This document shows positions 1-64,000 of a DNA stretch of 64,000 nt, in pieces. How positions within the stretch are numbered: position 1 is the stretch's first letter; every line of letters begins with the position of its first letter. The notes beneath the pieces are model-generated. The model did no database searches. It had not been told where the DNA came from and saw nothing but the letters and a program-made list of their open reading frames with translations. This DNA comes from a virus. The stretch spans positions 1 to 64,000 of IMG/VR virus record IMGVR_UViG_3300036817_000176; one strand, given 5' to 3'. Made by a program: the position numbers and the translations under genes.

Positions 1-2
1 GC

Positions 3-671
3 CGCCACTACAACACCATGAGCCTTAAAGACATGAAGGCCATGAACGTCGCCGAACTGGCCGCGCCCACGTCTGTGCTCTGGATGTGGACCACTGCGCC
101 CCAGCTCCCCGACTCCCTCGAGCTGATGAAGGCCTGGGGATTCAACTACCGCACGATCGGCTTCGTGTGGGTCAAACGCTCCCCGCAACACTGGCGCAAC
201 GTCTCCGACCGTCTGCGTAAGCGGCTGCGGGCACACCTCGCTGATCAGCAGGGTGTATCACTCCCGAAACTCCGTCACTCATCCGTAAGGGCCACCCAGG
301 CGCTGGACTTCCTCACGCCAGACCTGATTGCGGATGTCAGCAAAGACTTCTGGCACTGGGGGCAGGGGCACTATACCCGCTCTAACGCCGAGATCGTGCT
401 GGTGGGCGTGCGTGGAAGGGGGCGGGTTCTGTCCCGCCTCGATAAGGGGGTACACCAGGTGCTTGAGGACCTGGTACAGGAGCACAGCGCCAAACCGGAG
501 GAGGTGTATCAGCGCCTTGACCGGCTCTACGGTGATGTAAAGCGTCTGGACATGTTCACCCGCCGCAACCGGCCGGGATGGTCAGCGCTGGGTGACCAGG
601 TGGCGCGCACGGATTACGTGATAGATCCCGACACCATGAAAATTGTACGCCGTGAGGACTTTGCGCCCTGA
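3..671 (+). CDS. MT-A70 family adenine methyltransferase, 5' end outside the window
   Basis: RHYNTMSL..LWMWTT..LMKAWGFNYRT.GFVWVK..GQGHYTRSNAE..HSAKP..LDMFTR motifs; the frame is open to the window edge. Confidence 0.9.
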   Translation, partial: RHYNTMSLKDMKAMNVAELAAPTSVLWMWTTAPQLPDSLELMKAWGFNYRTIGFVWVKRSPQHWRNVSDRLRKRLRAHLADQQGVSLPKLRHSSVRATQALDFLTPDLIADVSKDFWHWGQGHYTRSNAEIVLVGVRGRGRVLSRLDKGVHQVLEDLVQEHSAKPEEVYQRLDRLYGDVKRLDMFTRRNRPGWSALGDQVARTDYVIDPDTMKIVRREDFAP

Positions 672-701
672 CGGCTGGCGAGTCATGAAACTGAGGTTTA
701 C

Positions 702-1010
702 ATGAGCGGTCCCCTCAAGAGGAAGCAAAAACGCGGTAAATCATGGAGCCAGCAGGAGCTCCAGATCATTGACGATAACCGGCACCTGACCGCCATCCAG
801 TTAGCCGAACTGCTCCCCACTCGTACACCGTCGGGTGTTGCCAAAAAGCGCGTCATGCGTCACGGGCGGCGACTGAGTAAAGCGGCAGAGCGGGGTGGAT
901 GGTCTGAGCATGACGAGGCCATCTGCAGGGACTGGAACTGGGCTCATGGCCTGCTGAATGAATGCCAGAAACAAAGACGATTCCGGGAGAAGAGCAATGA
1001 TGATGTTTAA
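702..1010 (+). CDS. hypothetical protein with Myb/SANT-like Trp repeats
   Basis: WSQQELQII...LPTRTPSGVAKKR and WSEHDEAI segments; GAGG RBS. Confidence 0.55.
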   Translation: MSGPLKRKQKRGKSWSQQELQIIDDNRHLTAIQLAELLPTRTPSGVAKKRVMRHGRRLSKAAERGGWSEHDEAICRDWNWAHGLLNECQKQRRFREKSNDDV

Positions 1011-1209
1011 ACGAACAATGGTCGCCACCGCGATCACCACGGCGCTGGCGCAGCAGGCGATTCGGGCTCGCACCCGCGCCGAACAGGAACGCCGTCAGCA
1101 GCTCAAGCAAGCCATCGCGGCCGGGCTGGAAGAGACAGACCAGAAATTCAGCGGCGGCCTTCTGAGCCGCTTCCGCGCCGGGCTGAGCCGCCTGCGCGGC
1201 AAGTCCTGA
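997..1209 (+). CDS. hypothetical protein
   Basis: Overlaps the upstream stop; GGAG-like RBS; co-oriented in the operon. Confidence 0.5.
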   Translation: MMMFKRTMVATAITTALAQQAIRARTRAEQERRQQLKQAIAAGLEETDQKFSGGLLSRFRAGLSRLRGKS

Positions 1210-1228
1210 CCCTCGATTAACCCATTCT

Positions 1229-1978
1229 TTGAGCCTTACACCGATGATTTATACCTCGCCAAATAACGGCACCGACTGGATTCTCGCCGCGAAAGAAACG
1301 TTTGGCACGGATCTGACGCCGGTGCAGCACGAGATCCTGACAGCCATCCAGCGAACCGGCGCCAGCGTGTCGGCAGTTGAAACGGATGGGATGGGCAGGA
1401 GCCGCCTGTATGCGCTTATCTGCGCCTCGGCGGTGCTCCTTAACCCTGAGATTAAGGTGGTGCTCGTATCCACCGACGCAGCCCGCCTGAACAACACCCT
1501 CGGCGAGCTGCACTGCATCATTGCGAATGCCTTTGGTGAGCTGGGCTTCCATCACTCTGCGACGGCGCAGCTGAGCATGACGGTCATGCGGCTGGTGCGC
1601 GATAAGGTCGATTTCCACTATGCCCGGGAAGGGAACGAGGAGGCACTTGCGGGCTACTGCGACCGGCACTCGATTTTTATTCTGGACAATGCCGACCTGC
1701 TGCCAGCCTCGTCGCTGGGGGTGCTGCTGGGGGGCCTCACTGAAGAGGATAACCGCCTGCTGATGGTGTCCGAAGCGTACCGGAACGAGGGCTATTTCTA
1801 CGAAACGCTGCATAACCCCATCCATGAGCATTTCCATCGCGTGCGCAGCAAGTCTACCGATACTCCGCTGGTCACGCCTTCCTGGTGCGAGAAGGCCGCC
1901 GAAACACTTCCCCCGGAGCTCTACCGCCGCCGCATTCTGGGCGAGTTCCCGTTAACGACAATTGAGAAAACCGTATGA
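1229..1978 (+). CDS. degenerate paralog of the terminase (PacB) ATPase domain
   Basis: Aligns by eye to PacB at 20902 (GNEEALAG/GNEESLAG, LTEEDNRLL/LTEEDNRIL, GYFYE/GYFYD, PLVT, GEFP); Walker A and Walker B are altered. Confidence 0.85.
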   Translation: MSLTPMIYTSPNNGTDWILAAKETFGTDLTPVQHEILTAIQRTGASVSAVETDGMGRSRLYALICASAVLLNPEIKVVLVSTDAARLNNTLGELHCIIANAFGELGFHHSATAQLSMTVMRLVRDKVDFHYAREGNEEALAGYCDRHSIFILDNADLLPASSLGVLLGGLTEEDNRLLMVSEAYRNEGYFYETLHNPIHEHFHRVRSKSTDTPLVTPSWCEKAAETLPPELYRRRILGEFPLTTIEKTV

Positions 1979-2508
1979 GTGATAAAACGCTGCAGGTAGT
2001 GGCCATAACGTGCATGGATTCGTTTTACATGCGTGGCATGGATATCCGGCCCGGGAAGCTGCAGGAGGCATTCAACCTCCAGCTCGAGGAGCCGCGAAGC
2101 GTAGAAGATATGGCAACAACGGCGGCCGAGTTTTTTGCTGACAGCGGGAGGATGGTCATTCCGCTGGTGGACGTAACAGGCGCAGGAAAAGCGCTGGCCC
2201 TCGCGCTGCAGGTGAAAGGCTACGACGTGTTCATGTTCAACCCTGCAGCGTTATGCGAACCGGCACACGATGCACAGCGCTTTCTGAATCATCAGGCTAA
2301 GGGCGGCAATCTGTATAACGAGGGGGTTATGGCAGGATGTATCACCTATGTGGATGATACCGCGCCGCAGGAAGTCGAGTTGAACCGGAATGAAAGTGGC
2401 CAGCTGCAGGTACACGCTAAAAGTGGCGAAACACGGCTTTCCTGTATGCTCGGCTGGTTCTGGCATGGGCGTATTCAGGAGCTCACCACAGCGAACTGGT
2501 CAGTCTGA
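1975..2508 (+). CDS. degenerate paralog of the terminase (PacB) nuclease domain
   Basis: VDVTGAGKALALALQVKG..C..HDAQRFLNHQA versus PacB VDGDGVGADTATILEEAG..C..EDKKRFLNKRA; ATGA overlap with the previous gene. Confidence 0.7.
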   Translation: MSDKTLQVVAITCMDSFYMRGMDIRPGKLQEAFNLQLEEPRSVEDMATTAAEFFADSGRMVIPLVDVTGAGKALALALQVKGYDVFMFNPAALCEPAHDAQRFLNHQAKGGNLYNEGVMAGCITYVDDTAPQEVELNRNESGQLQVHAKSGETRLSCMLGWFWHGRIQELTTANWSV

Positions 2509-2529
2509 CGGCACTTCTTGTAAACCTCC

Positions 2530-2572
2530 TTGATCTGCACGCACATTGAAATTACTGTATATACAAACAGTA
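2530..2572 (+). promoter_or_regulatory. SOS promoter with LexA box
   Basis: TACTGTATATACAAACAGTA (CTG-N10-CAG) at 2553-2572 overlaps -10 TACTGT; -35 TTGATC lies 17 bp upstream. Confidence 0.9.
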
Positions 2573-2590
2573 ATAACAGGAGTGCAGATC

Positions 2591-2830
2591 ATGCCCCGCC
2601 TATACGAAATTCATAGCGCATTTGTCGCAGCAATACATCAGAATCCAAAGGGTTTTCAGTGTGTACGCACTGACGATTTCATTCGCCAACTGGCTAAGGT
2701 TCACTGGCATTTCAGCCAGCAAGACGCCAACAACTGGATAGAGCAAAATCAGACATTTTTCGTCGATAAGACACCCGATGACAGCCAGAATCGCCTCTGG
2801 ATGTTGCGTACTATGGGGAGGGTGCTCTGA
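2591..2830 (+). CDS. SOS-inducible small phage protein (usual neighbour of UmuD'-like genes)
   Basis: AGGAG RBS then ATG at 2591, directly after the LexA box. Confidence 0.75.
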   Translation: MPRLYEIHSAFVAAIHQNPKGFQCVRTDDFIRQLAKVHWHFSQQDANNWIEQNQTFFVDKTPDDSQNRLWMLRTMGRVL

Positions 2831-3147
2831 TGGCCTTCGCCTCACCCGCTAACGACTATGTAGAGAGCAGGCTCACTCCAGAGAGGATCTGCGGCGTTGG
2901 CATCGACACCCGCATCATGGACACCTCGACGGGCTTTGCGGTGATTGAGCCCGTCAGCCAGCTCGTTAATGGGCAGGTTTTATTGGTTCTGTCTGGTGGC
3001 CGTACCCAGTTCGCCCGGGTAATGGGCAAGTCGCTTATCTTCAATGATGGCGAGACGATGGAAGGCAGCGCTGCAGAAGAAGTGAATGTTCTTGGCAGGG
3101 TAACTTACTTCATCAACCGTGCGGCTGGTGATGAGTGTCCGGTGTAA
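2830..3147 (+). CDS. UmuD'-like (HumD-like) protein
   Basis: Begins MAFASPANDYVESRL, matching the UmuD' N-terminus GFPSPAADYVE; ends in VLGRVTYFI; no Ser/Lys dyad evident. Confidence 0.7.
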   Translation: MAFASPANDYVESRLTPERICGVGIDTRIMDTSTGFAVIEPVSQLVNGQVLLVLSGGRTQFARVMGKSLIFNDGETMEGSAAEEVNVLGRVTYFINRAAGDECPV

Positions 3148-3164
3148 GTGGGCTGGTGGCTGTT

Positions 3165-3739
3165 TTACCATAGCTCCGCTACTCCTGACGAGCATCACAA
3201 AAAAGCGCGACGCTACAAGCCAGAAGTAGGCGAAACCGTGCCAGCTTTGAGATACCGGCCGTTACCCGCCGGTGCTCCCCTGATTGCGTCCTGACATCAC
3301 ACCCCGTCTCATTTTGCAGCCGGATATCCGCTCTTTCTCCTCGGTGGCGGTATCGCACTCCTCACCTGTTCCGGCACTGCTTGACCTACTGGGTGCTCGC
3401 TCCAACGCTGGGCCTTGTAATCAGACTCCCCGTCTGGCCCAGGCTAACGCGTCCACGCGCGGACTTATCTCTCCACTCCACGTCGCGCAGACACGGCAAA
3501 TCGCCGCCAATGGCGTTAGCCAATGCGGTAGCTGGACTTTGAGAGGGAACGTGCTGAGAATTAGATGGGCAAAAATTGACCCACTGATGCTTGAATGCTC
3601 TGCGTAACGCAGATACACTGATTTTACGTTTAAGGTAGCTGTTCCCTCAAAGTCGCAGTTACCTGGTAAACGTGTCCTGAGAAAACTCGTTTACCCGTTA
3701 AAACCCTGCGCCTGAGAACGCGGGGTTTTTTCGTTTCTG
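3165..3739 (-). ncRNA. RNA II-like replication pre-primer (~575 nt)
   Basis: Minus-strand promoter TTCCCG-17bp-TAAGGT (3774-3746); 5' end AGAAACGAAAAAACCCC resembles ColE1 RNA II; alpha/beta complementarity between 3641-3663 and 3527-3550. Confidence 0.8.
3626..3735 (+). ncRNA. RNA I-like antisense copy-control RNA (~110 nt, three stem-loops)
   Basis: Promoter TTGAAT-17bp-TACACT (3591-3619); stems 3633-3664, 3665-3695 and 3700-3731, the last ending in a U-tract. Confidence 0.85.
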
Positions 3740-3966
3740 GGCGATACCTTATCCTGGTATTAGCGCACCGGGAAGATCATTTTATGGATCCCGGATCAAA
3801 TATTTCACTCCTATTGTCACTTTTCCCCGTTTTTCCCCTCCCTCACATCAGGACGCCTGAAATCTTTTTAACTATCCTGATATTAAGTCGTTCTTTTGGG
3901 CGCGTCGGGTGTGGTAACATCCTAAGACGGTAATTTAATTGCATAGTCATGGAAGCTGGAGAGTAA

Positions 3967-4620
3967 ATGGCACGGTTCGGGGAAGACTTTCTGCAGACGC
4001 AGCTGGAACGCCGTCAGAAGTGGGCCGAGAAAGGGCTGCGCAGCGGTTCCGGGAAGAGCTTCAATCTGTCGAACCCGGCCAGCAAGCCCGCCAGCAAGAA
4101 GAAGGTAAAGCGCGCTGTAGGCGCTCGCCTCGGTGACCCGGGCTACGTTTCGCCTCATGCCGTGGCAATGGCCATGCTGGCAAAGAATCCGGACCTACGG
4201 AAAGGGAACCAGGAGTATTACGAGCAGGTCGATTTGTTCGCCCGTATCGAGGTCGCAGACCCTGAGCTGTACGCTCTGACCAGCGCGATACCGAACGGGG
4301 GTTATCGCCCCGGCAAAACGGCAGGCATGATGACGGCCAGCGGCCTGAAGAATGGCTACCCTGATGTTATGGTCGATATGCCCCGTGGTGTGTATCACGG
4401 TTGCCGTCTGGAGCTGAAAGCGAAGGGCGGGCGTATCAGCGAAGCGCAGATATTCAAGCTGCGCCTGCTGGCCGAACAGGGCTACTATTGCACGCTGGCT
4501 GAAGGAGTGGAGGAGGCGTATCAGTTATTGATGCAGTATCGTCACCTTGCCCCTGGAGAATCAATGCCGACGTGGCCGCGTAATGCCGCCTGGGAAGAAA
4601 CGGAGAACAATAACAAGTGA
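3967..4620 (+). CDS. VRR-NUC domain (PD-D/ExK) nuclease
   Basis: AIPNGG..GYPDV..LELKAKGGRISEAQ motifs. Confidence 0.85.
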   Translation: MARFGEDFLQTQLERRQKWAEKGLRSGSGKSFNLSNPASKPASKKKVKRAVGARLGDPGYVSPHAVAMAMLAKNPDLRKGNQEYYEQVDLFARIEVADPELYALTSAIPNGGYRPGKTAGMMTASGLKNGYPDVMVDMPRGVYHGCRLELKAKGGRISEAQIFKLRLLAEQGYYCTLAEGVEEAYQLLMQYRHLAPGESMPTWPRNAAWEETENNNK

Positions 4621-5207
4621 AGATGACAAGCAAGCGCGCCGATATCGTCCGCGCCCTGAAGAGTGGCCCCGCGGAATACCTCATGATCCGCCCGATGGCC
4701 ACCGTGCCTGCGCACCGCCGCCATACCCTGCTGTCCGGGGCGAAGCTGGTGGTGCTGGTGGACGGCGAAGCGCAGGAGCCTGCGGGCGTACCTGCAGCCA
4801 GCGCCATGGCCGCGCACGGGCTGATTGAGGCGGGCTACCTTGTGGAGGTAAAGCCGGGTGTATTGCGCTGGGGTCACCTGTATATCCTGAGCGATAGCGG
4901 TAAGGCCCTCGATCTGCAGAATGCCCCGGCTGACCGCCTGGGCTGGGACAGTAACCAGGGACCGCGCATCTTTCGCCGGGACCTGGAAGCGATCGCGGCC
5001 GGGTATGGCGCCAGCGTGCTGTTTAACAACACCCGCCACTGGTGGGAGCTGGCCATCCCGGGGGAGGGCGTGCGTAAGCGCCGGGTGATGTTGACCAATA
5101 CGAAGAACCAGCCGATCGCCAAACTCGGGGACCTTACCCTGAGCGCCTGGCGTGAAGTGATTGGCCGTGTGGCCGGTCAGAACGGACTGGAAAAGAAAAC
5201 CGACTGA
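4617..5207 (+). CDS. hypothetical protein
   Basis: Coupled to the upstream gene by a GTGA overlap. Confidence 0.65.
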   Translation: MKMTSKRADIVRALKSGPAEYLMIRPMATVPAHRRHTLLSGAKLVVLVDGEAQEPAGVPAASAMAAHGLIEAGYLVEVKPGVLRWGHLYILSDSGKALDLQNAPADRLGWDSNQGPRIFRRDLEAIAAGYGASVLFNNTRHWWELAIPGEGVRKRRVMLTNTKNQPIAKLGDLTLSAWREVIGRVAGQNGLEKKTD

Positions 5208-5301
5208 CGTTAAGGGGGGTGCCATTGCGGCACTCTACATCCTCAAACATCCTAACGATGTTTTGTAACGCAAAGATAATGTGTTTAACGCGAGGGAAAC
5301 A

Positions 5302-5595
5302 ATGGCGATTCAGGTCGTAAAACGCCGCAAACCGGGTCCGGTTCGCCGCCGGAACCATAAGCAAGAAGCGGACTATCAGCGGGATCGTCGTGAGCGCGAA
5401 CGCCAGTTAGGGATCCTCGAGCTGCGCGGCCTGCGTATCTCACTGACTGAACGAAAGATGCTGGACGATTTAGTGGATGTAACGCGGTTCAGCAGCCGTG
5501 GTGAATTGTTGATGACCCTGGCGCGCCGTGAAGCGGACCGGCTTGGGGTGGATTATCGGATACAGGAACAGGGCCAGCAGGAGGCCGTGCAGTGA
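5302..5595 (+). CDS. small basic putative DNA-binding protein
   Basis: Arg-rich N-terminus and RHH-like C-terminus; GAGGG RBS. Confidence 0.55.
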   Translation: MAIQVVKRRKPGPVRRRNHKQEADYQRDRRERERQLGILELRGLRISLTERKMLDDLVDVTRFSSRGELLMTLARREADRLGVDYRIQEQGQQEAVQ

Positions 5596-5882
5596 GTAAC
5601 CAAATGGAAAACACAAAATGCCGGGCCCTGGTGGAGCTGCTGAGCAGCCACCGGGACCAGTTGGCCGCCGTGAACGTGGCGCGCCTGTACGGTTGGGGTA
5701 ACAGTCGCGTTTTGCGCCTGCTGTCGGCTCTGCAGAAGGCCGGACTTATCGAGCCTATTGCGAACCGGCCGGGCGAGTACACGGCGAACCTGGAGGCGCT
5801 GGTGGATGGCCTCCCGCAAAACATTGTCGAGCTGGTTACCGATGTGATGTTCAACGACAAGATCGGGACCAGTTATGAGTGA
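5592..5882 (+). CDS. putative winged-HTH protein
   Basis: VARLYGWGNSRVLRLLSALQKAGLIE pattern. Confidence 0.6.
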   Translation: MSNQMENTKCRALVELLSSHRDQLAAVNVARLYGWGNSRVLRLLSALQKAGLIEPIANRPGEYTANLEALVDGLPQNIVELVTDVMFNDKIGTSYE

Positions 5883-6189
5883 GCTGATCACCTGCCCGAA
5901 TTGCGCGGGAGCAGGCCGCTATAACGCGTTTATCAACGGCGGCCAGGACCTGTCAAAACATAGTTTAGGTCCTGTGACCTGCTTACGCTGTGAGGGCAGT
6001 GGCAAGCTCCCGGCAGAGGCCCTGCGCTGGGCTGAGTACGGGAAAATGCTGCAACGCCGCCGCACCCAGGCGGGCTTTACCCTGATGACCGGCGCCCAGG
6101 CGCTGCGCATGACCCCGGCGGCGCTGTCGGCTATCGAGCATGGTTATGCGCCTGCGCCGGTAGGGTCAGACCTTTGGTGGCAACTGTGA
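5875..6189 (+). CDS. DnaJ-type Zn finger plus XRE HTH protein
   Basis: CPNCAGAG and CLRCEGSG; RRTQAGFTL..AQALRMTPAALSAIEHG. Confidence 0.75.
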   Translation: MSELITCPNCAGAGRYNAFINGGQDLSKHSLGPVTCLRCEGSGKLPAEALRWAEYGKMLQRRRTQAGFTLMTGAQALRMTPAALSAIEHGYAPAPVGSDLWWQL

Positions 6190-7280
6190 ATATCGGCTTC
6201 GGTTCAGTCTGCAGTGGCATCGAGGCCGCCAGCATTGCCTGGCATCCGCTGGGCTTCCGTGCGCAGTGGTTTTCTGAGATTGAGCCGTTCCCCTCGGCCG
6301 TACTGGCGCACCACTGGCCAGCCGTGCCAAACCTCGGTGATATGACCCAGCTGGCCGCCGGTGTGCGTGCTGGCCGCGTCCCGGCGCCTGCTGTGCTGGT
6401 GGGCGGTACCCCGTGCCAGTCCTTTTCCGTTGTTGGCGTGCGCGAGGGCCTGAAGGACCCGCGTGGCCAGCTCACGATCTCATATGTGGAATTAGCCGAT
6501 GCAATTGATGACGCCCGCACCGCGGCCGGAGAAGAGCCAGCCGTCATTGTCTGGGAAAACGTGCCCGGCGTGTTCAGCTCCAGTGATAACGCTTTCGGAG
6601 CCTTCCTTGGACTCCTTGCCGGTGAAGACTGTGAGCTACAACCGACAGGGAAAAAATGGACGAACGCTGGTTATGTGCGTGGACCCCGGCGAACCATCGC
6701 CTGGCGTGTTCTCGATGCCCAATTTTTCAGCGTCCCCCAGAGTCGCCGTCGTGTCTACGTTGTCGCAAGTGCTCGAAAAGACATCAGTCCCGCCGAAATA
6801 TTATTTGAGTCCGAAGGCCTGTCTGGGGCTGCTGCGCCGCGCTGCGAAGCGGCGGGGGATGCCTGCGGGATTCAGGGAAGCACTGGAGCGGGTAACGGGG
6901 ATCACGAAGGACCCCGATTCGCTGCCTACGGTGGTGGAAACCGTAGCGGAGAAAGAAGCGTTGCCGCCTGCCTGACGGCGAAGGGCCAGCGCATTGATTA
7001 CGAGGTTGAAACCTTCCTCGTGCAGTACGACAAGAACGGCCACTGGCTGTCCCCGGATCTGACGGTCCGCCGCCTGACTCCGCTGGAGTGCGAGCGCCTG
7101 CAGGGCTTCCCGGATGGCCACTCAAAAATCCCGTGGCGCGGCAAGATTGAGGCGAAGTGCCCCGATGCCCCGCGCTACAAAGCAATTGGTAACAGCATGG
7201 CCGTGCCGGTCATGCGCTGGATAGGCCAGAGGATCCTGAGCCAGTTCGCCAGCAACACACTGACAGAGGACGCATTTTGA
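6186..7280 (+). CDS. DNA (cytosine-5) methyltransferase
   Basis: Motifs I (SVCSGIEA), IV (GGTPCQSFS), VI (ENVPG), VIII (QSRRRVY), IX (RRLTPLECERLQGFPD) and X (GNS). Confidence 0.95.
   Translation: MNIGFGSVCSGIEAASIAWHPLGFRAQWFSEIEPFPSAVLAHHWPAVPNLGDMTQLAAGVRAGRVPAPAVLVGGTPCQSFSVVGVREGLKDPRGQLTISYVELADAIDDARTAAGEEPAVIVWENVPGVFSSSDNAFGAFLGLLAGEDCELQPTGKKWTNAGYVRGPRRTIAWRVLDAQFFSVPQSRRRVYVVASARKDISPAEILFESEGLSGAAAPRCEAAGDACGIQGSTGAGNGDHEGPRFAAYGGGNRSGERSVAACLTAKGQRIDYEVETFLVQYDKNGHWLSPDLTVRRLTPLECERLQGFPDGHSKIPWRGKIEAKCPDAPRYKAIGNSMAVPVMRWIGQRILSQFASNTLTEDAF
6499..6975 (+). CDS. nested alternative-frame ORF, M.EcoHK31I beta-subunit-like
   Basis: The +1 frame inside the methylase encodes TLSQVLE..VPPKYYLSPKACLGLLRRAAKR. 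Confidence 0.6.
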   Translation: MQLMTPAPRPEKSQPSLSGKTCPACSAPVITLSEPSLDSLPVKTVSYNRQGKNGRTLVMCVDPGEPSPGVFSMPNFSASPRVAVVSTLSQVLEKTSVPPKYYLSPKACLGLLRRAAKRRGMPAGFREALERVTGITKDPDSLPTVVETVAEKEALPPA

Positions 7281-7465
7281 GTACCAAAACACACACCGGC
7301 CTTGTCGTGACCGCCACCGGCGAAACGCGGATGAAGATGCACGAAACCGCCAACAGCTGGGTAGTCAGCAAGAGTGAGCATTACAACAAGCAGACCGGCC
7401 GCCGGAACGGGTCACCGACTCCAAAGCGCCTGCTGCTGAACACCATTGAACCGATCGCGCAGTAG
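7277..7465 (+). CDS. small phage protein
   Basis: GAGG RBS; TTGA overlap with the methylase stop. Confidence 0.65.
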   Translation: MSTKTHTGLVVTATGETRMKMHETANSWVVSKSEHYNKQTGRRNGSPTPKRLLLNTIEPIAQ

Positions 7466-7500
7466 CCTTTCGCCCCTGAAGCCCATTTAAGGAAGACATA

Positions 7501-8880
7501 GTGAGTGAGTTGAACGCAGCCCCCGAGAACAACAACGTCCCGACCATTGACGGGATCTCCGACATCATCAACGCCATGTTTACCAACGTGCAGTTCGCCG
7601 GTAAGCGTATCAGCGGTGATGACCTTTCCCGTGCCGCGCTGTCGGGTATCGAGTCCCAGTTAAACCTGCTGGCCGCGGAAATTAACGCGCTTTTCAATCA
7701 TGGCGTGGATGAGTACAACGACCTTGGCGATCGGTTCGTCCAGCTAGAAACCACCCACGGCCTCACGTTAGCCGCCCTGCGCAGCGCAAACGCGCAGCAG
7801 GAGCAGCACGAAGCCCAGATCGCCGAAATGCGCGACGGTTGTGAGCAGATTGTCCGCGATGAGCAGCGCCGCGCCCAGACCGCCATTAACGCCGCCGAAC
7901 AGGCTGCCCAGAAGTGGGAAACCGCCTACAGCGCCCAGAAGAGCCAGCACGCGTCCCTGCTGGCCACCGTCTCTACCCAGAACAGTGAGCTGCGCGCCCT
8001 GAAAGCGATGGAGCCGGAGAAGCTGAAGAAAAAATACTTCGAAGAGAAGCAGAAAAACCGCGAGCTGTCTGACTCGAACCGGGACCTGCAGACAAAGCAT
8101 AACCAGCTAGCCAGCACCATGTTATCCCTCAAGAAATACACGGCCGATATCGAGGCCCGCAATGCGGTGCTGAGCGAGGACATGACCCGCTATCGTGAGC
8201 ATATGAATCTGAACGACGGCGATCACTGCGTTAAGGGCATGAAATTTTCCAGCCCGGTTAACCCGGACATCATCTTTTATCCGCACCTGTTCCACTGGTC
8301 GCCCTGGGTATCCCAGTCGATGACCGGCAAGCATGACGGCATCCGCTTCATCAACAACCTCGACTTCCACCTGCAGATCCAGAACACAATCGGCCTGGGC
8401 ACTTCCTACAAGGTCAGCGAGTGGGGGATGCCGGTCGGCATGATCCCGAAAGAGCTGGAAGAGCACTGGCCAGCCGGTATTGACCAGTTCATGGATGATT
8501 TTGTCCTCGAGCAAATCGACATCCTCAATTCGCACCTGGCCGAACGTTGCCGCTGGGCGCGCAGTATTCACGTTTCCGAACTGACCGACCTCCCGGCGAA
8601 GATCCGCAATGTGCTGGTGGATAACGGCGTGACAACGCTGGCCCACCTCGGCAGCACCTACGCCCACCAGCTGGCGAAGTACCGCGGCATTGGTGACGAA
8701 ACGATTAAAACCATCATGAACCTGTGCCGTCGCATGATGAACGAGTGGAACAAAGAGCACGGCGAACCTGAAATTGAACGAAAGCGCCCGGAAGTGAAAC
8801 AGAAGGAGCTGAACAGCCGCATTAAGGCGCTGACGGTCGAAAACCTCAAATCTCTGAACGAAAAATTCCGGGCCGCGTAA
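7501..8880 (+). CDS. pmgS: P1 PmgS-like coiled-coil protein with C-terminal HhH/alphaCTD-like domain
   Basis: RISGDDL, MEPEKLKK, FYPHL, LDF, EWGMP and WNKEHG match recalled P1 PmgS segments. Confidence 0.65.
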   Translation: MSELNAAPENNNVPTIDGISDIINAMFTNVQFAGKRISGDDLSRAALSGIESQLNLLAAEINALFNHGVDEYNDLGDRFVQLETTHGLTLAALRSANAQQEQHEAQIAEMRDGCEQIVRDEQRRAQTAINAAEQAAQKWETAYSAQKSQHASLLATVSTQNSELRALKAMEPEKLKKKYFEEKQKNRELSDSNRDLQTKHNQLASTMLSLKKYTADIEARNAVLSEDMTRYREHMNLNDGDHCVKGMKFSSPVNPDIIFYPHLFHWSPWVSQSMTGKHDGIRFINNLDFHLQIQNTIGLGTSYKVSEWGMPVGMIPKELEEHWPAGIDQFMDDFVLEQIDILNSHLAERCRWARSIHVSELTDLPAKIRNVLVDNGVTTLAHLGSTYAHQLAKYRGIGDETIKTIMNLCRRMMNEWNKEHGEPEIERKRPEVKQKELNSRIKALTVENLKSLNEKFRAA

Positions 8881-8925
8881 CGGCCAGCACACACCGAATA
8901 CTGAGCATCATCAAGGAGCAAACGA

Positions 8926-9411
8926 ATGAAAGCATACCGTATTAACCAGACAGCGCTGGTGGGCGCCATCGTGAAAGAGCTGGGCCGCCAGCACCCGGGC
9001 CTGCCTGCGGACAACCGCATGAGCAAGGTGGTCGAGGCCGCCAACCTGATATGCGCCGAGTTCGAACGCGAGCCAGTGGCCAGCCTCCCGGCTGTGGGCT
9101 TTCCCGCCTGGCTCGGCAGTGACGACACCGGCGCCAGCAGTCTGTTCATGGCTTCCGTACTTTCCCATCGGCAGATCCACGCCGAGAGGGCCTACCCGCA
9201 CGACCCGGATGACCTGGGGCGCTGCATTCGCTTGCTGGGAGCCGTGCCGGAATTTGCCGATCGCCTGCACCTGATGAGTTCGCAGGGGCCGCAATGGGCT
9301 GTAGTCGTGGCGAACTGGGAGCAATGGACCCGGATGTATAACGACGAGAATGACGACGGCAGCGAGCTGTATGACGCCATGCAGGCGGCCTATGCGGGGG
9401 TGGTAGCCTGA
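8926..9411 (+). CDS. hypothetical phage protein
   Basis: AAGGAG RBS; WLGSDDTGASS and PHDPDDLGRC motifs. Confidence 0.75.
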   Translation: MKAYRINQTALVGAIVKELGRQHPGLPADNRMSKVVEAANLICAEFEREPVASLPAVGFPAWLGSDDTGASSLFMASVLSHRQIHAERAYPHDPDDLGRCIRLLGAVPEFADRLHLMSSQGPQWAVVVANWEQWTRMYNDENDDGSELYDAMQAAYAGVVA

Positions 9412-9722
9412 TGAGCAACGTGATCACCAAAGAGCTGCATATCGACATGCCTGACGACAGCACATGGGCGGTTCCCGTCACGCTTATCGCCACGCACCGC
9501 GCCGAGCATTACGCCCAGAATTACGGCGGCGATGTCCAGCGCAGCCTGGCCGAAGACACCCTCCCGTTGTTCCGTGCGGATGATTTCGCCATCGAGGACT
9601 GGGCCGCCAACAACATGAACTGGGACGACGTTAAGCACGCCGCCCGCTGCGTGCTGCAGGGTAGCGTGGACTACGACGAAGGCTGGGCCAACGGCGAAAA
9701 GCGTGTGGAGGAGGCGGAGTGA
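9411..9722 (+). CDS. hypothetical phage protein
   Basis: Coupled ORF; WAANNMNWDDV motif. Confidence 0.7.
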   Translation: MSNVITKELHIDMPDDSTWAVPVTLIATHRAEHYAQNYGGDVQRSLAEDTLPLFRADDFAIEDWAANNMNWDDVKHAARCVLQGSVDYDEGWANGEKRVEEAE

Positions 9723-10039
9723 GCCTCTTTCAGTGTGAGAACTGCGGCTGCTGTGAAAATACCGCGCTGTCCTCGCAGGGCTTTAAAGGTCCGTTTGCGG
9801 ACTTTTTCGACTGGAGCTACGCCCCGGAACGCCGGGGCAAGTTGCTGTGCTCGGCCTGCGGGCCGGTGATGTTCGCCAGCGGCGAGGCGACCGAATACGG
9901 CAGGTGGCATAACCGGTTCCCGCGCACCTTCCTGCCCAAAGGGCAGTTTGTCACGAACAGCGTCGGCAACCTCGCGCACCGTGAAACCGGCGATGAGGAC
10001 TACACGAAATATGCGCGGAGGGGCGCCCGGTATGGTTAA
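9719..10039 (+). CDS. Cys-rich hypothetical phage protein
   Basis: CENCGCCENT and CSAC motifs; GGAGG RBS. Confidence 0.7.
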   Translation: MSLFQCENCGCCENTALSSQGFKGPFADFFDWSYAPERRGKLLCSACGPVMFASGEATEYGRWHNRFPRTFLPKGQFVTNSVGNLAHRETGDEDYTKYARRGARYG

Positions 10040-10277
10040 CGGTAGCTACGTGCTGTATCTGACCTGCGATTGTCGCTACTGCGCAGGGCTGAAGGAGCTG
10101 GCCTCCTCGATCGGCGACGAGTTAAAGGTCAAACCGGTGCTGGGCGTGTTTGAAGGTACTTCCCGCTGTGCGGCACAAGACAAGGCAAGGGCGGCGGGCT
10201 GGCGGATAAGCAGAGGTTGTAAGCGCGCCACGGCGCCGAAACATCAACTTCAGAGGAGTGGAGGCAGTAATGGCTAA
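10032..10277 (+). CDS. hypothetical protein
   Basis: Fills the operon gap; LYLTCDC..ARAAGWRIS. Confidence 0.55.
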   Translation: MVNGSYVLYLTCDCRYCAGLKELASSIGDELKVKPVLGVFEGTSRCAAQDKARAAGWRISRGCKRATAPKHQLQRSGGSNG

Positions 10278-10470
10278 ATCACCGATGAAATACATGGTGC
10301 GGGCGTGGAACAAGGAGCTGAAAAAGCCGCTGTGGAACATGGGCAACCGCAAGCACCGTAAAGCCTGCGCCCGCTCCTGGGCGGCCACCAGCATCGAGCT
10401 GGATAAAGACATCGCCGATCAGGATGCCGCCAACGATCGGCTGGCAGAAGAGCTGACGTACTGGAACTAA
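10270..10470 (+). CDS. hypothetical protein
   Basis: GGAGG RBS before ATG at 10270. Confidence 0.65.
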   Translation: MAKSPMKYMVRAWNKELKKPLWNMGNRKHRKACARSWAATSIELDKDIADQDAANDRLAEELTYWN

Positions 10471-10570
10471 CTGTAAAGCCCCACCAGCCAGCGTTGCTGG
10501 TGGGCCACTGAGAACATTTTAAGCCCGGTTCGGCGGTGCCCCGGGTTAATCGAGCGATTGAGGACAGACC

Positions 10571-11479
10571 ATGGACTTTGCAAACCAATTCAACGAAGCA
10601 GCGCAGCAAGCTGTATTAAGTGCCGTCCGGAGCGGCGCATGGGTAAAGCACCGCTGGATAGAGGACCTGATCAAACAGTCGGTACTCGGCCGTATTCCCA
10701 CCGGCGCGATCGCTGCAGCTGCAGCTGAAGTCATCGAGCCCGCACCGCATGGCCATGCCTCCCACCCGGTCGCAGCGCCAACGGTAGTGTTCAGCGGGAA
10801 TGAGGGCTACGCCGTCTATCCAGCTGCACCGGCTGAAGAGCCCGCCGAACCGGCCGCGATCGTTCCAGTCGCCCCGCCCGGGTATATCGTCGTCGGGGAC
10901 GTTGATAGTGCTGTCGAACCGATTGCCCCGCCTGTCGTGACTGAATCAGCCGCCGATTCGTCGATGGCTGAGCTGATGGCGCTCGAGGAGAGCGCCGGGG
11001 CCGTCGTTATGCCTGCTGAGGCCGAACCCGAGCCCGATTCCTTTGTTTCGCGCCGCTTCGATCACGTTGAGGGCTACCCGTATCGCATTCTGGTGCTTGA
11101 TCGTGAGAAGGACCACACCCGCAGCCGTGCGGTCCATTTCAAGCGCGCCCCGACCCAGGCGGAGTTTGACTACGAGTTCCGTGACTTCCAGGCGGGTACC
11201 CACAACATCTACGTTAACCTCTGGATCGAGAGCAGCAATGACTGGGGCACGATCACCACGGACTACGTACCGCACTGGAACAAAGAAAAGCCAAAAGAGA
11301 CGCTCAAGCCGTGCAAAGACTGGCCGGACGGTAAGAATTACCGCGTCAAATTCTGGGACTCACGCGTGCCGGGCTTTAACTACGTCTACTTTGAGCGCAA
11401 GCCGAGCCCGTATGCCGTGAAGCAGTATCACGCCACTAAACACTTCGCCGTGGTTGAGCCGCGCCCGGAAGGCGTTTAA
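10571..11479 (+). CDS. hypothetical protein with Ala/Pro/Glu-rich linker
   Basis: GAGGA RBS; 302-aa ORF. Confidence 0.75.
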   Translation: MDFANQFNEAAQQAVLSAVRSGAWVKHRWIEDLIKQSVLGRIPTGAIAAAAAEVIEPAPHGHASHPVAAPTVVFSGNEGYAVYPAAPAEEPAEPAAIVPVAPPGYIVVGDVDSAVEPIAPPVVTESAADSSMAELMALEESAGAVVMPAEAEPEPDSFVSRRFDHVEGYPYRILVLDREKDHTRSRAVHFKRAPTQAEFDYEFRDFQAGTHNIYVNLWIESSNDWGTITTDYVPHWNKEKPKETLKPCKDWPDGKNYRVKFWDSRVPGFNYVYFERKPSPYAVKQYHATKHFAVVEPRPEGV

Positions 11480-11481
11480 GC

Positions 11482-11775
11482 GTGGCCACCCTGCAGCTGG
11501 CCGTCAAAGGCGAATACTTCGACGCCATGAAGCGTGGCGAAAAGCTCGAGGAATATCGCCTGGTTAACCCGTACTGGAGTAAGCGCCTGATTGGGGCGCT
11601 CACTGGTCTGCCGAGGGCGTTTGACCGGCTGATCATCACGAAGGGTTATCCGAACAGGAACGATGAGAGCCGCCGGATCGATATCCCTTACCGCGGCTTT
11701 GAGATTAAGACCATCACACACCCACATTTTGGCCCGCTGCCGGTGCAGGTGTACGCGATAAAGGTAAAACTATGA
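11482..11775 (+). CDS. ASCH/PUA-like domain protein
   Basis: LQLAVKGEYFDAMKRGEKLEEYR motif. Confidence 0.85.
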   Translation: MATLQLAVKGEYFDAMKRGEKLEEYRLVNPYWSKRLIGALTGLPRAFDRLIITKGYPNRNDESRRIDIPYRGFEIKTITHPHFGPLPVQVYAIKVKL

Positions 11776-12656
11776 CGACTGCAGCATTGAACCAATACGC
11801 CGAACCGGTAATGGGCGTTGCAAAATATCCGTTGCCGCCAGAGCTAAAGATTGTCTGGTACAGCACTCCTGAAGAGGCTTACGGCAAGATGTGGGAACCA
11901 GCCGCCCAGGAAGAGGATATGACTGTGGATGAGCTGGTGGCCGCAAGCGCATTTATGGGTATTGATCAAAATGGTAAGGACATAGAACTCTCCTCGGAAG
12001 ATGCTTTCGCCGGAATGCACGCCCTCGGTTGCTGGGGGTGGGTTGATACCGATCTGAACATCATTCACGCATGGTCAAGTCCAGACGCCGACCCTGCAAT
12101 GGTTATGCACTTTCTGGCACACGAAATTGCACATGCGACCGGCACTGCTGACGATGATGATTTCCAAGAAGAAATGCGCGCAGAGCAATACGGTCATGTT
12201 GCGCGTCTTGCATTCAAATTATTCAGCGATCGCAATCCACGCGCACAACCACCAGCCCCGGTGTTTCGTGATCTCTCCACACCCGTCGATCCACAAATTT
12301 CCGCGTATGAGCTTTTTATGAGCGCCACCCCGCTCACAACGGAAGAGGTAGAGCGCATGGAGCGTATGCGGCTGGCTCTGCAAATAGACCAGTCCGTGTT
12401 TGAGACGATCGGCGAGGCGCACTGCCCGAAACCAGATTCCATCCCGGAGACAGCCACGATCTCTAACATCAATCTGATCTGCCCGCCGGGCGTTAACCAG
12501 ACCGAGTTTGCTGGTGGCTGGAACGACAGCCGTCAATTTGCCCTGACTCACGGGACGGTGCCGCCGGTGATCAAGGGCATTGATGCCCGTGCGCAGGGCT
12601 GGAACGCCTGCAGCGGCCGGATGACCCTTTGTGAGGCTAACCAAAATGGCTGCTGA
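11772..12656 (+). CDS. hypothetical protein with HExxH motif and Eaa/Ead-like C-terminus
   Basis: LAHEIAH; repeated GWN(D/A) motifs. Confidence 0.65.
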   Translation: MTTAALNQYAEPVMGVAKYPLPPELKIVWYSTPEEAYGKMWEPAAQEEDMTVDELVAASAFMGIDQNGKDIELSSEDAFAGMHALGCWGWVDTDLNIIHAWSSPDADPAMVMHFLAHEIAHATGTADDDDFQEEMRAEQYGHVARLAFKLFSDRNPRAQPPAPVFRDLSTPVDPQISAYELFMSATPLTTEEVERMERMRLALQIDQSVFETIGEAHCPKPDSIPETATISNINLICPPGVNQTEFAGGWNDSRQFALTHGTVPPVIKGIDARAQGWNACSGRMTLCEANQNGC

Positions 12657-13044
12657 CAAGGTGCGTAGCAAGGCCGTGTCTGTGCGCACCAGCGCCGTGC
12701 CGTGCGACGGTTGCACCCTGTGCTGTCGTGGTGACGCTATAAGCCTGCGTCCTGAGCTGGGCGACGACGTGAGCCAGTATCAGACTGAGCCTCACTACAA
12801 GCCCGAACTGGCCGCCCAGGGTGTCCGTATGCTGGCGCACAAGGAGGATCTGACGTGCATCTATCTGACAGACGCCGGTTGTTCCATCCACGGCCGCGCG
12901 CCGGTGCTGTGCCGGGAATTTGACTGCCGGGCACTCATGAAGGCGCTGGGGCCGGACAGAGCGGTATGGGCGATAAGGCGCGGAATGCTTAGCCCTGAGA
13001 TTGTACTGAGGGGACACGAACTGATCCCCACGCTGCCAGTGTGA
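12646..13044 (+). CDS. YkgJ/CxxCxxCC cysteine-cluster protein
   Basis: CDGCTLCC, CIYL, CSIHGRAPVLCREFDC. Confidence 0.85.
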   Translation: MAADKVRSKAVSVRTSAVPCDGCTLCCRGDAISLRPELGDDVSQYQTEPHYKPELAAQGVRMLAHKEDLTCIYLTDAGCSIHGRAPVLCREFDCRALMKALGPDRAVWAIRRGMLSPEIVLRGHELIPTLPV

Positions 13045-13099
13045 CGCAGGCCCACGAACCAACCAACTATTAACAATGCAAATCTACCGGGAAGATTAA

Positions 13100-13507
13100 A
13101 TGGATAAGCGTAACAACAACGAAAAACACGAACCCATCCTCAACTTTACCGCCGACCCGGACGCCGTGTCCCGGCTGCACCAGCTGACCATGGAAATGCA
13201 GGATATCTGCCAGGCGCACAACATTCCGATGGTGGTGGGCTTCTGTATCAAGGTGGAGGACGGGCTTCACGGTAATGTGCTGAGTTCCTATATCGACAGC
13301 CGCAAAACCCCGGCCCCTATGAACCTGGTGGGCGCGGTCGAAATGCTCAAGGCGCAAAATGTCCCGGTGGAGCTGGTGGAAATGCTGGAAGCGCGCAACA
13401 ACGGTACTTGTGATTGCGAATCCTGCCGGGCGCGTGCTGAGAGTGAGCACGAAGGCGAGCCAGACAGCGATCTGCGTGGCGCAGCGCCAGGCGTGGTGCT
13501 TCACTGA
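13100..13507 (+). CDS. hypothetical protein
   Basis: ORF with CDCESC motif, in the operon. Confidence 0.65.
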   Translation: MDKRNNNEKHEPILNFTADPDAVSRLHQLTMEMQDICQAHNIPMVVGFCIKVEDGLHGNVLSSYIDSRKTPAPMNLVGAVEMLKAQNVPVELVEMLEARNNGTCDCESCRARAESEHEGEPDSDLRGAAPGVVLH

Positions 13508-13530
13508 TGGGCGGGGAGAAGGTGGAAGCG

Positions 13531-13974
13531 ATGAAGCTGAGTGATGAGCAGGTGACGGAGCTGATGGCCAGCCCCGATCCTTACGTTCGCCTGATGGCCG
13601 GTGAGCTGATGGCCCACCGGATAGACGAACCGGCGACGTGCGGCGAGGTGGCGCTGCTGCGCGAGGAAGCCCAGTACCTCCGTATGCGCTTTAAGGAAAC
13701 GGATCTGCTGTTTGGCAAAATGGTGCTGGCCATGCGTGCGGCCATCATTGAAAGCGAGCACGGCAAGGGTGCTGAGGTCGGTATCGAGTGGCTGATCGAT
13801 GCCCTGGAAGGCCCCGGCGAACTGCCACCAGCCAGCGAGACAGACGCGCGGGCATACTTTGACCGCGAACTGGTGGCTATAGACGCGGCAATGGATGCCT
13901 GTTTCGACTATTTCCAGGCACGACAGAAGAAGATCATCGACGCCCAGCAAGCGGCGCAGGGAGACGTACAATGA
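13531..13974 (+). CDS. hypothetical phage protein (Ead-like)
   Basis: Coupled ORF; the start could be 13507. Confidence 0.65.
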   Translation: MKLSDEQVTELMASPDPYVRLMAGELMAHRIDEPATCGEVALLREEAQYLRMRFKETDLLFGKMVLAMRAAIIESEHGKGAEVGIEWLIDALEGPGELPPASETDARAYFDRELVAIDAAMDACFDYFQARQKKIIDAQQAAQGDVQ

Positions 13975-14507
13975 CAAACGAGAAGATTAAACCGCTGGTG
14001 GATGAGTTCGAAGGCCTGCTGGCAGGCATACAGGCTAAATGCAGTGGCTTTTCAGCGGATAGCCGCGAGCGCATGGTGCGTTTCATCCGTCAGCTCACCA
14101 CTGAATACGCAGATCTGCTGGAGGTGACGCCGCTCGAGGTGCTGGCGGCGGTTGAGAAGGCACGGGACTACTCGGCCCCGAACTACTATCAGCTGGCTAA
14201 TTTCCCTAACCTCGATGGGGTGGCGGTGTTTGCCAGCCTTGGCGCGTTGCAGGCGGCGATCCCCAGCAAACAATTCCGTTGCCCGTGCTGTTTGGGCGTA
14301 TCGAGCGATCCTTACACCTGCAACAGCGGCGAGAAGCAGAAGGATGGGACGATCTGCAACTGGACCAGCTATGGCCTGTTCGGCACGCTGGGTAAGGGGT
14401 TGCGGGTGCTGATAAAAGACGCCTTCCTGACCCAGCCCCGCATACATGAGATTTTCATGCCGCTCGAGCTGGAGACAGATCCCCCGGCTGACGCTACTGC
14501 GGCCTGA
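13971..14507 (+). CDS. hypothetical phage protein
   Basis: NYYQLANFP, FRCPCC and CNWTSYGLFG motifs. Confidence 0.75.
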   Translation: MTNEKIKPLVDEFEGLLAGIQAKCSGFSADSRERMVRFIRQLTTEYADLLEVTPLEVLAAVEKARDYSAPNYYQLANFPNLDGVAVFASLGALQAAIPSKQFRCPCCLGVSSDPYTCNSGEKQKDGTICNWTSYGLFGTLGKGLRVLIKDAFLTQPRIHEIFMPLELETDPPADATAA

Positions 14508-14509
14508 GT

Positions 14510-14534
14510 GAAAGCCTCTGCGGAGGTTTTTTTT
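14510..14534 (+). terminator. intrinsic terminator
   Basis: AAAGCCTC-TGCG-GAGGTTTTTTTT. Confidence 0.75.
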
Positions 14535-14564
14535 CTGCCCGCTGCGGGTTATGAACATCACTGA

Positions 14565-14617
14565 ATAACTAAAAATATAACTAAATATGTTTACACATAA
14601 CTAAATTATGTTATATT
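14565..14617 (+). promoter_or_regulatory. TA operon promoter with three ATAACTAAA repeats (probable operator)
   Basis: Repeats at 14565, 14577 and 14597 around TTTACA...TATATT. Confidence 0.6.
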
Positions 14618-14664
14618 GGACTCATCCCACGAGGGATATGTTCTTTAAAAACATGGAGAGGCAA

Positions 14665-14940
14665 ATGCCTGAAATTGTCTGGACTGGTAAAGCCACCAAA
14701 CAGCTTTCAAAGCTCCCCACCGCTGACGGTGACGCGATAGAGGAGGGAGTCGAAGAACTGCAAAAGTGGCCGAACGTTCCGCACCTGAACGTTAAGAAGC
14801 TGACGGATGACAAGAAAGGGCGGTGGCGGTTGGCAGTAGGCAACTACCGGGTAATCTGGACGGTAATCAAAGGGGAACCCGTGATTATCGAGGTGCTGGA
14901 AGTGCTGAAACGAACCACAACAACCTACAGAAAACGCTAA
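14665..14940 (+). CDS. RelE/HigB family toxin
   Basis: IVWTGKATKQLSKLP..WRLAVGNYRVI; toxin-first gene order. Confidence 0.85.
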   Translation: MPEIVWTGKATKQLSKLPTADGDAIEEGVEELQKWPNVPHLNVKKLTDDKKGRWRLAVGNYRVIWTVIKGEPVIIEVLEVLKRTTTTYRKR

Positions 14941-15021
14941 CAGGAGCGGCGGGGAAACCCGCCGAAACCCTGCCTCTTCATGAATTGCCGGAAACTGAAT
15001 CTCCCTAAGACGAGAGTAATC

Positions 15022-15396
15022 ATGAGCAAAGTACAATACGTGACCGACGAACTGGGCAACCGGATCAGCGCCGTTATTCCCATCAGCCTGTTTAACCGGC
15101 TGGTGGCACAAAGCGATCTCGATGAGCTGTATGAATCTGTAGCCGTTGAAGCGGGCGAGAGCGACGATGAGACGTACCCCCACGAGGTCGTCAAGCTGCA
15201 TCGGAAAGAGGGCGTGCCTATGCACGTCGCATGGCGCATTTTCCGGGGCCTGTCGCAGGAAGACGTGGCCCGTGAGCTGGGCATCACACAATCCGGTGTT
15301 TCGATGATGGAGAAGCGCAAGAAGCCCCAGAAGGCCACTCTGGAGAAGCTGGCGGCGCTGTATAACTGCCGCGTCACACAACTGGTGCTGGAGTAA
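15022..15396 (+). CDS. HigA-like XRE HTH antitoxin
   Basis: AWRIFRGLSQEDVARELGITQSGVSMME. Confidence 0.85.
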   Translation: MSKVQYVTDELGNRISAVIPISLFNRLVAQSDLDELYESVAVEAGESDDETYPHEVVKLHRKEGVPMHVAWRIFRGLSQEDVARELGITQSGVSMMEKRKKPQKATLEKLAALYNCRVTQLVLE

Positions 15397-15402
15397 TCGC
15401 CA

Positions 15403-15903
15403 ATGGCTACGTTTGAGGATGCACAACGTATGCAACGCCTTTACCCTGACACCTTCGCCGCACCTGGCCAGGCCGAACTGGATTCGGTTGAGGCCGGGTC
15501 ATACGTTAAGGTCTGCGTGGAGGGGGAGCGTTTCTGGGTAGCGGTGACGGCGGTTGATGGTGACAGCGTAACGGGACATGTCAGTAACGATTTGCAGCGC
15601 ACTGATGTTCATGGCCTGCGCGACGGGGATGATGTCACCTTTGAGAAGTGCCATATCTATGATGTGCAGGATGACGAGGCCGATCAGCGGCTCGCTGCCA
15701 CACCGTTCCCGCATGAGGAGGGGGAAGCTATGTGTCAGCATATCGCCAGTGAGTTTCATGCGTGGGGCGGGAAGGCCGATCCTGCCGTCGCTGCGGAGCT
15801 GGTGAAAGAGTTCTACGCATGGGTAGCCGAACACCCGGAGATCAGCCCGCCGGGCGTCATGGTCATGCAAATGCGTATTTCGCACCTGTCGCAACGTCAC
15901 TGA
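15403..15903 (+). CDS. hypothetical protein (DUF2314-like N-terminus)
   Basis: GERFWVAV..VTGHVSND motif. Confidence 0.6.
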   Translation: MATFEDAQRMQRLYPDTFAAPGQAELDSVEAGSYVKVCVEGERFWVAVTAVDGDSVTGHVSNDLQRTDVHGLRDGDDVTFEKCHIYDVQDDEADQRLAATPFPHEEGEAMCQHIASEFHAWGGKADPAVAAELVKEFYAWVAEHPEISPPGVMVMQMRISHLSQRH

Positions 15904-15912
15904 GGAGAGAGG

Positions 15913-16146
15913 ATGGATCAGGATATACCGCTCCAGCCGTGGAGCACGGCTTTTGACCCGTCGCAGGAAACCTACATTCACGATGGCGTGTATGCCCGGT
16001 TCGACGGCTATCAGATCTGGATACGCACCGATGGGGGTGACGCTATCGCGCTGGATGACGCCACGCTGGGCTTGTTGCTGCACTACCGTGGACGGGTGGA
16101 GGACGTGCGGAAAAAGGAAGGGAAACCGCCGGAACCGGCGCATTAA
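15913..16146 (+). CDS. hypothetical protein
   Basis: GAGGAG RBS; YIHDGVYARFDGYQIWI. Confidence 0.7.
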   Translation: MDQDIPLQPWSTAFDPSQETYIHDGVYARFDGYQIWIRTDGGDAIALDDATLGLLLHYRGRVEDVRKKEGKPPEPAH

Positions 16147-16155
16147 CCCAATAAG

Positions 16156-16178
16156 AAAGGCGCCTGCGGGCGCCTTTT
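16156..16178. terminator. bidirectional intrinsic terminator
   Basis: AAAGGCGCC-TGCG-GGCGCCTTTT between convergent genes. Confidence 0.85.
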
Positions 16179-16187
16179 GTATTTTTG

Positions 16188-16283
16188 TCAGTCCATGAAC
16201 CGACGGATTTGCTCTAAAAGCTGATGCACCAGTTTAACAATGGCGATCAGTCCTTTCAGAGCGCTGATTACTTTACCAAGCAT
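16188..16283 (-). CDS. DinQ/DqlB-like type I toxin peptide (31 aa; not in the ORF track)
   Basis: GGAGG RBS then MLGKVISALKGLIAIVKLVHQLLEQIRRFMD; the SD is sequestered in hairpin 16289-16315. Confidence 0.8.
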   Translation of the reverse strand: MLGKVISALKGLIAIVKLVHQLLEQIRRFMD

Positions 16284-16509
16284 ACGCACCTCCAATTCTG
16301 AATCTGATTTGGAGGGGGAGCACCGGTGCTTACTCAAGATGGCCTGTAACACCGGTTTTGTTCTCATTAATAGTCAGTTAAAGAGAGCACCCCTACCAGT
16401 TAGAGCACTTCGTACCGGCACCACCCGTTATACAAAGCCAGGACTTTTAGATGTGTTTTGTATCTAAACGTCGTTTGCGGCGACCTAAATAATGACGTAT
16501 CATTTTTGG

Positions 16510-16595
16510 GTCAGTTAAAGAGAGTACCCCTCCCGTTGAGTTACCAGCTCAACCGGAGTCTCAAAAAGACCCGACCTTACCAGTCGGGTTTTTTG
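16510..16595 (+). ncRNA. AgrB-like antitoxin sRNA
   Basis: Promoter TTGCGG-17bp-TATCAT (16475-16503); the first 22 nt are complementary to the toxin leader (16373-16394); internal hairpin and terminator. Confidence 0.8.
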
Positions 16596-16938
16596 CATCT
16601 GGACTTTATTTAACTCTATTAATGGTGAGTATTCTAGTGAGGATTCTTTTCAGTACAAGAGTTGAAATTAAGCACATGTAGCGCTTGTCAGCCTGTAAAA
16701 ATGCGTAAGTCCACGCACCGTGAGGGCTGGACCCTGTATCAAGGTTTGAGAAAAATAAAAAGAAATTTTGATCGGTTGCTGATTTCTTCAACGGGTGGTC
16801 AAAAATGCGCAACAAACCTACGCGCAGCCTTTGGGAAAAACGGATTCTTTGCCGCAAAAATTCAAAAGAAAAGGCCCCTAAAAGGAGCCTAATTTATGCT
16901 GGTGGATCTTCATCTGTGGCACTACCGGGAATAGTGAT

Positions 16939-17508
16939 TTAGCCTCGCAGGATCATTCTCAAGAAACGCCTTTGCACATGGGCAGGCAAGATAGGGTTGA
17001 ACTCCCATGCAAGTGCGTAGCCCTCATCAATGTCTTCACTAAAGCCATAACTCATAGTCTGAAAGTAACGGTAGTGGTTATCTATCAGGTACTCGTGCAG
17101 TTCTACAAAAAAGTCCTCAAAATTAATATTGTAATAACACTCTGACAGCTGTTGTGACTCCCTGTGACGTACCCGTTTTGTCTGCCCATCCTCCCAGCAG
17201 AACACGCTATCAAGATAGCTTTTGGCGTCGCGCTCAATGATTTTGAGCTGTTCTACCTTTGTGTCGTACCTGCACTGAAAGGCGCAGAATATGAAATAAT
17301 TAGGATTGGCTGAGCTGTACGAACGGGTACTTAGATCGCCCATCGTAATGCCTATCTTTGCAAAACCGGGATTCATGTCGTCAGCGCCCAGATAAAACCA
17401 GATTTTTTGAGACTCATAATTAGCCCTGTCACGTTCCATGACATCAGTCATTTTATAGTCGTCGTCGTATGGAATTTCGAGGTCATAGATTTGCTGTTGT
17501 TTTCTCAT
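16939..17508 (-). CDS. GIY-YIG/T5orf172-like protein
   Basis: WFYLG..FAKIGIT..R motif; lower GC; AGGGAG RBS. Confidence 0.65.
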   Translation of the reverse strand: MRKQQQIYDLEIPYDDDYKMTDVMERDRANYESQKIWFYLGADDMNPGFAKIGITMGDLSTRSYSSANPNYFIFCAFQCRYDTKVEQLKIIERDAKSYLDSVFCWEDGQTKRVRHRESQQLSECYYNINFEDFFVELHEYLIDNHYRYFQTMSYGFSEDIDEGYALAWEFNPILPAHVQRRFLRMILRG

Positions 17509-17553
17509 GGCTCCCTCTCTGTTCGGGGTGAGTTCTATGGGCAATCAGGGTTG

Positions 17554-17577
17554 AAAAAGGCCCCCGTAGGAGCCTTT
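17554..17577 (-). terminator. terminator after the par operon
   Basis: AAAGGCTCC-TACG-GGGGCCTTTTT on the minus strand. Confidence 0.7.
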
Positions 17578-17595
17578 CTGGTGTTGGCGGAGCGG

Positions 17596-18024
17596 TTACT
17601 GACCGATTTTCGGCAGAGCTGGCCTGTGCGCAGCTGCGTGCTTCGTTTCCGCTGGTGGCGTCTGCACCGGCTGGGGCGCGTGCTGCACCTGCGGCTCTTC
17701 GACAACCGGCGTAACAGGATGGGCTGTCACGGCGTCACTTTCTGGCTGGCTGGTGGGCGTCTGACCCAGCAGGGCCAGCAGCTCCTTGATCAGGATGTTC
17801 CGGCGCACGGATGGCGTACCTTCCAGATAGGCCGGGTGCTGATCCAGCATGATGAGCGTATCCAGTACACCACACTCTTTAAGCAACATACCGCCTGCTA
17901 CGCACTGCGTAACCAACAGGCCTTTACCTGCAGTGCCCGCTTCATACAGACGAGAGAACCGGCCGTGTACGTTGTCGGCCTGCGGCATCAGCACGTATTT
18001 AGCGGAACCCAGTTTAGCTGTCAT
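17596..18024 (-). CDS. ParR/StbB-like partition adaptor
   Basis: Small gene coupled downstream of parM, with a disordered Pro-rich C-terminal tail. Confidence 0.6.
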   Translation of the reverse strand: MTAKLGSAKYVLMPQADNVHGRFSRLYEAGTAGKGLLVTQCVAGGMLLKECGVLDTLIMLDQHPAYLEGTPSVRRNILIKELLALLGQTPTSQPESDAVTAHPVTPVVEEPQVQHAPQPVQTPPAETKHAAAHRPALPKIGQ

Positions 18025-19154
18025 GCAATACCCCTTGCGGCCAGAGCGGTTGCCGCTTCATCCAGTAAGCGATCGGCATCGGCCTGCAGCAGCAATTGCA
18101 CGCCGCGCACGATAGCCAGGTGAGGCTGTTCAGGGATGTCTACAGAATGATGCCAGCGGCTTGCCTGATCGCGCAGCCAGTTCGCCCCGCCACCCACGAA
18201 TACGATCCGGTCCAGTGTGTTCATCTGGCCGCGTGTCAGTTCGCGGATATCGGCCTGCAGCAGGTTGTTAAGGTACTCAGCAGCCTCTGTAACCAGATCA
18301 GACACGTCGATACGGGCGGCAATAGCCTGCGGGGTATCCAGTGATGAACCGATGTAGCCACGGCTGATAACGGCCTTCACGTCCGGGTCTGGCATGGACT
18401 GTACGTCTTCAATGTGACGTTCGCGCGCCAGCAGGGTGCGGAAGTGGCTCACCATCAGGTGAACGCCATGTTCATGGGTGCTGAAGTCCACGATCTCGTC
18501 GCCGGTGCTGATGATGGCGTAATCGGCGGTAAACTCGCCCAGGTCCACTACCAGCGTCTTATGTTCTTCCGGATAGGACTGGTCACCTTCGGCACGGGTG
18601 GCGCAGTAGTAATAGGCTGGCAGGGCTTCCGGGTACACGGTAACTGACAGGATCACCGGGGACTCATACGCGCCGTACACGTTGGTGCAGCCGCCCATGA
18701 GGTTATCTTTTTTGGCCTGAATGCGGAGCAGGTTAACCGGCTGTGCGTCGTCGCCGCGGTTATAGAACTGTTCCACCGGCAGGGTGCAACCAACCACGCA
18801 CGCCACACCGCCCAGATTCGCTTTAGACATCGTATCAATGGCCAGAACGCGGTTAGGCTGACCGAGCTGGTAGGCCGGGTCGAGGGTGGTCAGGGGTTTA
18901 GTCGGGTTACGGCGCACGGTAAAGCGGTTGCCTTCAGCCGTTTCCCAGATGCTGTTGCTCATGTGCGAGGAACCGAACCCGGCAGAAGCGCCTTGCTCGA
19001 TCAGCGATGGCTGGTGGGTTTCATACAGGGCACCTTCAGCGTCATGGAACGAACAGGCGATGTTGCCGCTGCCGTCGTCTAATGCCACCAGCGCAATGAA
19101 TGGCGCGTCTGGGTTAGGATGTTCTTCCACTGCTTTAATTTTTTTAACGTTCAT
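18021..19154 (-). CDS. parM: ParM/StbA actin-like partition ATPase
   Basis: Actin-fold motifs LDDGSGN, VDLGEFT and VGGGA. Confidence 0.85.
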   Translation of the reverse strand: MNVKKIKAVEEHPNPDAPFIALVALDDGSGNIACSFHDAEGALYETHQPSLIEQGASAGFGSSHMSNSIWETAEGNRFTVRRNPTKPLTTLDPAYQLGQPNRVLAIDTMSKANLGGVACVVGCTLPVEQFYNRGDDAQPVNLLRIQAKKDNLMGGCTNVYGAYESPVILSVTVYPEALPAYYYCATRAEGDQSYPEEHKTLVVDLGEFTADYAIISTGDEIVDFSTHEHGVHLMVSHFRTLLARERHIEDVQSMPDPDVKAVISRGYIGSSLDTPQAIAARIDVSDLVTEAAEYLNNLLQADIRELTRGQMNTLDRIVFVGGGANWLRDQASRWHHSVDIPEQPHLAIVRGVQLLLQADADRLLDEAATALAARGIA

Positions 19155-19489
19155 CTTCTTTGCTCCTTGATGTCAGATGTGGCAAATAAGCCAGCATTCA
19201 TCATAGCCGTAATTGGCTCTCAAAAGAACCTATTTTCCCCTCATTACCCTGAATAATGATGCACATCACGCGGCGCGCCACGTCGCCCCAGAATTTTAAG
19301 GTGCTGAAAATCCCTAAAAGGACCCAAAAGGGGCAAAAAAAAGCTAAGGGGGTTTTTGTGGTATTAATAGGGGGCGATTGTACGCTTCATATGCGACCGA
19401 ACCGGCGCCTGTTTTTGTTACTGGTTTACAGTTCAATAGATAGGCAAAATCGTTAGGATGTTTATGGGCGATGTAACAGAGGCGCGGGC

Positions 19490-20902
19490 GTGGCAAAGAC
19501 CGACTGGCAGTATCACATAGCTAATTATCTGGAAAATTTCGCCAGCACGCTGACGCTGGCGCAATACGCCGATGCTAATGGTCTTAACCCGAACACCGTC
19601 CGTCGTGAAATGAAGCCCGCGATCAACGTGGCGCTGGCTGGCCAGCCCACCGATAAGAAACCCGCCACCAGAAGCAAGAAGCCCCCCAAAACCCCCGACG
19701 AACCGACACCTGTCCTGAAGGTCGGCAAGGTGCTGCGCGGTGAAGTCCGCCAGATGTCCGCCGACCAGCGCGCCGCCCGAAAACGTGATCAAAAAAGTGA
19801 TCAAATCAGTGATCAAAACGGTGGTGATCAAAAATCTGATCACAATCAGGGTGATCACAATAAGGGGCGAGGAAAGCGGGAACCCGCAGCCGGTAAGGCT
19901 CCGGCGGGAGGTAAGGGGAAAAAAGCGGGGGGCGACACACACGCTGATCACCCGGCCAGCGCGCGTGATCAGAATTTCCGGGTTCATACACCGACGCGCC
20001 CAAATGATGCCGCGTTGCCCGCGTTATGCGGCGAGGTGGGCGGCACCCATAACATGGATTTCGGCGGTTACTGTTCGCTGCTGGAAATGGACGACGACAT
20101 CGTGGAGCTGGCGCTGGCCACCGGGCTGGATAACCGCGACCTCGTTTTAGCCCAGGGCCGGTACATGACCATGTACCGCAAGCAAAACCAGATCCTCAAG
20201 AAGATAGCCGAGGACTACGACCGCGAGCCGTGGGTGGATGACGAAGGCGTGCCGATGCCGCGCGACCAGGTTGAGGCGCAGGCTATCTTCGGCACCAGTC
20301 AGCGCATGACCGAGCTGGAGGCGGCGATCGCCCGCCACAAGCTGGGGCTGATGAAGCTCGAGCTCGAGCGGCAGAAACAGGCCCTCGATGTCCGCAAGCA
20401 GGCACTGGCGGAGTGGAACCGGCACCCGATGCCGCTGGCCGAGCGTATCGAGCGTACCCGGGCGCTGATGCTTCACCGCGAAGAAAATGAGCTGACGGCG
20501 CTGGAGACGGCGCGCCTGTTCGACCTCGAACACCTCGAATACCCGCCGTCCCTGCAGGCGGAAATGCTCAAAGAGGTATCCTGGCTTGAGCAGACTGCAG
20601 ACCAGCACGGCGGCGTCACTGACGATGAGCTGGAAGCCGAGTCCCGCGAATACCGCGAGAAACAGCGGCAGGTGCGCGAAGAGTGGCTTCCGGCCCGTGA
20701 TGAAGAGATTGCATCCATCATCGCCAACGAGGCCGCACACCAGGCCGGTGAGCTCCTGCAGGAGGGCGATTTCACCGGCACCGATGATTCTGGCGGGGAG
20801 GGCGTGCTGGTTGGCGACGACGTGGACGCATGGAACCCTGATGACGCCCTTCCTGATGAAGACGACGCCGACCCGGACGCTGAGCCGGTGGAGACCTGGT
20901 AA
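19490..20902 (+). CDS. pacA: terminase small subunit PacA
   Basis: N-terminal HTH LAQYADANGLNPNTVRRE; contains the TGATCA array; directly precedes pacB. Confidence 0.85.
   Translation: MAKTDWQYHIANYLENFASTLTLAQYADANGLNPNTVRREMKPAINVALAGQPTDKKPATRSKKPPKTPDEPTPVLKVGKVLRGEVRQMSADQRAARKRDQKSDQISDQNGGDQKSDHNQGDHNKGRGKREPAAGKAPAGGKGKKAGGDTHADHPASARDQNFRVHTPTRPNDAALPALCGEVGGTHNMDFGGYCSLLEMDDDIVELALATGLDNRDLVLAQGRYMTMYRKQNQILKKIAEDYDREPWVDDEGVPMPRDQVEAQAIFGTSQRMTELEAAIARHKLGLMKLELERQKQALDVRKQALAEWNRHPMPLAERIERTRALMLHREENELTALETARLFDLEHLEYPPSLQAEMLKEVSWLEQTADQHGGVTDDELEAESREYREKQRQVREEWLPARDEEIASIIANEAAHQAGELLQEGDFTGTDDSGGEGVLVGDDVDAWNPDDALPDEDDADPDAEPVETW
19786..19971 (+). repeat. pac site (six plus two TGATCA hexamers)
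   Basis: TGATCA at 19786, 19798, 19810, 19825, 19837 and 19852, then an 87-bp gap, then 19945 and 19966; same layout as the P1 pac site. Confidence 0.9.
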
Positions 20903-22407
20903 TGGGCAAGATACGCTCTATTACCCGCGACCCGCGCTACCGGGACCTGGTGCGCCGGTACCGTTACGACTGGACGACGGCCGCGGTGGAGCTGTTCGGC
21001 AAACACCCCACCTGGCAGCAGGAGCTGATCCTTAACTCTGCGCAGGAAACCGGCGCCAAGACGGCCGTCTCTTCCGGCCACGGTACCGGCAAGTCGGACA
21101 TGACCAGTATCATGATCCTTATCTACATGCTGTGCTTCCCCGGCGCGCGCGTGGTGGTGGTGGCCAACAAAATCGGCCAGGTGCAGCAGGTGGTCTGGAA
21201 GTACCTCAAAATCAACTATCGTGAGCTCTGCCGCCGTCACCCATGGGTGGAGCAGTATTTCGTGCTGACGGAAACCACCTTCTTCGAGCGCTCCAGTAAG
21301 GGCGTCTGGTTCGTCAGTCCGAAAGGTTGCCGTATCGGTAACGAAGAATCCCTCGCCGGTGAGCACGCCAAACACCTCTTCTACATCGTCGATGAGGCCT
21401 CTGGCGTCTCGGATAAGGCCTTTGGGGTGATGACCGGTGCTCTGACCGAGGAAGACAACCGCATCCTGCTGCTGAGCCAGCCAACGCGTCCAAGCGGCTA
21501 CTTCTACGATTGTCACCACAAGCTGGCCAAGCGCCACCCGGGCGACAAGGAAGGCTACACGGCGATCAAGCTCAACTCCGAGCAGTCACCGCTGGTTACC
21601 ACGGCGTTTATCCGTACCAAGATCCGCGAATATGGCGGCTCCCGTGACGCGCCGGAATACATGATTAAGGTCCGGGGCGAGTTCCCGCGCACCAGCGCCG
21701 CTAACCTGCTGTCGCGCGACGAGTGCGAACGCGCCACCAAATCCACGCCGAAGCTGGCCAAGGGCTGGGGCTGGCTGCTGCTGGCCGACGTGGGCAACGG
21801 CCGCGACAGCTCCGTGGCCACCCTGGTACGCGTCAGTGGCGACCGCTACGAGCGCCGCGTGGTGCCGGTGTCCGTGAAGGAATGGCCGGGTACCATCGAT
21901 CCGGTGAATTTCGGCCGCCTGCTGGCCGCTGAGTACACGACGGACCAGTACCCGAACCTTTCCATCGCTGTCGATGGCGACGGCGTAGGGGCCGATACAG
22001 CGACGATTCTGGAGGAGGCCGGTCGGCAGGTGCAGCGCATCCGCTGGGGCCAGCCGTGCTTCTCCCAGGAAGATAAGAAACGCTTCCTCAATAAACGCGC
22101 CTACGCGAACATCATGGCACGCGATGCCGTGCGAACCGGCCGCCTGCGCCTCGACCGGCACGAGAAGACCCTCGATCAGGCCTCGCGCCTCCCGTGCAAG
22201 CTGAATGAGCAGGGGCTCTGGTGCATGATGCCGAAAGAGACAATGCGCAAGGAGCTGGGCCTGCCGTCTCCTGACCGCTGGGATACGTATTGCTTCAGCT
22301 TTATGGCAGATTATGTCCCGGCAGAAATGGTCATTACCGGCGATATGGTCAAGGAGCGTGAGTCGGTGGCGGGATGGGCGCGGGATCTTGTTGCAGAGGA
22401 TGTCTGA
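20902..22407 (+). CDS. pacB: terminase large subunit PacB
   Basis: Walker A SGHGTGKS, Walker B IVDEA, nuclease ADVG, VDGDG and SPDRWD. Confidence 0.95.
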   Translation: MGKIRSITRDPRYRDLVRRYRYDWTTAAVELFGKHPTWQQELILNSAQETGAKTAVSSGHGTGKSDMTSIMILIYMLCFPGARVVVVANKIGQVQQVVWKYLKINYRELCRRHPWVEQYFVLTETTFFERSSKGVWFVSPKGCRIGNEESLAGEHAKHLFYIVDEASGVSDKAFGVMTGALTEEDNRILLLSQPTRPSGYFYDCHHKLAKRHPGDKEGYTAIKLNSEQSPLVTTAFIRTKIREYGGSRDAPEYMIKVRGEFPRTSAANLLSRDECERATKSTPKLAKGWGWLLLADVGNGRDSSVATLVRVSGDRYERRVVPVSVKEWPGTIDPVNFGRLLAAEYTTDQYPNLSIAVDGDGVGADTATILEEAGRQVQRIRWGQPCFSQEDKKRFLNKRAYANIMARDAVRTGRLRLDRHEKTLDQASRLPCKLNEQGLWCMMPKETMRKELGLPSPDRWDTYCFSFMADYVPAEMVITGDMVKERESVAGWARDLVAEDV

Positions 22408-22456
22408 TGCCCCGCCCGGGGAACGTTGCGGCGGGGTGCAGAGACAACACTAATTT

Positions 22457-23254
22457 TTACTTCTGACGCGCCTGATAGCGGGCGCGGGCCTTCAGAATCT
22501 CACTTTCCTTGTAGACCAGCCCGGCAAGCCCGGACAGGGAACAATCCAGCGGTACCACACCCAGATGCTCGAGACGATCGGAACGCGGCGCCATAACGCG
22601 CGGCGTGCGGATCTCGATACTGCTGTTTGGGGCGGCGAACGCAATCCCTACGCGGGGTACCCGTACCTTGTTGCTGGTTCCATCCGTAAAGGTCAGGGTG
22701 CAGATTGTTTCCGTGCTGCAGGTGTTGCGGATCCGGTAATGCGTTTCGTTGTCACCGGCCAGCAGTTCACGCTCACGCTCGAGCTGACGCAGCAGCGTGC
22801 TGTCGTGGCTCACATCCGCGCCCTGGCGCGCATGACGGATAGCGCGGTCATAGCGGCCCAGAATGCTCGCTTTGGTGTACTTCTTGCTGGTGGTTGCGCT
22901 CCCGACGCCAATGGACATCGAGCGTACCCCGTGGATCACCTGTGGTACCGGCGCCAGCACAAAGGCATTGCTGGGGAAGCGAACCGGGTCCGCAAGGGTG
23001 AGGTCCCGCGCGCGGTTCTCCCACTCCTGGGTGAGGCGCTGCAGCTCCAGAATCTGTTCACTGTCCGACAGCACCGCAACGTGACGGTGTTTGACGACAG
23101 CGGCCGGTGCCTTCAGAGACTCCGGGTCAGTCCGCTCTTCCAGCGGAATGTTCTCTTCTTTAGTTTCGTAATGGACCGAAAAGCTCTCGATGATCTTTAT
23201 AGCGGTATTCCGAACGTTCAAAAACTTTTCGTACCGAGCGATGTCGATGGCCAT
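22457..23254 (-). CDS. c1: P1 C1-like primary repressor
   Basis: Convergent with pacB as in P1; PVPQVIHGVR, YRIR..STETI and LVYKESEI resemble recalled C1 segments PVPNILRGVR, FRMR..SETM and IYRLADI. Confidence 0.75.
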   Translation of the reverse strand: MAIDIARYEKFLNVRNTAIKIIESFSVHYETKEENIPLEERTDPESLKAPAAVVKHRHVAVLSDSEQILELQRLTQEWENRARDLTLADPVRFPSNAFVLAPVPQVIHGVRSMSIGVGSATTSKKYTKASILGRYDRAIRHARQGADVSHDSTLLRQLERERELLAGDNETHYRIRNTCSTETICTLTFTDGTSNKVRVPRVGIAFAAPNSSIEIRTPRVMAPRSDRLEHLGVVPLDCSLSGLAGLVYKESEILKARARYQARQK

Positions 23255-23420
23255 GGTTTTACCTTTGCCTAATGTAACCTCTGAAAAATGCGAGCCTGGA
23301 AGGGCTTTGCCGCTTCATTACTCCGGGTCATATTAGCTCACAAAAGTACCGTTTGAAAGAGCTTAGGAAGTGAATCCAGACATTGCGCCAGTACCAAATG
23401 GTAACTGGCTGCAACTTGTT

Positions 23421-23741
23421 TCAGCGGCGTTTAACATCTCTGTTAGCCGCAAAGAGGACCAGGAATAGCCAGAGCAGCGCGCCAGCTATGGTGAAGTGTA
23501 GTTGAGTATTGAAAGCATGGAGGGCGAAAATGCAAAGAGTGATGCCGCATATTCGTACAGCTAAGCGATAAGGCGTCTCCGTTAGGAAGTCGAGTGGGAC
23601 GCAAATTAGGAGAAGTCCGAGCGCGGCCTGAAGTGCAATATCAACGGGAACACGGCTTAACATGCCACCGGCCAGGAATCCACTGGCGGTCGTGCGGGCC
23701 AGTTCGGTCAGTTGTGTTCCGGGGTGCTTAATGTCTGTCAC
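23421..23741 (-). CDS. small membrane protein
   Basis: About three hydrophobic segments; AAGGAG RBS; located in the immC-equivalent region. Confidence 0.55.
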   Translation of the reverse strand: MTDIKHPGTQLTELARTTASGFLAGGMLSRVPVDIALQAALGLLLICVPLDFLTETPYRLAVRICGITLCIFALHAFNTQLHFTIAGALLWLFLVLFAANRDVKRR

Positions 23742-24018
23742 TGTGACGCTCCTTCATGGCGGCCACGAACAGGCGACGGATTCTGGCTATTTCGCTCTGG
23801 TGGCTGTCGGGGATCGCAAACTGATAGATGATCCACGCGGACAAGATATCTGAACCTCCACATACGGCTTCCACGTCGGCGATATTCGCCGGGAGCTGAA
23901 GAGAGGCACGTTTGCGTCCGGTGGCGCGGCTGTAAACAAAATCAATATTGTTTACCACTTCTCTTACTTCCATTCCTTCGACCTCAACATGTTTCACCCG
24001 TGCTGGCGGGTGGGCCAT
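23728..24018 (-). CDS. hypothetical protein
   Basis: Overlaps the next gene; the real start may be the internal ATG (MEVRE). Confidence 0.45.
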   Translation of the reverse strand: MAHPPARVKHVEVEGMEVREVVNNIDFVYSRATGRKRASLQLPANIADVEAVCGGSDILSAWIIYQFAIPDSHQSEIARIRRLFVAAMKERHSDRH

Positions 24019-24236
24019 CTGTATTCTGTCACATAAGTGGGGGCGTGCGGGGTTTTCCCGGTGCGATGGCCGCGGCCGCCAATACTGACAGATATCATGA
24101 ATCTTTGCAGGGGTAACTACATCAGGTCCGCTTTAAAACTGGACCCGGCTCACAATAAGCGGTTTACATATTTTGACATATAGTAACATTGCGATTGATC
24201 TGAGCGAAGTGTCACCCTCATAAAAAGACGTAATTT

Positions 24237-24270
24237 TCAATTCGGACTAATGGCAGTTATTCCGAATTGA
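24237..24270. other. lox-type recombination site (13-8-13)
   Basis: TCAATTCGGACTA-ATGGCAGT-TATTCCGAATTGA, 61 bp upstream of cre. Confidence 0.9.
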
Positions 24271-24331
24271 CCCCATAATACAACAGCGCAACCGACGCGC
24301 CTAATAATTACAAAAATGTGGAAATTCCTTT

Positions 24332-25453
24332 ATGACGCAGCTCATCAATCCCGACGGCGGGAAATTGTTTCCGCCTGAAATCATAAGCAGCATAGATAGT
24401 TTGGATCTCGATGCCTTTTCGCCGGGCGACCTCGGGGACCTCATTCGCCGCGCGCGGCTGCATGGCCATCGTATCGAAAAGCACCCGCGTATCCAGGACG
24501 CCATCAAGCAGAACCTCGAGGCGTTTCAGTTCCGTGCCGGTCGTTACTCCGAGCGCACGCTCGAAGCACTCACCGGTGCCTGGCAGCGCTACGTCACCTG
24601 GTGCAGCCAATATGATGACCGTTCGCCATTACCAGCTGATGTGGCCGACGTGGAAGCCTACCTGACCGAGCGTGCCGGTTCGGTGCATCGCAACACCCTG
24701 GCGATCGACCGCTGGGCCATCGGCCGGGTCAGCCGCGCCGCCGGTTGCCCGGATCCCACGACGGATGAGCGCCTGAAGGACACCTTCGCCTCCCTGGTGC
24801 GGGCTAAGGTCCAGGCGGAAGAAACTACCGAGCAGGCCTCGGCCTTGCGCGAGCTCCACCTCGATCAGCTGGTGGAGCTGTGGCGTGAATCGCCGCTGCT
24901 GGTCTGCAGGCGTGACCTGGCCCTGCTGGTGGTGGCGTATGAAACCCTGCTGCGCGCGTCGGAGGTGGCGAGGATCCGCTGTAGCCATATCCGCACCGGC
25001 AGCGACGGTACCGCCATTCTGACCATCCCTATCACCAAGACTAATCACTCCGGCGAACCGGACAAGGCGCCGCTGTCCCGGCAGGCCATGCGTCTGGTGC
25101 TGGACTATCTGGCCATGTGCAACCGCAAGCTGGAGGGGGATCATTACCTGTTTGGCAAGGCGACGAAGCACAACAAGCCCGCCTATGTCAGCGGACCGCT
25201 GTCGGTCGATACGGTGGAGAACATCTTCGCTCGGGCCTGGGAGGCGCTGGAGCTGGAGACGCTGGGGATCCCGCGCTGGTCGGGTCACTCTGCCCGGGTC
25301 GGGGCCTCGCAGGACCTGGCGGCCGGAGGATATAACACACTGGAGATCATGCAGGCCGGGCGCTGGACCAGTGAGCGGATGGTGATCCGCTACTGTCGTG
25401 ACATTCTTGCCGGTGAATCTGCAATGGCCCGTCGCCGGGCTGGAAAACTGTAG
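24332..25453 (+). CDS. cre: Cre-family tyrosine recombinase
   Basis: Catalytic set LLRASE, TKT, GHSARVG, AGRW and IRY; adjacent lox site. Confidence 0.92.
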   Translation: MTQLINPDGGKLFPPEIISSIDSLDLDAFSPGDLGDLIRRARLHGHRIEKHPRIQDAIKQNLEAFQFRAGRYSERTLEALTGAWQRYVTWCSQYDDRSPLPADVADVEAYLTERAGSVHRNTLAIDRWAIGRVSRAAGCPDPTTDERLKDTFASLVRAKVQAEETTEQASALRELHLDQLVELWRESPLLVCRRDLALLVVAYETLLRASEVARIRCSHIRTGSDGTAILTIPITKTNHSGEPDKAPLSRQAMRLVLDYLAMCNRKLEGDHYLFGKATKHNKPAYVSGPLSVDTVENIFARAWEALELETLGIPRWSGHSARVGASQDLAAGGYNTLEIMQAGRWTSERMVIRYCRDILAGESAMARRRAGKL

Positions 25454-25511
25454 GTTATCGCTTAACGGGATGGGCCTGTCTGGAGCAGGCTTACATCCCG
25501 ACCGGCACCCA

Positions 25512-26513
25512 TCAGCCCATATAAATGGAAGGTATTGAACAAAATACTTTACTATGACACTGGTAAACAGCATTCATGTTATAGCCAGCTAACTGTGAAA
25601 GTGCCTCTTCGTTATCTTCTTGAACATAAACATTTACGTTCTTATTCAGTTTTAAAAACGCCTCCATCACTTTCTCTTTATCCATGCCTGCTGGAGCTTT
25701 TGCTTCCATGAAACGAGTGACGTCTAATATGGCAAATTTTATAAAGTAATTGGCGTTTAGATTGAATGCCATCATTAGATTTCCATCGGCAGCAGCAGAA
25801 TAATCAACGTAAGACCTGTCGCTTAATACCACCTTTTTATCGGGGTGAGCATCTGAAATGCCATAGATCGTAGCAGCCGTGCCGAGGCCTTTATTTTCAA
25901 AGAGCTCTCTTACCAGGTGTTCAAGTATTGTCTCGCCCCCTCCTACATCAATTAAAGATAGGAAGATAACTTTCATCCAGTTCAGGTATTGCTCCCGGGT
26001 AACATCAAAATCCCGGCAGATACGCTCTATCCCCCCGTCGTTCCTTTTCTCAAGCAACCGGTATTCTTCCAGCAACTGCTCCTGACTCGGATGATGATCA
26101 GCCAGCACGCCTATTGAGTTAAGGACCTTTTTAATATTGTAGGGGTTGCGGATGAAGTTAAGAAATTTCAGTCGCAGAACATCATTTAATTCTTCGAGAA
26201 TATTTTCGTCATTGGCTTTAATTTTATCCAGAAGCGCAGATGTAGCAGAACCTATTTTAGATTCATATACTCCAAATGCACTTTCGAAATTCTTTCTCAT
26301 CCCTTCATCAAGAAATTCAAATGTATATAAATCAATAAAGCTCAGGTTGCTTTGTATTCCAATCCCATTCACATTTTCCAGTTCAACTGTACATTTCTCA
26401 CGGTCCTTTAAGACAAAAGAATATATTTTTTTGCCTTTGCCGGGAATTGAGTTAAGTCTTTGTTCGACTTGTGATAAATAATGCTGATTCTTGGTTGCAT
26501 CAATATAACTCAT
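25512..26513 (-). CDS. DUF4238-like protein, low-GC accessory gene
   Basis: N-terminal TKNQHYLSQ and LSDR motif; AT-rich compared with flanks. Confidence 0.7.
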   Translation of the reverse strand: MSYIDATKNQHYLSQVEQRLNSIPGKGKKIYSFVLKDREKCTVELENVNGIGIQSNLSFIDLYTFEFLDEGMRKNFESAFGVYESKIGSATSALLDKIKANDENILEELNDVLRLKFLNFIRNPYNIKKVLNSIGVLADHHPSQEQLLEEYRLLEKRNDGGIERICRDFDVTREQYLNWMKVIFLSLIDVGGGETILEHLVRELFENKGLGTAATIYGISDAHPDKKVVLSDRSYVDYSAAADGNLMMAFNLNANYFIKFAILDVTRFMEAKAPAGMDKEKVMEAFLKLNKNVNVYVQEDNEEALSQLAGYNMNAVYQCHSKVFCSIPSIYMG

Positions 26514-26653
26514 ATTAATTTCTCAGTCGTTAAGTGTTACACATGCCAGTAAGGGGTAAGCGAAAATCCACTTTAGCACGGCAGGTCAGCCTGTCCCATA
26601 AACAGGCTTTCCGAACGACGATTTTTGCCAGACTGGGCGATGATTAAAGCGCG

Positions 26654-26896
26654 TCAGCGCAGCCAGGAGCCGACGATCTGCGCCTCATCGCCTGAATTGC
26701 GCGGCAGCCAGGTGAAGCCATTTTGATAAAAGTGGGTATCAATCTCCTGGCGTGACTCCGCCAGTATGGCGATGTTGGTCGTTTCGACCTTGCCACCGCG
26801 GATGTCAAAGCGGCGCGCCACGAAGTGACCCGGGAAGTCTTTGGGCTTGTCGTAGATTGTCCAGAACTCGAGCTTGTTTTTGGCTTGTTTATTCAT
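26654..26896 (-). CDS. hypothetical phage protein
   Basis: WTIYDKPKDFPGHFVARRF; coupled ORF. Confidence 0.7.
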   Translation of the reverse strand: MNKQAKNKLEFWTIYDKPKDFPGHFVARRFDIRGGKVETTNIAILAESRQEIDTHFYQNGFTWLPRNSGDEAQIVGSWLR

Positions 26897-27192
26897 TGGG
26901 GCAGCTTTCCGTCGGGGTTAGGGGCCGTCACTGTAACAATCTTACTGCGGGATTCATCCCAGCGGGCGCGGATCCCGTCCACGCCAAAGGGTCCATCGCC
27001 GAACGGCGGCAGGCAACAGTTAACCGACTTCATATCTACACGGGCTTTCAGGCTCTCCAGCGTGTCCCGCACCAGCTCAACGTCGTAGAGGCACAAACGA
27101 TAATAGTTATGCTGGAAGCGCCAGCGATTGAGCTCCGCCATTTCTTTACCGGCGATCCACCACTTTAAACGTTCCTTCAGCCAGTCGATCAT
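26893..27192 (-). CDS. hypothetical phage protein
   Basis: GGAGG RBS; coupled ORF. Confidence 0.65.
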   Translation of the reverse strand: MIDWLKERLKWWIAGKEMAELNRWRFQHNYYRLCLYDVELVRDTLESLKARVDMKSVNCCLPPFGDGPFGVDGIRARWDESRSKIVTVTAPNPDGKLPQ

Positions 27193-28058
27193 ACCTTACC
27201 TCCTAACACCGTCTGCAGGTGGGTGGCCAGTTCGCCGCCGAGCCGCTGCTGCAGGTCAGGAGGCAGGGTGAATCCGGCAGCGCGCTGATGGCCACCGCCC
27301 CCAAACCAGCGCGCCATGATGCTGACATCCACATCGGGGCGATGGGTACGCAGGGAGTATTTACGCGAGCCGTCCGGCATATCGTTGTAGATGGCCACCA
27401 GCTCGGATTGCGGGTGCAGTGTGGCCAGATGGTTACCCAGCTCGGAATGTAGCACGGAGCTGTTCACCACAACCGCGCGCTTGCCAAACAGATCGACGCG
27501 GCGCGCTTTCTTCGCCAGGGACTTCAGCTGGATCTCCTGGCTGGCCAGTAGCGCCGATCCCATCGTCATTTCCCGCTCGCCAATGCCGTCGCGCAGCACC
27601 TCGGCCCAGCGTGCGAAGTCCAGCGGCAGGATGGCCACCCAGGCGTTAATCTCCTCGGAATTGGGGAGCTCCCACTTCCATAAATCCCGGTCGGCGACGT
27701 AAGCCAGCAGGTCCGGCAGCGGTTTATCCGGGTGGAAATAGGCCCACGCCAGCTCGCAACCGGCGCGGTTCATATCGAAAAGCGCATACGGCGCCCCTGC
27801 CAGTTCTTCCCGGGTGGTTTTGTGGTGGTCGATCACCTGCAGCATGAACCGGCTGGCCAGATACTCGCACGTTTCCCGCATGTAGCTGAAATCGAGGATG
27901 AACAGCTCGATGGTGCCGGTCGGTAACGGCGGGACCGGCTCACCGTAGCGAACCGGGATATAGTTGGCGTTATCACCGTACACCAGCCAGGCGGCAAGGG
28001 CGGACGCGAAGCCGTCGGCGTCATTGTGATACAGGACGGCGGTTTTCTTCAGGGACAT
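27189..28058 (-). CDS. DHH/DHHA1 phosphoesterase (NrnB-like)
   Basis: HNDADG, ILDF, IDHH, DRDLW, SLR and GGGH motifs. Confidence 0.9.
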   Translation of the reverse strand: MSLKKTAVLYHNDADGFASALAAWLVYGDNANYIPVRYGEPVPPLPTGTIELFILDFSYMRETCEYLASRFMLQVIDHHKTTREELAGAPYALFDMNRAGCELAWAYFHPDKPLPDLLAYVADRDLWKWELPNSEEINAWVAILPLDFARWAEVLRDGIGEREMTMGSALLASQEIQLKSLAKKARRVDLFGKRAVVVNSSVLHSELGNHLATLHPQSELVAIYNDMPDGSRKYSLRTHRPDVDVSIMARWFGGGGHQRAAGFTLPPDLQQRLGGELATHLQTVLGGKV

Positions 28059-28209
28059 TGGCTCTCCGGGTGTTTGAACAGGCGGCCATTAACGCATAAT
28101 GACAAAAGGCCTCTTGCTCCAGATTTACAGACGGGTATGCTTCACAATAACATCCTAAGACGCAGATCATAATCTCGTCGTGTAAATAACCCAGCCCCGA
28201 AAGGAAAAA

Positions 28210-28824
28210 ATGATGCAAGATTCAAACGAGCCAACAACCGTAGCCGAAACCGACCTGCAGCCACTGCCGGAAGCTCACCAGCCAATGGAAGAGGCAGACC
28301 CGGCGGAAGTCCTGCGCAGCGCGATGGCCAGCAACTACCTGCAGCACTGCCTGAACAGCGCCGTGGCGGACAAGACTCACGGTGGCGCCCCACTGGCGGT
28401 GGGCGTGGCGACTGCCGTATCCGGCCTGCTGCTGGCTATCTTCCGTATGAGCCCGGAGCACTTCGAAGAAACGCTCACTGCTGTTTCCCGCGGGATTGGT
28501 GAGATCAAGATTGATGAGACGCACCTGAGTGAGATGCTTATGGGTACATGGGCTGTCGGCCTGTCCCGCAACGGCCAGCTTAACGCTACGCTGGGCCGCC
28601 TGAAGGATATAGCCGACTATGACCGCAATCAGTTCATTGCCCAGCACATGGCCACCCTGGCTGCAGGTAGCCAGGCCCCGGACGCTGTGGAGCCAGAACT
28701 GGCACAACCGGCGCCGCCCGTGGAGGCAGGTAATGCGGATGAGAAACCGGCAGAACTCCCGCGGAAAGTACGTAGCCGCGCGGCGAAGAAACGTCCGGAT
28801 GGTGAGAGTAATAAGACGGCGTAA
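28210..28824 (+). CDS. hypothetical protein
   Basis: AAGGA RBS; upstream promoter and ACATCCTAA motif. Confidence 0.75.
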   Translation: MMQDSNEPTTVAETDLQPLPEAHQPMEEADPAEVLRSAMASNYLQHCLNSAVADKTHGGAPLAVGVATAVSGLLLAIFRMSPEHFEETLTAVSRGIGEIKIDETHLSEMLMGTWAVGLSRNGQLNATLGRLKDIADYDRNQFIAQHMATLAAGSQAPDAVEPELAQPAPPVEAGNADEKPAELPRKVRSRAAKKRPDGESNKTA

Positions 28825-28835
28825 ACGGCCGTAGA

Positions 28836-28913
28836 AACGAAAACCCCCGGCCGAGGCCAGGGGGTCGTAATTGAGCTGGTGTCCTGCTGAGCAGCAGGCC
28901 AACATCAAGAAGC
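28836..28913 (-). ncRNA. candidate sRNA/counter-transcript
   Basis: Promoter TTGTAT-17bp-TACGAT (28948-28920), one hairpin, then a GC hairpin with U-tract. Confidence 0.6.
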
Positions 28914-29094
28914 AAGGAAATCGTAGAGGATGACGCGTGCAAATACAATGCTTTTCGCGTGCTTCGTCCGGTTCGCGGCGCTTGCCACCAGCCATGCACG
29001 ACTACGGGGCGCCCTTCTCTGTACCCGGGCGCGGGATCGATGGCTGGTGCTATTGGCTATTTACACATCCTAACCTTATTGTGTAATACTGTTT

Positions 29095-29195
29095 GTGACG
29101 GCCCGAAATACGATAGGTGCCGTCACCTCTGTTGTCATTTCTCGACATTGTTCTGCTCATTTATCTTTTTAAGCGCCTTCGGGCGCTCTTTTTTT
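29095..29195 (+). ncRNA. candidate sRNA or attenuator
   Basis: 5' stem GTGACGGC/GCCGTCAC, U-rich linker, terminator AGCGCC-TTCG-GGCGCT-CTTTTTTT. Confidence 0.5.
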
Positions 29196-29207
29196 AAGGG
29201 GCTAACC

Positions 29208-29873
29208 TTGAGTCAATCAACACCTGCGCCCATTAACGTCCTGGCTGTCTCGCTGGCCACCCGGCAAGCTCCTGTCATGCTCACCGGCACGCTCACCACC
29301 AACGCCCTTCACGTTATCAGCCTGACGCCGCTCCCCCGCTCTATTGCACAAATTCGTGAGCGCATGGAGGCCATGGCGGCGCGCACCGAGTCGGGTGCAT
29401 TCGATGCCACGATCATGATAGAGGACCCGACCGGGCTGATGACCGGCATGGGTTACCGCGTGCGCCTCGATGACAAGACGGCAGACGATCGGCCGGTGCT
29501 CGCGCTGGCCATGGAGCGTTACCGCGCGCTGACGGCGATGGGCGGCCTGTATTACCCGGGCGACAACCCGAGCCAGTACCAGATCAGCGATGCCATCATG
29601 AATATCAAGATGGGCGACAACGGTAAGGCGGTCTATGAAATCGACTGGGCCCAGCTGAAGGATGCCTCCCGCGTCCTGTTGCTGCTGATTTACGGCGCAA
29701 TGTGCCAGGGTCCGATGCACGCCACCTATCTGGAGCGCCTGTTTTCCGGGCTCTCTCACGACGGTGACGATTCGGTTCGCCTGACCTCGTTTCGCGCCCT
29801 GACGGTCGATTATGACCGTGAGCAGGCGCTGTCCACGCCGCAGGTGGCCGGACTACGGGAGGGCTGGTTATGA
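29208..29873 (+). CDS. P1 Mat-like maturation protein
   Basis: TTG start with AAGGGG RBS; DRPVLALAMERYRAL, QYQI and VYEIDWAQLK resemble a recalled P1 protein. Confidence 0.55.
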   Translation: MSQSTPAPINVLAVSLATRQAPVMLTGTLTTNALHVISLTPLPRSIAQIRERMEAMAARTESGAFDATIMIEDPTGLMTGMGYRVRLDDKTADDRPVLALAMERYRALTAMGGLYYPGDNPSQYQISDAIMNIKMGDNGKAVYEIDWAQLKDASRVLLLLIYGAMCQGPMHATYLERLFSGLSHDGDDSVRLTSFRALTVDYDREQALSTPQVAGLREGWL

Positions 29874-30193
29874 CCGAACTCTCCCGTCTTTCCTCGCTCA
29901 ACATCGATGACGACATCCTGCGCTCCTACCTCTTCGCTTCCCTGCGCGCCTACGTGGCCGATGAATCCAACGCCGACGTGCTGGAGTACGAGATACGCCT
30001 GGATGAGGAGTACCGGCGCGACCTGTCCGCTTACCGGGTGTATGGCAACGCCGATCTGCGCTGGGTCTTCTCTGTCGTGGCCGACGTGGAGGATGAGGCC
30101 GACCCTATGCCGGTGGGCACCGTGCTGCGCCTGCCGACGGCGGCCTGGTTACGTGAGGAGATCCGCCACTTTGCTGAAGGTGGAGGTCTGTAA
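29870..30193 (+). CDS. baseplate protein gp26-like
   Basis: LSAYRVYGNADLRWV..PVGTVLRLP; synteny. Confidence 0.75.
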   Translation: MTELSRLSSLNIDDDILRSYLFASLRAYVADESNADVLEYEIRLDEEYRRDLSAYRVYGNADLRWVFSVVADVEDEADPMPVGTVLRLPTAAWLREEIRHFAEGGGL

Positions 30194-31431
30194 TGCCGGT
30201 AGCCTTTGAGCAGGACAGGAGCGGCCGCTATCTCACTGAGGGGCTGGGACACCGTGACTTCATGCGCGTGTTCCGGGCTATCTACCAGGAGAACAACACG
30301 AAGCGCCGCCGGGCGCAGCGCACGCTTACCCCGGGGATCCTGAGCCGTGGCCAGCGTAACAGCGTGCAGGACCTGGTGCGGCTCGGGCGCAAGAAAGACG
30401 GTACCGAGTTTACCCAGGAGGATCTGGCGCGTTTCGCCAGGATGCGCAAGAGCTTCAAAAAGCGGGCTGGTGGCCATACCGGCGTAACGTATCTTGAGGT
30501 GGCCGCCCGATCGGCAAAAACCCGCATTGACCGCGCCAGTAACCGTTCAAATGACCGGCGCGGGATCAGTAAGGCGGCGCTGGTGGCCCTGCGTGTCAAC
30601 GTCGCAACCATCCGCGTTAAGGCCTCCGCCGCGTCGGTTCACCAGGAGCACCGCGTCAGGCTGCGTCTCGAGGAGTGGGACGACTGCATGGCCGAGGCCG
30701 AGGGCACGCCGCGTAGCTACGAGCTGGCCGCCAAACGGGCGTGCGCGGGCCGGATGTCGATCGCCTGTGATTGTGGCGATCACCAGTACCGCTACCGCTA
30801 CATGGCCACGCTGGGCAACTACTGTCTGGCGCCACCCAAAGAGCTCGCTTTCCCGAAGGTCACCAACCCCGAACTGACCGGTCTGGCGTGTAAGCACGTC
30901 ATTAAGGCCATGACCATGATGCAGTCCCCGGTCTGGCAAAAGTCACTCGGGCGCCAGATGGCCGACCAGGCACGCCGCAGCGGCTACGGTGACGACAAGC
31001 GCACCGAGAAGGTATTCACCGGCGAGGAAGAAAAGGCCCTCGCCCGCAACAAAACCACCAGCGTCGATAGCGACAAGATTAAGGCCGCCTGGGAGGACTA
31101 TCAGGCCCGTCAGGAGGCCGCCCGCGGCAAGCTCAAGTCCAGCCGCGCCAAAATCGAAGAGCTGCGCACGCAGGCCACTAAGGCCCGTCGCGTGATCACC
31201 AAAGCCCGCACCGGCGCCCGCAAAGCCCGGGAAGAGGCCCGCAAGCTAACCGCAGAGAATGACGCCCTGAAGAAACAGGCCGCCCAGCTGCTGCGCGACC
31301 GGCTGAAGATCCAGTTTGAGGCCTTCTCGGATGCGTTCACCCTGGCTGGCCTGCCGAAAGGTAAGGCGCTTGAGGCCTTTGCCAAGCAACAGAAGATGCC
31401 GCTCGACAAGCTCAAGGAGGCACTGAAATGA
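30193..31431 (+). CDS. gp25-like tail protein with SWIM Zn finger
   Basis: CDC..HQYRYRY..CKH motif; synteny. Confidence 0.75.
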   Translation: MPVAFEQDRSGRYLTEGLGHRDFMRVFRAIYQENNTKRRRAQRTLTPGILSRGQRNSVQDLVRLGRKKDGTEFTQEDLARFARMRKSFKKRAGGHTGVTYLEVAARSAKTRIDRASNRSNDRRGISKAALVALRVNVATIRVKASAASVHQEHRVRLRLEEWDDCMAEAEGTPRSYELAAKRACAGRMSIACDCGDHQYRYRYMATLGNYCLAPPKELAFPKVTNPELTGLACKHVIKAMTMMQSPVWQKSLGRQMADQARRSGYGDDKRTEKVFTGEEEKALARNKTTSVDSDKIKAAWEDYQARQEAARGKLKSSRAKIEELRTQATKARRVITKARTGARKAREEARKLTAENDALKKQAAQLLRDRLKIQFEAFSDAFTLAGLPKGKALEAFAKQQKMPLDKLKEALK

Positions 31432-31964
31432 GCACACCTACCCTGAACCGCGCCCGTAACCGGGGGCATAGTCCGCTCAATGACCTGATGCGTGATGACT
31501 GGCGACGGCTGGTGGAGAACCACCCCGACGGCTTCGACGTGCTGATCTACGTTCCTGGCGTGGCCACCGTGGCCGCCGAGGGCGATGAAGAGGCGTTGTT
31601 CGGTTCGCTGGACCGCCACCAGCAGGCGGTGACCTATCAGGACCCTGTGGTGATCTCCGCGCTGGCTGCAGCGCAGGATGACCCGCTTTTTTCGTCCATG
31701 TGGGATGACCCTGAATCACTCGGTACCGGTGACGCGGATACGCTGAGGCTGCTGCTGTCGGTCGGCGTGGCCCCGCTGGGGTCAATTGTTGAGTTTGAAG
31801 AGGAGATCGCCAGCGGCCAGAACCGGCGCGTCTGGTGGTACGTCCATCATGTTGAGGCGGTCGGTACCGCGGCCATCGGCGCACTGCATACCTGTATCCC
31901 GTGCGGGGATCTGGAGCAGGCACGCGCTACCGCCACGCAGGTATTAACAGGAGAGACTGAATGA
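31428..31964 (+). CDS. gp7-like tail/neck protein
   Basis: Synteny; VWWYVH motif. Confidence 0.65.
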   Translation: MSTPTLNRARNRGHSPLNDLMRDDWRRLVENHPDGFDVLIYVPGVATVAAEGDEEALFGSLDRHQQAVTYQDPVVISALAAAQDDPLFSSMWDDPESLGTGDADTLRLLLSVGVAPLGSIVEFEEEIASGQNRRVWWYVHHVEAVGTAAIGALHTCIPCGDLEQARATATQVLTGETE

Positions 31965-32269
31965 CGAAGCCACGCAAGATCTACATCGCCGGGCCTATGA
32001 CCGGCATCGAGGACTACAACCGTGCCGCGTTCGATGGCTACGAAATTGAGCTGGTAGCCCAGGGGCTGGGACATATCGTCCTGAACCCGGCCGTTCATCC
32101 GGACGGGCTCGAGCACCACGAATACATGCAGCTGTGCCGTCCTATGGTGGAGGTGGCTGATGAAATTCACCTGCTGCCGGGCTGGGAGCGCAGCAAGGGC
32201 GCCATGATGGAATACGGCTGGGCGCTGGCCGGGGGCAAATCCATTCACTACGTGGGAGAGAACCTGTGA
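31961..32269 (+). CDS. DUF4406 (NDT-like fold) protein
   Basis: IYIAGPMTG..YNR.AF..LNPA..LPGWERSKGAMME. Confidence 0.9.
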   Translation: MTKPRKIYIAGPMTGIEDYNRAAFDGYEIELVAQGLGHIVLNPAVHPDGLEHHEYMQLCRPMVEVADEIHLLPGWERSKGAMMEYGWALAGGKSIHYVGENL

Positions 32270-33036
32270 GCGGGGATTCACCAATACTGAGCTGGTCCGA
32301 GGTCATTCGGACCACCATCGAGGAGCGTGAAGTCAGTTCGCTCGATGGCGTTGATCGTGGCTTCGGTAACATGCTGGTGGCGGCCCTGCGTGGGCTGACT
32401 GTCTCGCGTCCCGGCTCGGCCTTTGACGATGTACGGGCGTTTCTGGCCAGACCGCCTGCAGAGCAGATCATTAAATCCCCTTACAGCGACCCGCGCACGT
32501 TCATGAAGGCATTGCGGGCGGCCGGTCGGGGGCGTGCGAGTGAAACGAAGCTCGGGGAGATCGTCAACAAGAGCGCGCTGCCAATCATCATGTTTCAGCG
32601 TGACCTCGCGCATTCGGTGTACGAGGGCGATCGCTACGCGCCGGTGCGGGACTGGGACCAGCTGGGCTTTAACGACGGCTCATCGGCCACGATTAACCAG
32701 TATCACCTGGCCACCAGCTACCGGCTGGCCATTCTGGCATGGGATCTGGAGTCGCTGGACGTGCTGTCTACTGCGCTGGGGTCATGGTTCCGTATCCATG
32801 CGCGCCGGTTCGGCTTCAACGTCCACCTGTACAACACCCCTATCGGCGCCTTTGCGGACGTGGTGACCAAAACGGTCCTCTGGGAGGACGTAAGCCCGGG
32901 TGCGGAGACGGACCGCCTGATGGGGCTGGCCTGTACCATTGAAGTGATTGCCGAGGCGTATGAGGCGCAGGGCACCACGGAAATGACGGCCAACTATGTC
33001 CTGATGGAGCCTCAAGCGCTGTACGGGGGTGAGTAA
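32266..33036 (+). CDS. gp24-like tail completion protein
   Basis: Synteny and size. Confidence 0.6.
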   Translation: MSGDSPILSWSEVIRTTIEEREVSSLDGVDRGFGNMLVAALRGLTVSRPGSAFDDVRAFLARPPAEQIIKSPYSDPRTFMKALRAAGRGRASETKLGEIVNKSALPIIMFQRDLAHSVYEGDRYAPVRDWDQLGFNDGSSATINQYHLATSYRLAILAWDLESLDVLSTALGSWFRIHARRFGFNVHLYNTPIGAFADVVTKTVLWEDVSPGAETDRLMGLACTIEVIAEAYEAQGTTEMTANYVLMEPQALYGGE

Positions 33037-34025
33037 TGGCCGGACGTAAGCCACAACAACGCTTTTTCCAGCAGCTGATGATTAACGGCAAGGAAGCGCC
33101 CATTTTCAGCATTGTGAGCGGGACCTACATCGAGGCGATGTCCCTCGACGGGCCCCAGCTGATCCTGAACATCAACGATCTGGACGGCAACCTGCGCGAC
33201 ACCATGGGGCTGGTGAGCGGGGCGAAGCTCGAGCTCATCATGGGCGACGTGAGCGGGCGCGGGGAGGCGTACTTCCGCACCGCGTTTAAGGTGGTATCCA
33301 TCAAGCCTGACGGGCGCCGGTTGCGGGTGGAAGCGATCGAGGCCACGGTCTACCAGCACAAACACCCCGCACCTGCAGGAACGTTCTTTATCGACCGGCG
33401 TGTGAAAGAGGTGCTGATGACCCTGTTCCAGGGCTACACCATCAACACCACGTTCACCAGCAAGGTGAACTATCACATCAACATGGGCGGTTCGGCGATC
33501 GCCATGCTCGAGAAGATGGCACGCGACCTGGGAGCGGCTATCTGGGTGGCGCGTAATACCGTCTACTGCCTGCCGCGGGATCAGCTCGGTACCCGGGAGA
33601 AAGATTTTCCGGTGCTGGAGTATCAGGCGCAGAAGAGCCAGCACCCCATTCAGGCCTTCAAGCCACTGTATAACAACCCGGCGGCCGCGCGTTCCGTCCA
33701 GCGTAATTACATGTCATGGGATACGGTCGGCGGGCTGATGGCCAGCCCGGTTAACCCGACAGCCCCGCGCCAGTTCGTGGCGGGTGCCACGCTCGATGAG
33801 CTGGACAAAATGGGCGCCTGCACCGTACCGGCAATGACGTGCGATATGCCCGGCAACGGCTCCTATACGGCCGGGATGACGGTCGGGGTGCGCTTACACC
33901 GTCTGAACCGGGAGGCAGTGCTGGACGAATCTCTGCCGCCTAAGCAGGTGATCATGACCGTGAGCCATATCGACGAAAACAGCGAGTACCGCTGCAAACT
34001 GACAACAGGAGCGTACCAGCTATGA
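33036..34025 (+). CDS. gp6-like baseplate hub
   Basis: Synteny before the spike gene; YIEAMSLDGPQL. Confidence 0.7.
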   Translation: MAGRKPQQRFFQQLMINGKEAPIFSIVSGTYIEAMSLDGPQLILNINDLDGNLRDTMGLVSGAKLELIMGDVSGRGEAYFRTAFKVVSIKPDGRRLRVEAIEATVYQHKHPAPAGTFFIDRRVKEVLMTLFQGYTINTTFTSKVNYHINMGGSAIAMLEKMARDLGAAIWVARNTVYCLPRDQLGTREKDFPVLEYQAQKSQHPIQAFKPLYNNPAAARSVQRNYMSWDTVGGLMASPVNPTAPRQFVAGATLDELDKMGACTVPAMTCDMPGNGSYTAGMTVGVRLHRLNREAVLDESLPPKQVIMTVSHIDENSEYRCKLTTGAYQL

Positions 34026-34699
34026 GCATGGACAAGACAATGCTGGGATCGTGGCGGGCGAAGGTGGTGAGCGTGGAGCACCCGCAGAAGCTCTACAAGG
34101 CGCAGATCCAGGTGCTGGGCCTGTGGGAGGAACTGGGGCCGGGCGAGCTGCCGTGGGCGGAGTACCGTTTCCCGCTGGGTACCCGGCCCAACAGTGGCGG
34201 CACCATCCCCTGCGAGGTGGGCGATCTGGTGTGGGTCGAGTTCGACCAGGGGGATAGCCGCTGCCCTATCATCACCGGCGCGTGCCATTACGCCCCGGGC
34301 GGCGTGCTGAACCTGCCGCACGAGGCGTTTGGCGGTCCCGAGGCCTACCAGCACAAGCGCACCGACGATGAGCCAAAACCGGAAGCGGCGGCCTACCATG
34401 CTAACCTTGCGTTCACCCTGCACAACATCCTCATCGAACTGACGAAGGAAAGCGCGCTGCGCTTCACCCACAAGCCCACCGGCTCGGCCGTCGAACTGAC
34501 CAGAGAGGGGGATATATTGCTCCACGGCGAGAAGAACATAACCCAGACGGCCGCGGAGAAATGGAAAGTTTTCGTCGTGGGCAATATCGAGCTGCAGACG
34601 AAGGGGGATTACACCGTGAAAGCCGACGGCAAGATGTCGTTTGAGGCGCGCGGGGCTATCTCATTCAAGGGTGCAAGTGCTGACTGGACACTGGGCTGA
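34022..34699 (+). CDS. gp5/gpV-like baseplate spike
   Basis: OB fold LPWAEY..GDLVWVEFDQGDSRCP plus beta-repeat C-terminus. Confidence 0.85.
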   Translation: MSMDKTMLGSWRAKVVSVEHPQKLYKAQIQVLGLWEELGPGELPWAEYRFPLGTRPNSGGTIPCEVGDLVWVEFDQGDSRCPIITGACHYAPGGVLNLPHEAFGGPEAYQHKRTDDEPKPEAAAYHANLAFTLHNILIELTKESALRFTHKPTGSAVELTREGDILLHGEKNITQTAAEKWKVFVVGNIELQTKGDYTVKADGKMSFEARGAISFKGASADWTLG

Positions 34700-34983
34700 T
34701 GGCAGAAATCGCGTTAGAAGGATCGATGTGTTCCGGACACGACGGCTACCCGCCGCGGCCCTCGGTGGAGGGTGCGCCCCTGTTCACGGTTAACGGCGTG
34801 CCGGTTCACTGTGATGGGATGGTCTGGGCCATGCACGCCAAGCCTAATCACCCGCCGCATAGCGGGGTGGGCATTGGCTCAAAGAATTTCACCATCAACG
34901 GCGCTAAGGTCTGCGTCGTCGGTGATTCTGTGTCCTGTGGGTCGGTGATCATCACCGGCGACGGGACTTTTCAAATCCTGTAG
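34699..34983 (+). CDS. PAAR-like spike tip protein
   Basis: GHDGYPPRP..VNG..H..ING..GDSVSCGS. Confidence 0.9.
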   Translation: MAEIALEGSMCSGHDGYPPRPSVEGAPLFTVNGVPVHCDGMVWAMHAKPNHPPHSGVGIGSKNFTINGAKVCVVGDSVSCGSVIITGDGTFQIL

Positions 34984-34993
34984 GGGAAAAAAA

Positions 34994-35383
34994 ATGGGCT
35001 TACTGTCTAGTTTAGGTTTTGGTAAGGCGGCCACCAATGCCGCAGAGGGGGTGATCTCCGCCATTGGCGAAGCGGGCGACCGGCTTTTCACGTCGGATGC
35101 TGAGCGCGCGCAGTGGGCGGTTATCATGAAGAAGGTGGAGCAGGAGCCGCAGATCATGCAGGCGATGATTACGGCCATGAATACCGCTAACGGGAGCTGG
35201 TTCGTTGCCTCGGCGCGTTCCGCCGTGCTGTATCTCATGGGGCTGTCTGTGTTCTACGGGGTGGTGATCCGCGATCTGGTGGTGCTGGCGCTGGGCATCA
35301 AGCCTGAAGACATTCCGCCGATGCCGGTTGAATCTGGCGTGTTACTGCGCTATATCGGTTCACTGCTGGGTATTAACGGCTAA
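34994..35383 (+). CDS. 3TM holin-like protein
   Basis: DRLFTSDAER and SWFVASAR motifs; hydrophobic segments. Confidence 0.7.
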   Translation: MGLLSSLGFGKAATNAAEGVISAIGEAGDRLFTSDAERAQWAVIMKKVEQEPQIMQAMITAMNTANGSWFVASARSAVLYLMGLSVFYGVVIRDLVVLALGIKPEDIPPMPVESGVLLRYIGSLLGING

Positions 35384-35426
35384 CCAACCCCTTCCCCGTT
35401 TCCGGCCGCCCAATCCGGAGACAAAG

Positions 35427-35789
35427 ATGAGCTTTAATTTTGAACAAGTCGCGCGTATCGCCTATCTGGCCATTAAGGCCCTGGCTGAAGCAAGTGGCGA
35501 CCTGAACACACCCGACTGGGACGATGCCCCAGAGAAAGATCGCCTCCGTGCAATCAACGGCGTCACCATGTACGTGGCCAACCCGCATAGCGGCCCGGAA
35601 GCGACCCACAATCGCTGGATGGCAGAGAAGAAGGCCGACGGCTGGACGCACGGCCCGGAGAAGCGCGAGGTACTGAAAGAGCACCCGCTGCTGGTCCCGT
35701 TTGAGAAGCTGGAGCCCCACCAGCAGATGAAAAACATTATGTTCTGCGACATCGTGGCAAGCCTGCGCCACCTCATCAAAACGTTCTGA
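35427..35789 (+). CDS. RyR-domain protein
   Basis: HNRWMAEKKADGWTHG..KEHPLLVPFEKL. Confidence 0.85.
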   Translation: MSFNFEQVARIAYLAIKALAEASGDLNTPDWDDAPEKDRLRAINGVTMYVANPHSGPEATHNRWMAEKKADGWTHGPEKREVLKEHPLLVPFEKLEPHQQMKNIMFCDIVASLRHLIKTF

Positions 35790-35801
35790 GGAGGGTAAGC
35801 C

Positions 35802-36587
35802 ATGCTCGATGACGAGAAGACGCAAGCCATCTACCGCGCCCTGAATAACAGCGCCGGACTGTCGTCACCCGCGGCGGCCAAGGTCACGGACACCCTCGAT
35901 AAGGGCGTGGCCATCAAGAACCGGTTCGAGGCCCTGAAGACCCTGCCGCCAGATGCCGTGGCGACACTGCCGGGTGAGGTCGGTATCAAGATCCCACCGG
36001 AGATCCGCGCTGCAGCAGAGAAATTCGGTGACTACCACGACAAGGTGAAGAGCGCCAACGATGCGCTGTCATTGCTCGGCGGGGCCATTGATAAGCGCAT
36101 GGATGACGTGACAAGTAATTTTGCCGTGCTCGGCGTGGCGGCGGGCGTGGCCCAGAAGATGGGCGATGCAAGCGGCGGTTGTGGCCCTCTGGGGTCGGCC
36201 TTCTCGGTCCTGACCTCATCCGGGCGAACCGACATTCTGAAGGGGCTGCTGGAGTCTGCAGAAGGGCCGCTCGGCGAACTGGAAGACCTCGTGAACCGCT
36301 ACCGCGCCAGCATGAGCGGCGTGATAAGCGATGCTGACAAGGATCTGCTGGAGTCCCTGAACACCATGATGGATGCCATCAAGGACCAGATCGAGGCGGC
36401 GACTGCAGCGCTGCAGCTGCTGGTGGATGAGGCAGAAGAAATGTTTGACCACCTGAAGAACAAATTTAACGTGGCGGTGCAGTCCTCCATTCTGGGCTCC
36501 ATCATCCATAACCCGTGCCTGCGTGATATCGCTGATTCCGTGATGCCGGACAACGTTAAACAGGTAATTGACGGCTTCGGCCTCTGA
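35802..36587 (+). CDS. UpfB-like virion protein
   Basis: Near the PAAR gene as in P1; helical; C-terminal NPC motif. Confidence 0.5.
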   Translation: MLDDEKTQAIYRALNNSAGLSSPAAAKVTDTLDKGVAIKNRFEALKTLPPDAVATLPGEVGIKIPPEIRAAAEKFGDYHDKVKSANDALSLLGGAIDKRMDDVTSNFAVLGVAAGVAQKMGDASGGCGPLGSAFSVLTSSGRTDILKGLLESAEGPLGELEDLVNRYRASMSGVISDADKDLLESLNTMMDAIKDQIEAATAALQLLVDEAEEMFDHLKNKFNVAVQSSILGSIIHNPCLRDIADSVMPDNVKQVIDGFGL

Positions 36588-36777
36588 CCGGTTCCCCCAC
36601 TCATTCGTCCAATATAGGCGCATTGACACCCGAGAAAAGAAATCCGCTATGATCTGCGTGCTCTAACATCCTAACCCGATTTTAGAGCACCCCTTCCTTT
36701 GGTTGCCCAGCCAGGAAAACAGTAAGCGGCCCCCGCCGCCCGTTTTCTATCGACCATAAATCCAAGGGAATAAGCCC

Positions 36778-38418
36778 ATGCAAAACATGCAAGCCGTTAA
36801 AGCCCGCGCTGCGCTGATCGAGAACCTGAGCAGCGCGGTCACCAAAGTCTGTATTACCTCTCAACTTGCCGACGGCAAGCTCATCGCCGACTCCAACGCT
36901 CGCATGAGTGCTATTGCTGAAGCTGCAGCTGAGAGCCCGATGTTCGATGCCCTGGGTGATCGTTCTGCCATGGTGGCCACGGCGTGGGCCTCCGCGATCA
37001 ACGGCTATTTCGATTCTTACGATCGTATGCCGTCCAAAGAAATCCTGGCTTCCGCTGCGCAGGCGCTGGCCAACATCACCGTGGATATCGAGGGCGCGAA
37101 AGAAGTGGCGATGCTGGACTCCGTGCGCTCCTCCCTGTCCACCACGGAAGGTATCGAGATCCGTGCGAAACAGGCGGCGCTGATCCTGCCTACCCTGCTG
37201 ATGTGTGCGACCTCTGACGCCGTGACCTACATCCCGGCGCAGGCTAACGAAGCTGAAATTTTCCAGGTTCGTCGCGTGGCTGGCTCCAACTTCGGTGACT
37301 ACGAACAGGGCGACGCGCTGGATAACTCCGCGTATGGCCAGTATTCCAGCCTGAACCAGATTTACGCGTTCCCGTCAGACCAGCAGCCGGATGGCACCAA
37401 AAAAGCCTTTATCTACGATTCGGCCGTTGCCGGTTTTGCGAAGGCCCTTCCGTTCAAGAAAGGCACCGTCAAGCTGTGGCTGGACGGCAAAGTGGTGGCG
37501 ACCGAAGTCGAAGGCCAGACCGGTAAGCTGTACGGCACCACGCTGGTGGGCGGTACCGAAGTCGTTATTAACGGCACCGTGACCCCGAACATTGGCAAGG
37601 TCGAGCTGAACCTCGCCACGGCGCTGAGCGCTGGCCAGCTGATGCTGCTGGAATACGACGTGGACATCGAGAAGAACCCGGACCTGATCCCGGTCATCGC
37701 CAACGATATGCGTTCCTTCAAGCTGCGCCCGCACGAATCTGCGCTGGCCGCTGAGCACACTATCCAGGCGTACTGGACCATGAACCGCGAGTTCGGCATC
37801 GACACCCGCTCCATGCAGATGTCCGACCTGCGTAACTTCCTGGCCTACGAGAAAGACGTGCGTAACCTGCGCAAGATGATCCTGGCTATCTCCAAGAACT
37901 ACACCTTCCCGCTGGCTGTGCCGGAAGGTCAGTATTTCAAAGAGCACTACGAAACCCTCAACAAGCTGCTGCTGCAAATCTCCCAGGATATGCAGGTCAA
38001 GACCGAAGTATCCGGTCTGGTCGGCCTGTATTGCGGCCCGCAGGCATCCGCAGTGATCAAGTCTCTGGGTGCGCCGCACTTCCAGATGGTTGACGGCTAC
38101 CGCCAGGTAAACCGTGTTCACTACGTCGGCCGCCTGTTTGGCCAGTTCAAGATCTACGAAGTGCCGGTGGAAATTGAAGTCATCAAGGGCGTGCCGTCCA
38201 CCAAGCTCGGGACCTTCGACTGCCTGTGCTACGCCCGTGGTGAAGGCCACGCGGAAGCGGGCATTGTCGTTGGTGATGCGGTACCGGCCACCATCTACAA
38301 CCACAACGTTTCTACCGCGCTCAAAGACCGCAACACGATCTGGGAGCTCGCGTACTGCGACATCCACCCGAACGACGGCGGCCGTTACTTCGCGCGCCTG
38401 ACCATGATTCCTGCCTGA
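36778..38418 (+). CDS. major capsid protein gp23
   Basis: 546 aa; DVDIEKNPDLIPVI; first gene of the 23-22-21 operon. Confidence 0.85.
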   Translation: MQNMQAVKARAALIENLSSAVTKVCITSQLADGKLIADSNARMSAIAEAAAESPMFDALGDRSAMVATAWASAINGYFDSYDRMPSKEILASAAQALANITVDIEGAKEVAMLDSVRSSLSTTEGIEIRAKQAALILPTLLMCATSDAVTYIPAQANEAEIFQVRRVAGSNFGDYEQGDALDNSAYGQYSSLNQIYAFPSDQQPDGTKKAFIYDSAVAGFAKALPFKKGTVKLWLDGKVVATEVEGQTGKLYGTTLVGGTEVVINGTVTPNIGKVELNLATALSAGQLMLLEYDVDIEKNPDLIPVIANDMRSFKLRPHESALAAEHTIQAYWTMNREFGIDTRSMQMSDLRNFLAYEKDVRNLRKMILAISKNYTFPLAVPEGQYFKEHYETLNKLLLQISQDMQVKTEVSGLVGLYCGPQASAVIKSLGAPHFQMVDGYRQVNRVHYVGRLFGQFKIYEVPVEIEVIKGVPSTKLGTFDCLCYARGEGHAEAGIVVGDAVPATIYNHNVSTALKDRNTIWELAYCDIHPNDGGRYFARLTMIPA

Positions 38419-38462
38419 TAACCCGCGGTGCGGCTTCGGCCGCGCCCTTCTTGAGGGACGTT

Positions 38463-38927
38463 ATGAAACTTATCGTTATCAACTCCACCGGGCGCCACTG
38501 CTATATCGGGCACCTTAACCATCCCGGTATCAGCATTGAGCCTGTTTCCAAGGTCAATGAGCCGCAGCACTTCGACCTGCCGGAAAACCTGGTTGGCTAC
38601 TTTGTTCGCGCCATCAACACCCTGCTGCCGCAGACCACTGTGCTGCAGGGCGAAGAGGCGGAAGCCTTTGCCAGTGCCCTTAACGAACCGACTCCTGACG
38701 TTGAGCCGCTGCCGATCGTGGAGCAGCCGCCAGTCGTTGATCCGGTCGTAGAAGTGCCACCAGCCATCGAGCTGATCCCCGAGCTGCAACCCGTAGTCGA
38801 GCAGACTGCAGAGCTGCCACCAGTTGTTGAGCAGCAGACCACCGAACCGGCCCCTGAAGCTGAACAGCCGCAGGCTCCTGCAGCTGAGAGCAAAAGCAAA
38901 AAATCCACCCGTCAGAAACAGGAGTAA
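38463..38927 (+). CDS. hypothetical protein with Pro/Glu-rich tail
   Basis: GAGGG RBS; lies between capsid and sheath genes. Confidence 0.7.
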   Translation: MKLIVINSTGRHCYIGHLNHPGISIEPVSKVNEPQHFDLPENLVGYFVRAINTLLPQTTVLQGEEAEAFASALNEPTPDVEPLPIVEQPPVVDPVVEVPPAIELIPELQPVVEQTAELPPVVEQQTTEPAPEAEQPQAPAAESKSKKSTRQKQE

Positions 38928-38932
38928 GCCGT

Positions 38933-40519
38933 ATGTCTACCATCCCGTTCAGCCTGAGCCAGGTCGCCCAGGTTGCCGTACAAGCGATTGATACCTCTGC
39001 CACGCTCTCCGCTGGTGGCACGGGCGGAGAGTCGGTGTTTGCGGGGATCGTTATCTCCGAAACGGGCGCCCCGTTCGAGCTGCTGCATATCAACAAATCG
39101 AACTGGAAAACGAAGCTCGGCGCACCGTACCACCCATCACTGGGGCAGACCGTTGCCGAGCCGCTGCGCCATGTGAGCGACGCCGTGAACGGTGGCGAAG
39201 GCTATGTGGTTCGCGTGGTATCTGAGGATGCACGTCGCCCGGTGCTGTTCATTCAGCGCAACGACAACGGCGGTACCATTACCTTTGACACCATGCCGGG
39301 CGCACTGTCCTTCAACACCCCGCTCGAGCTGCCACAAGCCGGTGGCGCGCTGCTGGGTCTGGCCGTGAAAGATGGTAACGTCAGCGGCCGTAGCCTGAGC
39401 ATGACCGCGATCGCCAGCAAACCGGGTTCGTACATGCTGACCGTCTCCGCAACCGACAAATTCGGTGTGGATTACGTCGTTGAAGAGATCGAGGTGTCCT
39501 TCAGCACCGACGCCACCAACGACATGGGCGAAAGCACCTTCATTCTGGATCGTATGCAGTCCACCAGCACCGTTCTGGAAGCGGTATTCGATGCAGAAGT
39601 AGACCGCACCGGCTTCACCGGCTTCAGCAAAATCACCCTGTCTGGCGGCACGCTGGGCGATCAGAAGGCTATCCAGCCTGAGCAGTACGCGAAGGCCGTG
39701 GGTATCCTGCGCAGCGCGCTGGTTGGTTATACCGCCGTGCTGGGCCTGGGCTGCTATGACGTGACCACCATGGCGGCTCTGGGTGACGTGGCCCGCGATC
39801 GTCGCGTGGACGCGTTCGTGGACCTGGCGCCGGGTAACACCTACGCCAAGGCGCTCACTGCAGCGAAAGCCCTCAACCTGAACAACAACCACCTTTGTCT
39901 GTATCACTTCCCGTACAGCGCGAAGGACCCGCATAGCGGTGGCCGTGCAATCTGGGGTATCTCCGGTGTCGCCTTCTGCGCGAAAGCTGCAGGTGTGGCG
40001 CAGGCTACCGGCAACGTCGGCGGCTGGCACTACTCACCGGCGGGCGCCGATCGCGGCATCATCGACCGTCGTGAAATTCAGATCCTCCCGGGTGTCGGTG
40101 AGTCTGACGAGAAGGCGATGTATACGGCCCGTATCAACAAAATCGGCCTGAGCCCGTCGGGTCAGCTGATGATTGACGACGCCATCACCTGCCGCACGTC
40201 GGAAGACTACCTGCGCTTCCAGCACGTCTCCTCGGTGATGAATGCAATCTCCCGTCAGTTCTTCAGCCTGGCGTCCCAGCTCAAGCACTCCCCGGACGGT
40301 CTGACCTACGACGGTCTGTACCGTGGCATGACCAACATCCTCGATGGCTACGTGTCCTCTGAAGCGCTGGTGGCACCACGTAACCCCGATGAAGACGGCG
40401 ATTCTCCGTACATCCTGAGCGTGGAACAGATCGAAATGGACTACTGGGAAGTGCGCTGGAAATGCTGCGTCACCGGCACCGCTCGTCGAATCATGGGCTC
40501 CCCTTCACTCATTCGTTAA
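38933..40519 (+). CDS. tail sheath protein gp22
   Basis: GWHYSPAG..RG, IDDAIT and YLRFQHV motifs. Confidence 0.85.
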   Translation: MSTIPFSLSQVAQVAVQAIDTSATLSAGGTGGESVFAGIVISETGAPFELLHINKSNWKTKLGAPYHPSLGQTVAEPLRHVSDAVNGGEGYVVRVVSEDARRPVLFIQRNDNGGTITFDTMPGALSFNTPLELPQAGGALLGLAVKDGNVSGRSLSMTAIASKPGSYMLTVSATDKFGVDYVVEEIEVSFSTDATNDMGESTFILDRMQSTSTVLEAVFDAEVDRTGFTGFSKITLSGGTLGDQKAIQPEQYAKAVGILRSALVGYTAVLGLGCYDVTTMAALGDVARDRRVDAFVDLAPGNTYAKALTAAKALNLNNNHLCLYHFPYSAKDPHSGGRAIWGISGVAFCAKAAGVAQATGNVGGWHYSPAGADRGIIDRREIQILPGVGESDEKAMYTARINKIGLSPSGQLMIDDAITCRTSEDYLRFQHVSSVMNAISRQFFSLASQLKHSPDGLTYDGLYRGMTNILDGYVSSEALVAPRNPDEDGDSPYILSVEQIEMDYWEVRWKCCVTGTARRIMGSPSLIR

Positions 40520-40531
40520 TGGAGTAAAAGT

Positions 40532-41227
40532 ATGCGTAATCCTCAAGGTTTTGCCGGTGCTGCAGCTGGCAGTGAGTTTGGCCAGGCGGTGGCCATGTTT
40601 GACGGGGTGCAGCAGACGCCCCAGGACAGCGTATCCGAGCGTGCATTTTTCGACTCGGTAACCCCTGAGCAGATGCTCGATGCCGTGTCCGCTGCAGCCG
40701 ATCAGGTCGCGCGTGCGGATGCCATGGCGATGGCCATTGAGTGGGTCGCTGATGGCGACGACTCCGCAGAAGGCCTCGACATCTACGCGCAGGCGCTGGC
40801 TGACGTGGACGAAGACGGCGAAGTGTCCGGTGATGAAGAGCAGGACCTGTACGAAACCTCGCTGACCCTGATGGCAGAGGCGCTGGTATCGCTGGGTGTG
40901 CCTGCGCAGGTTGCCAGTGATGCGATGAACGGTGACGACACTGCAGCGGCTAAAGCCTTCGTGGCGGCCGGTGACAAGCTGGAAGGTGACGTGGACGTGG
41001 ACGAAGTGATCGCCGCGTTCTCCGTGCGTGAAACGATGATGCTGGACGCCGTGAAAAAGGTCATTCGTGACGGCAAGCTCACGCTGATCCGCCGTCCGCT
41101 GCGCAAGAAACGCCTGTCAGCAGCCCAGCGAGCGGCCCTGAAAAAGGCCCGCGCGAAGGCCAACACGGCATCGGCCCGCACGGCACGCCGTAAGTCGATG
41201 CGTATCCGTGCATCCCGCGGCCTGTAA
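40532..41227 (+). CDS. gp21-like protein
   Basis: Acidic body with basic tail RLSAAQRAALKKAR; synteny. Confidence 0.75.
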   Translation: MRNPQGFAGAAAGSEFGQAVAMFDGVQQTPQDSVSERAFFDSVTPEQMLDAVSAAADQVARADAMAMAIEWVADGDDSAEGLDIYAQALADVDEDGEVSGDEEQDLYETSLTLMAEALVSLGVPAQVASDAMNGDDTAAAKAFVAAGDKLEGDVDVDEVIAAFSVRETMMLDAVKKVIRDGKLTLIRRPLRKKRLSAAQRAALKKARAKANTASARTARRKSMRIRASRGL

Positions 41228-41243
41228 GTAACGAGGGGGAGCA

Positions 41244-41840
41244 ATGGCTATTGTCGGCGTGAGCACCAAAGACGGGATCAGCGGGTACCTCAAGGTATAC
41301 ATCACCCAGGGGGATACCACTGTGGTCGGTTACATCGCAGAGGGGGCTTCAAAGACCCTGAGCTCGAACTGGACCAGCCCGTTTGAGAGCGACACGTTAG
41401 GCAGCACCGGCGGCGGCAGTAAGGCCGCCGGGATAGCCCAGTCGCTGCAGTCTGGCGAGGGTGAGGGCAAGCTGACCACCGTCTCGCAGCACAACTCCGT
41501 CATGGTATGGGAGGGCACCAGCCCGCCCACACTCAACCTGCCCGTGTACTTTCAGGCCTACGCTGACGCCAAGCTGGAAGTGGAGGACGCGATCCAGGCG
41601 CTGGAGCGTTTCGCCTCCCCTGAACTGAATGCGTATATGCCGCTCGGGCGCTCCCCCCAGCTGGTGGTGATCGACGTGGGTCGGCGCTTCAAAATCCTGA
41701 ATGCGCTGCTTACTGAGGTCACCAGCGAACTGGACGCCCCAAGGACAAGCGAGGGTTACATGATCCGAAACGCCGTCAACCTCACGGTGACGCCGGACAG
41801 GATGGTTAACGCCTCGGAACTGCAATCTATGTACCCATAA
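41244..41840 (+). CDS. pmgG: PmgG-like tail tube initiator
   Basis: WTSPFE and VMVWEGT motifs; synteny. Confidence 0.7.
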   Translation: MAIVGVSTKDGISGYLKVYITQGDTTVVGYIAEGASKTLSSNWTSPFESDTLGSTGGGSKAAGIAQSLQSGEGEGKLTTVSQHNSVMVWEGTSPPTLNLPVYFQAYADAKLEVEDAIQALERFASPELNAYMPLGRSPQLVVIDVGRRFKILNALLTEVTSELDAPRTSEGYMIRNAVNLTVTPDRMVNASELQSMYP

Positions 41841-41849
41841 GGATCCACT

Positions 41850-42350
41850 ATGTCTGGACATACCAATACCAAGAGCAGCCTGGGGCTGCTGAAAACCAAG
41901 TTCAGGAAGAACCTCGATGCAGGCGAAAAGCTGTTAGGTGCCGAGTTCGAAATGAACATCGACGGCTACCCGGAGCTCTCCGTGCTGATTCGTGCGGCGC
42001 AGATGCCTGCTATGGGGCGCGCTGACGTGGAAGACTTCGGTCCAATGGGGCTTAACTTCACCCAGCACGGCCCGCTCGAGAACAAGGGCGAGATTACCAT
42101 CAACGCGGTGGAAACCATCAAGGGCCCGGTTGTGCGTGCGCTGCAGGACATTATCCGTGGCAAGAAGTACGTGGACATCACCATGAAACCGACCCCGGAA
42201 TCCCTGGACGGCAAACCGGCTAAGGGCATGACCTGCCGTATGGAGCACTGCAAACTGCGCAGCGATGCGATCGAGTTCAGTACCGAAGATGTGGGGTCCC
42301 TGGTGAAGCCGTCAATCACTGTGACCTACAACTGGTCTGAGTGGGAGTAA
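41850..42350 (+). CDS. bplB: BplB tail tube-fold protein
   Basis: GHTNTK, DVEDFGP, QHGP, DAIEFSTED and YNW match recalled P1 BplB. Confidence 0.85.
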   Translation: MSGHTNTKSSLGLLKTKFRKNLDAGEKLLGAEFEMNIDGYPELSVLIRAAQMPAMGRADVEDFGPMGLNFTQHGPLENKGEITINAVETIKGPVVRALQDIIRGKKYVDITMKPTPESLDGKPAKGMTCRMEHCKLRSDAIEFSTEDVGSLVKPSITVTYNWSEWE

Positions 42351-42357
42351 ACATCCT

Positions 42358-42382
42358 AACCCCGTCTTAGGGCGGGGTTTTT
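42358..42382 (+). terminator. intrinsic terminator
   Basis: AACCCCGTC-TTAG-GGCGGGGTTTTT. Confidence 0.75.
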
Positions 42383-42417
42383 ACTGACCACCAGCACATA
42401 ACCACGAGGTCCCTGCG

Positions 42418-42975
42418 ATGACAGCTACCGAACTACTCAATGCGGTAAAAAATCGTTTTTCGGTGCTGCTGGTAGGCGAAACCCAGCAACGCCAGTTACT
42501 CGTTGATGCCCTCGGCCAGTATCAGGATCTGGCTGGCGTCACCAAAACCGTCAAGCTCACCGAGCTGAAGGCCTATACCACACCACCGGATTTTCTGGCC
42601 CCCGTTGTGGCCACCGATGACGCCGGTAATTACACCCCCATGGAAGTGACCACCGACGACGACGGCGCAACCATCGTCGAACCGGACGCCAGCGCCATTG
42701 TGCCGGTGCGCTTCACCTACCTCGTCAACCTGCGCGCCATTGACCTGGACAAGTACCAGATCCCACCGACCGCCGTCGGGATGATTCAGGACTATCTCGA
42801 GCTGCTGATCGCCATCCCGAACGATGATCGTGTTTCCAGCATCCAGGAGGCAGGCAAGCTCGATATCTCCCGCGTACCGGCACCAGCTGACCGGGAAACC
42901 CAGCTCGCCACCCTGCGCGAAGCCATGAAGTCCCAGCGGGCCATCATGCCAATGATCACCATCCATCCGTACTGA
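42418..42975 (+). CDS. pmgC: PmgC-like head-tail adaptor
   Basis: LLNAVKNRFSVL..ALGQYQD; synteny. Confidence 0.65.
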   Translation: MTATELLNAVKNRFSVLLVGETQQRQLLVDALGQYQDLAGVTKTVKLTELKAYTTPPDFLAPVVATDDAGNYTPMEVTTDDDGATIVEPDASAIVPVRFTYLVNLRAIDLDKYQIPPTAVGMIQDYLELLIAIPNDDRVSSIQEAGKLDISRVPAPADRETQLATLREAMKSQRAIMPMITIHPY

Positions 42976-42984
42976 GGAAGCGCT

Positions 42985-43473
42985 ATGGGCCTGTTAGACA
43001 GACAGCGACGGATCATCAAACAGCTGGTGGAGACGCCCTTCCAGCAGGGCTGGCAGTTCCGCGTTGAGTGCGATGGCCAGCCGTCGGACCTGGATATCTA
43101 CGTGAAGGAAATTACCTACGGCGGCACCACCATCGAGTACGACACGAAGGTGATTGGCGCCCTCGCGTTTACGTCTCCGAACAACAAAACGCCGCCCATC
43201 ATCACCCTGACCGTGCGTGACCATGAGGACGGCCGCGTGCTGGCGTTTTTCCAGAAGAAATGCGACGGCGTAATTAACAAGGATGGCACCGTCAACGTGC
43301 CCGCGAAGTACCTGTTCAAGCTGCGCCTGTTCCGGCTCATGAGCGACGACAGTGAAAAGCTCGATACCGAATGGGAAGTTTCGCCCGCGTCCTGGGGCGA
43401 GATTCCCCGTGACCGTTCCGCGCCGGGCGAGTTCGTCAGCATTCCAATGACATTCCAGACCTACCACTCCTGA
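42985..43473 (+). CDS. tub: Tub-like tail protein
   Basis: FQQGWQFRVE..KEITY..VINKDGTVNVP. Confidence 0.75.
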   Translation: MGLLDRQRRIIKQLVETPFQQGWQFRVECDGQPSDLDIYVKEITYGGTTIEYDTKVIGALAFTSPNNKTPPIITLTVRDHEDGRVLAFFQKKCDGVINKDGTVNVPAKYLFKLRLFRLMSDDSEKLDTEWEVSPASWGEIPRDRSAPGEFVSIPMTFQTYHS

Positions 43474-43483
43474 GAGAGCACCC

Positions 43484-44323
43484 ATGATTTCAATACCTCC
43501 GTATCCGCTCCCCAGCGCCCCTGAGAAGAAGATCCACTTCCGGGCGCCTACCGTTGCCGATTGCATCGACTTTAGCGACCTGCGTCCTGAGCTCGAGGAG
43601 CAATCGACCACGGAATACCTGACCCAGCTGCAGGAAGGTGGCGAGGTCAGCAACCCTGCGCTATGGACCGCGCAGGACCGCCGCACCGCGTTGTGGTGGA
43701 TTTTTGTGTCCAGCGCTGCTGACACCTCCCTGGCCTACTCGTACCCGTGCCAGCACTGCGGGGAAACCCATCACGTTGATATCGATCTGGTGGACCTGGA
43801 CGACATGGCCACCGCACTGGACCGCCCGCCGTTCATGGAAGGCGAAGTGCGGGTAAACGGCGAGTTTAAAGCCGCCCGTTTCCATCCGCTGGACGGCCGC
43901 GCCGTGACGCACCTCGAGGAGCTGCGCATGGAGCTCGAGAACAGCGAACCGGCACGTCACAAACGCCTGAAGACGGAAATGAAAGTCGCCGAGATCCTTC
44001 ATTCGTTCACGTTGCTGGAGTGGGCCGATCTGCCCTGGGAGGAAGCGCTGGCCAAAAAGCGCGAGCTCGTCACCGCTATGGACCGGGAAAGCGAATACAA
44101 GCCGCTGGTGGCGCAATGCCTTATTGCGGCCGCCGAGCTGCGTCACGGGCTTGCGGTAGAGATTAACGAGGGCCGGGTCGATCTCGTATCACCGGCGCTC
44201 CCGTGCGAAACCTTCCTGGCAAAACAGAAGGAACAGAGCGAAGAGGAGGCAGCGGGCGAGCCGGTACCGGCGACTGTCCTGCTGCTGCGATTTCGGGCTG
44301 GCCAATTCATTCCAGCAATTTAG
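43484..44323 (+). CDS. pmgB: PmgB-like tail assembly chaperone
   Basis: WTAQDRRTALWWIF and CQHCG motifs; immediately precedes the tape measure gene. Confidence 0.75.
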   Translation: MISIPPYPLPSAPEKKIHFRAPTVADCIDFSDLRPELEEQSTTEYLTQLQEGGEVSNPALWTAQDRRTALWWIFVSSAADTSLAYSYPCQHCGETHHVDIDLVDLDDMATALDRPPFMEGEVRVNGEFKAARFHPLDGRAVTHLEELRMELENSEPARHKRLKTEMKVAEILHSFTLLEWADLPWEEALAKKRELVTAMDRESEYKPLVAQCLIAAAELRHGLAVEINEGRVDLVSPALPCETFLAKQKEQSEEEAAGEPVPATVLLLRFRAGQFIPAI

Positions 44324-44477
44324 CCTGGCCGACTGGATGACCATCATCAAGAACCTGACGGTCTACGGTGGCCAGCCGGTTGATAGCGTCATGAGCTCCA
44401 GCGCCCGCCTGATTTCCACCATCAATGACGGGCTGGTGGAGCGATTCAAACCGAAGAAACGGAGCAACTATGCGTGA
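44292..44477 (+). CDS. +1-frame extension of the tail chaperone (frameshift product)
   Basis: Open +1 frame from TTT_CGG at 44291 to a TGA overlapping the sit start. Confidence 0.55.
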   Translation, partial: FGLANSFQQFSLADWMTIIKNLTVYGGQPVDSVMSSSARLISTINDGLVERFKPKKRSNYA

Positions 44478-47400
44478 CGATACCCAGGACGAGAAGCGCA
44501 CCGTACTGGCCGAGGCGGTAGAGGCCACCCCGGCTGTTGCGAGCGCGGCCGGGCGGCAGAACATCGGGGGGATGCCTAACGTCCCGGGCGTGGAGGAGTT
44601 TACCAGCGTCAGCGTCATTGAAGAGCTGGCTCACCTGACCGAAACGGTGGAGCGCCAGGGCACCGATCAGCAACGGATTCTGGTCGATATTTTCCGCCAG
44701 TTAAGGGATGGTGCTGGCCCTGACAATGCAGACCTGAAAAACCCACAAAAGGGAAAACAAGGGAAATTAAGCACTGAACAACCAACACCTATTAGTGAAA
44801 TAGAGACTAAAACGGATATTTATGGTTCCGAAAAGGGAAAAACGGAACCGAAAAGGACCGACAACCGACGCCCCAAATTATCCGAATCGACACCTGAAAG
44901 GAAAATAACGGTAAATAAAGTTATTTCAGGAACCGAAAAGGGAAAATCAGCACCAAAAAAGGAAAGAAGAGAAACACCTGTAGAGGAGCCAGTAACGGCC
45001 CCGACAGCACGCAAGACAGCCAGTGAGGCACGCGCGCGCCGCACGGTAACCCTCGGCGACACACCACCAGCACCAACCGTAGCCGAGCCAGTGACCGCTG
45101 TAAGTGACGCAGCTGCAGTGACCGATGTCGTCAGCCAACCGGCCGAACCGACAACACCGGTACCGCCGACACCGGCGCGCACCAGTGCAGACTCACCGCC
45201 TGAAAACAGCTCCCGCGCCGACGGCTTTTATCTGGGCGATGACGGACGGGTTCGCCGACCGGATGGCCGCTTTGCTAACCGGGTGGAGGTCCGACGCTTT
45301 AACCGGGATACCGGCAGCAGCAGCGGCGAGGGAGACAATGCTGCAGGTGATTCATCACTGCTGAAAAAAGCGGTCGGGATGCTCGGCGGCAAGGGTAGCC
45401 ATAGCCTCGCCGAAACGGACGCCGCTGATACCGCTGGCGTGGCTGCAGGTAGCTCTTTCTGGATGGCCGCCAAAGAAGTTAAGGGCATGGCCGATGAGGT
45501 CAAGGATGCGCTGAACGAGCGCGAGATCACCAGCGCCAAAGGGGCCAAAGCCTACGCCAAAGACAAGGCGCAGAAACTCTGGGGCGTGATTAAGAAGCCG
45601 TTTGGCACCGCGGCCGACAGTGAGACGGCCACACCGCCACCGGCGACAACCGTGGCCAACCCTGACCCCGGGCCGGGACCGGTGAATGATGTCGGGATCG
45701 GGGAGCGTAAGAATCAGGAGCAAACCGAGAACGCGCGCGCGGATGCGATCCGCCGCAAGGAGCAAGCCCAGACCCAGGAGCAGCACACGGAGGTCCTGGA
45801 TCGTCTGGATGCCCTGATTGATGCGTCCAAAAACCGGCAGCGCGGGCTGGCCGGTGAAAAGCTCAAGAGCTGGTTAGATGGCCGGGGCGACAAAGAGGGG
45901 CGCAGGGGGCGGAAGGGTCGTAAGGGACGGGGTAAGGGACCGTTCAGCCGTAGCGCCGGTGCAGACCCGGACGCGCGCAGGCGGGGCCGCCAGACAGGCG
46001 CGGATCGCACGCGTACCACTCGCCCGGGTATCGAGCGCACCACCAGCGCGGGTGACCTGCCCGATCTGTCGTCTTCCCGTCGTGAGCCGGGCCGAACCGG
46101 CCGCCAGGGTAGCGCGCCCGATCGCCCGTCAGCACGCCGTGAACCGGTTCGCGCCGGTCGCCGCGGACGAATGCCGCGCCTCGGTGCCGTCACTGAAGGT
46201 CTGAGCACCGTAACCAGCCGGGGAACCGAAACCCTCGCAAGGGCGGCGAAGACCGGACCCATTGCGCGCGTGGCAGCAGCTATGCCGCGCGTGGGTGCTC
46301 CGCTGGCATCCGTGGCCAGCATGAGCGGCGTCACCGGCGGTGTACTGAATACCGCCGTCAATACCGCCACCACGGCCGGGAAAGGAGCTGCTGCAGTCGG
46401 TAAGGGCGTGCTCTCTGCAGGCAAAGGGGCGCTCGAGGTGGGCGGACGTGGCGCACTGGCGATGGGTGGCCGTGCCATTCCGCTGATCGGTGCGGCAATG
46501 ACCGCCTATGACGCTTACACCGGCTTTAACGACGAGGAAGCGCAGCGCCGCACGTTTGGCATCAAGGATGACACCGCTCCGACGACCGGTCAGAAGACGG
46601 CTATGGCGGCCGGGCAGGTGCTCGATATGGGTGGGCTTACCTCGGGGCTGTCCGGCCTGCTGGCGAGCGGCGCGGGGGCGCTGGGCATGACGAACCTGGA
46701 GAAGTCCCTGACGTTCGACTCTGACGACATCGCCCGCAAGGTATACGACGCCTTCAGCAACGACAAATCCATGGCCCGTATGGGCGTGAAAGAAGGGGAT
46801 TCAGGCACGGCACTGCAGAAGATCACTTCTGGCGTGGCAACGGCGGCAAACCTGGGCGGCATCGTCTCGGGAACGGCCAGCCTGCTGGGCGGGATAGCGG
46901 AGGATCTGGGCTTTGACGGGGCTAAAAAGGCGCTGACCTTCGACACCGGCGATCTGGCGGAGTCGCTTTATGACTTCTTCGGCCCGCTGCTGGGGGACAA
47001 AAACACCGGCCAGAACGGTCCGGTAACCATCAACATGAGTACCGCGCGTTATGAAACTGCAAGCGCGCGCCAGAGCATAACGGAGGCAGATGTGAAACAG
47101 GCAGGCAAGCAGTATGACTTCAGCGAAGTGGAGCAGGCTAACGGCTTACCTCCAGGCTTTATGAACGCCATGGCCGCTGTGGAAAGTGGCGGTAATCCGC
47201 TGGCGTACAACGCGTCCGGCGCTGCTGGGATGTTCCAGCTGATGCCCAAAACCGCAGCGTCGCTGGGCGTAACCGACCCGTATGACGTGAAACAGTCAGC
47301 GAACGCGGCGGCCAAGCTCGCCACGGACAACGCCCGCTATTTCACCAAACAGACGGGACGCGTGCCGGAAGGCCGCGAGCTGTATCTACTCCACCAGCAG

Positions 47401-48039
47401 GGGATGGGTGGCGGTACCGCGCTGGCGCAGAATCCGACCATGAGCGCCGTCGATGCACTGACCAAAGGCGGGCAGAAAAACCCCGCGAAGGCCATTTTGC
47501 AGAACGGCGGGACCCTCAACATGACCGCCCAGCAGTTCGCCGACATGATCATGGCCAAGTACGACAAGAATTTCACCGCCCAGAGCATGGCCCGCGAGCA
47601 GGGCGCCAAGCCGGTACCGCTGGAGAAGGCCACCGAGACGGCCGTAAGCAAGTCGGTTGAAGACGCCCCGAACATGCTGCTGCGCAAGCCTGCCGCTGAC
47701 GTGGCATCTACGGGTGCTGCAGCGGCACCTGCAGCCGTGCCACCGGCCGTCGCCGTGCCGCTCAAGGATGCGACAGCTGCAGGGGTGACGGACATTCAGA
47801 AAGAGGAGGCACGGGCCGAACAGCTCAACCCGGGCGCCACCGAACTGACCGCCAAAATGGATCCTCGTATGACTGACGTGATGGTGAAGCTGGACCGGAC
47901 CCTGAACGGCATGAAGCCAGCGCAGAGCAACACCACCAACACCACAAACAACACCACCAATACCACCAACAACTATCACGGGCAGTCGCGCAGCGTGGGT
48001 GATCACGACTCTGTGAGCTGGCCGGGTGGCGGGAAATAA
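44470..48039 (+). CDS. sit: tape measure protein with lytic transglycosylase domain
   Basis: SLT motifs AVESGGNP..AAGMFQLMP; GGAG RBS; synteny. Confidence 0.9.
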   Translation: MRDDTQDEKRTVLAEAVEATPAVASAAGRQNIGGMPNVPGVEEFTSVSVIEELAHLTETVERQGTDQQRILVDIFRQLRDGAGPDNADLKNPQKGKQGKLSTEQPTPISEIETKTDIYGSEKGKTEPKRTDNRRPKLSESTPERKITVNKVISGTEKGKSAPKKERRETPVEEPVTAPTARKTASEARARRTVTLGDTPPAPTVAEPVTAVSDAAAVTDVVSQPAEPTTPVPPTPARTSADSPPENSSRADGFYLGDDGRVRRPDGRFANRVEVRRFNRDTGSSSGEGDNAAGDSSLLKKAVGMLGGKGSHSLAETDAADTAGVAAGSSFWMAAKEVKGMADEVKDALNEREITSAKGAKAYAKDKAQKLWGVIKKPFGTAADSETATPPPATTVANPDPGPGPVNDVGIGERKNQEQTENARADAIRRKEQAQTQEQHTEVLDRLDALIDASKNRQRGLAGEKLKSWLDGRGDKEGRRGRKGRKGRGKGPFSRSAGADPDARRRGRQTGADRTRTTRPGIERTTSAGDLPDLSSSRREPGRTGRQGSAPDRPSARREPVRAGRRGRMPRLGAVTEGLSTVTSRGTETLARAAKTGPIARVAAAMPRVGAPLASVASMSGVTGGVLNTAVNTATTAGKGAAAVGKGVLSAGKGALEVGGRGALAMGGRAIPLIGAAMTAYDAYTGFNDEEAQRRTFGIKDDTAPTTGQKTAMAAGQVLDMGGLTSGLSGLLASGAGALGMTNLEKSLTFDSDDIARKVYDAFSNDKSMARMGVKEGDSGTALQKITSGVATAANLGGIVSGTASLLGGIAEDLGFDGAKKALTFDTGDLAESLYDFFGPLLGDKNTGQNGPVTINMSTARYETASARQSITEADVKQAGKQYDFSEVEQANGLPPGFMNAMAAVESGGNPLAYNASGAAGMFQLMPKTAASLGVTDPYDVKQSANAAAKLATDNARYFTKQTGRVPEGRELYLLHQQGMGGGTALAQNPTMSAVDALTKGGQKNPAKAILQNGGTLNMTAQQFADMIMAKYDKNFTAQSMAREQGAKPVPLEKATETAVSKSVEDAPNMLLRKPAADVASTGAAAAPAAVPPAVAVPLKDATAAGVTDIQKEEARAEQLNPGATELTAKMDPRMTDVMVKLDRTLNGMKPAQSNTTNTTNNTTNTTNNYHGQSRSVGDHDSVSWPGGGK

Positions 48040-48049
48040 GGGGTGACGC

Positions 48050-48397
48050 ATGGCTTTTGAGGTCGATTACCTGATGAGGCTGGATGAGTCCGGCGTCATC
48101 ACCTGCAGCGGTGACGATGCCGTGGCCAACGATGTCGGGGAGTGGCTGGATACCCCGCGCGGACACATCTACGGGCGTCCGGAGTGGGGAAACCTGCTGG
48201 CGCTGTTTAAGCACCAGCCGCCGAATGAAGACACGTCGGTTGCGCTGGAAAACTCCATTTTGCTGGGGATGCAAACCGATCTGACGCACCTGCTGGTATC
48301 CGGTATTCGCTGCATACCGGACAGCAGCGAACCGGACCTTTACCGGGTGCAGATCATGACGCAGGAAGGCTATGTGGATGCGGTTTATCGTGTTTAA
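48050..48397 (+). CDS. pmgA: PmgA-like baseplate protein (T4 gp25/W-like)
   Basis: EWLDTPRGHIYGRPEWGN. Confidence 0.8.
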   Translation: MAFEVDYLMRLDESGVITCSGDDAVANDVGEWLDTPRGHIYGRPEWGNLLALFKHQPPNEDTSVALENSILLGMQTDLTHLLVSGIRCIPDSSEPDLYRVQIMTQEGYVDAVYRV

Positions 48398-48407
48398 GGA
48401 GTAGGGA

Positions 48408-49844
48408 ATGAGCACTAACGAATTTGAGAAAGCTATAGAAACCGCACTGTCGCAGAAAACATGGTGGTCCCGCCTGATGGGGTCCCAGTTCGCCGCCGGT
48501 ATCGCAACGTTTGTCGGGCAGATGGTGGAGCGGTGCGATTTTCTCGCCCGCCGCCTGCTACAGGAAGCGTTTATGTCCACCGCTACCAAGCGCGCCTCCA
48601 TTCTTGCTGCAGCGGAGGATCGGGGCTACGTGGGGCGCATGATCACCCCGTCCATCGGCAAGGTGAAGGTAACTAACAAGCTGACCTCACCAATCAACCT
48701 GCCGTATGGCACGCCAATCAACGCGCCGAACCGGTTGCCGTATGTGCTGTATGAAGCGGTGAAGCTCGATCCGGGCGAATCGCAGGTTGTGTCCGCCGCC
48801 CAGCTCGAGGAGAAGGTGCTCACCACCAGCATTACCGCGGAACAGAAGTGGCTGGAGCTGCTACTGAGCAAGGAGATCAGCCAGGCGGCCTCGAAAGTGG
48901 ATGTTTATGTCACCGAACCCAAACGACCGGCGGAGCAGTGGGAGAAACGTTACCAGTTCCGCCGTGCGGACGGCGAGGCCCGCGTCTATACCGAGTTCTA
49001 CAAGCCCACCGAACAGCTCGGTGTGCGCTTCGGTAACGGGCTATCCGGCAAGATCCCACCGGTGGGCTCGGTGATCACCCTCAACGTGTGGTGTACGAAA
49101 GGCGATTCAACCCTGATTGAAGGCCAGAAGATGTCGCTCAACAGCGTGAATGACGCGCTGGTGGCCGGTGTGGAGATCGTCTCTGCCACCTCGATAGTTG
49201 GCGGTGCCGCGGGTGAATCCACGGAAGAGGTGCGTAAAGGGGCGCTGTATGCGACCGCCTACGACGAGCAGATCGTATGGGATAACGATTACCGGCACTT
49301 CATTACCACGCATATCCCCGATCTTATCTGGCTAAACGTGTGGGGCGAAACCGCGCAGGAAAAAGAGACGGGTTATGATCTCGATAACCTCAACCGAATC
49401 TTCTTCTCGGCTTACTCCGCCAAGAAAGACCAGGCCACGCTCGAGGCGGAGATCCTGGCGCTGTTCGAGTCCAACCACGAACTGAACCGCCGTTACCGTT
49501 ATGTGCCGGTACAGCGCCGTCCATTCACCATTACGCTGAATGGCATCATGAGCGGGCGCCAGCAGGCCGACGTGGTGCGCCAGTCGATGATTGATACCCT
49601 GACCAAAGCGTTTGGGGAAGATGCGATCGCCAACAAGAACAACTCAACCAGCACCAGGCAGAGCGGGAGCAGCAGCAACGACACCACAATCTACGAAAAG
49701 GATATCTGGGGCGTGCTGCGTGAACTGGATAACGTTATTGAGTTCACGCTCTCCGTGGACAACCAGTCCCGCAACGCGCTGCTGAATGAATACGTGTTCC
49801 TGGACGCGGCGAACAGCACTTACAACCTGGAGTACAAGCTGTGA
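48408..49844 (+). CDS. bplA: baseplate wedge BplA (J-like)
   Basis: STATKRASILAAAEDRGY and VRFGNG motifs. Confidence 0.85.
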   Translation: MSTNEFEKAIETALSQKTWWSRLMGSQFAAGIATFVGQMVERCDFLARRLLQEAFMSTATKRASILAAAEDRGYVGRMITPSIGKVKVTNKLTSPINLPYGTPINAPNRLPYVLYEAVKLDPGESQVVSAAQLEEKVLTTSITAEQKWLELLLSKEISQAASKVDVYVTEPKRPAEQWEKRYQFRRADGEARVYTEFYKPTEQLGVRFGNGLSGKIPPVGSVITLNVWCTKGDSTLIEGQKMSLNSVNDALVAGVEIVSATSIVGGAAGESTEEVRKGALYATAYDEQIVWDNDYRHFITTHIPDLIWLNVWGETAQEKETGYDLDNLNRIFFSAYSAKKDQATLEAEILALFESNHELNRRYRYVPVQRRPFTITLNGIMSGRQQADVVRQSMIDTLTKAFGEDAIANKNNSTSTRQSGSSSNDTTIYEKDIWGVLRELDNVIEFTLSVDNQSRNALLNEYVFLDAANSTYNLEYKL

Positions 49845-50701
49845 AAACAGACTGGCTAAAACAACGGCTGACAGCAGCCAAGCAGGCTTCGCCCATGTGG
49901 GCGGAGCTGGCAGAAGCCATACAGGAAGTCTTTGAGGGGCAGATAGAGCCGCTGCTGGACCGCCTGAAGGGGCTTACCAGCGCCTACACCATGGACAGTG
50001 ACGACCTGCTGCAGCGTATTAACGAGCTCGGGGAGTTCTTCATTCTGTCGGACCGCGTGGACAAAGCAGACTGGCCGCTGGCGCTTATGCAGCGCCACGA
50101 CGAGATCCACATGAAGAAAACCGACTATCCGCTGCTGAACACCATCAGCCGCGAATTTAGCGGGATGAAGGCGACGTGGGAACCGCTGTATGCGCCCAAA
50201 GACCAGGTGAATTACCCCTACGGAAGCCGGTTCGTCATCAAAAGCCAGCTCGAGTATGAAACCATCCCGGAGAAGGATTGGTTCATGACCTCGAGGGGCG
50301 TGATCCGCCTGCCGATCACCTCCCTGCATAACTTCGGGGATGCGCTGAGCATTGACGAACGCGCCGCTGCGTTTGAGGAGGTCATGACCCGCTTTATCGA
50401 GCCGCTGATCCCGCTGCATATCGTGTTTGAAGGTCCGCAGTATTACATGATCTACACCGTGCGCGAGCTGGAGGAGATTTTTGCGCTGCTGCTGGCCGAG
50501 TGTGGCCAGACGTTCCCACCAGCACTGGAATCGAACATGCTCAAACGCCCGGAAGAGCTGGCCACCGCGCCGGACGGTATCACGCAAACCATGCCGGTGA
50601 TGAACAACGGCGTGGCGTATGCGTACAGCTACCGGGCGCGTATGGATGCCTCCCCACTGGACGCATGGACGCTGGATCGGCAATTCCCAGGCGCGCCATA
50701 A
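49841..50701 (+). CDS. gp16-like baseplate protein
   Basis: WLKQRLTAAKQ.S..W and TSRG motifs; synteny. Confidence 0.8.
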   Translation: MKTDWLKQRLTAAKQASPMWAELAEAIQEVFEGQIEPLLDRLKGLTSAYTMDSDDLLQRINELGEFFILSDRVDKADWPLALMQRHDEIHMKKTDYPLLNTISREFSGMKATWEPLYAPKDQVNYPYGSRFVIKSQLEYETIPEKDWFMTSRGVIRLPITSLHNFGDALSIDERAAAFEEVMTRFIEPLIPLHIVFEGPQYYMIYTVRELEEIFALLLAECGQTFPPALESNMLKRPEELATAPDGITQTMPVMNNGVAYAYSYRARMDASPLDAWTLDRQFPGAP

Positions 50702-50761
50702 CGATGTGTTAGCATACCTGCGCCCCCTTTCCCGGCTTCAGCCTCTCGCCCAGAGGCTGCT

Positions 50762-51178
50762 ATGGCACAAACTGTCACACTCTATGAAGCAAAGCTCCTC
50801 TATCGCTATTTCGATAGACGCGCGAAGGCCAGTATTGGCCTGAATACCTTCCGGCTCGGGAAAGCCGTATGGGGGAAGGGGAACACTACCTTAGTCAACG
50901 GGGCCCCGTCGGTCACCACGATCCCATCAAACCTCGCCACCGTGGACGGGGTATTCCTGACCAACCAACCCATTTACAGCTATGCCAACGGGCGGATCAC
51001 CGTTCGCGCTACCCTGCAGCCCGGGGACATTCCCGCTGGCCAACAGTTTGAGTTCACCACGCTCGGCATTCTGGATGATGAAAACGGGCTGGTGGCCGTG
51101 CTGGTATCCACACCGATGTGGCTTCATGACAAGCGCTCGCTGGTCATCGAGGGCTATATCGACACCAACATCGCGTAA
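50762..51178 (+). CDS. tail fibre protein R-like
   Basis: LYEAKLLYRYFDRRA..KAVWG resembles recalled P1 R. Confidence 0.75.
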   Translation: MAQTVTLYEAKLLYRYFDRRAKASIGLNTFRLGKAVWGKGNTTLVNGAPSVTTIPSNLATVDGVFLTNQPIYSYANGRITVRATLQPGDIPAGQQFEFTTLGILDDENGLVAVLVSTPMWLHDKRSLVIEGYIDTNIA

Positions 51179-51189
51179 GGGGAGGGGCT

Positions 51190-52167
51190 ATGTCTGAGCA
51201 TGAGATAGTTCTACTCCCGCCGACAGATATCGATTATGCCGCGCTGCCGCTGCTGGCTGATGTGCAGTTTCTGGAGCCGTTCGCCGCCGATGCGCTGAAC
51301 CGTAAATTCCATGGGATTGTTCCGCCGGGGATCTACCGCGGCTATCAGTACAGCCTGCCCGGACAGATGCAACTGACGATCGGCAAGGACATGACCGGTG
51401 TGGCCGTGGTGGAGCTGGGGAACTGGAGCCTGAACGTTCACCAGGTGGCGCCGGTTACCCTGACCGTACCTGCAGGCTTTAAGGGCTACGTCATCCTCGA
51501 TGCCATCTATGGCGTCGGCATTGTCACCAAACAGGTCAGCTCGAGCAGCCAGATTGACGCCGCAACGATCAAGCTGGTGGCCACGGCCGACCTGAAGCCG
51601 CAACACGTCATCCTGTACACCCTGGATGTGCCAGCCAGCGCCACCAGTATGCAGCATAGCTATATCAGCTCGGCTGACCGCATGGCTATGTCTCTGGCGC
51701 GCAGCTCGCGCGTGGACGGCGGTTACTTCGTTAACAGCCCCGAAGGGACCATGACGGTGCAGATCCGCCGCGGACCTGACGCCGAGCGCCGCACGTTCCC
51801 GGGTCTGGACGGTGAACCTTTCTGGACACTCGATACCCACCGGTTCGCCATCGGCATCGAGGGCGAACCGGGCGGCCTGCTGCTACCGGCGTCAAAGGTC
51901 GTCGAAGCGGCGGCCGTGACCGCTACCCCGCAGGGGGCGTACCAGTTCACCAAAGCGGGCACGTTGACCCTCCCGGCAGTCGCGCGCACCGGCGAGCACG
52001 TCCGGGTAAGCGTGACGGCTGCAGCCGTGGCGGCGGCGCTGGACTGTCAGGTTGTCGTTTCTGACGGTTCAGCCATTGCTACACGGGGCGGTGATGCTCT
52101 GGCTGTCAGCATGGACGTGACTCAGGAATTTGTGTTTATCAAAACCACCACCGGCTGGAGGTGCTAA
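51190..52167 (+). CDS. tail fibre proximal protein (P1 S constant N-terminus homolog)
   Basis: LADVQFLEPFAADALNRKFHGIVPPGIY. Confidence 0.8.
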   Translation: MSEHEIVLLPPTDIDYAALPLLADVQFLEPFAADALNRKFHGIVPPGIYRGYQYSLPGQMQLTIGKDMTGVAVVELGNWSLNVHQVAPVTLTVPAGFKGYVILDAIYGVGIVTKQVSSSSQIDAATIKLVATADLKPQHVILYTLDVPASATSMQHSYISSADRMAMSLARSSRVDGGYFVNSPEGTMTVQIRRGPDAERRTFPGLDGEPFWTLDTHRFAIGIEGEPGGLLLPASKVVEAAAVTATPQGAYQFTKAGTLTLPAVARTGEHVRVSVTAAAVAAALDCQVVVSDGSAIATRGGDALAVSMDVTQEFVFIKTTTGWRC

Positions 52168-55100
52168 TGGCTGTATTAGCGAAGATCTCAGCCCGGCAAC
52201 TCCTGCTGCTGGATCTGAATCTTGAGAAAGTTAACAACTGGGGCGCCAGTTCGGCGGTCAATGACCCCAGCGACCTCACCTATGCGACTGCAGGAGCAGT
52301 CAAAAAGGCCTATGACCTGGCGAAGGCGGCTCTTCCGGCCACGTCCAATGCGGTATCAGCCAGCAAACTGCTAACGGCGCGCACGATCAGCCTGACCGGT
52401 GACGCCACCGGCAACGGGAACTTTGACGGCTCGGCCAACCTGTCTATTGCTCTGGATCTGAAGGCCTCCGGCGTGGCCGCGGGGACCTATCGATCCGTCA
52501 CGGTCGATGCCAGAGGCATAGTGACGGGCGGTACCAACCCGACCACGCTGGCGGGCTACGGCATCACCGATGCGCTGGGCATCAAAGACAACGCCGTTTC
52601 TGCCAGCAAGCTGGCCACCGCGCGCACGATCGCTCTTACCGGCGACGCCACCGGTAACGCCACCTTTGACGGCTCGGCCAACCTGTCCATTGCTCTGACG
52701 GCCAAAGATACCGGCGTCGTGGCGGGCACCTACTCATCTGTGACGGTCGATTCCAAGGGGCGCGTAACGGCAGGGGCCGCGCTTGCCTCCGCCGATCTGC
52801 CTGCCTCCGGCGTCACTGCCGGGACCTATCGATCGGTGACGGTCGATAGCAAGGGGATTGTGACCGGCGGCACGAACCCGACCACGCTGGCGGGCTATGG
52901 CATCACCGATGCGCTGGGCATCAAAGACAACGCCGTTTCTGCCAGCAAGCTGGCCACCGCACGCACTATTACCTTTACCGGCGATGCTACCGGCAGTGGG
53001 ACCTTTGACGGTTCGGGTAACCTCTCCATCGCCCTGACTGGCCGCTCCACTGGCGTTGCGGCGGGTACCTACCGATCGGTGACGGTCGATGTGAGGGGGG
53101 ACGTTACGGCCGGTTCCAATCCGACCACGCTGGCAGGCTACGGCATTACCGACGCGGCGCCGATCGCCCACGTATCAGCTGGTGGTAACGCACACGCTGC
53201 AGCCACTACCACGCTGGCAGGCTTTATGTCCGCAGCGGACAAGGCCAAGCTGGATGGGATCGCCAGCAGCGCCACCAACTACACCCACCCGAGCGGCGAC
53301 GGCAACTTGCACGTTCCGGCCACTGGCAACAACAACAGCGGCAAGGTACTACGCGCGGGCGCGACGGCGGGATCCCTGTCGTGGGCCACCCTCACACCGG
53401 CCGACGTCGGCGCGTTGCCAGATTCCGGCGGGGGCATTAAGGGCAACTTCTGGCGCGAATCAGGCGGTAAGCAGTATGCGCTGACGGCACACCTGGGCTG
53501 GACCGCCGAGGCGAAGCCTAACCTTATCCTGCTGGCCAGGAAGTACGTCACTACCTTTGTGGCCAAAACCGGCTTTATCGGGCGTATCCTTTTCGATCGC
53601 GGCTCCAACACCGCCAACATGCGCACCGACTATGTGGATGTAAACGTATCGTGCGCCTATCAGACGAACCGTGCGGAGATCCTGTACCGCACCGGCATCT
53701 CGCTGGATGATGCCAGGATTGTCGAGGTGACCTACAACAGCGAGGTGTATTACGCGCTGTATCGTCCGAGCGTGACCACCAGCAACAGCGAGGTGATCGT
53801 CGATGGCCATTCATTTGGTGGCGGCCTGCCGCTGCTGATCCCGGATGCCACGGCATACACCGTGACCGATGTCGTGACCACTGATAGCCTGTATCACGTC
53901 AACAACAAGCCGACTTCTTCCGACGTGGGTCTGGGCAACCTCGATAACGCCAGGCAGATGCGCGCGACGCTGACGAACGGCTACTGGGGTCTGACGGATG
54001 CCGCCGGGAGCTCGTCGGCCTATATTCGTACCACGTCCTCGGGGATCATCCCGTATCAGTCCGGCTCATCGAGCGCGCTCGGTACCAGCACCTGGCAGTT
54101 CAACAGCGCCTATGTCAAAACCTTCTATGAAGATGGCGCGTCGCTGGTGACCAAGTATCTGGGCATCAGTGATAACGCCGTATCGGCGACCAAGCTGGCC
54201 ACCGCCCGCACGCTGACGATCGGCAACACCGGCAAGACTTTTGACGGCTCGGCTAACGTGTCCTGGACACTGGACGAACTGGGGGCGCTGCCGATCAAAG
54301 GCGGGGCGTTAACCGGCGCTATCAGCCTGCCTGGCGGAAGGTCACTGAGAATCGTTGCTACGACGACGAACCCGGCGGCGGTCGTGAGCTCTGAAGGTGG
54401 CTACGCCATGCTCTGGCGCGACCCGACTGCGGATGAAGCGGCGGCCGGTAAGTCGATGGAGTTCGTTGGCATCAACCGGTCCAGTCAGCTGATCTTCCGC
54501 CAGGATAAGGGGAACGGAGACGGAAAATACAGCGATCAGATCGTGTATCACACGGGTAACAAGCCGTCAGCTTCCGACGTGGGCGCACTGCCAGCCGTGG
54601 GCGGAAACCCGACGGGTAACGTCTATGTAGACAAGGGCGCTTCCGCCGAACCGAACATTGGCGTGAAGCGTGATGTTCGCCTCCTGTACCTGTATGACAG
54701 CGGTTCGCACCATGGCCTTTACAGCACCGGCCTTTCCGGCAAGGTTAACGCTTCGCTGATCCGTCGCGTCGTGGCCACCGGCGATATCGATATCGGGTCC
54801 ACGATGGACGCGGGCGGCGTCGTGACGATGTACGGCGATCCGCGCTCGGCCGTGGCGCAGGGCACTAACGCCGCCTCACTGGTGCGCAAGGACTACGCCG
54901 ACGCGCAGTTTGTTTCTGGTACCGGCGGTACCGGCGTCGGCAACAACCCACTGCTGGAAACCACCACCGGCGGGGTGAGGGACTTCAACCTGGCCAAGAC
55001 CAACGGTACCTTCACCGTGGCTAACGGCTGGCTGAACGGTATCTCCAACGTTGGCGCTACATCAGTAGGCCACTCAGGTATTGTTGAGGTTTTCCAGCGT

Positions 55101-56720
55101 GCTTTTGATAACCAGACCACACAGGTCTTTACCGGTACGGCATCAGTTGACGGCGTTCGTGTCTCTAACTCCTCTTCGCGTACCTGGGTAAGCGCCGCCG
55201 AAGACTGGGGTCCCTGGATCAAGTGCGGCATATACGAAAGCGTGAACATGTACCGCGCTGGTATTCTGCGCCTTAACGCCGAAGGTGCGAATGGCCCGGA
55301 TGGCAACTACCCGTTTTACACGCTGACCAAAGAGAAGTTCCGCACCGATACCACCAGCTATTACGGCATTGGTGAGCTGGGCTTCAGGGTAAATGCCGCC
55401 AACCGCTACGATCCCCACACGGCAGATCTAATGGTGAGAGTGACCGCGCAGGTCAAGCCAAGTGGCGACGAGCATGACGGTCGTATGTATCTGGCCGCAC
55501 GCCGCCGTGACGCGGCCGGTGGTATAGCTGATGTCAGCGTTCTGGCACTGGACAGGGATTCCGGCGCGGTATTCACGCACAGCTCGAAAAGCGTCTCGAT
55601 CAAGGCGGGTGTGATTAATGCGATCGATGCGTATTTAACAGGCTCACTGACGCTGGGCGGAAAGCTCCAGCATTCCCTGTATCCCGGCGCGAATAAACAG
55701 TTGCTGAACGTCAATACCAACGGTCAGGTTTACCTGGGCAACCCGGAAGCCGCCAGCGTTGACATTGAAACCGTGGACGGGATGGCGCGCGTGAAAGTGG
55801 CCGGTGGGACGGGTTATCGTATCTACCATGAAAACTTCAAACCCACAGCATCCGACGTGGGCGCCGCACCGGATGGGTATGGTCTGGGCGGCTACGGCAA
55901 AATCATTTCCACCGTTACAGGGAATACCGATCTGCGTCGGCAGTCCGGCTTCTTCCAGGGTTCCAACGTAAACGGACTCCCGGTAGGGAATGCCTGGGCC
56001 TACGTGTTTTCGCAGGCGCATAACAACACTAATGGCTATTTCGGCTACCTGGCGATCAACTTCAACGGATCTTCGGCGTGGATTGGGGGGCAGGAGGCAG
56101 GCAACCAGAAAGGACCTTTCGCGGTCGTTCTGGATAACAGCCCCAACACCTATAACTCGATCAAGATGAGCAACTGGTTCCGCTCCACGGGCGATACCGG
56201 CTGGTTCAACGAGACATACGGCGGCGGTTTTCATATGACCGACTCGCTGTATGTCCGCGTTTATAACAATAAGCGAATACATGTACCAAGCACCGCTGAT
56301 GACGCGATAAACGTAGCGGGTGGCATCTGGATGGGTGGCCTGCTGCAGGCGGCCAATATGAGACTGGCTGGTGCTGCGTGGATAAATGGCGGCCAGCCGG
56401 TTGAGGATAACGCACTCACCCGTAAAGACTACGTGGATAACAAAACGTGGGCCGCCTGGCAGGGCAACCAGGACGTTATCACTGGCGGCTGGGCGCAGGT
56501 TGGCTCGTATCTCATGTGTGCGGTTCACACTAACGCCGGTATCCCGGGTTTAAACAACCTGATTTCTGGCGCGTATCTGGTCCCGTCTGGTGCGGGTAAG
56601 AAAAGCTATGAAGGCAGCGGCTCTATCCCCGGCACATGGCGACAGATGGGGGCGCTGGGTTCCGCCAACACCGACTCCGAGTGGGATGACCGTACAACTC
56701 TCTTCTTCCGCGTAGCGTAG
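52167..56720 (+). CDS. long tail fibre (receptor-binding)
   Basis: AVKKAYDLA; repeated TTLAGYGITD, SASKLATART and YHxxNKPT motifs; GGAGG RBS. Confidence 0.9.
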   Translation: MAVLAKISARQLLLLDLNLEKVNNWGASSAVNDPSDLTYATAGAVKKAYDLAKAALPATSNAVSASKLLTARTISLTGDATGNGNFDGSANLSIALDLKASGVAAGTYRSVTVDARGIVTGGTNPTTLAGYGITDALGIKDNAVSASKLATARTIALTGDATGNATFDGSANLSIALTAKDTGVVAGTYSSVTVDSKGRVTAGAALASADLPASGVTAGTYRSVTVDSKGIVTGGTNPTTLAGYGITDALGIKDNAVSASKLATARTITFTGDATGSGTFDGSGNLSIALTGRSTGVAAGTYRSVTVDVRGDVTAGSNPTTLAGYGITDAAPIAHVSAGGNAHAAATTTLAGFMSAADKAKLDGIASSATNYTHPSGDGNLHVPATGNNNSGKVLRAGATAGSLSWATLTPADVGALPDSGGGIKGNFWRESGGKQYALTAHLGWTAEAKPNLILLARKYVTTFVAKTGFIGRILFDRGSNTANMRTDYVDVNVSCAYQTNRAEILYRTGISLDDARIVEVTYNSEVYYALYRPSVTTSNSEVIVDGHSFGGGLPLLIPDATAYTVTDVVTTDSLYHVNNKPTSSDVGLGNLDNARQMRATLTNGYWGLTDAAGSSSAYIRTTSSGIIPYQSGSSSALGTSTWQFNSAYVKTFYEDGASLVTKYLGISDNAVSATKLATARTLTIGNTGKTFDGSANVSWTLDELGALPIKGGALTGAISLPGGRSLRIVATTTNPAAVVSSEGGYAMLWRDPTADEAAAGKSMEFVGINRSSQLIFRQDKGNGDGKYSDQIVYHTGNKPSASDVGALPAVGGNPTGNVYVDKGASAEPNIGVKRDVRLLYLYDSGSHHGLYSTGLSGKVNASLIRRVVATGDIDIGSTMDAGGVVTMYGDPRSAVAQGTNAASLVRKDYADAQFVSGTGGTGVGNNPLLETTTGGVRDFNLAKTNGTFTVANGWLNGISNVGATSVGHSGIVEVFQRAFDNQTTQVFTGTASVDGVRVSNSSSRTWVSAAEDWGPWIKCGIYESVNMYRAGILRLNAEGANGPDGNYPFYTLTKEKFRTDTTSYYGIGELGFRVNAANRYDPHTADLMVRVTAQVKPSGDEHDGRMYLAARRRDAAGGIADVSVLALDRDSGAVFTHSSKSVSIKAGVINAIDAYLTGSLTLGGKLQHSLYPGANKQLLNVNTNGQVYLGNPEAASVDIETVDGMARVKVAGGTGYRIYHENFKPTASDVGAAPDGYGLGGYGKIISTVTGNTDLRRQSGFFQGSNVNGLPVGNAWAYVFSQAHNNTNGYFGYLAINFNGSSAWIGGQEAGNQKGPFAVVLDNSPNTYNSIKMSNWFRSTGDTGWFNETYGGGFHMTDSLYVRVYNNKRIHVPSTADDAINVAGGIWMGGLLQAANMRLAGAAWINGGQPVEDNALTRKDYVDNKTWAAWQGNQDVITGGWAQVGSYLMCAVHTNAGIPGLNNLISGAYLVPSGAGKKSYEGSGSIPGTWRQMGALGSANTDSEWDDRTTLFFRVA
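52345..53155 (+). repeat. three imperfect tandem modules inside the tail fibre gene
   Basis: Near-identical DNA blocks, e.g. GGCATCACCGATGCGCTGGGCATCAAAGACAACGCCGTTTCTGCCAGCAAGCTGGCCACCGC at 52561 and 52899. Confidence 0.85.
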
Positions 56721-56730
56721 GGCGCTGATA

Positions 56731-57195
56731 ATGAAATATTCATCTGTTAAAGATTTACAGTGGGGCAACGCCGAGCGCACCACGATCCTGATGACGGTTA
56801 ACTTCGACCTTATCGGTGAAGCGCCGTTTACCGCCTCCGCCACGGATACGGCAGAGCATGGCGTCCAGCTCTTTAAGGACGCCGTGGCGGGAAAATTTGG
56901 CCCGATTGCCGCCTGGGTCGATGACCGCGACTACTACGGTGCCTGGAAAGCCGAAAGGGCGGAAAAGGTGGCGGCGATCGTCGTCGAAGTGGACGGTATG
57001 CTGTTTGACGGTGATGAAAACTCCCAGAACCGCATGGGACGTGCGGTGGCCATCGCCGACAGTCTGGAAGATAAAGTGTCGTGGACGCTGGCGGATAATA
57101 CCGTGGCGCAGGTGACAGTGGCCCAGCTCAAGCAGGCGCTGGTGCTGGCAAGCCTCGAACAGACCCGGATCTGGAACGAAGAGCGACCGGAGTAG
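56731..57195 (+). CDS. tail fibre assembly chaperone (DUF4376)
   Basis: PFTASATD..G..LF; FDGDENSQNRM..WTLADN. Confidence 0.85.
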   Translation: MKYSSVKDLQWGNAERTTILMTVNFDLIGEAPFTASATDTAEHGVQLFKDAVAGKFGPIAAWVDDRDYYGAWKAERAEKVAAIVVEVDGMLFDGDENSQNRMGRAVAIADSLEDKVSWTLADNTVAQVTVAQLKQALVLASLEQTRIWNEERPE

Positions 57196-57202
57196 TAATG
57201 AC

Positions 57203-57227
57203 AAAGGCCCCAAAAGGGGCCTTTTTT
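57203..57227 (+). terminator. intrinsic terminator
   Basis: AAAGGCCCC-AAAA-GGGGCCTTTTTT. Confidence 0.8.
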
Positions 57228-57267
57228 ATGACATCCTAACGCCAAACCAAAGAGAAGGAGTCTATGA

Positions 57268-57870
57268 ATGTCAGAGTTTGACTGGACTGCCCCGAATGCA
57301 AGGAATTTTAAGCTGTGCTTTGCCGCTGGGTCAGGTATGGATACGGCGCTGGAAATTGGCGCCGGGGAAGGGCATAACACGGCCATGCTGGCGGGCCGGT
57401 TCGGCTCGGTTATGGTGGTGGACTCGCAGGTAAGCCCGGCGCTTCACCAGGTGGCGACAGCGCACCGCAATATCACTCTGTTGAAGGGTCTGCTGGTGGA
57501 GCGTATCGCGGCCTGTTCCCGCTCCCTGCTGTTTGACTTCATCTACGTGAACGGCGCCAGTATCGCCCAGGACGTGCTGTTGGATCTGACGCTGGCATGG
57601 AGCCGCCTGAAGCCGGGCGGGGTGATGCTGATTGACGATTACGATCGCCAGAATGACGCCAGCACACGTCTGGACCCGCTCATGCTGGCCGCCTTAACGC
57701 AGGAGCGGCGCTGGGATCTGTTTTCACCCCGGGCAGCGGTAGACAGCTTTATCCGGGTCAACGCGGAAGCTGAACCGCTGTTCATCGGCTATCAGGTTGT
57801 ACTACGCCGCCGGTTCGATATCCGCACTCACCTCACCCCCGTGGAGCCTTCTGTCAGCCTGCAGGAGTAA
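57268..57870 (+). CDS. class I SAM-dependent methyltransferase (Methyltransf_24-like)
   Basis: LEIGAGEG, FDFIYVNG and LKPGGVMLIDDY motifs. Confidence 0.8.
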   Translation: MSEFDWTAPNARNFKLCFAAGSGMDTALEIGAGEGHNTAMLAGRFGSVMVVDSQVSPALHQVATAHRNITLLKGLLVERIAACSRSLLFDFIYVNGASIAQDVLLDLTLAWSRLKPGGVMLIDDYDRQNDASTRLDPLMLAALTQERRWDLFSPRAAVDSFIRVNAEAEPLFIGYQVVLRRRFDIRTHLTPVEPSVSLQE

Positions 57871-57992
57871 CCGGATTTTCATCCAATAGAGCCAATCCGC
57901 AAAAACAGGGCCGGGACGGTTACAATATTAACATCCTAACCCCGTATCAGATTGCTGATAGTGGAGGTCAGGTGTTAACGACGGGAGGGAGT

Positions 57993-58304
57993 ATGGCCTT
58001 TGAGATCTGGCTGGTGGTGCTGGTTTCAGTGCTGGCGCTGCTGGGCGGTATTGTCTCGTATCTGAAGGGGCGACTATCCAGGCGGCTTAGCGGCAGCGGG
58101 ATGGAGCTTGCGGTAGAGCTGATTACCGCCGCCCTGGCAGGCTGGAGCATGTATTTCCTCGGGGTATGGCAACGCTGGCCAGAGCCGCTGGTGTGCCTGA
58201 TGGTGATCGCCTCCACCCATAACGGGGCGGCGGTGATCGGCCTGCTGGCAGCGAGTCTGGTCCGCTTTTTGAAATCGGCTGGCCAGCCTACGGAGGAGGG
58301 ATAA
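57993..58304 (+). CDS. LydA/LydC-like holin
   Basis: LALLGGIVSYL plus hydrophobic segments; upstream of hdf as in P1. Confidence 0.7.
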   Translation: MAFEIWLVVLVSVLALLGGIVSYLKGRLSRRLSGSGMELAVELITAALAGWSMYFLGVWQRWPEPLVCLMVIASTHNGAAVIGLLAASLVRFLKSAGQPTEEG

Positions 58305-58527
58305 ATGGAAGGATTGCTCTTGTCGCTGCAGGTGGCGGCAACGGTACTGACGGCCGGGGTGAGTGACCGGTATTTCAGTCTGCGGGGCCGTGTCTCTCAC
58401 ACGGCCCCGGAGCACGCCTTTTTGCCCGGTTCGCGTCCTCACTACCTGATTTTCCTCCCGGTCCGTGCGATCGGCCTGCGTTTCTTCTTCCCGCTCACCG
58501 CCACCCACACCCGAAGGTAACCCATTC

Positions 58528-59163
58528 ATGACGCAAAAAGACGAACGTTACAGTCAGAACAAGGCTGAGTATTTCACCCTCGACTTTGACAACGTGACCG
58601 AAAAAGGCCTCAAGAAGCTGATCACCAGCTTCAAAAAAGCCGGACAGACTGTCGCTGCAGTGGAAGCAACGAACCGCACGATCACTAAAGACCGCATGGC
58701 AACCAAAAAGGCGCTGCTGCGCTTTGAGGGTGGCCAGTCCATCACTATCACTCTGGGCGATCACGGTGACGTTATCGAAACCAAACTGAACGCCACCATT
58801 GTGCCGGTGCAGGCGCTGAAAACCATGGACGCCTACGCCAAAGAGGTGGCGGCGAAAGTGGTGGCCAACCAGTCCCGCTGGGATAACAGCCTCGCGCGTA
58901 AAGCCATCAAGAAGGTGGACACCGACGCCTCGAAGAAAAAGCCCGCCGGTAGGACCATTCAGGCCCGCATGATCGAGGCCAAAAACGCCAACGCCAGCGC
59001 CCGCACCAACGTGGCCACCCTGACCACACGGATCCACGAGCTGCAGACCTCCAGCGCCAGCCGCACCAGCGAACTGGACGGCCTGCGCAAAAAGCTCGAG
59101 CTGGAGCGCACCACCACCAACGAACTCATTCAGCAAATCGAAGCCCTGGGAGGCGAAGCATGA
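58528..59163 (+). CDS. hdf: Hdf (DarA N-terminal homolog)
   Basis: LDFDNVTEKGLKKL..TNRTITKD..GDV..KLN matches recalled P1 Hdf. Confidence 0.85.
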   Translation: MTQKDERYSQNKAEYFTLDFDNVTEKGLKKLITSFKKAGQTVAAVEATNRTITKDRMATKKALLRFEGGQSITITLGDHGDVIETKLNATIVPVQALKTMDAYAKEVAAKVVANQSRWDNSLARKAIKKVDTDASKKKPAGRTIQARMIEAKNANASARTNVATLTTRIHELQTSSASRTSELDGLRKKLELERTTTNELIQQIEALGGEA

Positions 59164-61706
59164 TTTACGCACGACACAACGGCGTGCGGGTGGCCAACGT
59201 GATTGACCACACCGCCAAACGACTGACACGCGAGCAGTACCTCGACGCGCTCGGCATCGACACCATGATGCTGGAACCGACGACGCTCGAGGAGATCATC
59301 GCCACGCACCTGTTTGATCTGCCGGGGCAGGGTGAAACCGCCTTCACCGATGCGATCGTGACCACGCGCAACCGCATTGACCGCACCATGATGGGCTTCA
59401 TCCGTGCGCTGAACGGCTCCCTGACGGGTACCGACATTGCCGCCAGCGATGCCCTGATTGGCGACCCACGCCGTTCCGGTGACATCGCCGTGATTGCCGC
59501 GGAAATCCCGCTGTCCGATGGCCAGTCGATTTTTGTGATTTTCCATAGCCCGAGCAACGACCCGAGCAAAATCACCGGTACCGACACGCTGGTGGCTTTC
59601 CGCTTCCTGCTGAACAAGCGCGACGTGACCCACGTTGTTGCCCCGAACAAGGGCCGCGACATTTCGCTCAAGCAAACCACCCTGTCACTGTCGAATCTCG
59701 TGGAACGCAACAGCGCCAAATTTGCCAGCAAACAGGCCGACAACAAGGCGAAGGCCGAAGAACTGGCCGCGCTGGAAGCGGACACCGAGCAGCAGATGAA
59801 AGAGGCCGACCAGCTCACTGAGCAGGCCGACACCCTGGCTAACTCGCGTAATGCGACCGATGCCGAAGTGGGTAAAGTGGCATCACAACTGAATCGCCAG
59901 GTAGAGCGCAACGACGAGCTACGCAAAACGCTGGCCGGGCTACAGGCGAAGAAAGAGGCATCAAAGCCAGCCCCGATCCCGGTACCAAAACCTGAGCCAG
60001 TACCGACCCCGGAACCAACGCCAGAACCTGAACCGGCACCTGAGCCAACACCGACCGGCAAGCACGCCGAGAAGCTGGGCATGATCACCCCTGACACCCT
60101 CCCGGGCACCGGCAGCACGCTCGGCCAGTTCACCGTTGTGAAGGCCAGCGCCCGCGTGATTGACGTGAACGGCGCCAAAGGGAATGAACGTTACACCTGG
60201 GATGGCACCGGCTATAAGCGCCGTGATATGTACCTGATGGCTGACGGCAGCACCCTCGATGCGTTAAAGGCGCGGGGAAAAATCCGCGCAGCGGAAAACA
60301 CGCCGGAAGACGGCCTGCGCTACGTTAAGCAGCAGCTGATGATCAATGGTACCCACACTCTGACGAACGGCGCGGTGATTGCCTACCGCACGGTGGACGT
60401 GAACGGCGAGCTGGTGGGCCAGGTCACCATTACCGAGCAGAACGGCGACCTGTACCGCATTGATTCGGCCAGTTCCCAGGGTGGCGCCATGGGTGATGCT
60501 GCAGGCAAGCTCTATACCGCGTACCGTGACGACAAAGCGGATCGTTACTGGGTCGAAGTGGAGTCGGACGAGGACCGAGAAGCCCGTGAAAAGGCCGAGC
60601 TGATTGCCCTGCAGAGGACCGCCCTGAAACCGTTTGAGGGGAGCTACGGCAAGGGCTGGAAAGGGACCCCGGACGAGATTGGTGATGACAGACCGGTTAT
60701 TTTCATTTCAACGCCGCCCCTCCCGGGCGAAGACGAGCACGACGGTTATATCGTCGTGGCCAACGTGAGTGATGACAACAAGCTGACCGGCACATTCCGC
60801 GTGATTTACGGCAGTGACGGCGGCCCGATCACCGGCGGTACCGAGGTGACCAGCAAGGATGAAGCCAAAGAGGTGGCCTACCGGGAATACCAGCGCGAGC
60901 TCGAGGAAAAGCTCGAGCGCAACACCCCGAATCCGACGCCTGAGCCAGTTCCCGAGCCAGCCCCGGAAGCGGCGCTTTACTGGTACGGCCTGCGCATTCG
61001 TCCGTTCTCCCCGTCAAACCAGCCAGAAGGTCACACCGCCTATATCGCCCCGGAAGATGTGGCGACCGATCCGCGCGTATCCGGGCTTATCCGCGATCGC
61101 AACGAGCGCGACATGCGTTACGGGCTGGTGGGCTACGCCGAGCCGCTGACCGCTGAAGCGGTTGATCACTACAACCTCACCGATATGTCCGCCACGTCAT
61201 GGAATGAGCGCACCCGTGCCGAGTCGCTGGCCCGCGTGGATGAGCTGGTGGAGCAGATGGTGCAGGGCGATGAATCGCCGGAGGCTATCTGGGATCTGCT
61301 GTTCAAACCGAATGGCGACCTGATCAAGAACAACCCGTTCTTTGCGGATGGAAAATACCAGACCAACCAACTCACAACCGCACTGCAGGAGGCCGGTTAT
61401 TCCGGCAGCGTGAAAGCCATGGTTAACGCCCTTATCGACAAAGCCACCAGCAAGAACAAGCCCGAACCGGCCCCGGAGCCTGAACCAACCCCGGGCAACC
61501 AGTGGGATGAAACTGACCCGGCAATTCTGGCGATCCTCGAGCAGCTGGAGGCACTGCGCACCGGCGAAACGGATTACAACACCTACCTGGAGAAGATGGG
61601 CGGCCTGATTGAGCAGCTGGAAAAAGCGGGCGCGGTCGAGAAGCACGAGCCGTATCTGCATACCGTTGCCGATCGCCTGACTGAACTGATGGAGGAGGCT
61701 GTCTGA
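59160..61706 (+). CDS. darA: defence-against-restriction protein DarA (extended)
   Basis: IPLSDGQSI..FHSP..LVAFRFLLNKRDVTHVVAP; DarA_C-like YGLRIRPFSP. Confidence 0.9.
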   Translation: MIYARHNGVRVANVIDHTAKRLTREQYLDALGIDTMMLEPTTLEEIIATHLFDLPGQGETAFTDAIVTTRNRIDRTMMGFIRALNGSLTGTDIAASDALIGDPRRSGDIAVIAAEIPLSDGQSIFVIFHSPSNDPSKITGTDTLVAFRFLLNKRDVTHVVAPNKGRDISLKQTTLSLSNLVERNSAKFASKQADNKAKAEELAALEADTEQQMKEADQLTEQADTLANSRNATDAEVGKVASQLNRQVERNDELRKTLAGLQAKKEASKPAPIPVPKPEPVPTPEPTPEPEPAPEPTPTGKHAEKLGMITPDTLPGTGSTLGQFTVVKASARVIDVNGAKGNERYTWDGTGYKRRDMYLMADGSTLDALKARGKIRAAENTPEDGLRYVKQQLMINGTHTLTNGAVIAYRTVDVNGELVGQVTITEQNGDLYRIDSASSQGGAMGDAAGKLYTAYRDDKADRYWVEVESDEDREAREKAELIALQRTALKPFEGSYGKGWKGTPDEIGDDRPVIFISTPPLPGEDEHDGYIVVANVSDDNKLTGTFRVIYGSDGGPITGGTEVTSKDEAKEVAYREYQRELEEKLERNTPNPTPEPVPEPAPEAALYWYGLRIRPFSPSNQPEGHTAYIAPEDVATDPRVSGLIRDRNERDMRYGLVGYAEPLTAEAVDHYNLTDMSATSWNERTRAESLARVDELVEQMVQGDESPEAIWDLLFKPNGDLIKNNPFFADGKYQTNQLTTALQEAGYSGSVKAMVNALIDKATSKNKPEPAPEPEPTPGNQWDETDPAILAILEQLEALRTGETDYNTYLEKMGGLIEQLEKAGAVEKHEPYLHTVADRLTELMEEAV

Positions 61707-62821
61707 TGGCACTAAGCATTCTGGAAAAAATCGCGCTGCAGAAACAGGCTGCAGGGCTGAAAGGGGAGCTCAAGAGCGGCACGCTGTCGATCATGGAAAA
61801 GCTCGGCAGGCAACGTGAGCTGGCCGTGATCATGGCTACCCTGAAAGGGGACGCGAAGCCCGCGCCGGTTCCGACCCCGGAACCCACGCCTGAACCTGGC
61901 GCCGGTGACGAGGAGGGGACCGATGAAGAGGCCGAGACAGAAGCCTCCCGCTCGGTGCAGGGCTTCGAGCTGGCAGGGGTCACCCATCCGGCATGGACCA
62001 AACCGTTCGCCAACAAGGCGGGGCTGTACGGCGGTGACGTGGTGGTGTCTAACGAGGGCCTGAACATCGCGATCATTCTGGTGCTGTCCGGTGGTAAAAG
62101 CCTGAGCCGCGACGATCTGAAGATCGCGTGGCCTGACTACATTGCAGGCACAAGCAAGGTCGAAGATTACCTCTCGATGCCAGCCCAGCGCGCGTGGGAT
62201 GGCGTTTACAGCCCGTTCCCGCCCAAGATGCGTAAGAAGGTCCGCCGTCTGGTGGAGCAGGGCCTGAAGGTGGCGGAGCGGGCCTTCTCTGAGGGGATCG
62301 GCGAGTACCGCCTGACCCTCAAACCCGGTGCTTCGGTGGAAATTACCCTCGGCAATGAGTCGGCCTCCGACTGGACCGTGGGGGCCGCGGCCGCGCGTCT
62401 GAAGCTGGCAAACCAGGGGCTGGAAGTGGTGGCGGGGATGCTGACCCAGGGTGACGCCCGCGCCGCCCGCGCCAAGCTGCTCGAGGAGCTGGCCAAGCTG
62501 GATCATAATGCCAACGATCTGACCAGCGAGGAGCGCACGAAAGCCATCGAGGAGCTGCGCGCGTTGATGACCCATCCGGACATCGGCATCACCGCTGATA
62601 CCATCAAGGATGCGCTCGACAAGCTGGTGGCCCTGCAGCCTGAAGCCGAACCGGAAACCACACTGTCAGAACGCTTTATGCGCGGTGACTTCAACACCGA
62701 CGCGCCCGAATTGTTCCGCACGCGCATTCTGGCGGTTGCTGACGAGGGTCTGGTGCTCGATGACGTTAAAACCGGTGTGAACCGCTGGATCGAGGCGAAC
62801 CCGGAGCTAATCGCCGCGTAA
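61706..62821 (+). CDS. ddrA: DdrA-like protein with large central insertion
   Basis: Termini MALSILE.. and LDDVKTGVNRWIEAN resemble recalled P1 DdrA; lies between darA and ddrB. Confidence 0.65.
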   Translation: MALSILEKIALQKQAAGLKGELKSGTLSIMEKLGRQRELAVIMATLKGDAKPAPVPTPEPTPEPGAGDEEGTDEEAETEASRSVQGFELAGVTHPAWTKPFANKAGLYGGDVVVSNEGLNIAIILVLSGGKSLSRDDLKIAWPDYIAGTSKVEDYLSMPAQRAWDGVYSPFPPKMRKKVRRLVEQGLKVAERAFSEGIGEYRLTLKPGASVEITLGNESASDWTVGAAAARLKLANQGLEVVAGMLTQGDARAARAKLLEELAKLDHNANDLTSEERTKAIEELRALMTHPDIGITADTIKDALDKLVALQPEAEPETTLSERFMRGDFNTDAPELFRTRILAVADEGLVLDDVKTGVNRWIEANPELIAA

Positions 62822-62876
62822 ACCATCCTGGCGCGGGTGCCCACCCTTTCCCGCCGACGCCCCTTAAAGGGCTCAT

Positions 62877-64000
62877 ATGCAGTACAACATTCAAAAGGCC
62901 GTCCAGAGCATTCTGGGGGCGACCTCGCCCGTTGCGCTGGTGAAGGTCTTCGACGAGATCACCGCCGTACCCGTGGCCGCCGCCGCACTGCCTGAATCCG
63001 TGCCACCGGATGAGCTGGACCACGGGCGCGTCAGCTACGTGGCCACCGTCAAAGGCGCGTCAGTTCGCACGGCGTTTAAGCTGGTGGAGGCCAACGCCCT
63101 GATCCCGTCAAACGGGCTGGACGGCAAGCTGAACGGCGCCTATCCGCAGGAGCTGCAGCCGCGCGACCGCACCCGTGTATCGAGCGTAATGCAGATAACC
63201 AAACTTTCCCGATCGCTGCAGCCTGCCCGCCTGACGGATTCAGGCTTGTCCAGCCACGGCGCGCCGATCATCGGCCCGGACCGCGTGGTGGAGTCGGGGA
63301 ACGGCCGCACGATGGCCATCATCAAAGCCTACGTGGAGGGCAACGCCGGTGAATACCGGCAGTACCTGGAAGACAACGCCGAGCTCTACGGCTTTACCAC
63401 CGCGCAGGTTAAATCCTTCAGCTCACCGGTCCTGGTGCGCGTGCGCCTCGATGAGGTGGATCGCGTCCAGTTCACCAAAGACAGCAACGTTTCTGACATG
63501 CAGGCCATGAGCCCCACAGAACAGGCCAGAATCGACGCAGAGGCTATGGACGATGGGGTTATGTCCCTTTTTGCTCCCGGCTCGTCTGGGGACCTTCTGG
63601 CTGCGTCTAATCGCCCCTTTGTTTCGGCGTTTATGGCGAAGCTGACCGGTGAGCAGGCGGCCGGGCTCTTAACCGCCGACGGGCGCCCGACCCGGCAGGT
63701 TATCGATCGTATCCGTGGCGCCATGTTTGCCCGGGCCTACCAGAACGACAACCTGCTGCAGCTGGCCATCGAGGAACCGGACCCGGAGATCCGCAACGTC
63801 CTGACCGCGCTGACCACCGCCGCGCCCCAGTTCGTGCAGATGCGCGCGCTGTCCGGAGAGGCCCACAAGCAGACCACCGACGCCCTGGTTGAAAGCGTGG
63901 ACATGAACCGCACGCTGGATGAAGAGGCCCTGTCGGCGCTGGTGGAGGCCACCACGATCGTGCGTGAGGCCCGCAACAATGGCCAGACGGTACCGGAGTA
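62877..64000 (+). CDS. ddrB: DdrB (ddrB-like ParB domain), 3' end outside the window; not in the ORF track
   Basis: YPQELQPRDRTR, HGAPIIG and VVESGNGRT; the frame is open to the window end. Confidence 0.9.
   Translation, partial: MQYNIQKAVQSILGATSPVALVKVFDEITAVPVAAAALPESVPPDELDHGRVSYVATVKGASVRTAFKLVEANALIPSNGLDGKLNGAYPQELQPRDRTRVSSVMQITKLSRSLQPARLTDSGLSSHGAPIIGPDRVVESGNGRTMAIIKAYVEGNAGEYRQYLEDNAELYGFTTAQVKSFSSPVLVRVRLDEVDRVQFTKDSNVSDMQAMSPTEQARIDAEAMDDGVMSLFAPGSSGDLLAASNRPFVSAFMAKLTGEQAAGLLTADGRPTRQVIDRIRGAMFARAYQNDNLLQLAIEEPDPEIRNVLTALTTAAPQFVQMRALSGEAHKQTTDALVESVDMNRTLDEEALSALVEATTIVREARNNGQTVPE

What the first reader, a model, noticed from the sequence alone, without database searches (positions are those of the whole stretch)
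1229..2508. Split, catalytically degenerate second terminase: possible decoy or packaging modulator
Two translationally coupled genes reproduce the ATPase and nuclease halves of this phage's own PacB. Walker A GHGTGKS becomes TDGMGRS, Walker B DE becomes DN, and the nuclease ADVG and SPDRWD acidic motifs are not visible. Non-catalytic blocks (GNEExLAG, LTEEDNR, GYFY, GEFP, RFLN) are kept. The ORFs are intact yet strongly diverged, which argues for selection rather than decay. Established knowledge: Avs-type STAND sensors detect terminase large subunits. Inference: these are early-region terminase mimics that titrate such sensors, or that inhibit or time packaging of this phage, rival phages or satellites.
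Basis: partly seen in the sequence, partly recalled or inferred. Interest (0 to 1): 0.85.

Follow-up and report, generated by a model that had tools for sequence, protein, structure and literature searches.

The report
Dead, split second terminase copy
A P1-like phage-plasmid carries, besides its real DNA-packaging enzyme, an old second copy cut into two coupled genes that have both lost their catalytic residues; the motor half is kept by selection in relatives, so it probably works by binding something, but its role is untested.

Summary
ORF A (1244-1978) matches the ATPase half of the element's own PacB (31% identity, E 3e-28). ORF B (1975-2508, ATGA overlap) matches the nuclease half (hhalign 94%, E 1e-7). 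Both folds agree, and the break falls in the interdomain linker.

Walker A Lys is Arg and Walker B Glu is Asn in all 12 protein clusters of the ORF A family. ORF B keeps one of the PacB nuclease acids.

- This is an old paralog, not a copy of this phage's PacB (AU p 0.0008). It groups weakly with another dead PacB paralog at the isaA locus of some Punaviruses.
- Only ORF A is widely conserved: 236-244 aa, down to 50% identity, dN/dS 0.15-0.44, against 0.07 for PacB. ORF B is known from four small clusters. In relatives its place holds higBA, a mazF-type module or another gene.
- The decoy and packaging-modulator roles remain untested.

RNA-seq contigs of a related strain cover both ORFs, which hints at transcription. 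This scan has already noted similar dead terminase-ATPase paralogs on other DNA. I found no paper describing them. My best reading is a non-hydrolysing, binding-only terminase look-alike.

The parts
1244..1978 (+). ORF A: a 244-aa stand-alone paralog of the PacB ATPase domain with altered catalytic motifs (pseudo-ATPase)
   Evidence: BLASTP to the window's PacB residues 23-265, 31% identity, E 3e-28. Matches phrog_5902 at 1.9e-33. Fold matches TerL ATPase domains, Z 14.7. Family of 12 clusters, all 236-244 aa. dN/dS 0.15-0.44.
1382..1402 (+). Pseudo-Walker A, T47-D-G-M-G-R-S53, in place of PacB G-H-G-T-G-K-S
   Evidence: Alignment A1/A2: G49, M50, G51 and R52 are invariant and S53 nearly so in 12 clusters. 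It lies between strand 41-46 and helix 52-66 of the model. One metagenome variant reads TDEMGRS.
1685..1690 (+). Pseudo-Walker B, D148-N149, in place of PacB D164-E165
   Evidence: D148, N149 and A150 are invariant in the family. They sit at the end of strand 143-148 of the model.
1975..1978 (+). ATGA overlap: the ORF A stop overlaps the ORF B start (translational coupling)
   Evidence: Read from the sequence. A stop lies 3 codons upstream in the ORF B frame, so there is no frameshift fusion.
1975..2508 (+). ORF B: a 177-aa paralog of the PacB RNase H-like nuclease domain that lacks most catalytic acids
   Evidence: hhalign to a PacB profile, positions 356-446, probability 94%, E 1.1e-7. Fold beta-beta-beta-alpha-beta-alpha-beta; best matches RB49 and T4 gp17 nucleases, Z 11.8 and 11.4. 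Only four homolog clusters are known, at 98, 87, 64 and 41% identity.
2170..2172 (+). D66 of ORF B, the only PacB nuclease acid kept (the Asp of AVDGDG)
   Evidence: Alignments A4, A6 and hhalign. PacB D296, D458 and D461 have no acidic counterpart.
2553..2572 (+). Context: LexA-box-like palindrome TACTGTATATACAAACAGTA in front of the next unit (phrog_3893 gene plus humD). It likely marks the 3' limit of the ORF A/B unit.
   Evidence: Read from the sequence. It is the only CTGT-N8-ACAG in the 85.9-kb genome. RNA contigs break between 2510 and 2609 and depth changes from 37.5 to 481.
20902..22407 (+). Reference: the genuine large terminase PacB (501 aa) with intact GKS, DE, ADVG, DGDG and SPDRWD. 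It follows pacA (19490-20902).
   Evidence: phrog_5902 8.7e-117 and phrog_2 2.2e-38. About 54-57% identical to the P1, D6, JK004 and RCS47 PacBs and 36% to the Xanthomonas phage Rb1 TerL used as outgroup.

Best explanation
Shown: ORF A and ORF B are the two domains of an old duplicate of the P1-type large terminase PacB, cut at the interdomain linker. Both have lost catalytic residues. ORF A has Walker A Lys to Arg and Walker B Glu to Asn. ORF B has lost two of the three acidic sites of the nuclease. ORF A is the conserved unit. It evolves under purifying selection as a stand-alone protein of about 240 aa in a clade of Leclercia/Citrobacter phage-plasmids that all also keep a normal pacA-pacB. 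Its most conserved stretches are the former active-site loops. ORF B is an optional partner kept in one sublineage.

Inferred: ORF A is a pseudo-enzyme that still adopts the terminase ATPase fold. It may still hold nucleotide but cannot hydrolyse it efficiently, and it acts by binding a partner of the packaging system (PacA, PacB, the portal or pac DNA). It sits in a non-late operon beside the plasmid origin and appears to be transcribed in a cultured strain that carries a related element. It would therefore act as a brake or poison subunit. It would either keep stray pacase from cutting the plasmid prophage, or interfere with the terminase of superinfecting relatives. Where ORF B is present, coupled translation would supply it in step with ORF A as a non-cutting nuclease-domain partner.
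For: - Homology and domain order.
- Folds.
- Altered catalytic residues are fixed across the family.
- Sixteen of the 22 residues 42-63 around the P-loop are invariant. GNEExLAG, D148-N149-A150, TEEDNR, VSEA and GYFY are also invariant or nearly so.
- There are no amino-acid changes in residues 42-124 between the window and pM17-63, despite dS 0.18.
- dN/dS is 0.36 (0.23-0.58), 0.22 (0.15-0.34) and 0.15 (0.05-0.37) in three pairs.
- Every relative checked also has a PacB gene (interrupted in pE1_003).
- Old paralog: clades of ORF A with the window's own PacB, and of the Punavirus paralog with Punavirus PacB, are both rejected (p-AU 0.0008 and 0.0012).
- A second dead, nuclease-less PacB-ATPase paralog exists in some Punaviruses: GIGET in place of GTGKS and VINSA in place of IDEAS. 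So the ATPase-like half is the recurrently kept piece.
- Operon context has no late-type motif.
- RNA-seq contigs of a related strain cover ORF A (depth 69) and ORF B (37.5), while the next unit has 481. Such uneven depth is not expected from contaminating DNA.
- Doping the T4 packaging motor with ATPase-defective subunits lowers DNA engagement, speed and success (PMC8589836). A dead subunit can therefore impair a terminase ring.
Against: - No interaction was tested, because the complex predictor was unavailable.
- ORF A lacks the conserved PacB N-terminal helix (DPRWRxLVxRYRYDW) and the nuclease domain, either of which might be needed to dock on PacA or the portal.
- dN/dS is 4-5 times that of PacB and neighbouring genes, so constraint is relaxed.
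- Some relatives have ORF A truncated: an IS1/higBA insertion leaves a 115-aa remnant, and a read-through into higB removes the final RRILGEFP block. The gene is therefore dispensable.
- Two metagenome contigs carry TDEMGRS (Gly to Glu in the P-loop), which weakens the idea of nucleotide binding.
- P1 itself packages without any such gene.
- The T4 motor tolerates an inactive subunit, so poisoning need not be strong.
- The RNA evidence comes from assembled contigs, not raw reads, and growth conditions are unknown.
Confidence: 0.4

Rival explanations
1. New role outside packaging. The terminase-ATPase fold has been recruited as a binding or switch protein for a plasmid-state function. Candidates are prophage-encoded exclusion or defence, control of a neighbouring addiction module, or origin-proximal DNA handling.
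For: - The gene lies in an operon with an HTH gene and an MT-A70 methyltransferase next to iterons.
- In relatives the gene directly downstream is repeatedly a toxin-antitoxin module: higA, higBA or a PemK/MazF type.
- It appears transcribed in a cultured strain carrying a related element.
- Its rate of change is higher than that of its neighbours, as is common for conflict genes.
Against: - No match in PADLOC, NCBIfam or Pfam.
- The downstream module differs between relatives and is absent in the window and in L008. The adjacency therefore looks like a shared cargo slot rather than a functional unit.
- No segment has dN/dS above 1.
Confidence: 0.25
2. Functionless relic. A duplicated or recombined pacB is decaying slowly, and the intact frames are a matter of time.
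For: - ORF B is lost or replaced in most relatives.
- ORF A is truncated in some relatives.
- dN/dS is higher than for neighbouring genes.
- Catalytic residues are gone.
Against: - ORF A is intact at 236-244 aa in 12 clusters down to 50% identity, with dN/dS well below 1 and bootstrap limits that exclude 1.
- Its former active-site loops are its most conserved parts.
- ORF B homologs at 87, 64 and 41% identity are all intact, with 50 invariant columns.
- The one indel pair seen in a relative's ORF B (one base put in behind 2381, one left out at 2385) restores the frame within a few bases.
Confidence: 0.12
3. Immune decoy. The look-alike binds terminase-sensing Avs-type STAND receptors without activating them and so shields the real PacB.
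For: - It keeps the terminase ATPase fold while its surface evolves faster than PacB.
- It is not in a late unit, so it could be made early.
Against: - Avs sensors are activated by binding the target fold (PMC13581612).
- A small phage protein with weak TerL-ATPase likeness (Ksap2) activates KpAvs2 rather than blocking it.
- No terminase decoy turned up in the papers searched.
- A look-alike expressed in a lysogen would risk autoimmunity in Avs-bearing hosts.
- Nothing in the window links ORF A to Avs.
Confidence: 0.1
4. A working two-piece terminase with unusual catalytic residues. It would serve a second packaging specificity, for example for a satellite or for a different pac site.
For: Both domains are present, in the right order and translationally coupled. 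Split terminases with active halves have been noted in other phages by this scan.
Against: - Walker A Lys and the Walker B catalytic Glu are both replaced, and two of three nuclease acidic sites are missing.
- No second pacA-like gene is adjacent.
- ORF B is absent in most relatives.
Confidence: 0.03

Closest known systems
PacB, the large terminase (pacase B) subunit of phage P1 and P1/D6-type phage-plasmids (here window 20902-22407)
   Same: Same two domains in the same order: an ASCE ATPase followed by an RNase H-like nuclease. Shared non-catalytic blocks are the Q-motif region, GNEExLAG, LTEEDNR, GYFY, SPLV, GEFP and RFLN. Identity is 26-31%.
   Different: - Cut into two genes at the linker.
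- Walker A Lys is Arg and Walker B Glu is Asn.
- Nuclease acids D296, D458 and D461 are lost.
- It lacks the first ~22 residues of PacB.
- It is not next to pacA and not in a late-type unit.
- It is dispensable in relatives.
- It sits on a long separate branch outside all PacBs.
The isaA-linked dead PacB-ATPase paralog of some Punaviruses (vB_EcoM-813R1 WMM35455.1, MH422554.1, MH445380.1; part of phrog_5902, 'unknown function')
   Same: A second, nuclease-less PacB ATPase-domain paralog with both catalytic residues replaced. It shares LTPxQ, AIxxTGAxV and YRRxILGxFP with ORF A rather than with PacB. It groups with the ORF A family in the tree (97/92; the alternative gives p-AU 0.039).
   Different: - Only 29% identical to ORF A.
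- Different replacements (GIGET and VINSA).
- Different locus (between ssb and hxr), coupled to an isaA-like gene.
- Carries an unrelated ~85-aa tail instead of a separate nuclease-like ORF.
- The grouping may be long-branch attraction.
Engineered ATPase-defective terminase subunits (T4 gp17 mutants doped into the pentameric motor; PMC8589836)
   Same: A terminase ATPase fold that cannot hydrolyse ATP. Such subunits enter the ring and reduce DNA engagement, velocity and packaging success.
   Different: Those are laboratory point mutants of the full-length enzyme. ORF A is a natural, long-diverged, nuclease-less paralog, and its entry into any ring is unproven.
Satellite-encoded packaging interference proteins (SaPI Ppi, PICI Rpp; named from my own knowledge, not checked here)
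   Same: Small accessory proteins that act on a phage terminase by binding rather than by catalysis.
   Different: They target the small terminase, are unrelated in sequence and fold to TerL, and belong to satellites rather than to the phage itself.

Membership tests
Large terminase subunit (TerL / PacB), active enzyme | TerL-type ASCE ATPase fold | tested here: met
   ORF A against PacB, E 3e-28. The model matches P74-26, T4 and HK97 TerL ATPase domains with Z 13.5-14.7.
Large terminase subunit (TerL / PacB), active enzyme | Walker A lysine (GxGKS/T) | tested here: not met
   The position is Arg (GMGRS), invariant in 12 clusters.
Large terminase subunit (TerL / PacB), active enzyme | Walker B catalytic glutamate (hhhhDE) | tested here: not met
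   The motif is D148-N149, invariant in the family.
Large terminase subunit (TerL / PacB), active enzyme | RNase H-like nuclease domain with its acidic metal-binding residues, on the same chain | tested here: not met
   The fold is present but on a separate ORF. Only D66 (PacB D358) is kept, and PacB D296, D458 and D461 have no acidic counterpart.
Large terminase subunit (TerL / PacB), active enzyme | Encoded next to the small/recognition subunit (pacA) in the packaging operon | tested here: not met
   pacA-pacB lie at 19490-22407. The ORFs upstream of ORF A show no likeness to PacA.
Functional split terminase (separate active ATPase and nuclease genes) | Both halves keep their catalytic residues and are the only terminase of the genome | tested here: not met
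   Catalytic residues are replaced. A complete PacB is present in the same genome.
isaA-linked dead PacB paralog of Punaviruses (subset of phrog_5902) | One clade with it, apart from the PacBs | tested here: inconclusive
   They group at 97/92 support, and the alternative is only weakly rejected (p-AU 0.039). Both are long branches.
isaA-linked dead PacB paralog of Punaviruses (subset of phrog_5902) | Locus between ssb and hxr, coupled to an isaA-like gene | tested here: not met
   Here the gene ends an HTH/MT-A70 operon upstream of humD. The Punavirus locus is described.
Anti-Avs decoy / anti-defence protein | Binds a terminase-sensing STAND receptor and blocks its activation | not testable with these tools
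   The complex predictor was unavailable. There was no PADLOC hit, and PADLOC holds defence models, not anti-defence ones.
Pseudo-enzyme under selection (general class) | Catalytic residues lost, but the frame is intact and dN/dS is well below 1 across diverged relatives | tested here: met
   For ORF A. For ORF B there is protein-level evidence only: four intact homologs and 50 invariant columns. No DNA of relatives could be fetched.

The most novel reading that the evidence does not exclude
ORF A and the Punavirus isaA-linked protein are one ancient family of natural, nucleotide-holding but hydrolysis-dead terminase subunits. Plasmid prophages would express them outside the late programme. 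Their job would be to poison terminase rings or pacase complexes, either to stop self-cleavage of the plasmid at pac or to block packaging by superinfecting relatives. This would be a natural dominant-negative terminase. The window's ORF A/ORF B pair would preserve the intermediate stage between a full-length duplicate and the nuclease-less form.
Probability: 0.2. Interest if true: 0.8.

Novelty: new variant of a known kind. Interest (0 to 1): 0.55.

Why it matters
Large terminases are treated as single-copy, essential, strictly catalytic phage hallmark genes. They are also the main targets of several bacterial immune receptors. A conserved, catalytically dead paralog that selection maintains in phage-plasmids means the terminase fold also has a non-enzymatic job.

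This window is useful because it keeps both halves as coupled genes. That shows the nuclease-less forms seen elsewhere arose from full-length duplicates by splitting and then losing the nuclease half.

If the protein inhibits pacase or rival terminases, it would be a new kind of control over DNA packaging, transduction and competition among phage-plasmids. These elements spread resistance genes in Enterobacteriaceae. If it interacts with Avs-type sensors, it would bear on how phages cope with fold-level immune recognition. Either outcome can be tested with simple genetics in a laboratory lysogen.

Tried and rejected
I could not fetch the contigs of the ORF A and ORF B homologs P0002, P0003, P0006-P0015 or P0017. 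ORF B therefore has no dN/dS, and the ORF A partner of the 41% ORF B homolog P0017 is unknown.
ORF A with PacA, PacB or ORF B was not folded.

Searches that found nothing:
- The search for related loci with the ORF A and ORF B alignments found nothing in viral contigs or genome contigs. It found two loci in metagenome contigs.
- Megablast of 700-3200 against phages gave no match.
- tblastn of ORF B against phages and plasmids gave no match.
- A search for longer, fused relatives of ORF A found none, which the tool itself calls weak evidence.
- Pfam, NCBIfam and PADLOC gave nothing for either ORF.
- PacB has no sequence-level relative among solved structures. Motif assignment therefore rests on alignment to PacB and on the predicted secondary structure.

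Ideas rejected:
- A frameshift fusion of ORF A and ORF B.
- A PacA-like partner upstream of ORF A or of the Punavirus paralog.
- Positive selection in any quarter of ORF A.

Weak or uninformative results:
- The ESM Atlas only returned TerL-ATPase-type clusters of about 230-280 aa, which adds nothing beyond the fold.
- Metatranscriptome run X19 holds only a 182-base contig inside ORF B at depth 3. That is too little to count.
- Literature searches for terminase decoys or inactive terminase paralogs found no description.
Full report
**What the window is.** The window is the first 64 kb of an 85,946-bp IMG/VR virus record with 127-bp terminal repeats, so it is a circular assembly. It is a P1-like phage-plasmid. 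It has pacA-pacB, a PmgS-like head gene, a humD-like gene, methyltransferases and a VRR-NUC gene. Its nearest named relatives are Leclercia plasmids pM17-63 and pW17-2, at about 88-92% DNA identity where they align.

**The observation.**
- ORF A runs 1244-1978. Its start is ATG, matching PGAP's 244-aa call in relatives.
- ORF B runs 1975-2508 and overlaps ORF A by ATGA.
- ORF A aligns to residues 23-265 of the element's PacB (20902-22407) at 31% identity, E 3e-28.
- ORF B aligns to PacB 342-434 at E 4e-5. As a family profile it aligns to PacB 356-446 with hhalign probability 94%, E 1.1e-7.
- ORF A ends at the PacB GEFP block and ORF B begins where the PacB nuclease domain begins. The break therefore lies in the interdomain linker.

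**Predicted structures.**
- The ORF A model (pLDDT 70.7) is closest to TerL ATPase domains: P74-26 (Z 14.7, 198 residues, rmsd 4.3), T4 gp17 (13.6) and HK97 (13.5). Helicases follow at 12-13.
- The ORF B model (pLDDT 63, well defined for residues 1-90) has the beta-beta-beta-alpha-beta-alpha-beta order of RNase H-like nucleases. Its eight best matches are all terminase nucleases: RB49 and T4 gp17 (Z 11.8 and 11.4), E217 and D6E. G20c follows at Z 9.9.
- A stop three codons upstream in the ORF B frame and the lack of a slippery site rule out a frameshift fusion.

**Catalytic residues.**
- In ORF A the P-loop reads TDGMGRS where PacB has GHGTGKS. Walker B reads ILDNAD where PacB has IVDEAS.
- In the model these sit at the expected strand ends.
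- In ORF B only the Asp of the PacB AVDGDG strand is kept (D66). The PacB-invariant D296 (ADVG) and D458/D461 (SPDRWD) face VVAITC and LSxMLGxxWH.

**Distribution and selection.**
- A search of about 5.8 billion proteins found 12 clusters of ORF A homologs at 51-100% identity. All are 236-244 aa, on contigs of about 64-100 kb. Named examples come from Leclercia adecarboxylata and Citrobacter freundii.
- R52, D148 and N149 are invariant. Sixteen of the 22 residues 42-63 around the P-loop are invariant, as are G130, E132, E133, L135, A136 and G137 (the GNEExLAG block) and most of TEEDNR, VSEA and GYFY. The former active-site loops are therefore the best-kept part of the protein.
- Nei-Gojobori dN/dS for five DNA sequences is 0.15-0.44.
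- For the closest pair (window against pM17-63) it is 0.36, bootstrap 0.23-0.58. PacB gives 0.07, humD 0.06 and MT-A70 0.09 at similar dS.
- No quarter of the gene exceeds 0.6. Residues 42-124 show no amino-acid change in that pair.
- ORF A is therefore selected, though less tightly than core genes.
- Every relative checked also has a PacB gene (interrupted in pE1_003).

**ORF B is different.**
- Only four clusters are known, at 98, 87, 64 and 41% identity. All are intact at 167-177 aa, with 50 invariant columns.
- It is missing from every relative whose DNA I could read:

| Relative | What follows ORF A |
|---|---|
| pM17-63 | Homology stops at window 1951; a higA-like regulator follows |
| pW17-2 | Only a 115-aa tail of ORF A is left, next to IS1 and higBA |
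| pZ96-1_2, pE1_003 | A PemK/MazF-type module |
| Two metagenome contigs | An unrelated 133-aa gene and parM |

- In some Leclercia records the higBA insertion also removed the last ~14 residues of ORF A. The frame then reads through into higB, giving a 363-aa product annotated as HigB.
- The conserved unit is therefore ORF A alone. The space after it is a cargo slot, and ORF A itself can be lost.

**Age and kin.**
- ORF A is about 26-31% identical to the P1-type PacBs compared (window, P1, D6, RCS47, JK004).
- In a maximum-likelihood tree of ATPase domains rooted on two distant TerLs, the ORF A family is one long branch outside all PacBs.
- Forcing it together with the window's PacB costs 22 log-likelihood units (p-AU 0.0008). 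It is not a recent copy of this phage's enzyme.
- While looking at second tblastn hits I found another dead paralog in three Punavirus records (vB_EcoM-813R1, MH422554.1, MH445380.1). It lies between ssb and hxr. It is 356 aa, with GIGET in place of GTGKS, VINSA in place of IDEAS, no nuclease domain and an unrelated tail. An overlapping 262-aa gene precedes it.
- That paralog shares LTPxQ, AIxxTGAxV and YRRxILGxFP with ORF A and joins it in the tree at 97/92 support. The alternative placement is only weakly rejected (p 0.039), and both branches are long.
- Earlier notes of this scan describe that Punavirus/D6 paralog, and similar dead terminase-ATPase copies in rumen phages and megaphages. The scan has therefore met this kind of gene before on other DNA.
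- I found no paper that describes it. One paper lists the Punavirus locus only as 'orfs of unknown function' at isaA/isaB (PMC6906374).

**Context and expression.**
- Reading the circular genome, the unit is: a small HTH gene (genome 85412), MT-A70 methyltransferase (85750 to window 671), a 102-aa ORF, a 68-aa ORF, ORF A, then ORF B.
- It begins after three AAAATATTT boxes beside iterons of a plasmid origin.
- The element-wide motif ACATCCTAAS has 10 exact copies in the window. By an earlier, unchecked note of this scan it precedes the morphogenesis operons. It is absent in front of this unit.
- Directly after ORF B lies TACTGTATATACAAACAGTA, the only CTGT-N8-ACAG in the genome. It looks like a LexA box and precedes the phrog_3893 and humD genes.
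- In Logan contigs of a transcriptomic run of a related strain (about 90% identical), one contig covers 1-1951 at depth 69. A second covers 2060-2510 at depth 37.5, and a third covers 2609-3300 at depth 481.
- The uneven depths and the break at the LexA-box region argue for RNA rather than contaminating DNA. They suggest both ORFs are transcribed in culture.
- This comes from contigs, not raw reads, under unknown conditions, so it is only a hint.

**Mechanism.**
- The shown facts are: a dead but selected terminase ATPase fold; conserved ex-active-site loops with Lys to Arg and Glu to Asn; recurrent retention of the ATPase-like half without the nuclease; non-late context; and likely transcription in a cultured strain that carries a related element.
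- The pattern of keeping the Q-motif residue, the P-loop glycines and serine and the Walker B Asp, while losing the Lys and the catalytic Glu, is what one makes on purpose to obtain a subunit that no longer turns over ATP. That comparison rests on established knowledge of ASCE ATPases.
- Doping the T4 motor with ATPase-defective gp17 reduces DNA engagement, velocity and success, although one dead subunit is tolerated (PMC8589836).
- I therefore favour, at about 40%, a binding-only brake or poison acting on the packaging system. Two variants are possible: protecting the plasmid prophage from stray pac cleavage, or interfering with the terminase of superinfecting kin.
- Points against: no interaction could be tested; ORF A lacks the conserved N-terminal helix of PacB; two contigs carry a Gly to Glu change in the P-loop; and the gene is dispensable.

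**Rivals.**
- A new role outside packaging in the plasmid state: 25%.
- A slowly decaying relic: 12% overall, and higher for ORF B alone.
- An Avs decoy: 10%. Avs sensors are activated by binding the fold, and a small TerL-ATPase-like phage protein activates KpAvs2 (PMC11564622; PMC13581612).
- A working two-piece terminase: 3%.

**Verdict.** The selection claim holds for ORF A. The 'copy of its own PacB' and 'two-gene unit' parts need correction, and the proposed functions remain open. Relative to published knowledge this is a new variant of a known kind: a terminase-derived pseudo-enzyme. Its particular value is that it preserves the split intermediate with both dead halves.

Noticed in passing
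window 2553-2572: TACTGTATATACAAACAGTA is a perfect LexA-box-like palindrome and the only CTGT-N8-ACAG in the genome. It sits in front of the phrog_3893 gene (2591-2830) and the humD-like gene (2830-3147). RNA contigs of a related strain show this unit at depth 481, against 37-69 for the ORF A/B unit.
   Followed up: partly
L019 (ON470617.2, Escherichia phage vB_EcoM-813R1) 660-2511; also MH422554.1 and MH445380.1: This is a second, different dead PacB-ATPase paralog. It is 356 aa, reads GIGET and VINSA, has no nuclease domain and carries an unrelated tail. It is coupled to a 262-aa upstream gene and lies between ssb and hxr, where P1 has isaA/IS1/isaB. It is annotated as hypothetical.
   Followed up: partly
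relatives: proteins P0039, P0016, P0041; L004 2993-4802: In several Leclercia records a higBA cassette replaced ORF B and the last ~14 codons of ORF A. The ORF A frame then reads through a spacer into higB. The resulting 206-363-aa products are annotated 'HigB family toxin'. These are probably annotation artefacts of a junction, not true fusions.
   Followed up: partly
L008 5547-6263 and L007 4113-4793 (metagenome contigs): This ORF A homolog reads TDEMGRS instead of TDGMGRS, a Gly to Glu change in the otherwise invariant pseudo-P-loop. Here the gene lies about 3.5 kb upstream of pacA-pacB.
   Followed up: no
NZ_CP042508.1 (pE1_003) 77782-78588 and 82189-82902: The genuine pacB of this relative matches in two pieces about 3.6 kb apart, with a stop in the first piece. 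The real terminase gene appears to be interrupted in that plasmid, while its ORF A homolog is intact.
   Followed up: no
genome 84601-85300 (outside the window, just upstream across the circle junction): This stretch holds iteron-like repeats (CCACTTATGGCTACATCG, three to four copies), GATC clusters and three AAAATATTT boxes. They lie in front of the small HTH gene that opens the operon ending in ORF A/ORF B.
   Followed up: no
window 702-1209: Two small conserved ORFs of unknown role lie between the MT-A70 gene and ORF A. The 102-aa ORF has a weak phrog_323 'D5-like regulator' hit. The 68-aa ORF is a helical, Arg/Gln-rich protein. Their dN/dS against pM17-63 is 0.12 and 0.59.
   Followed up: partly
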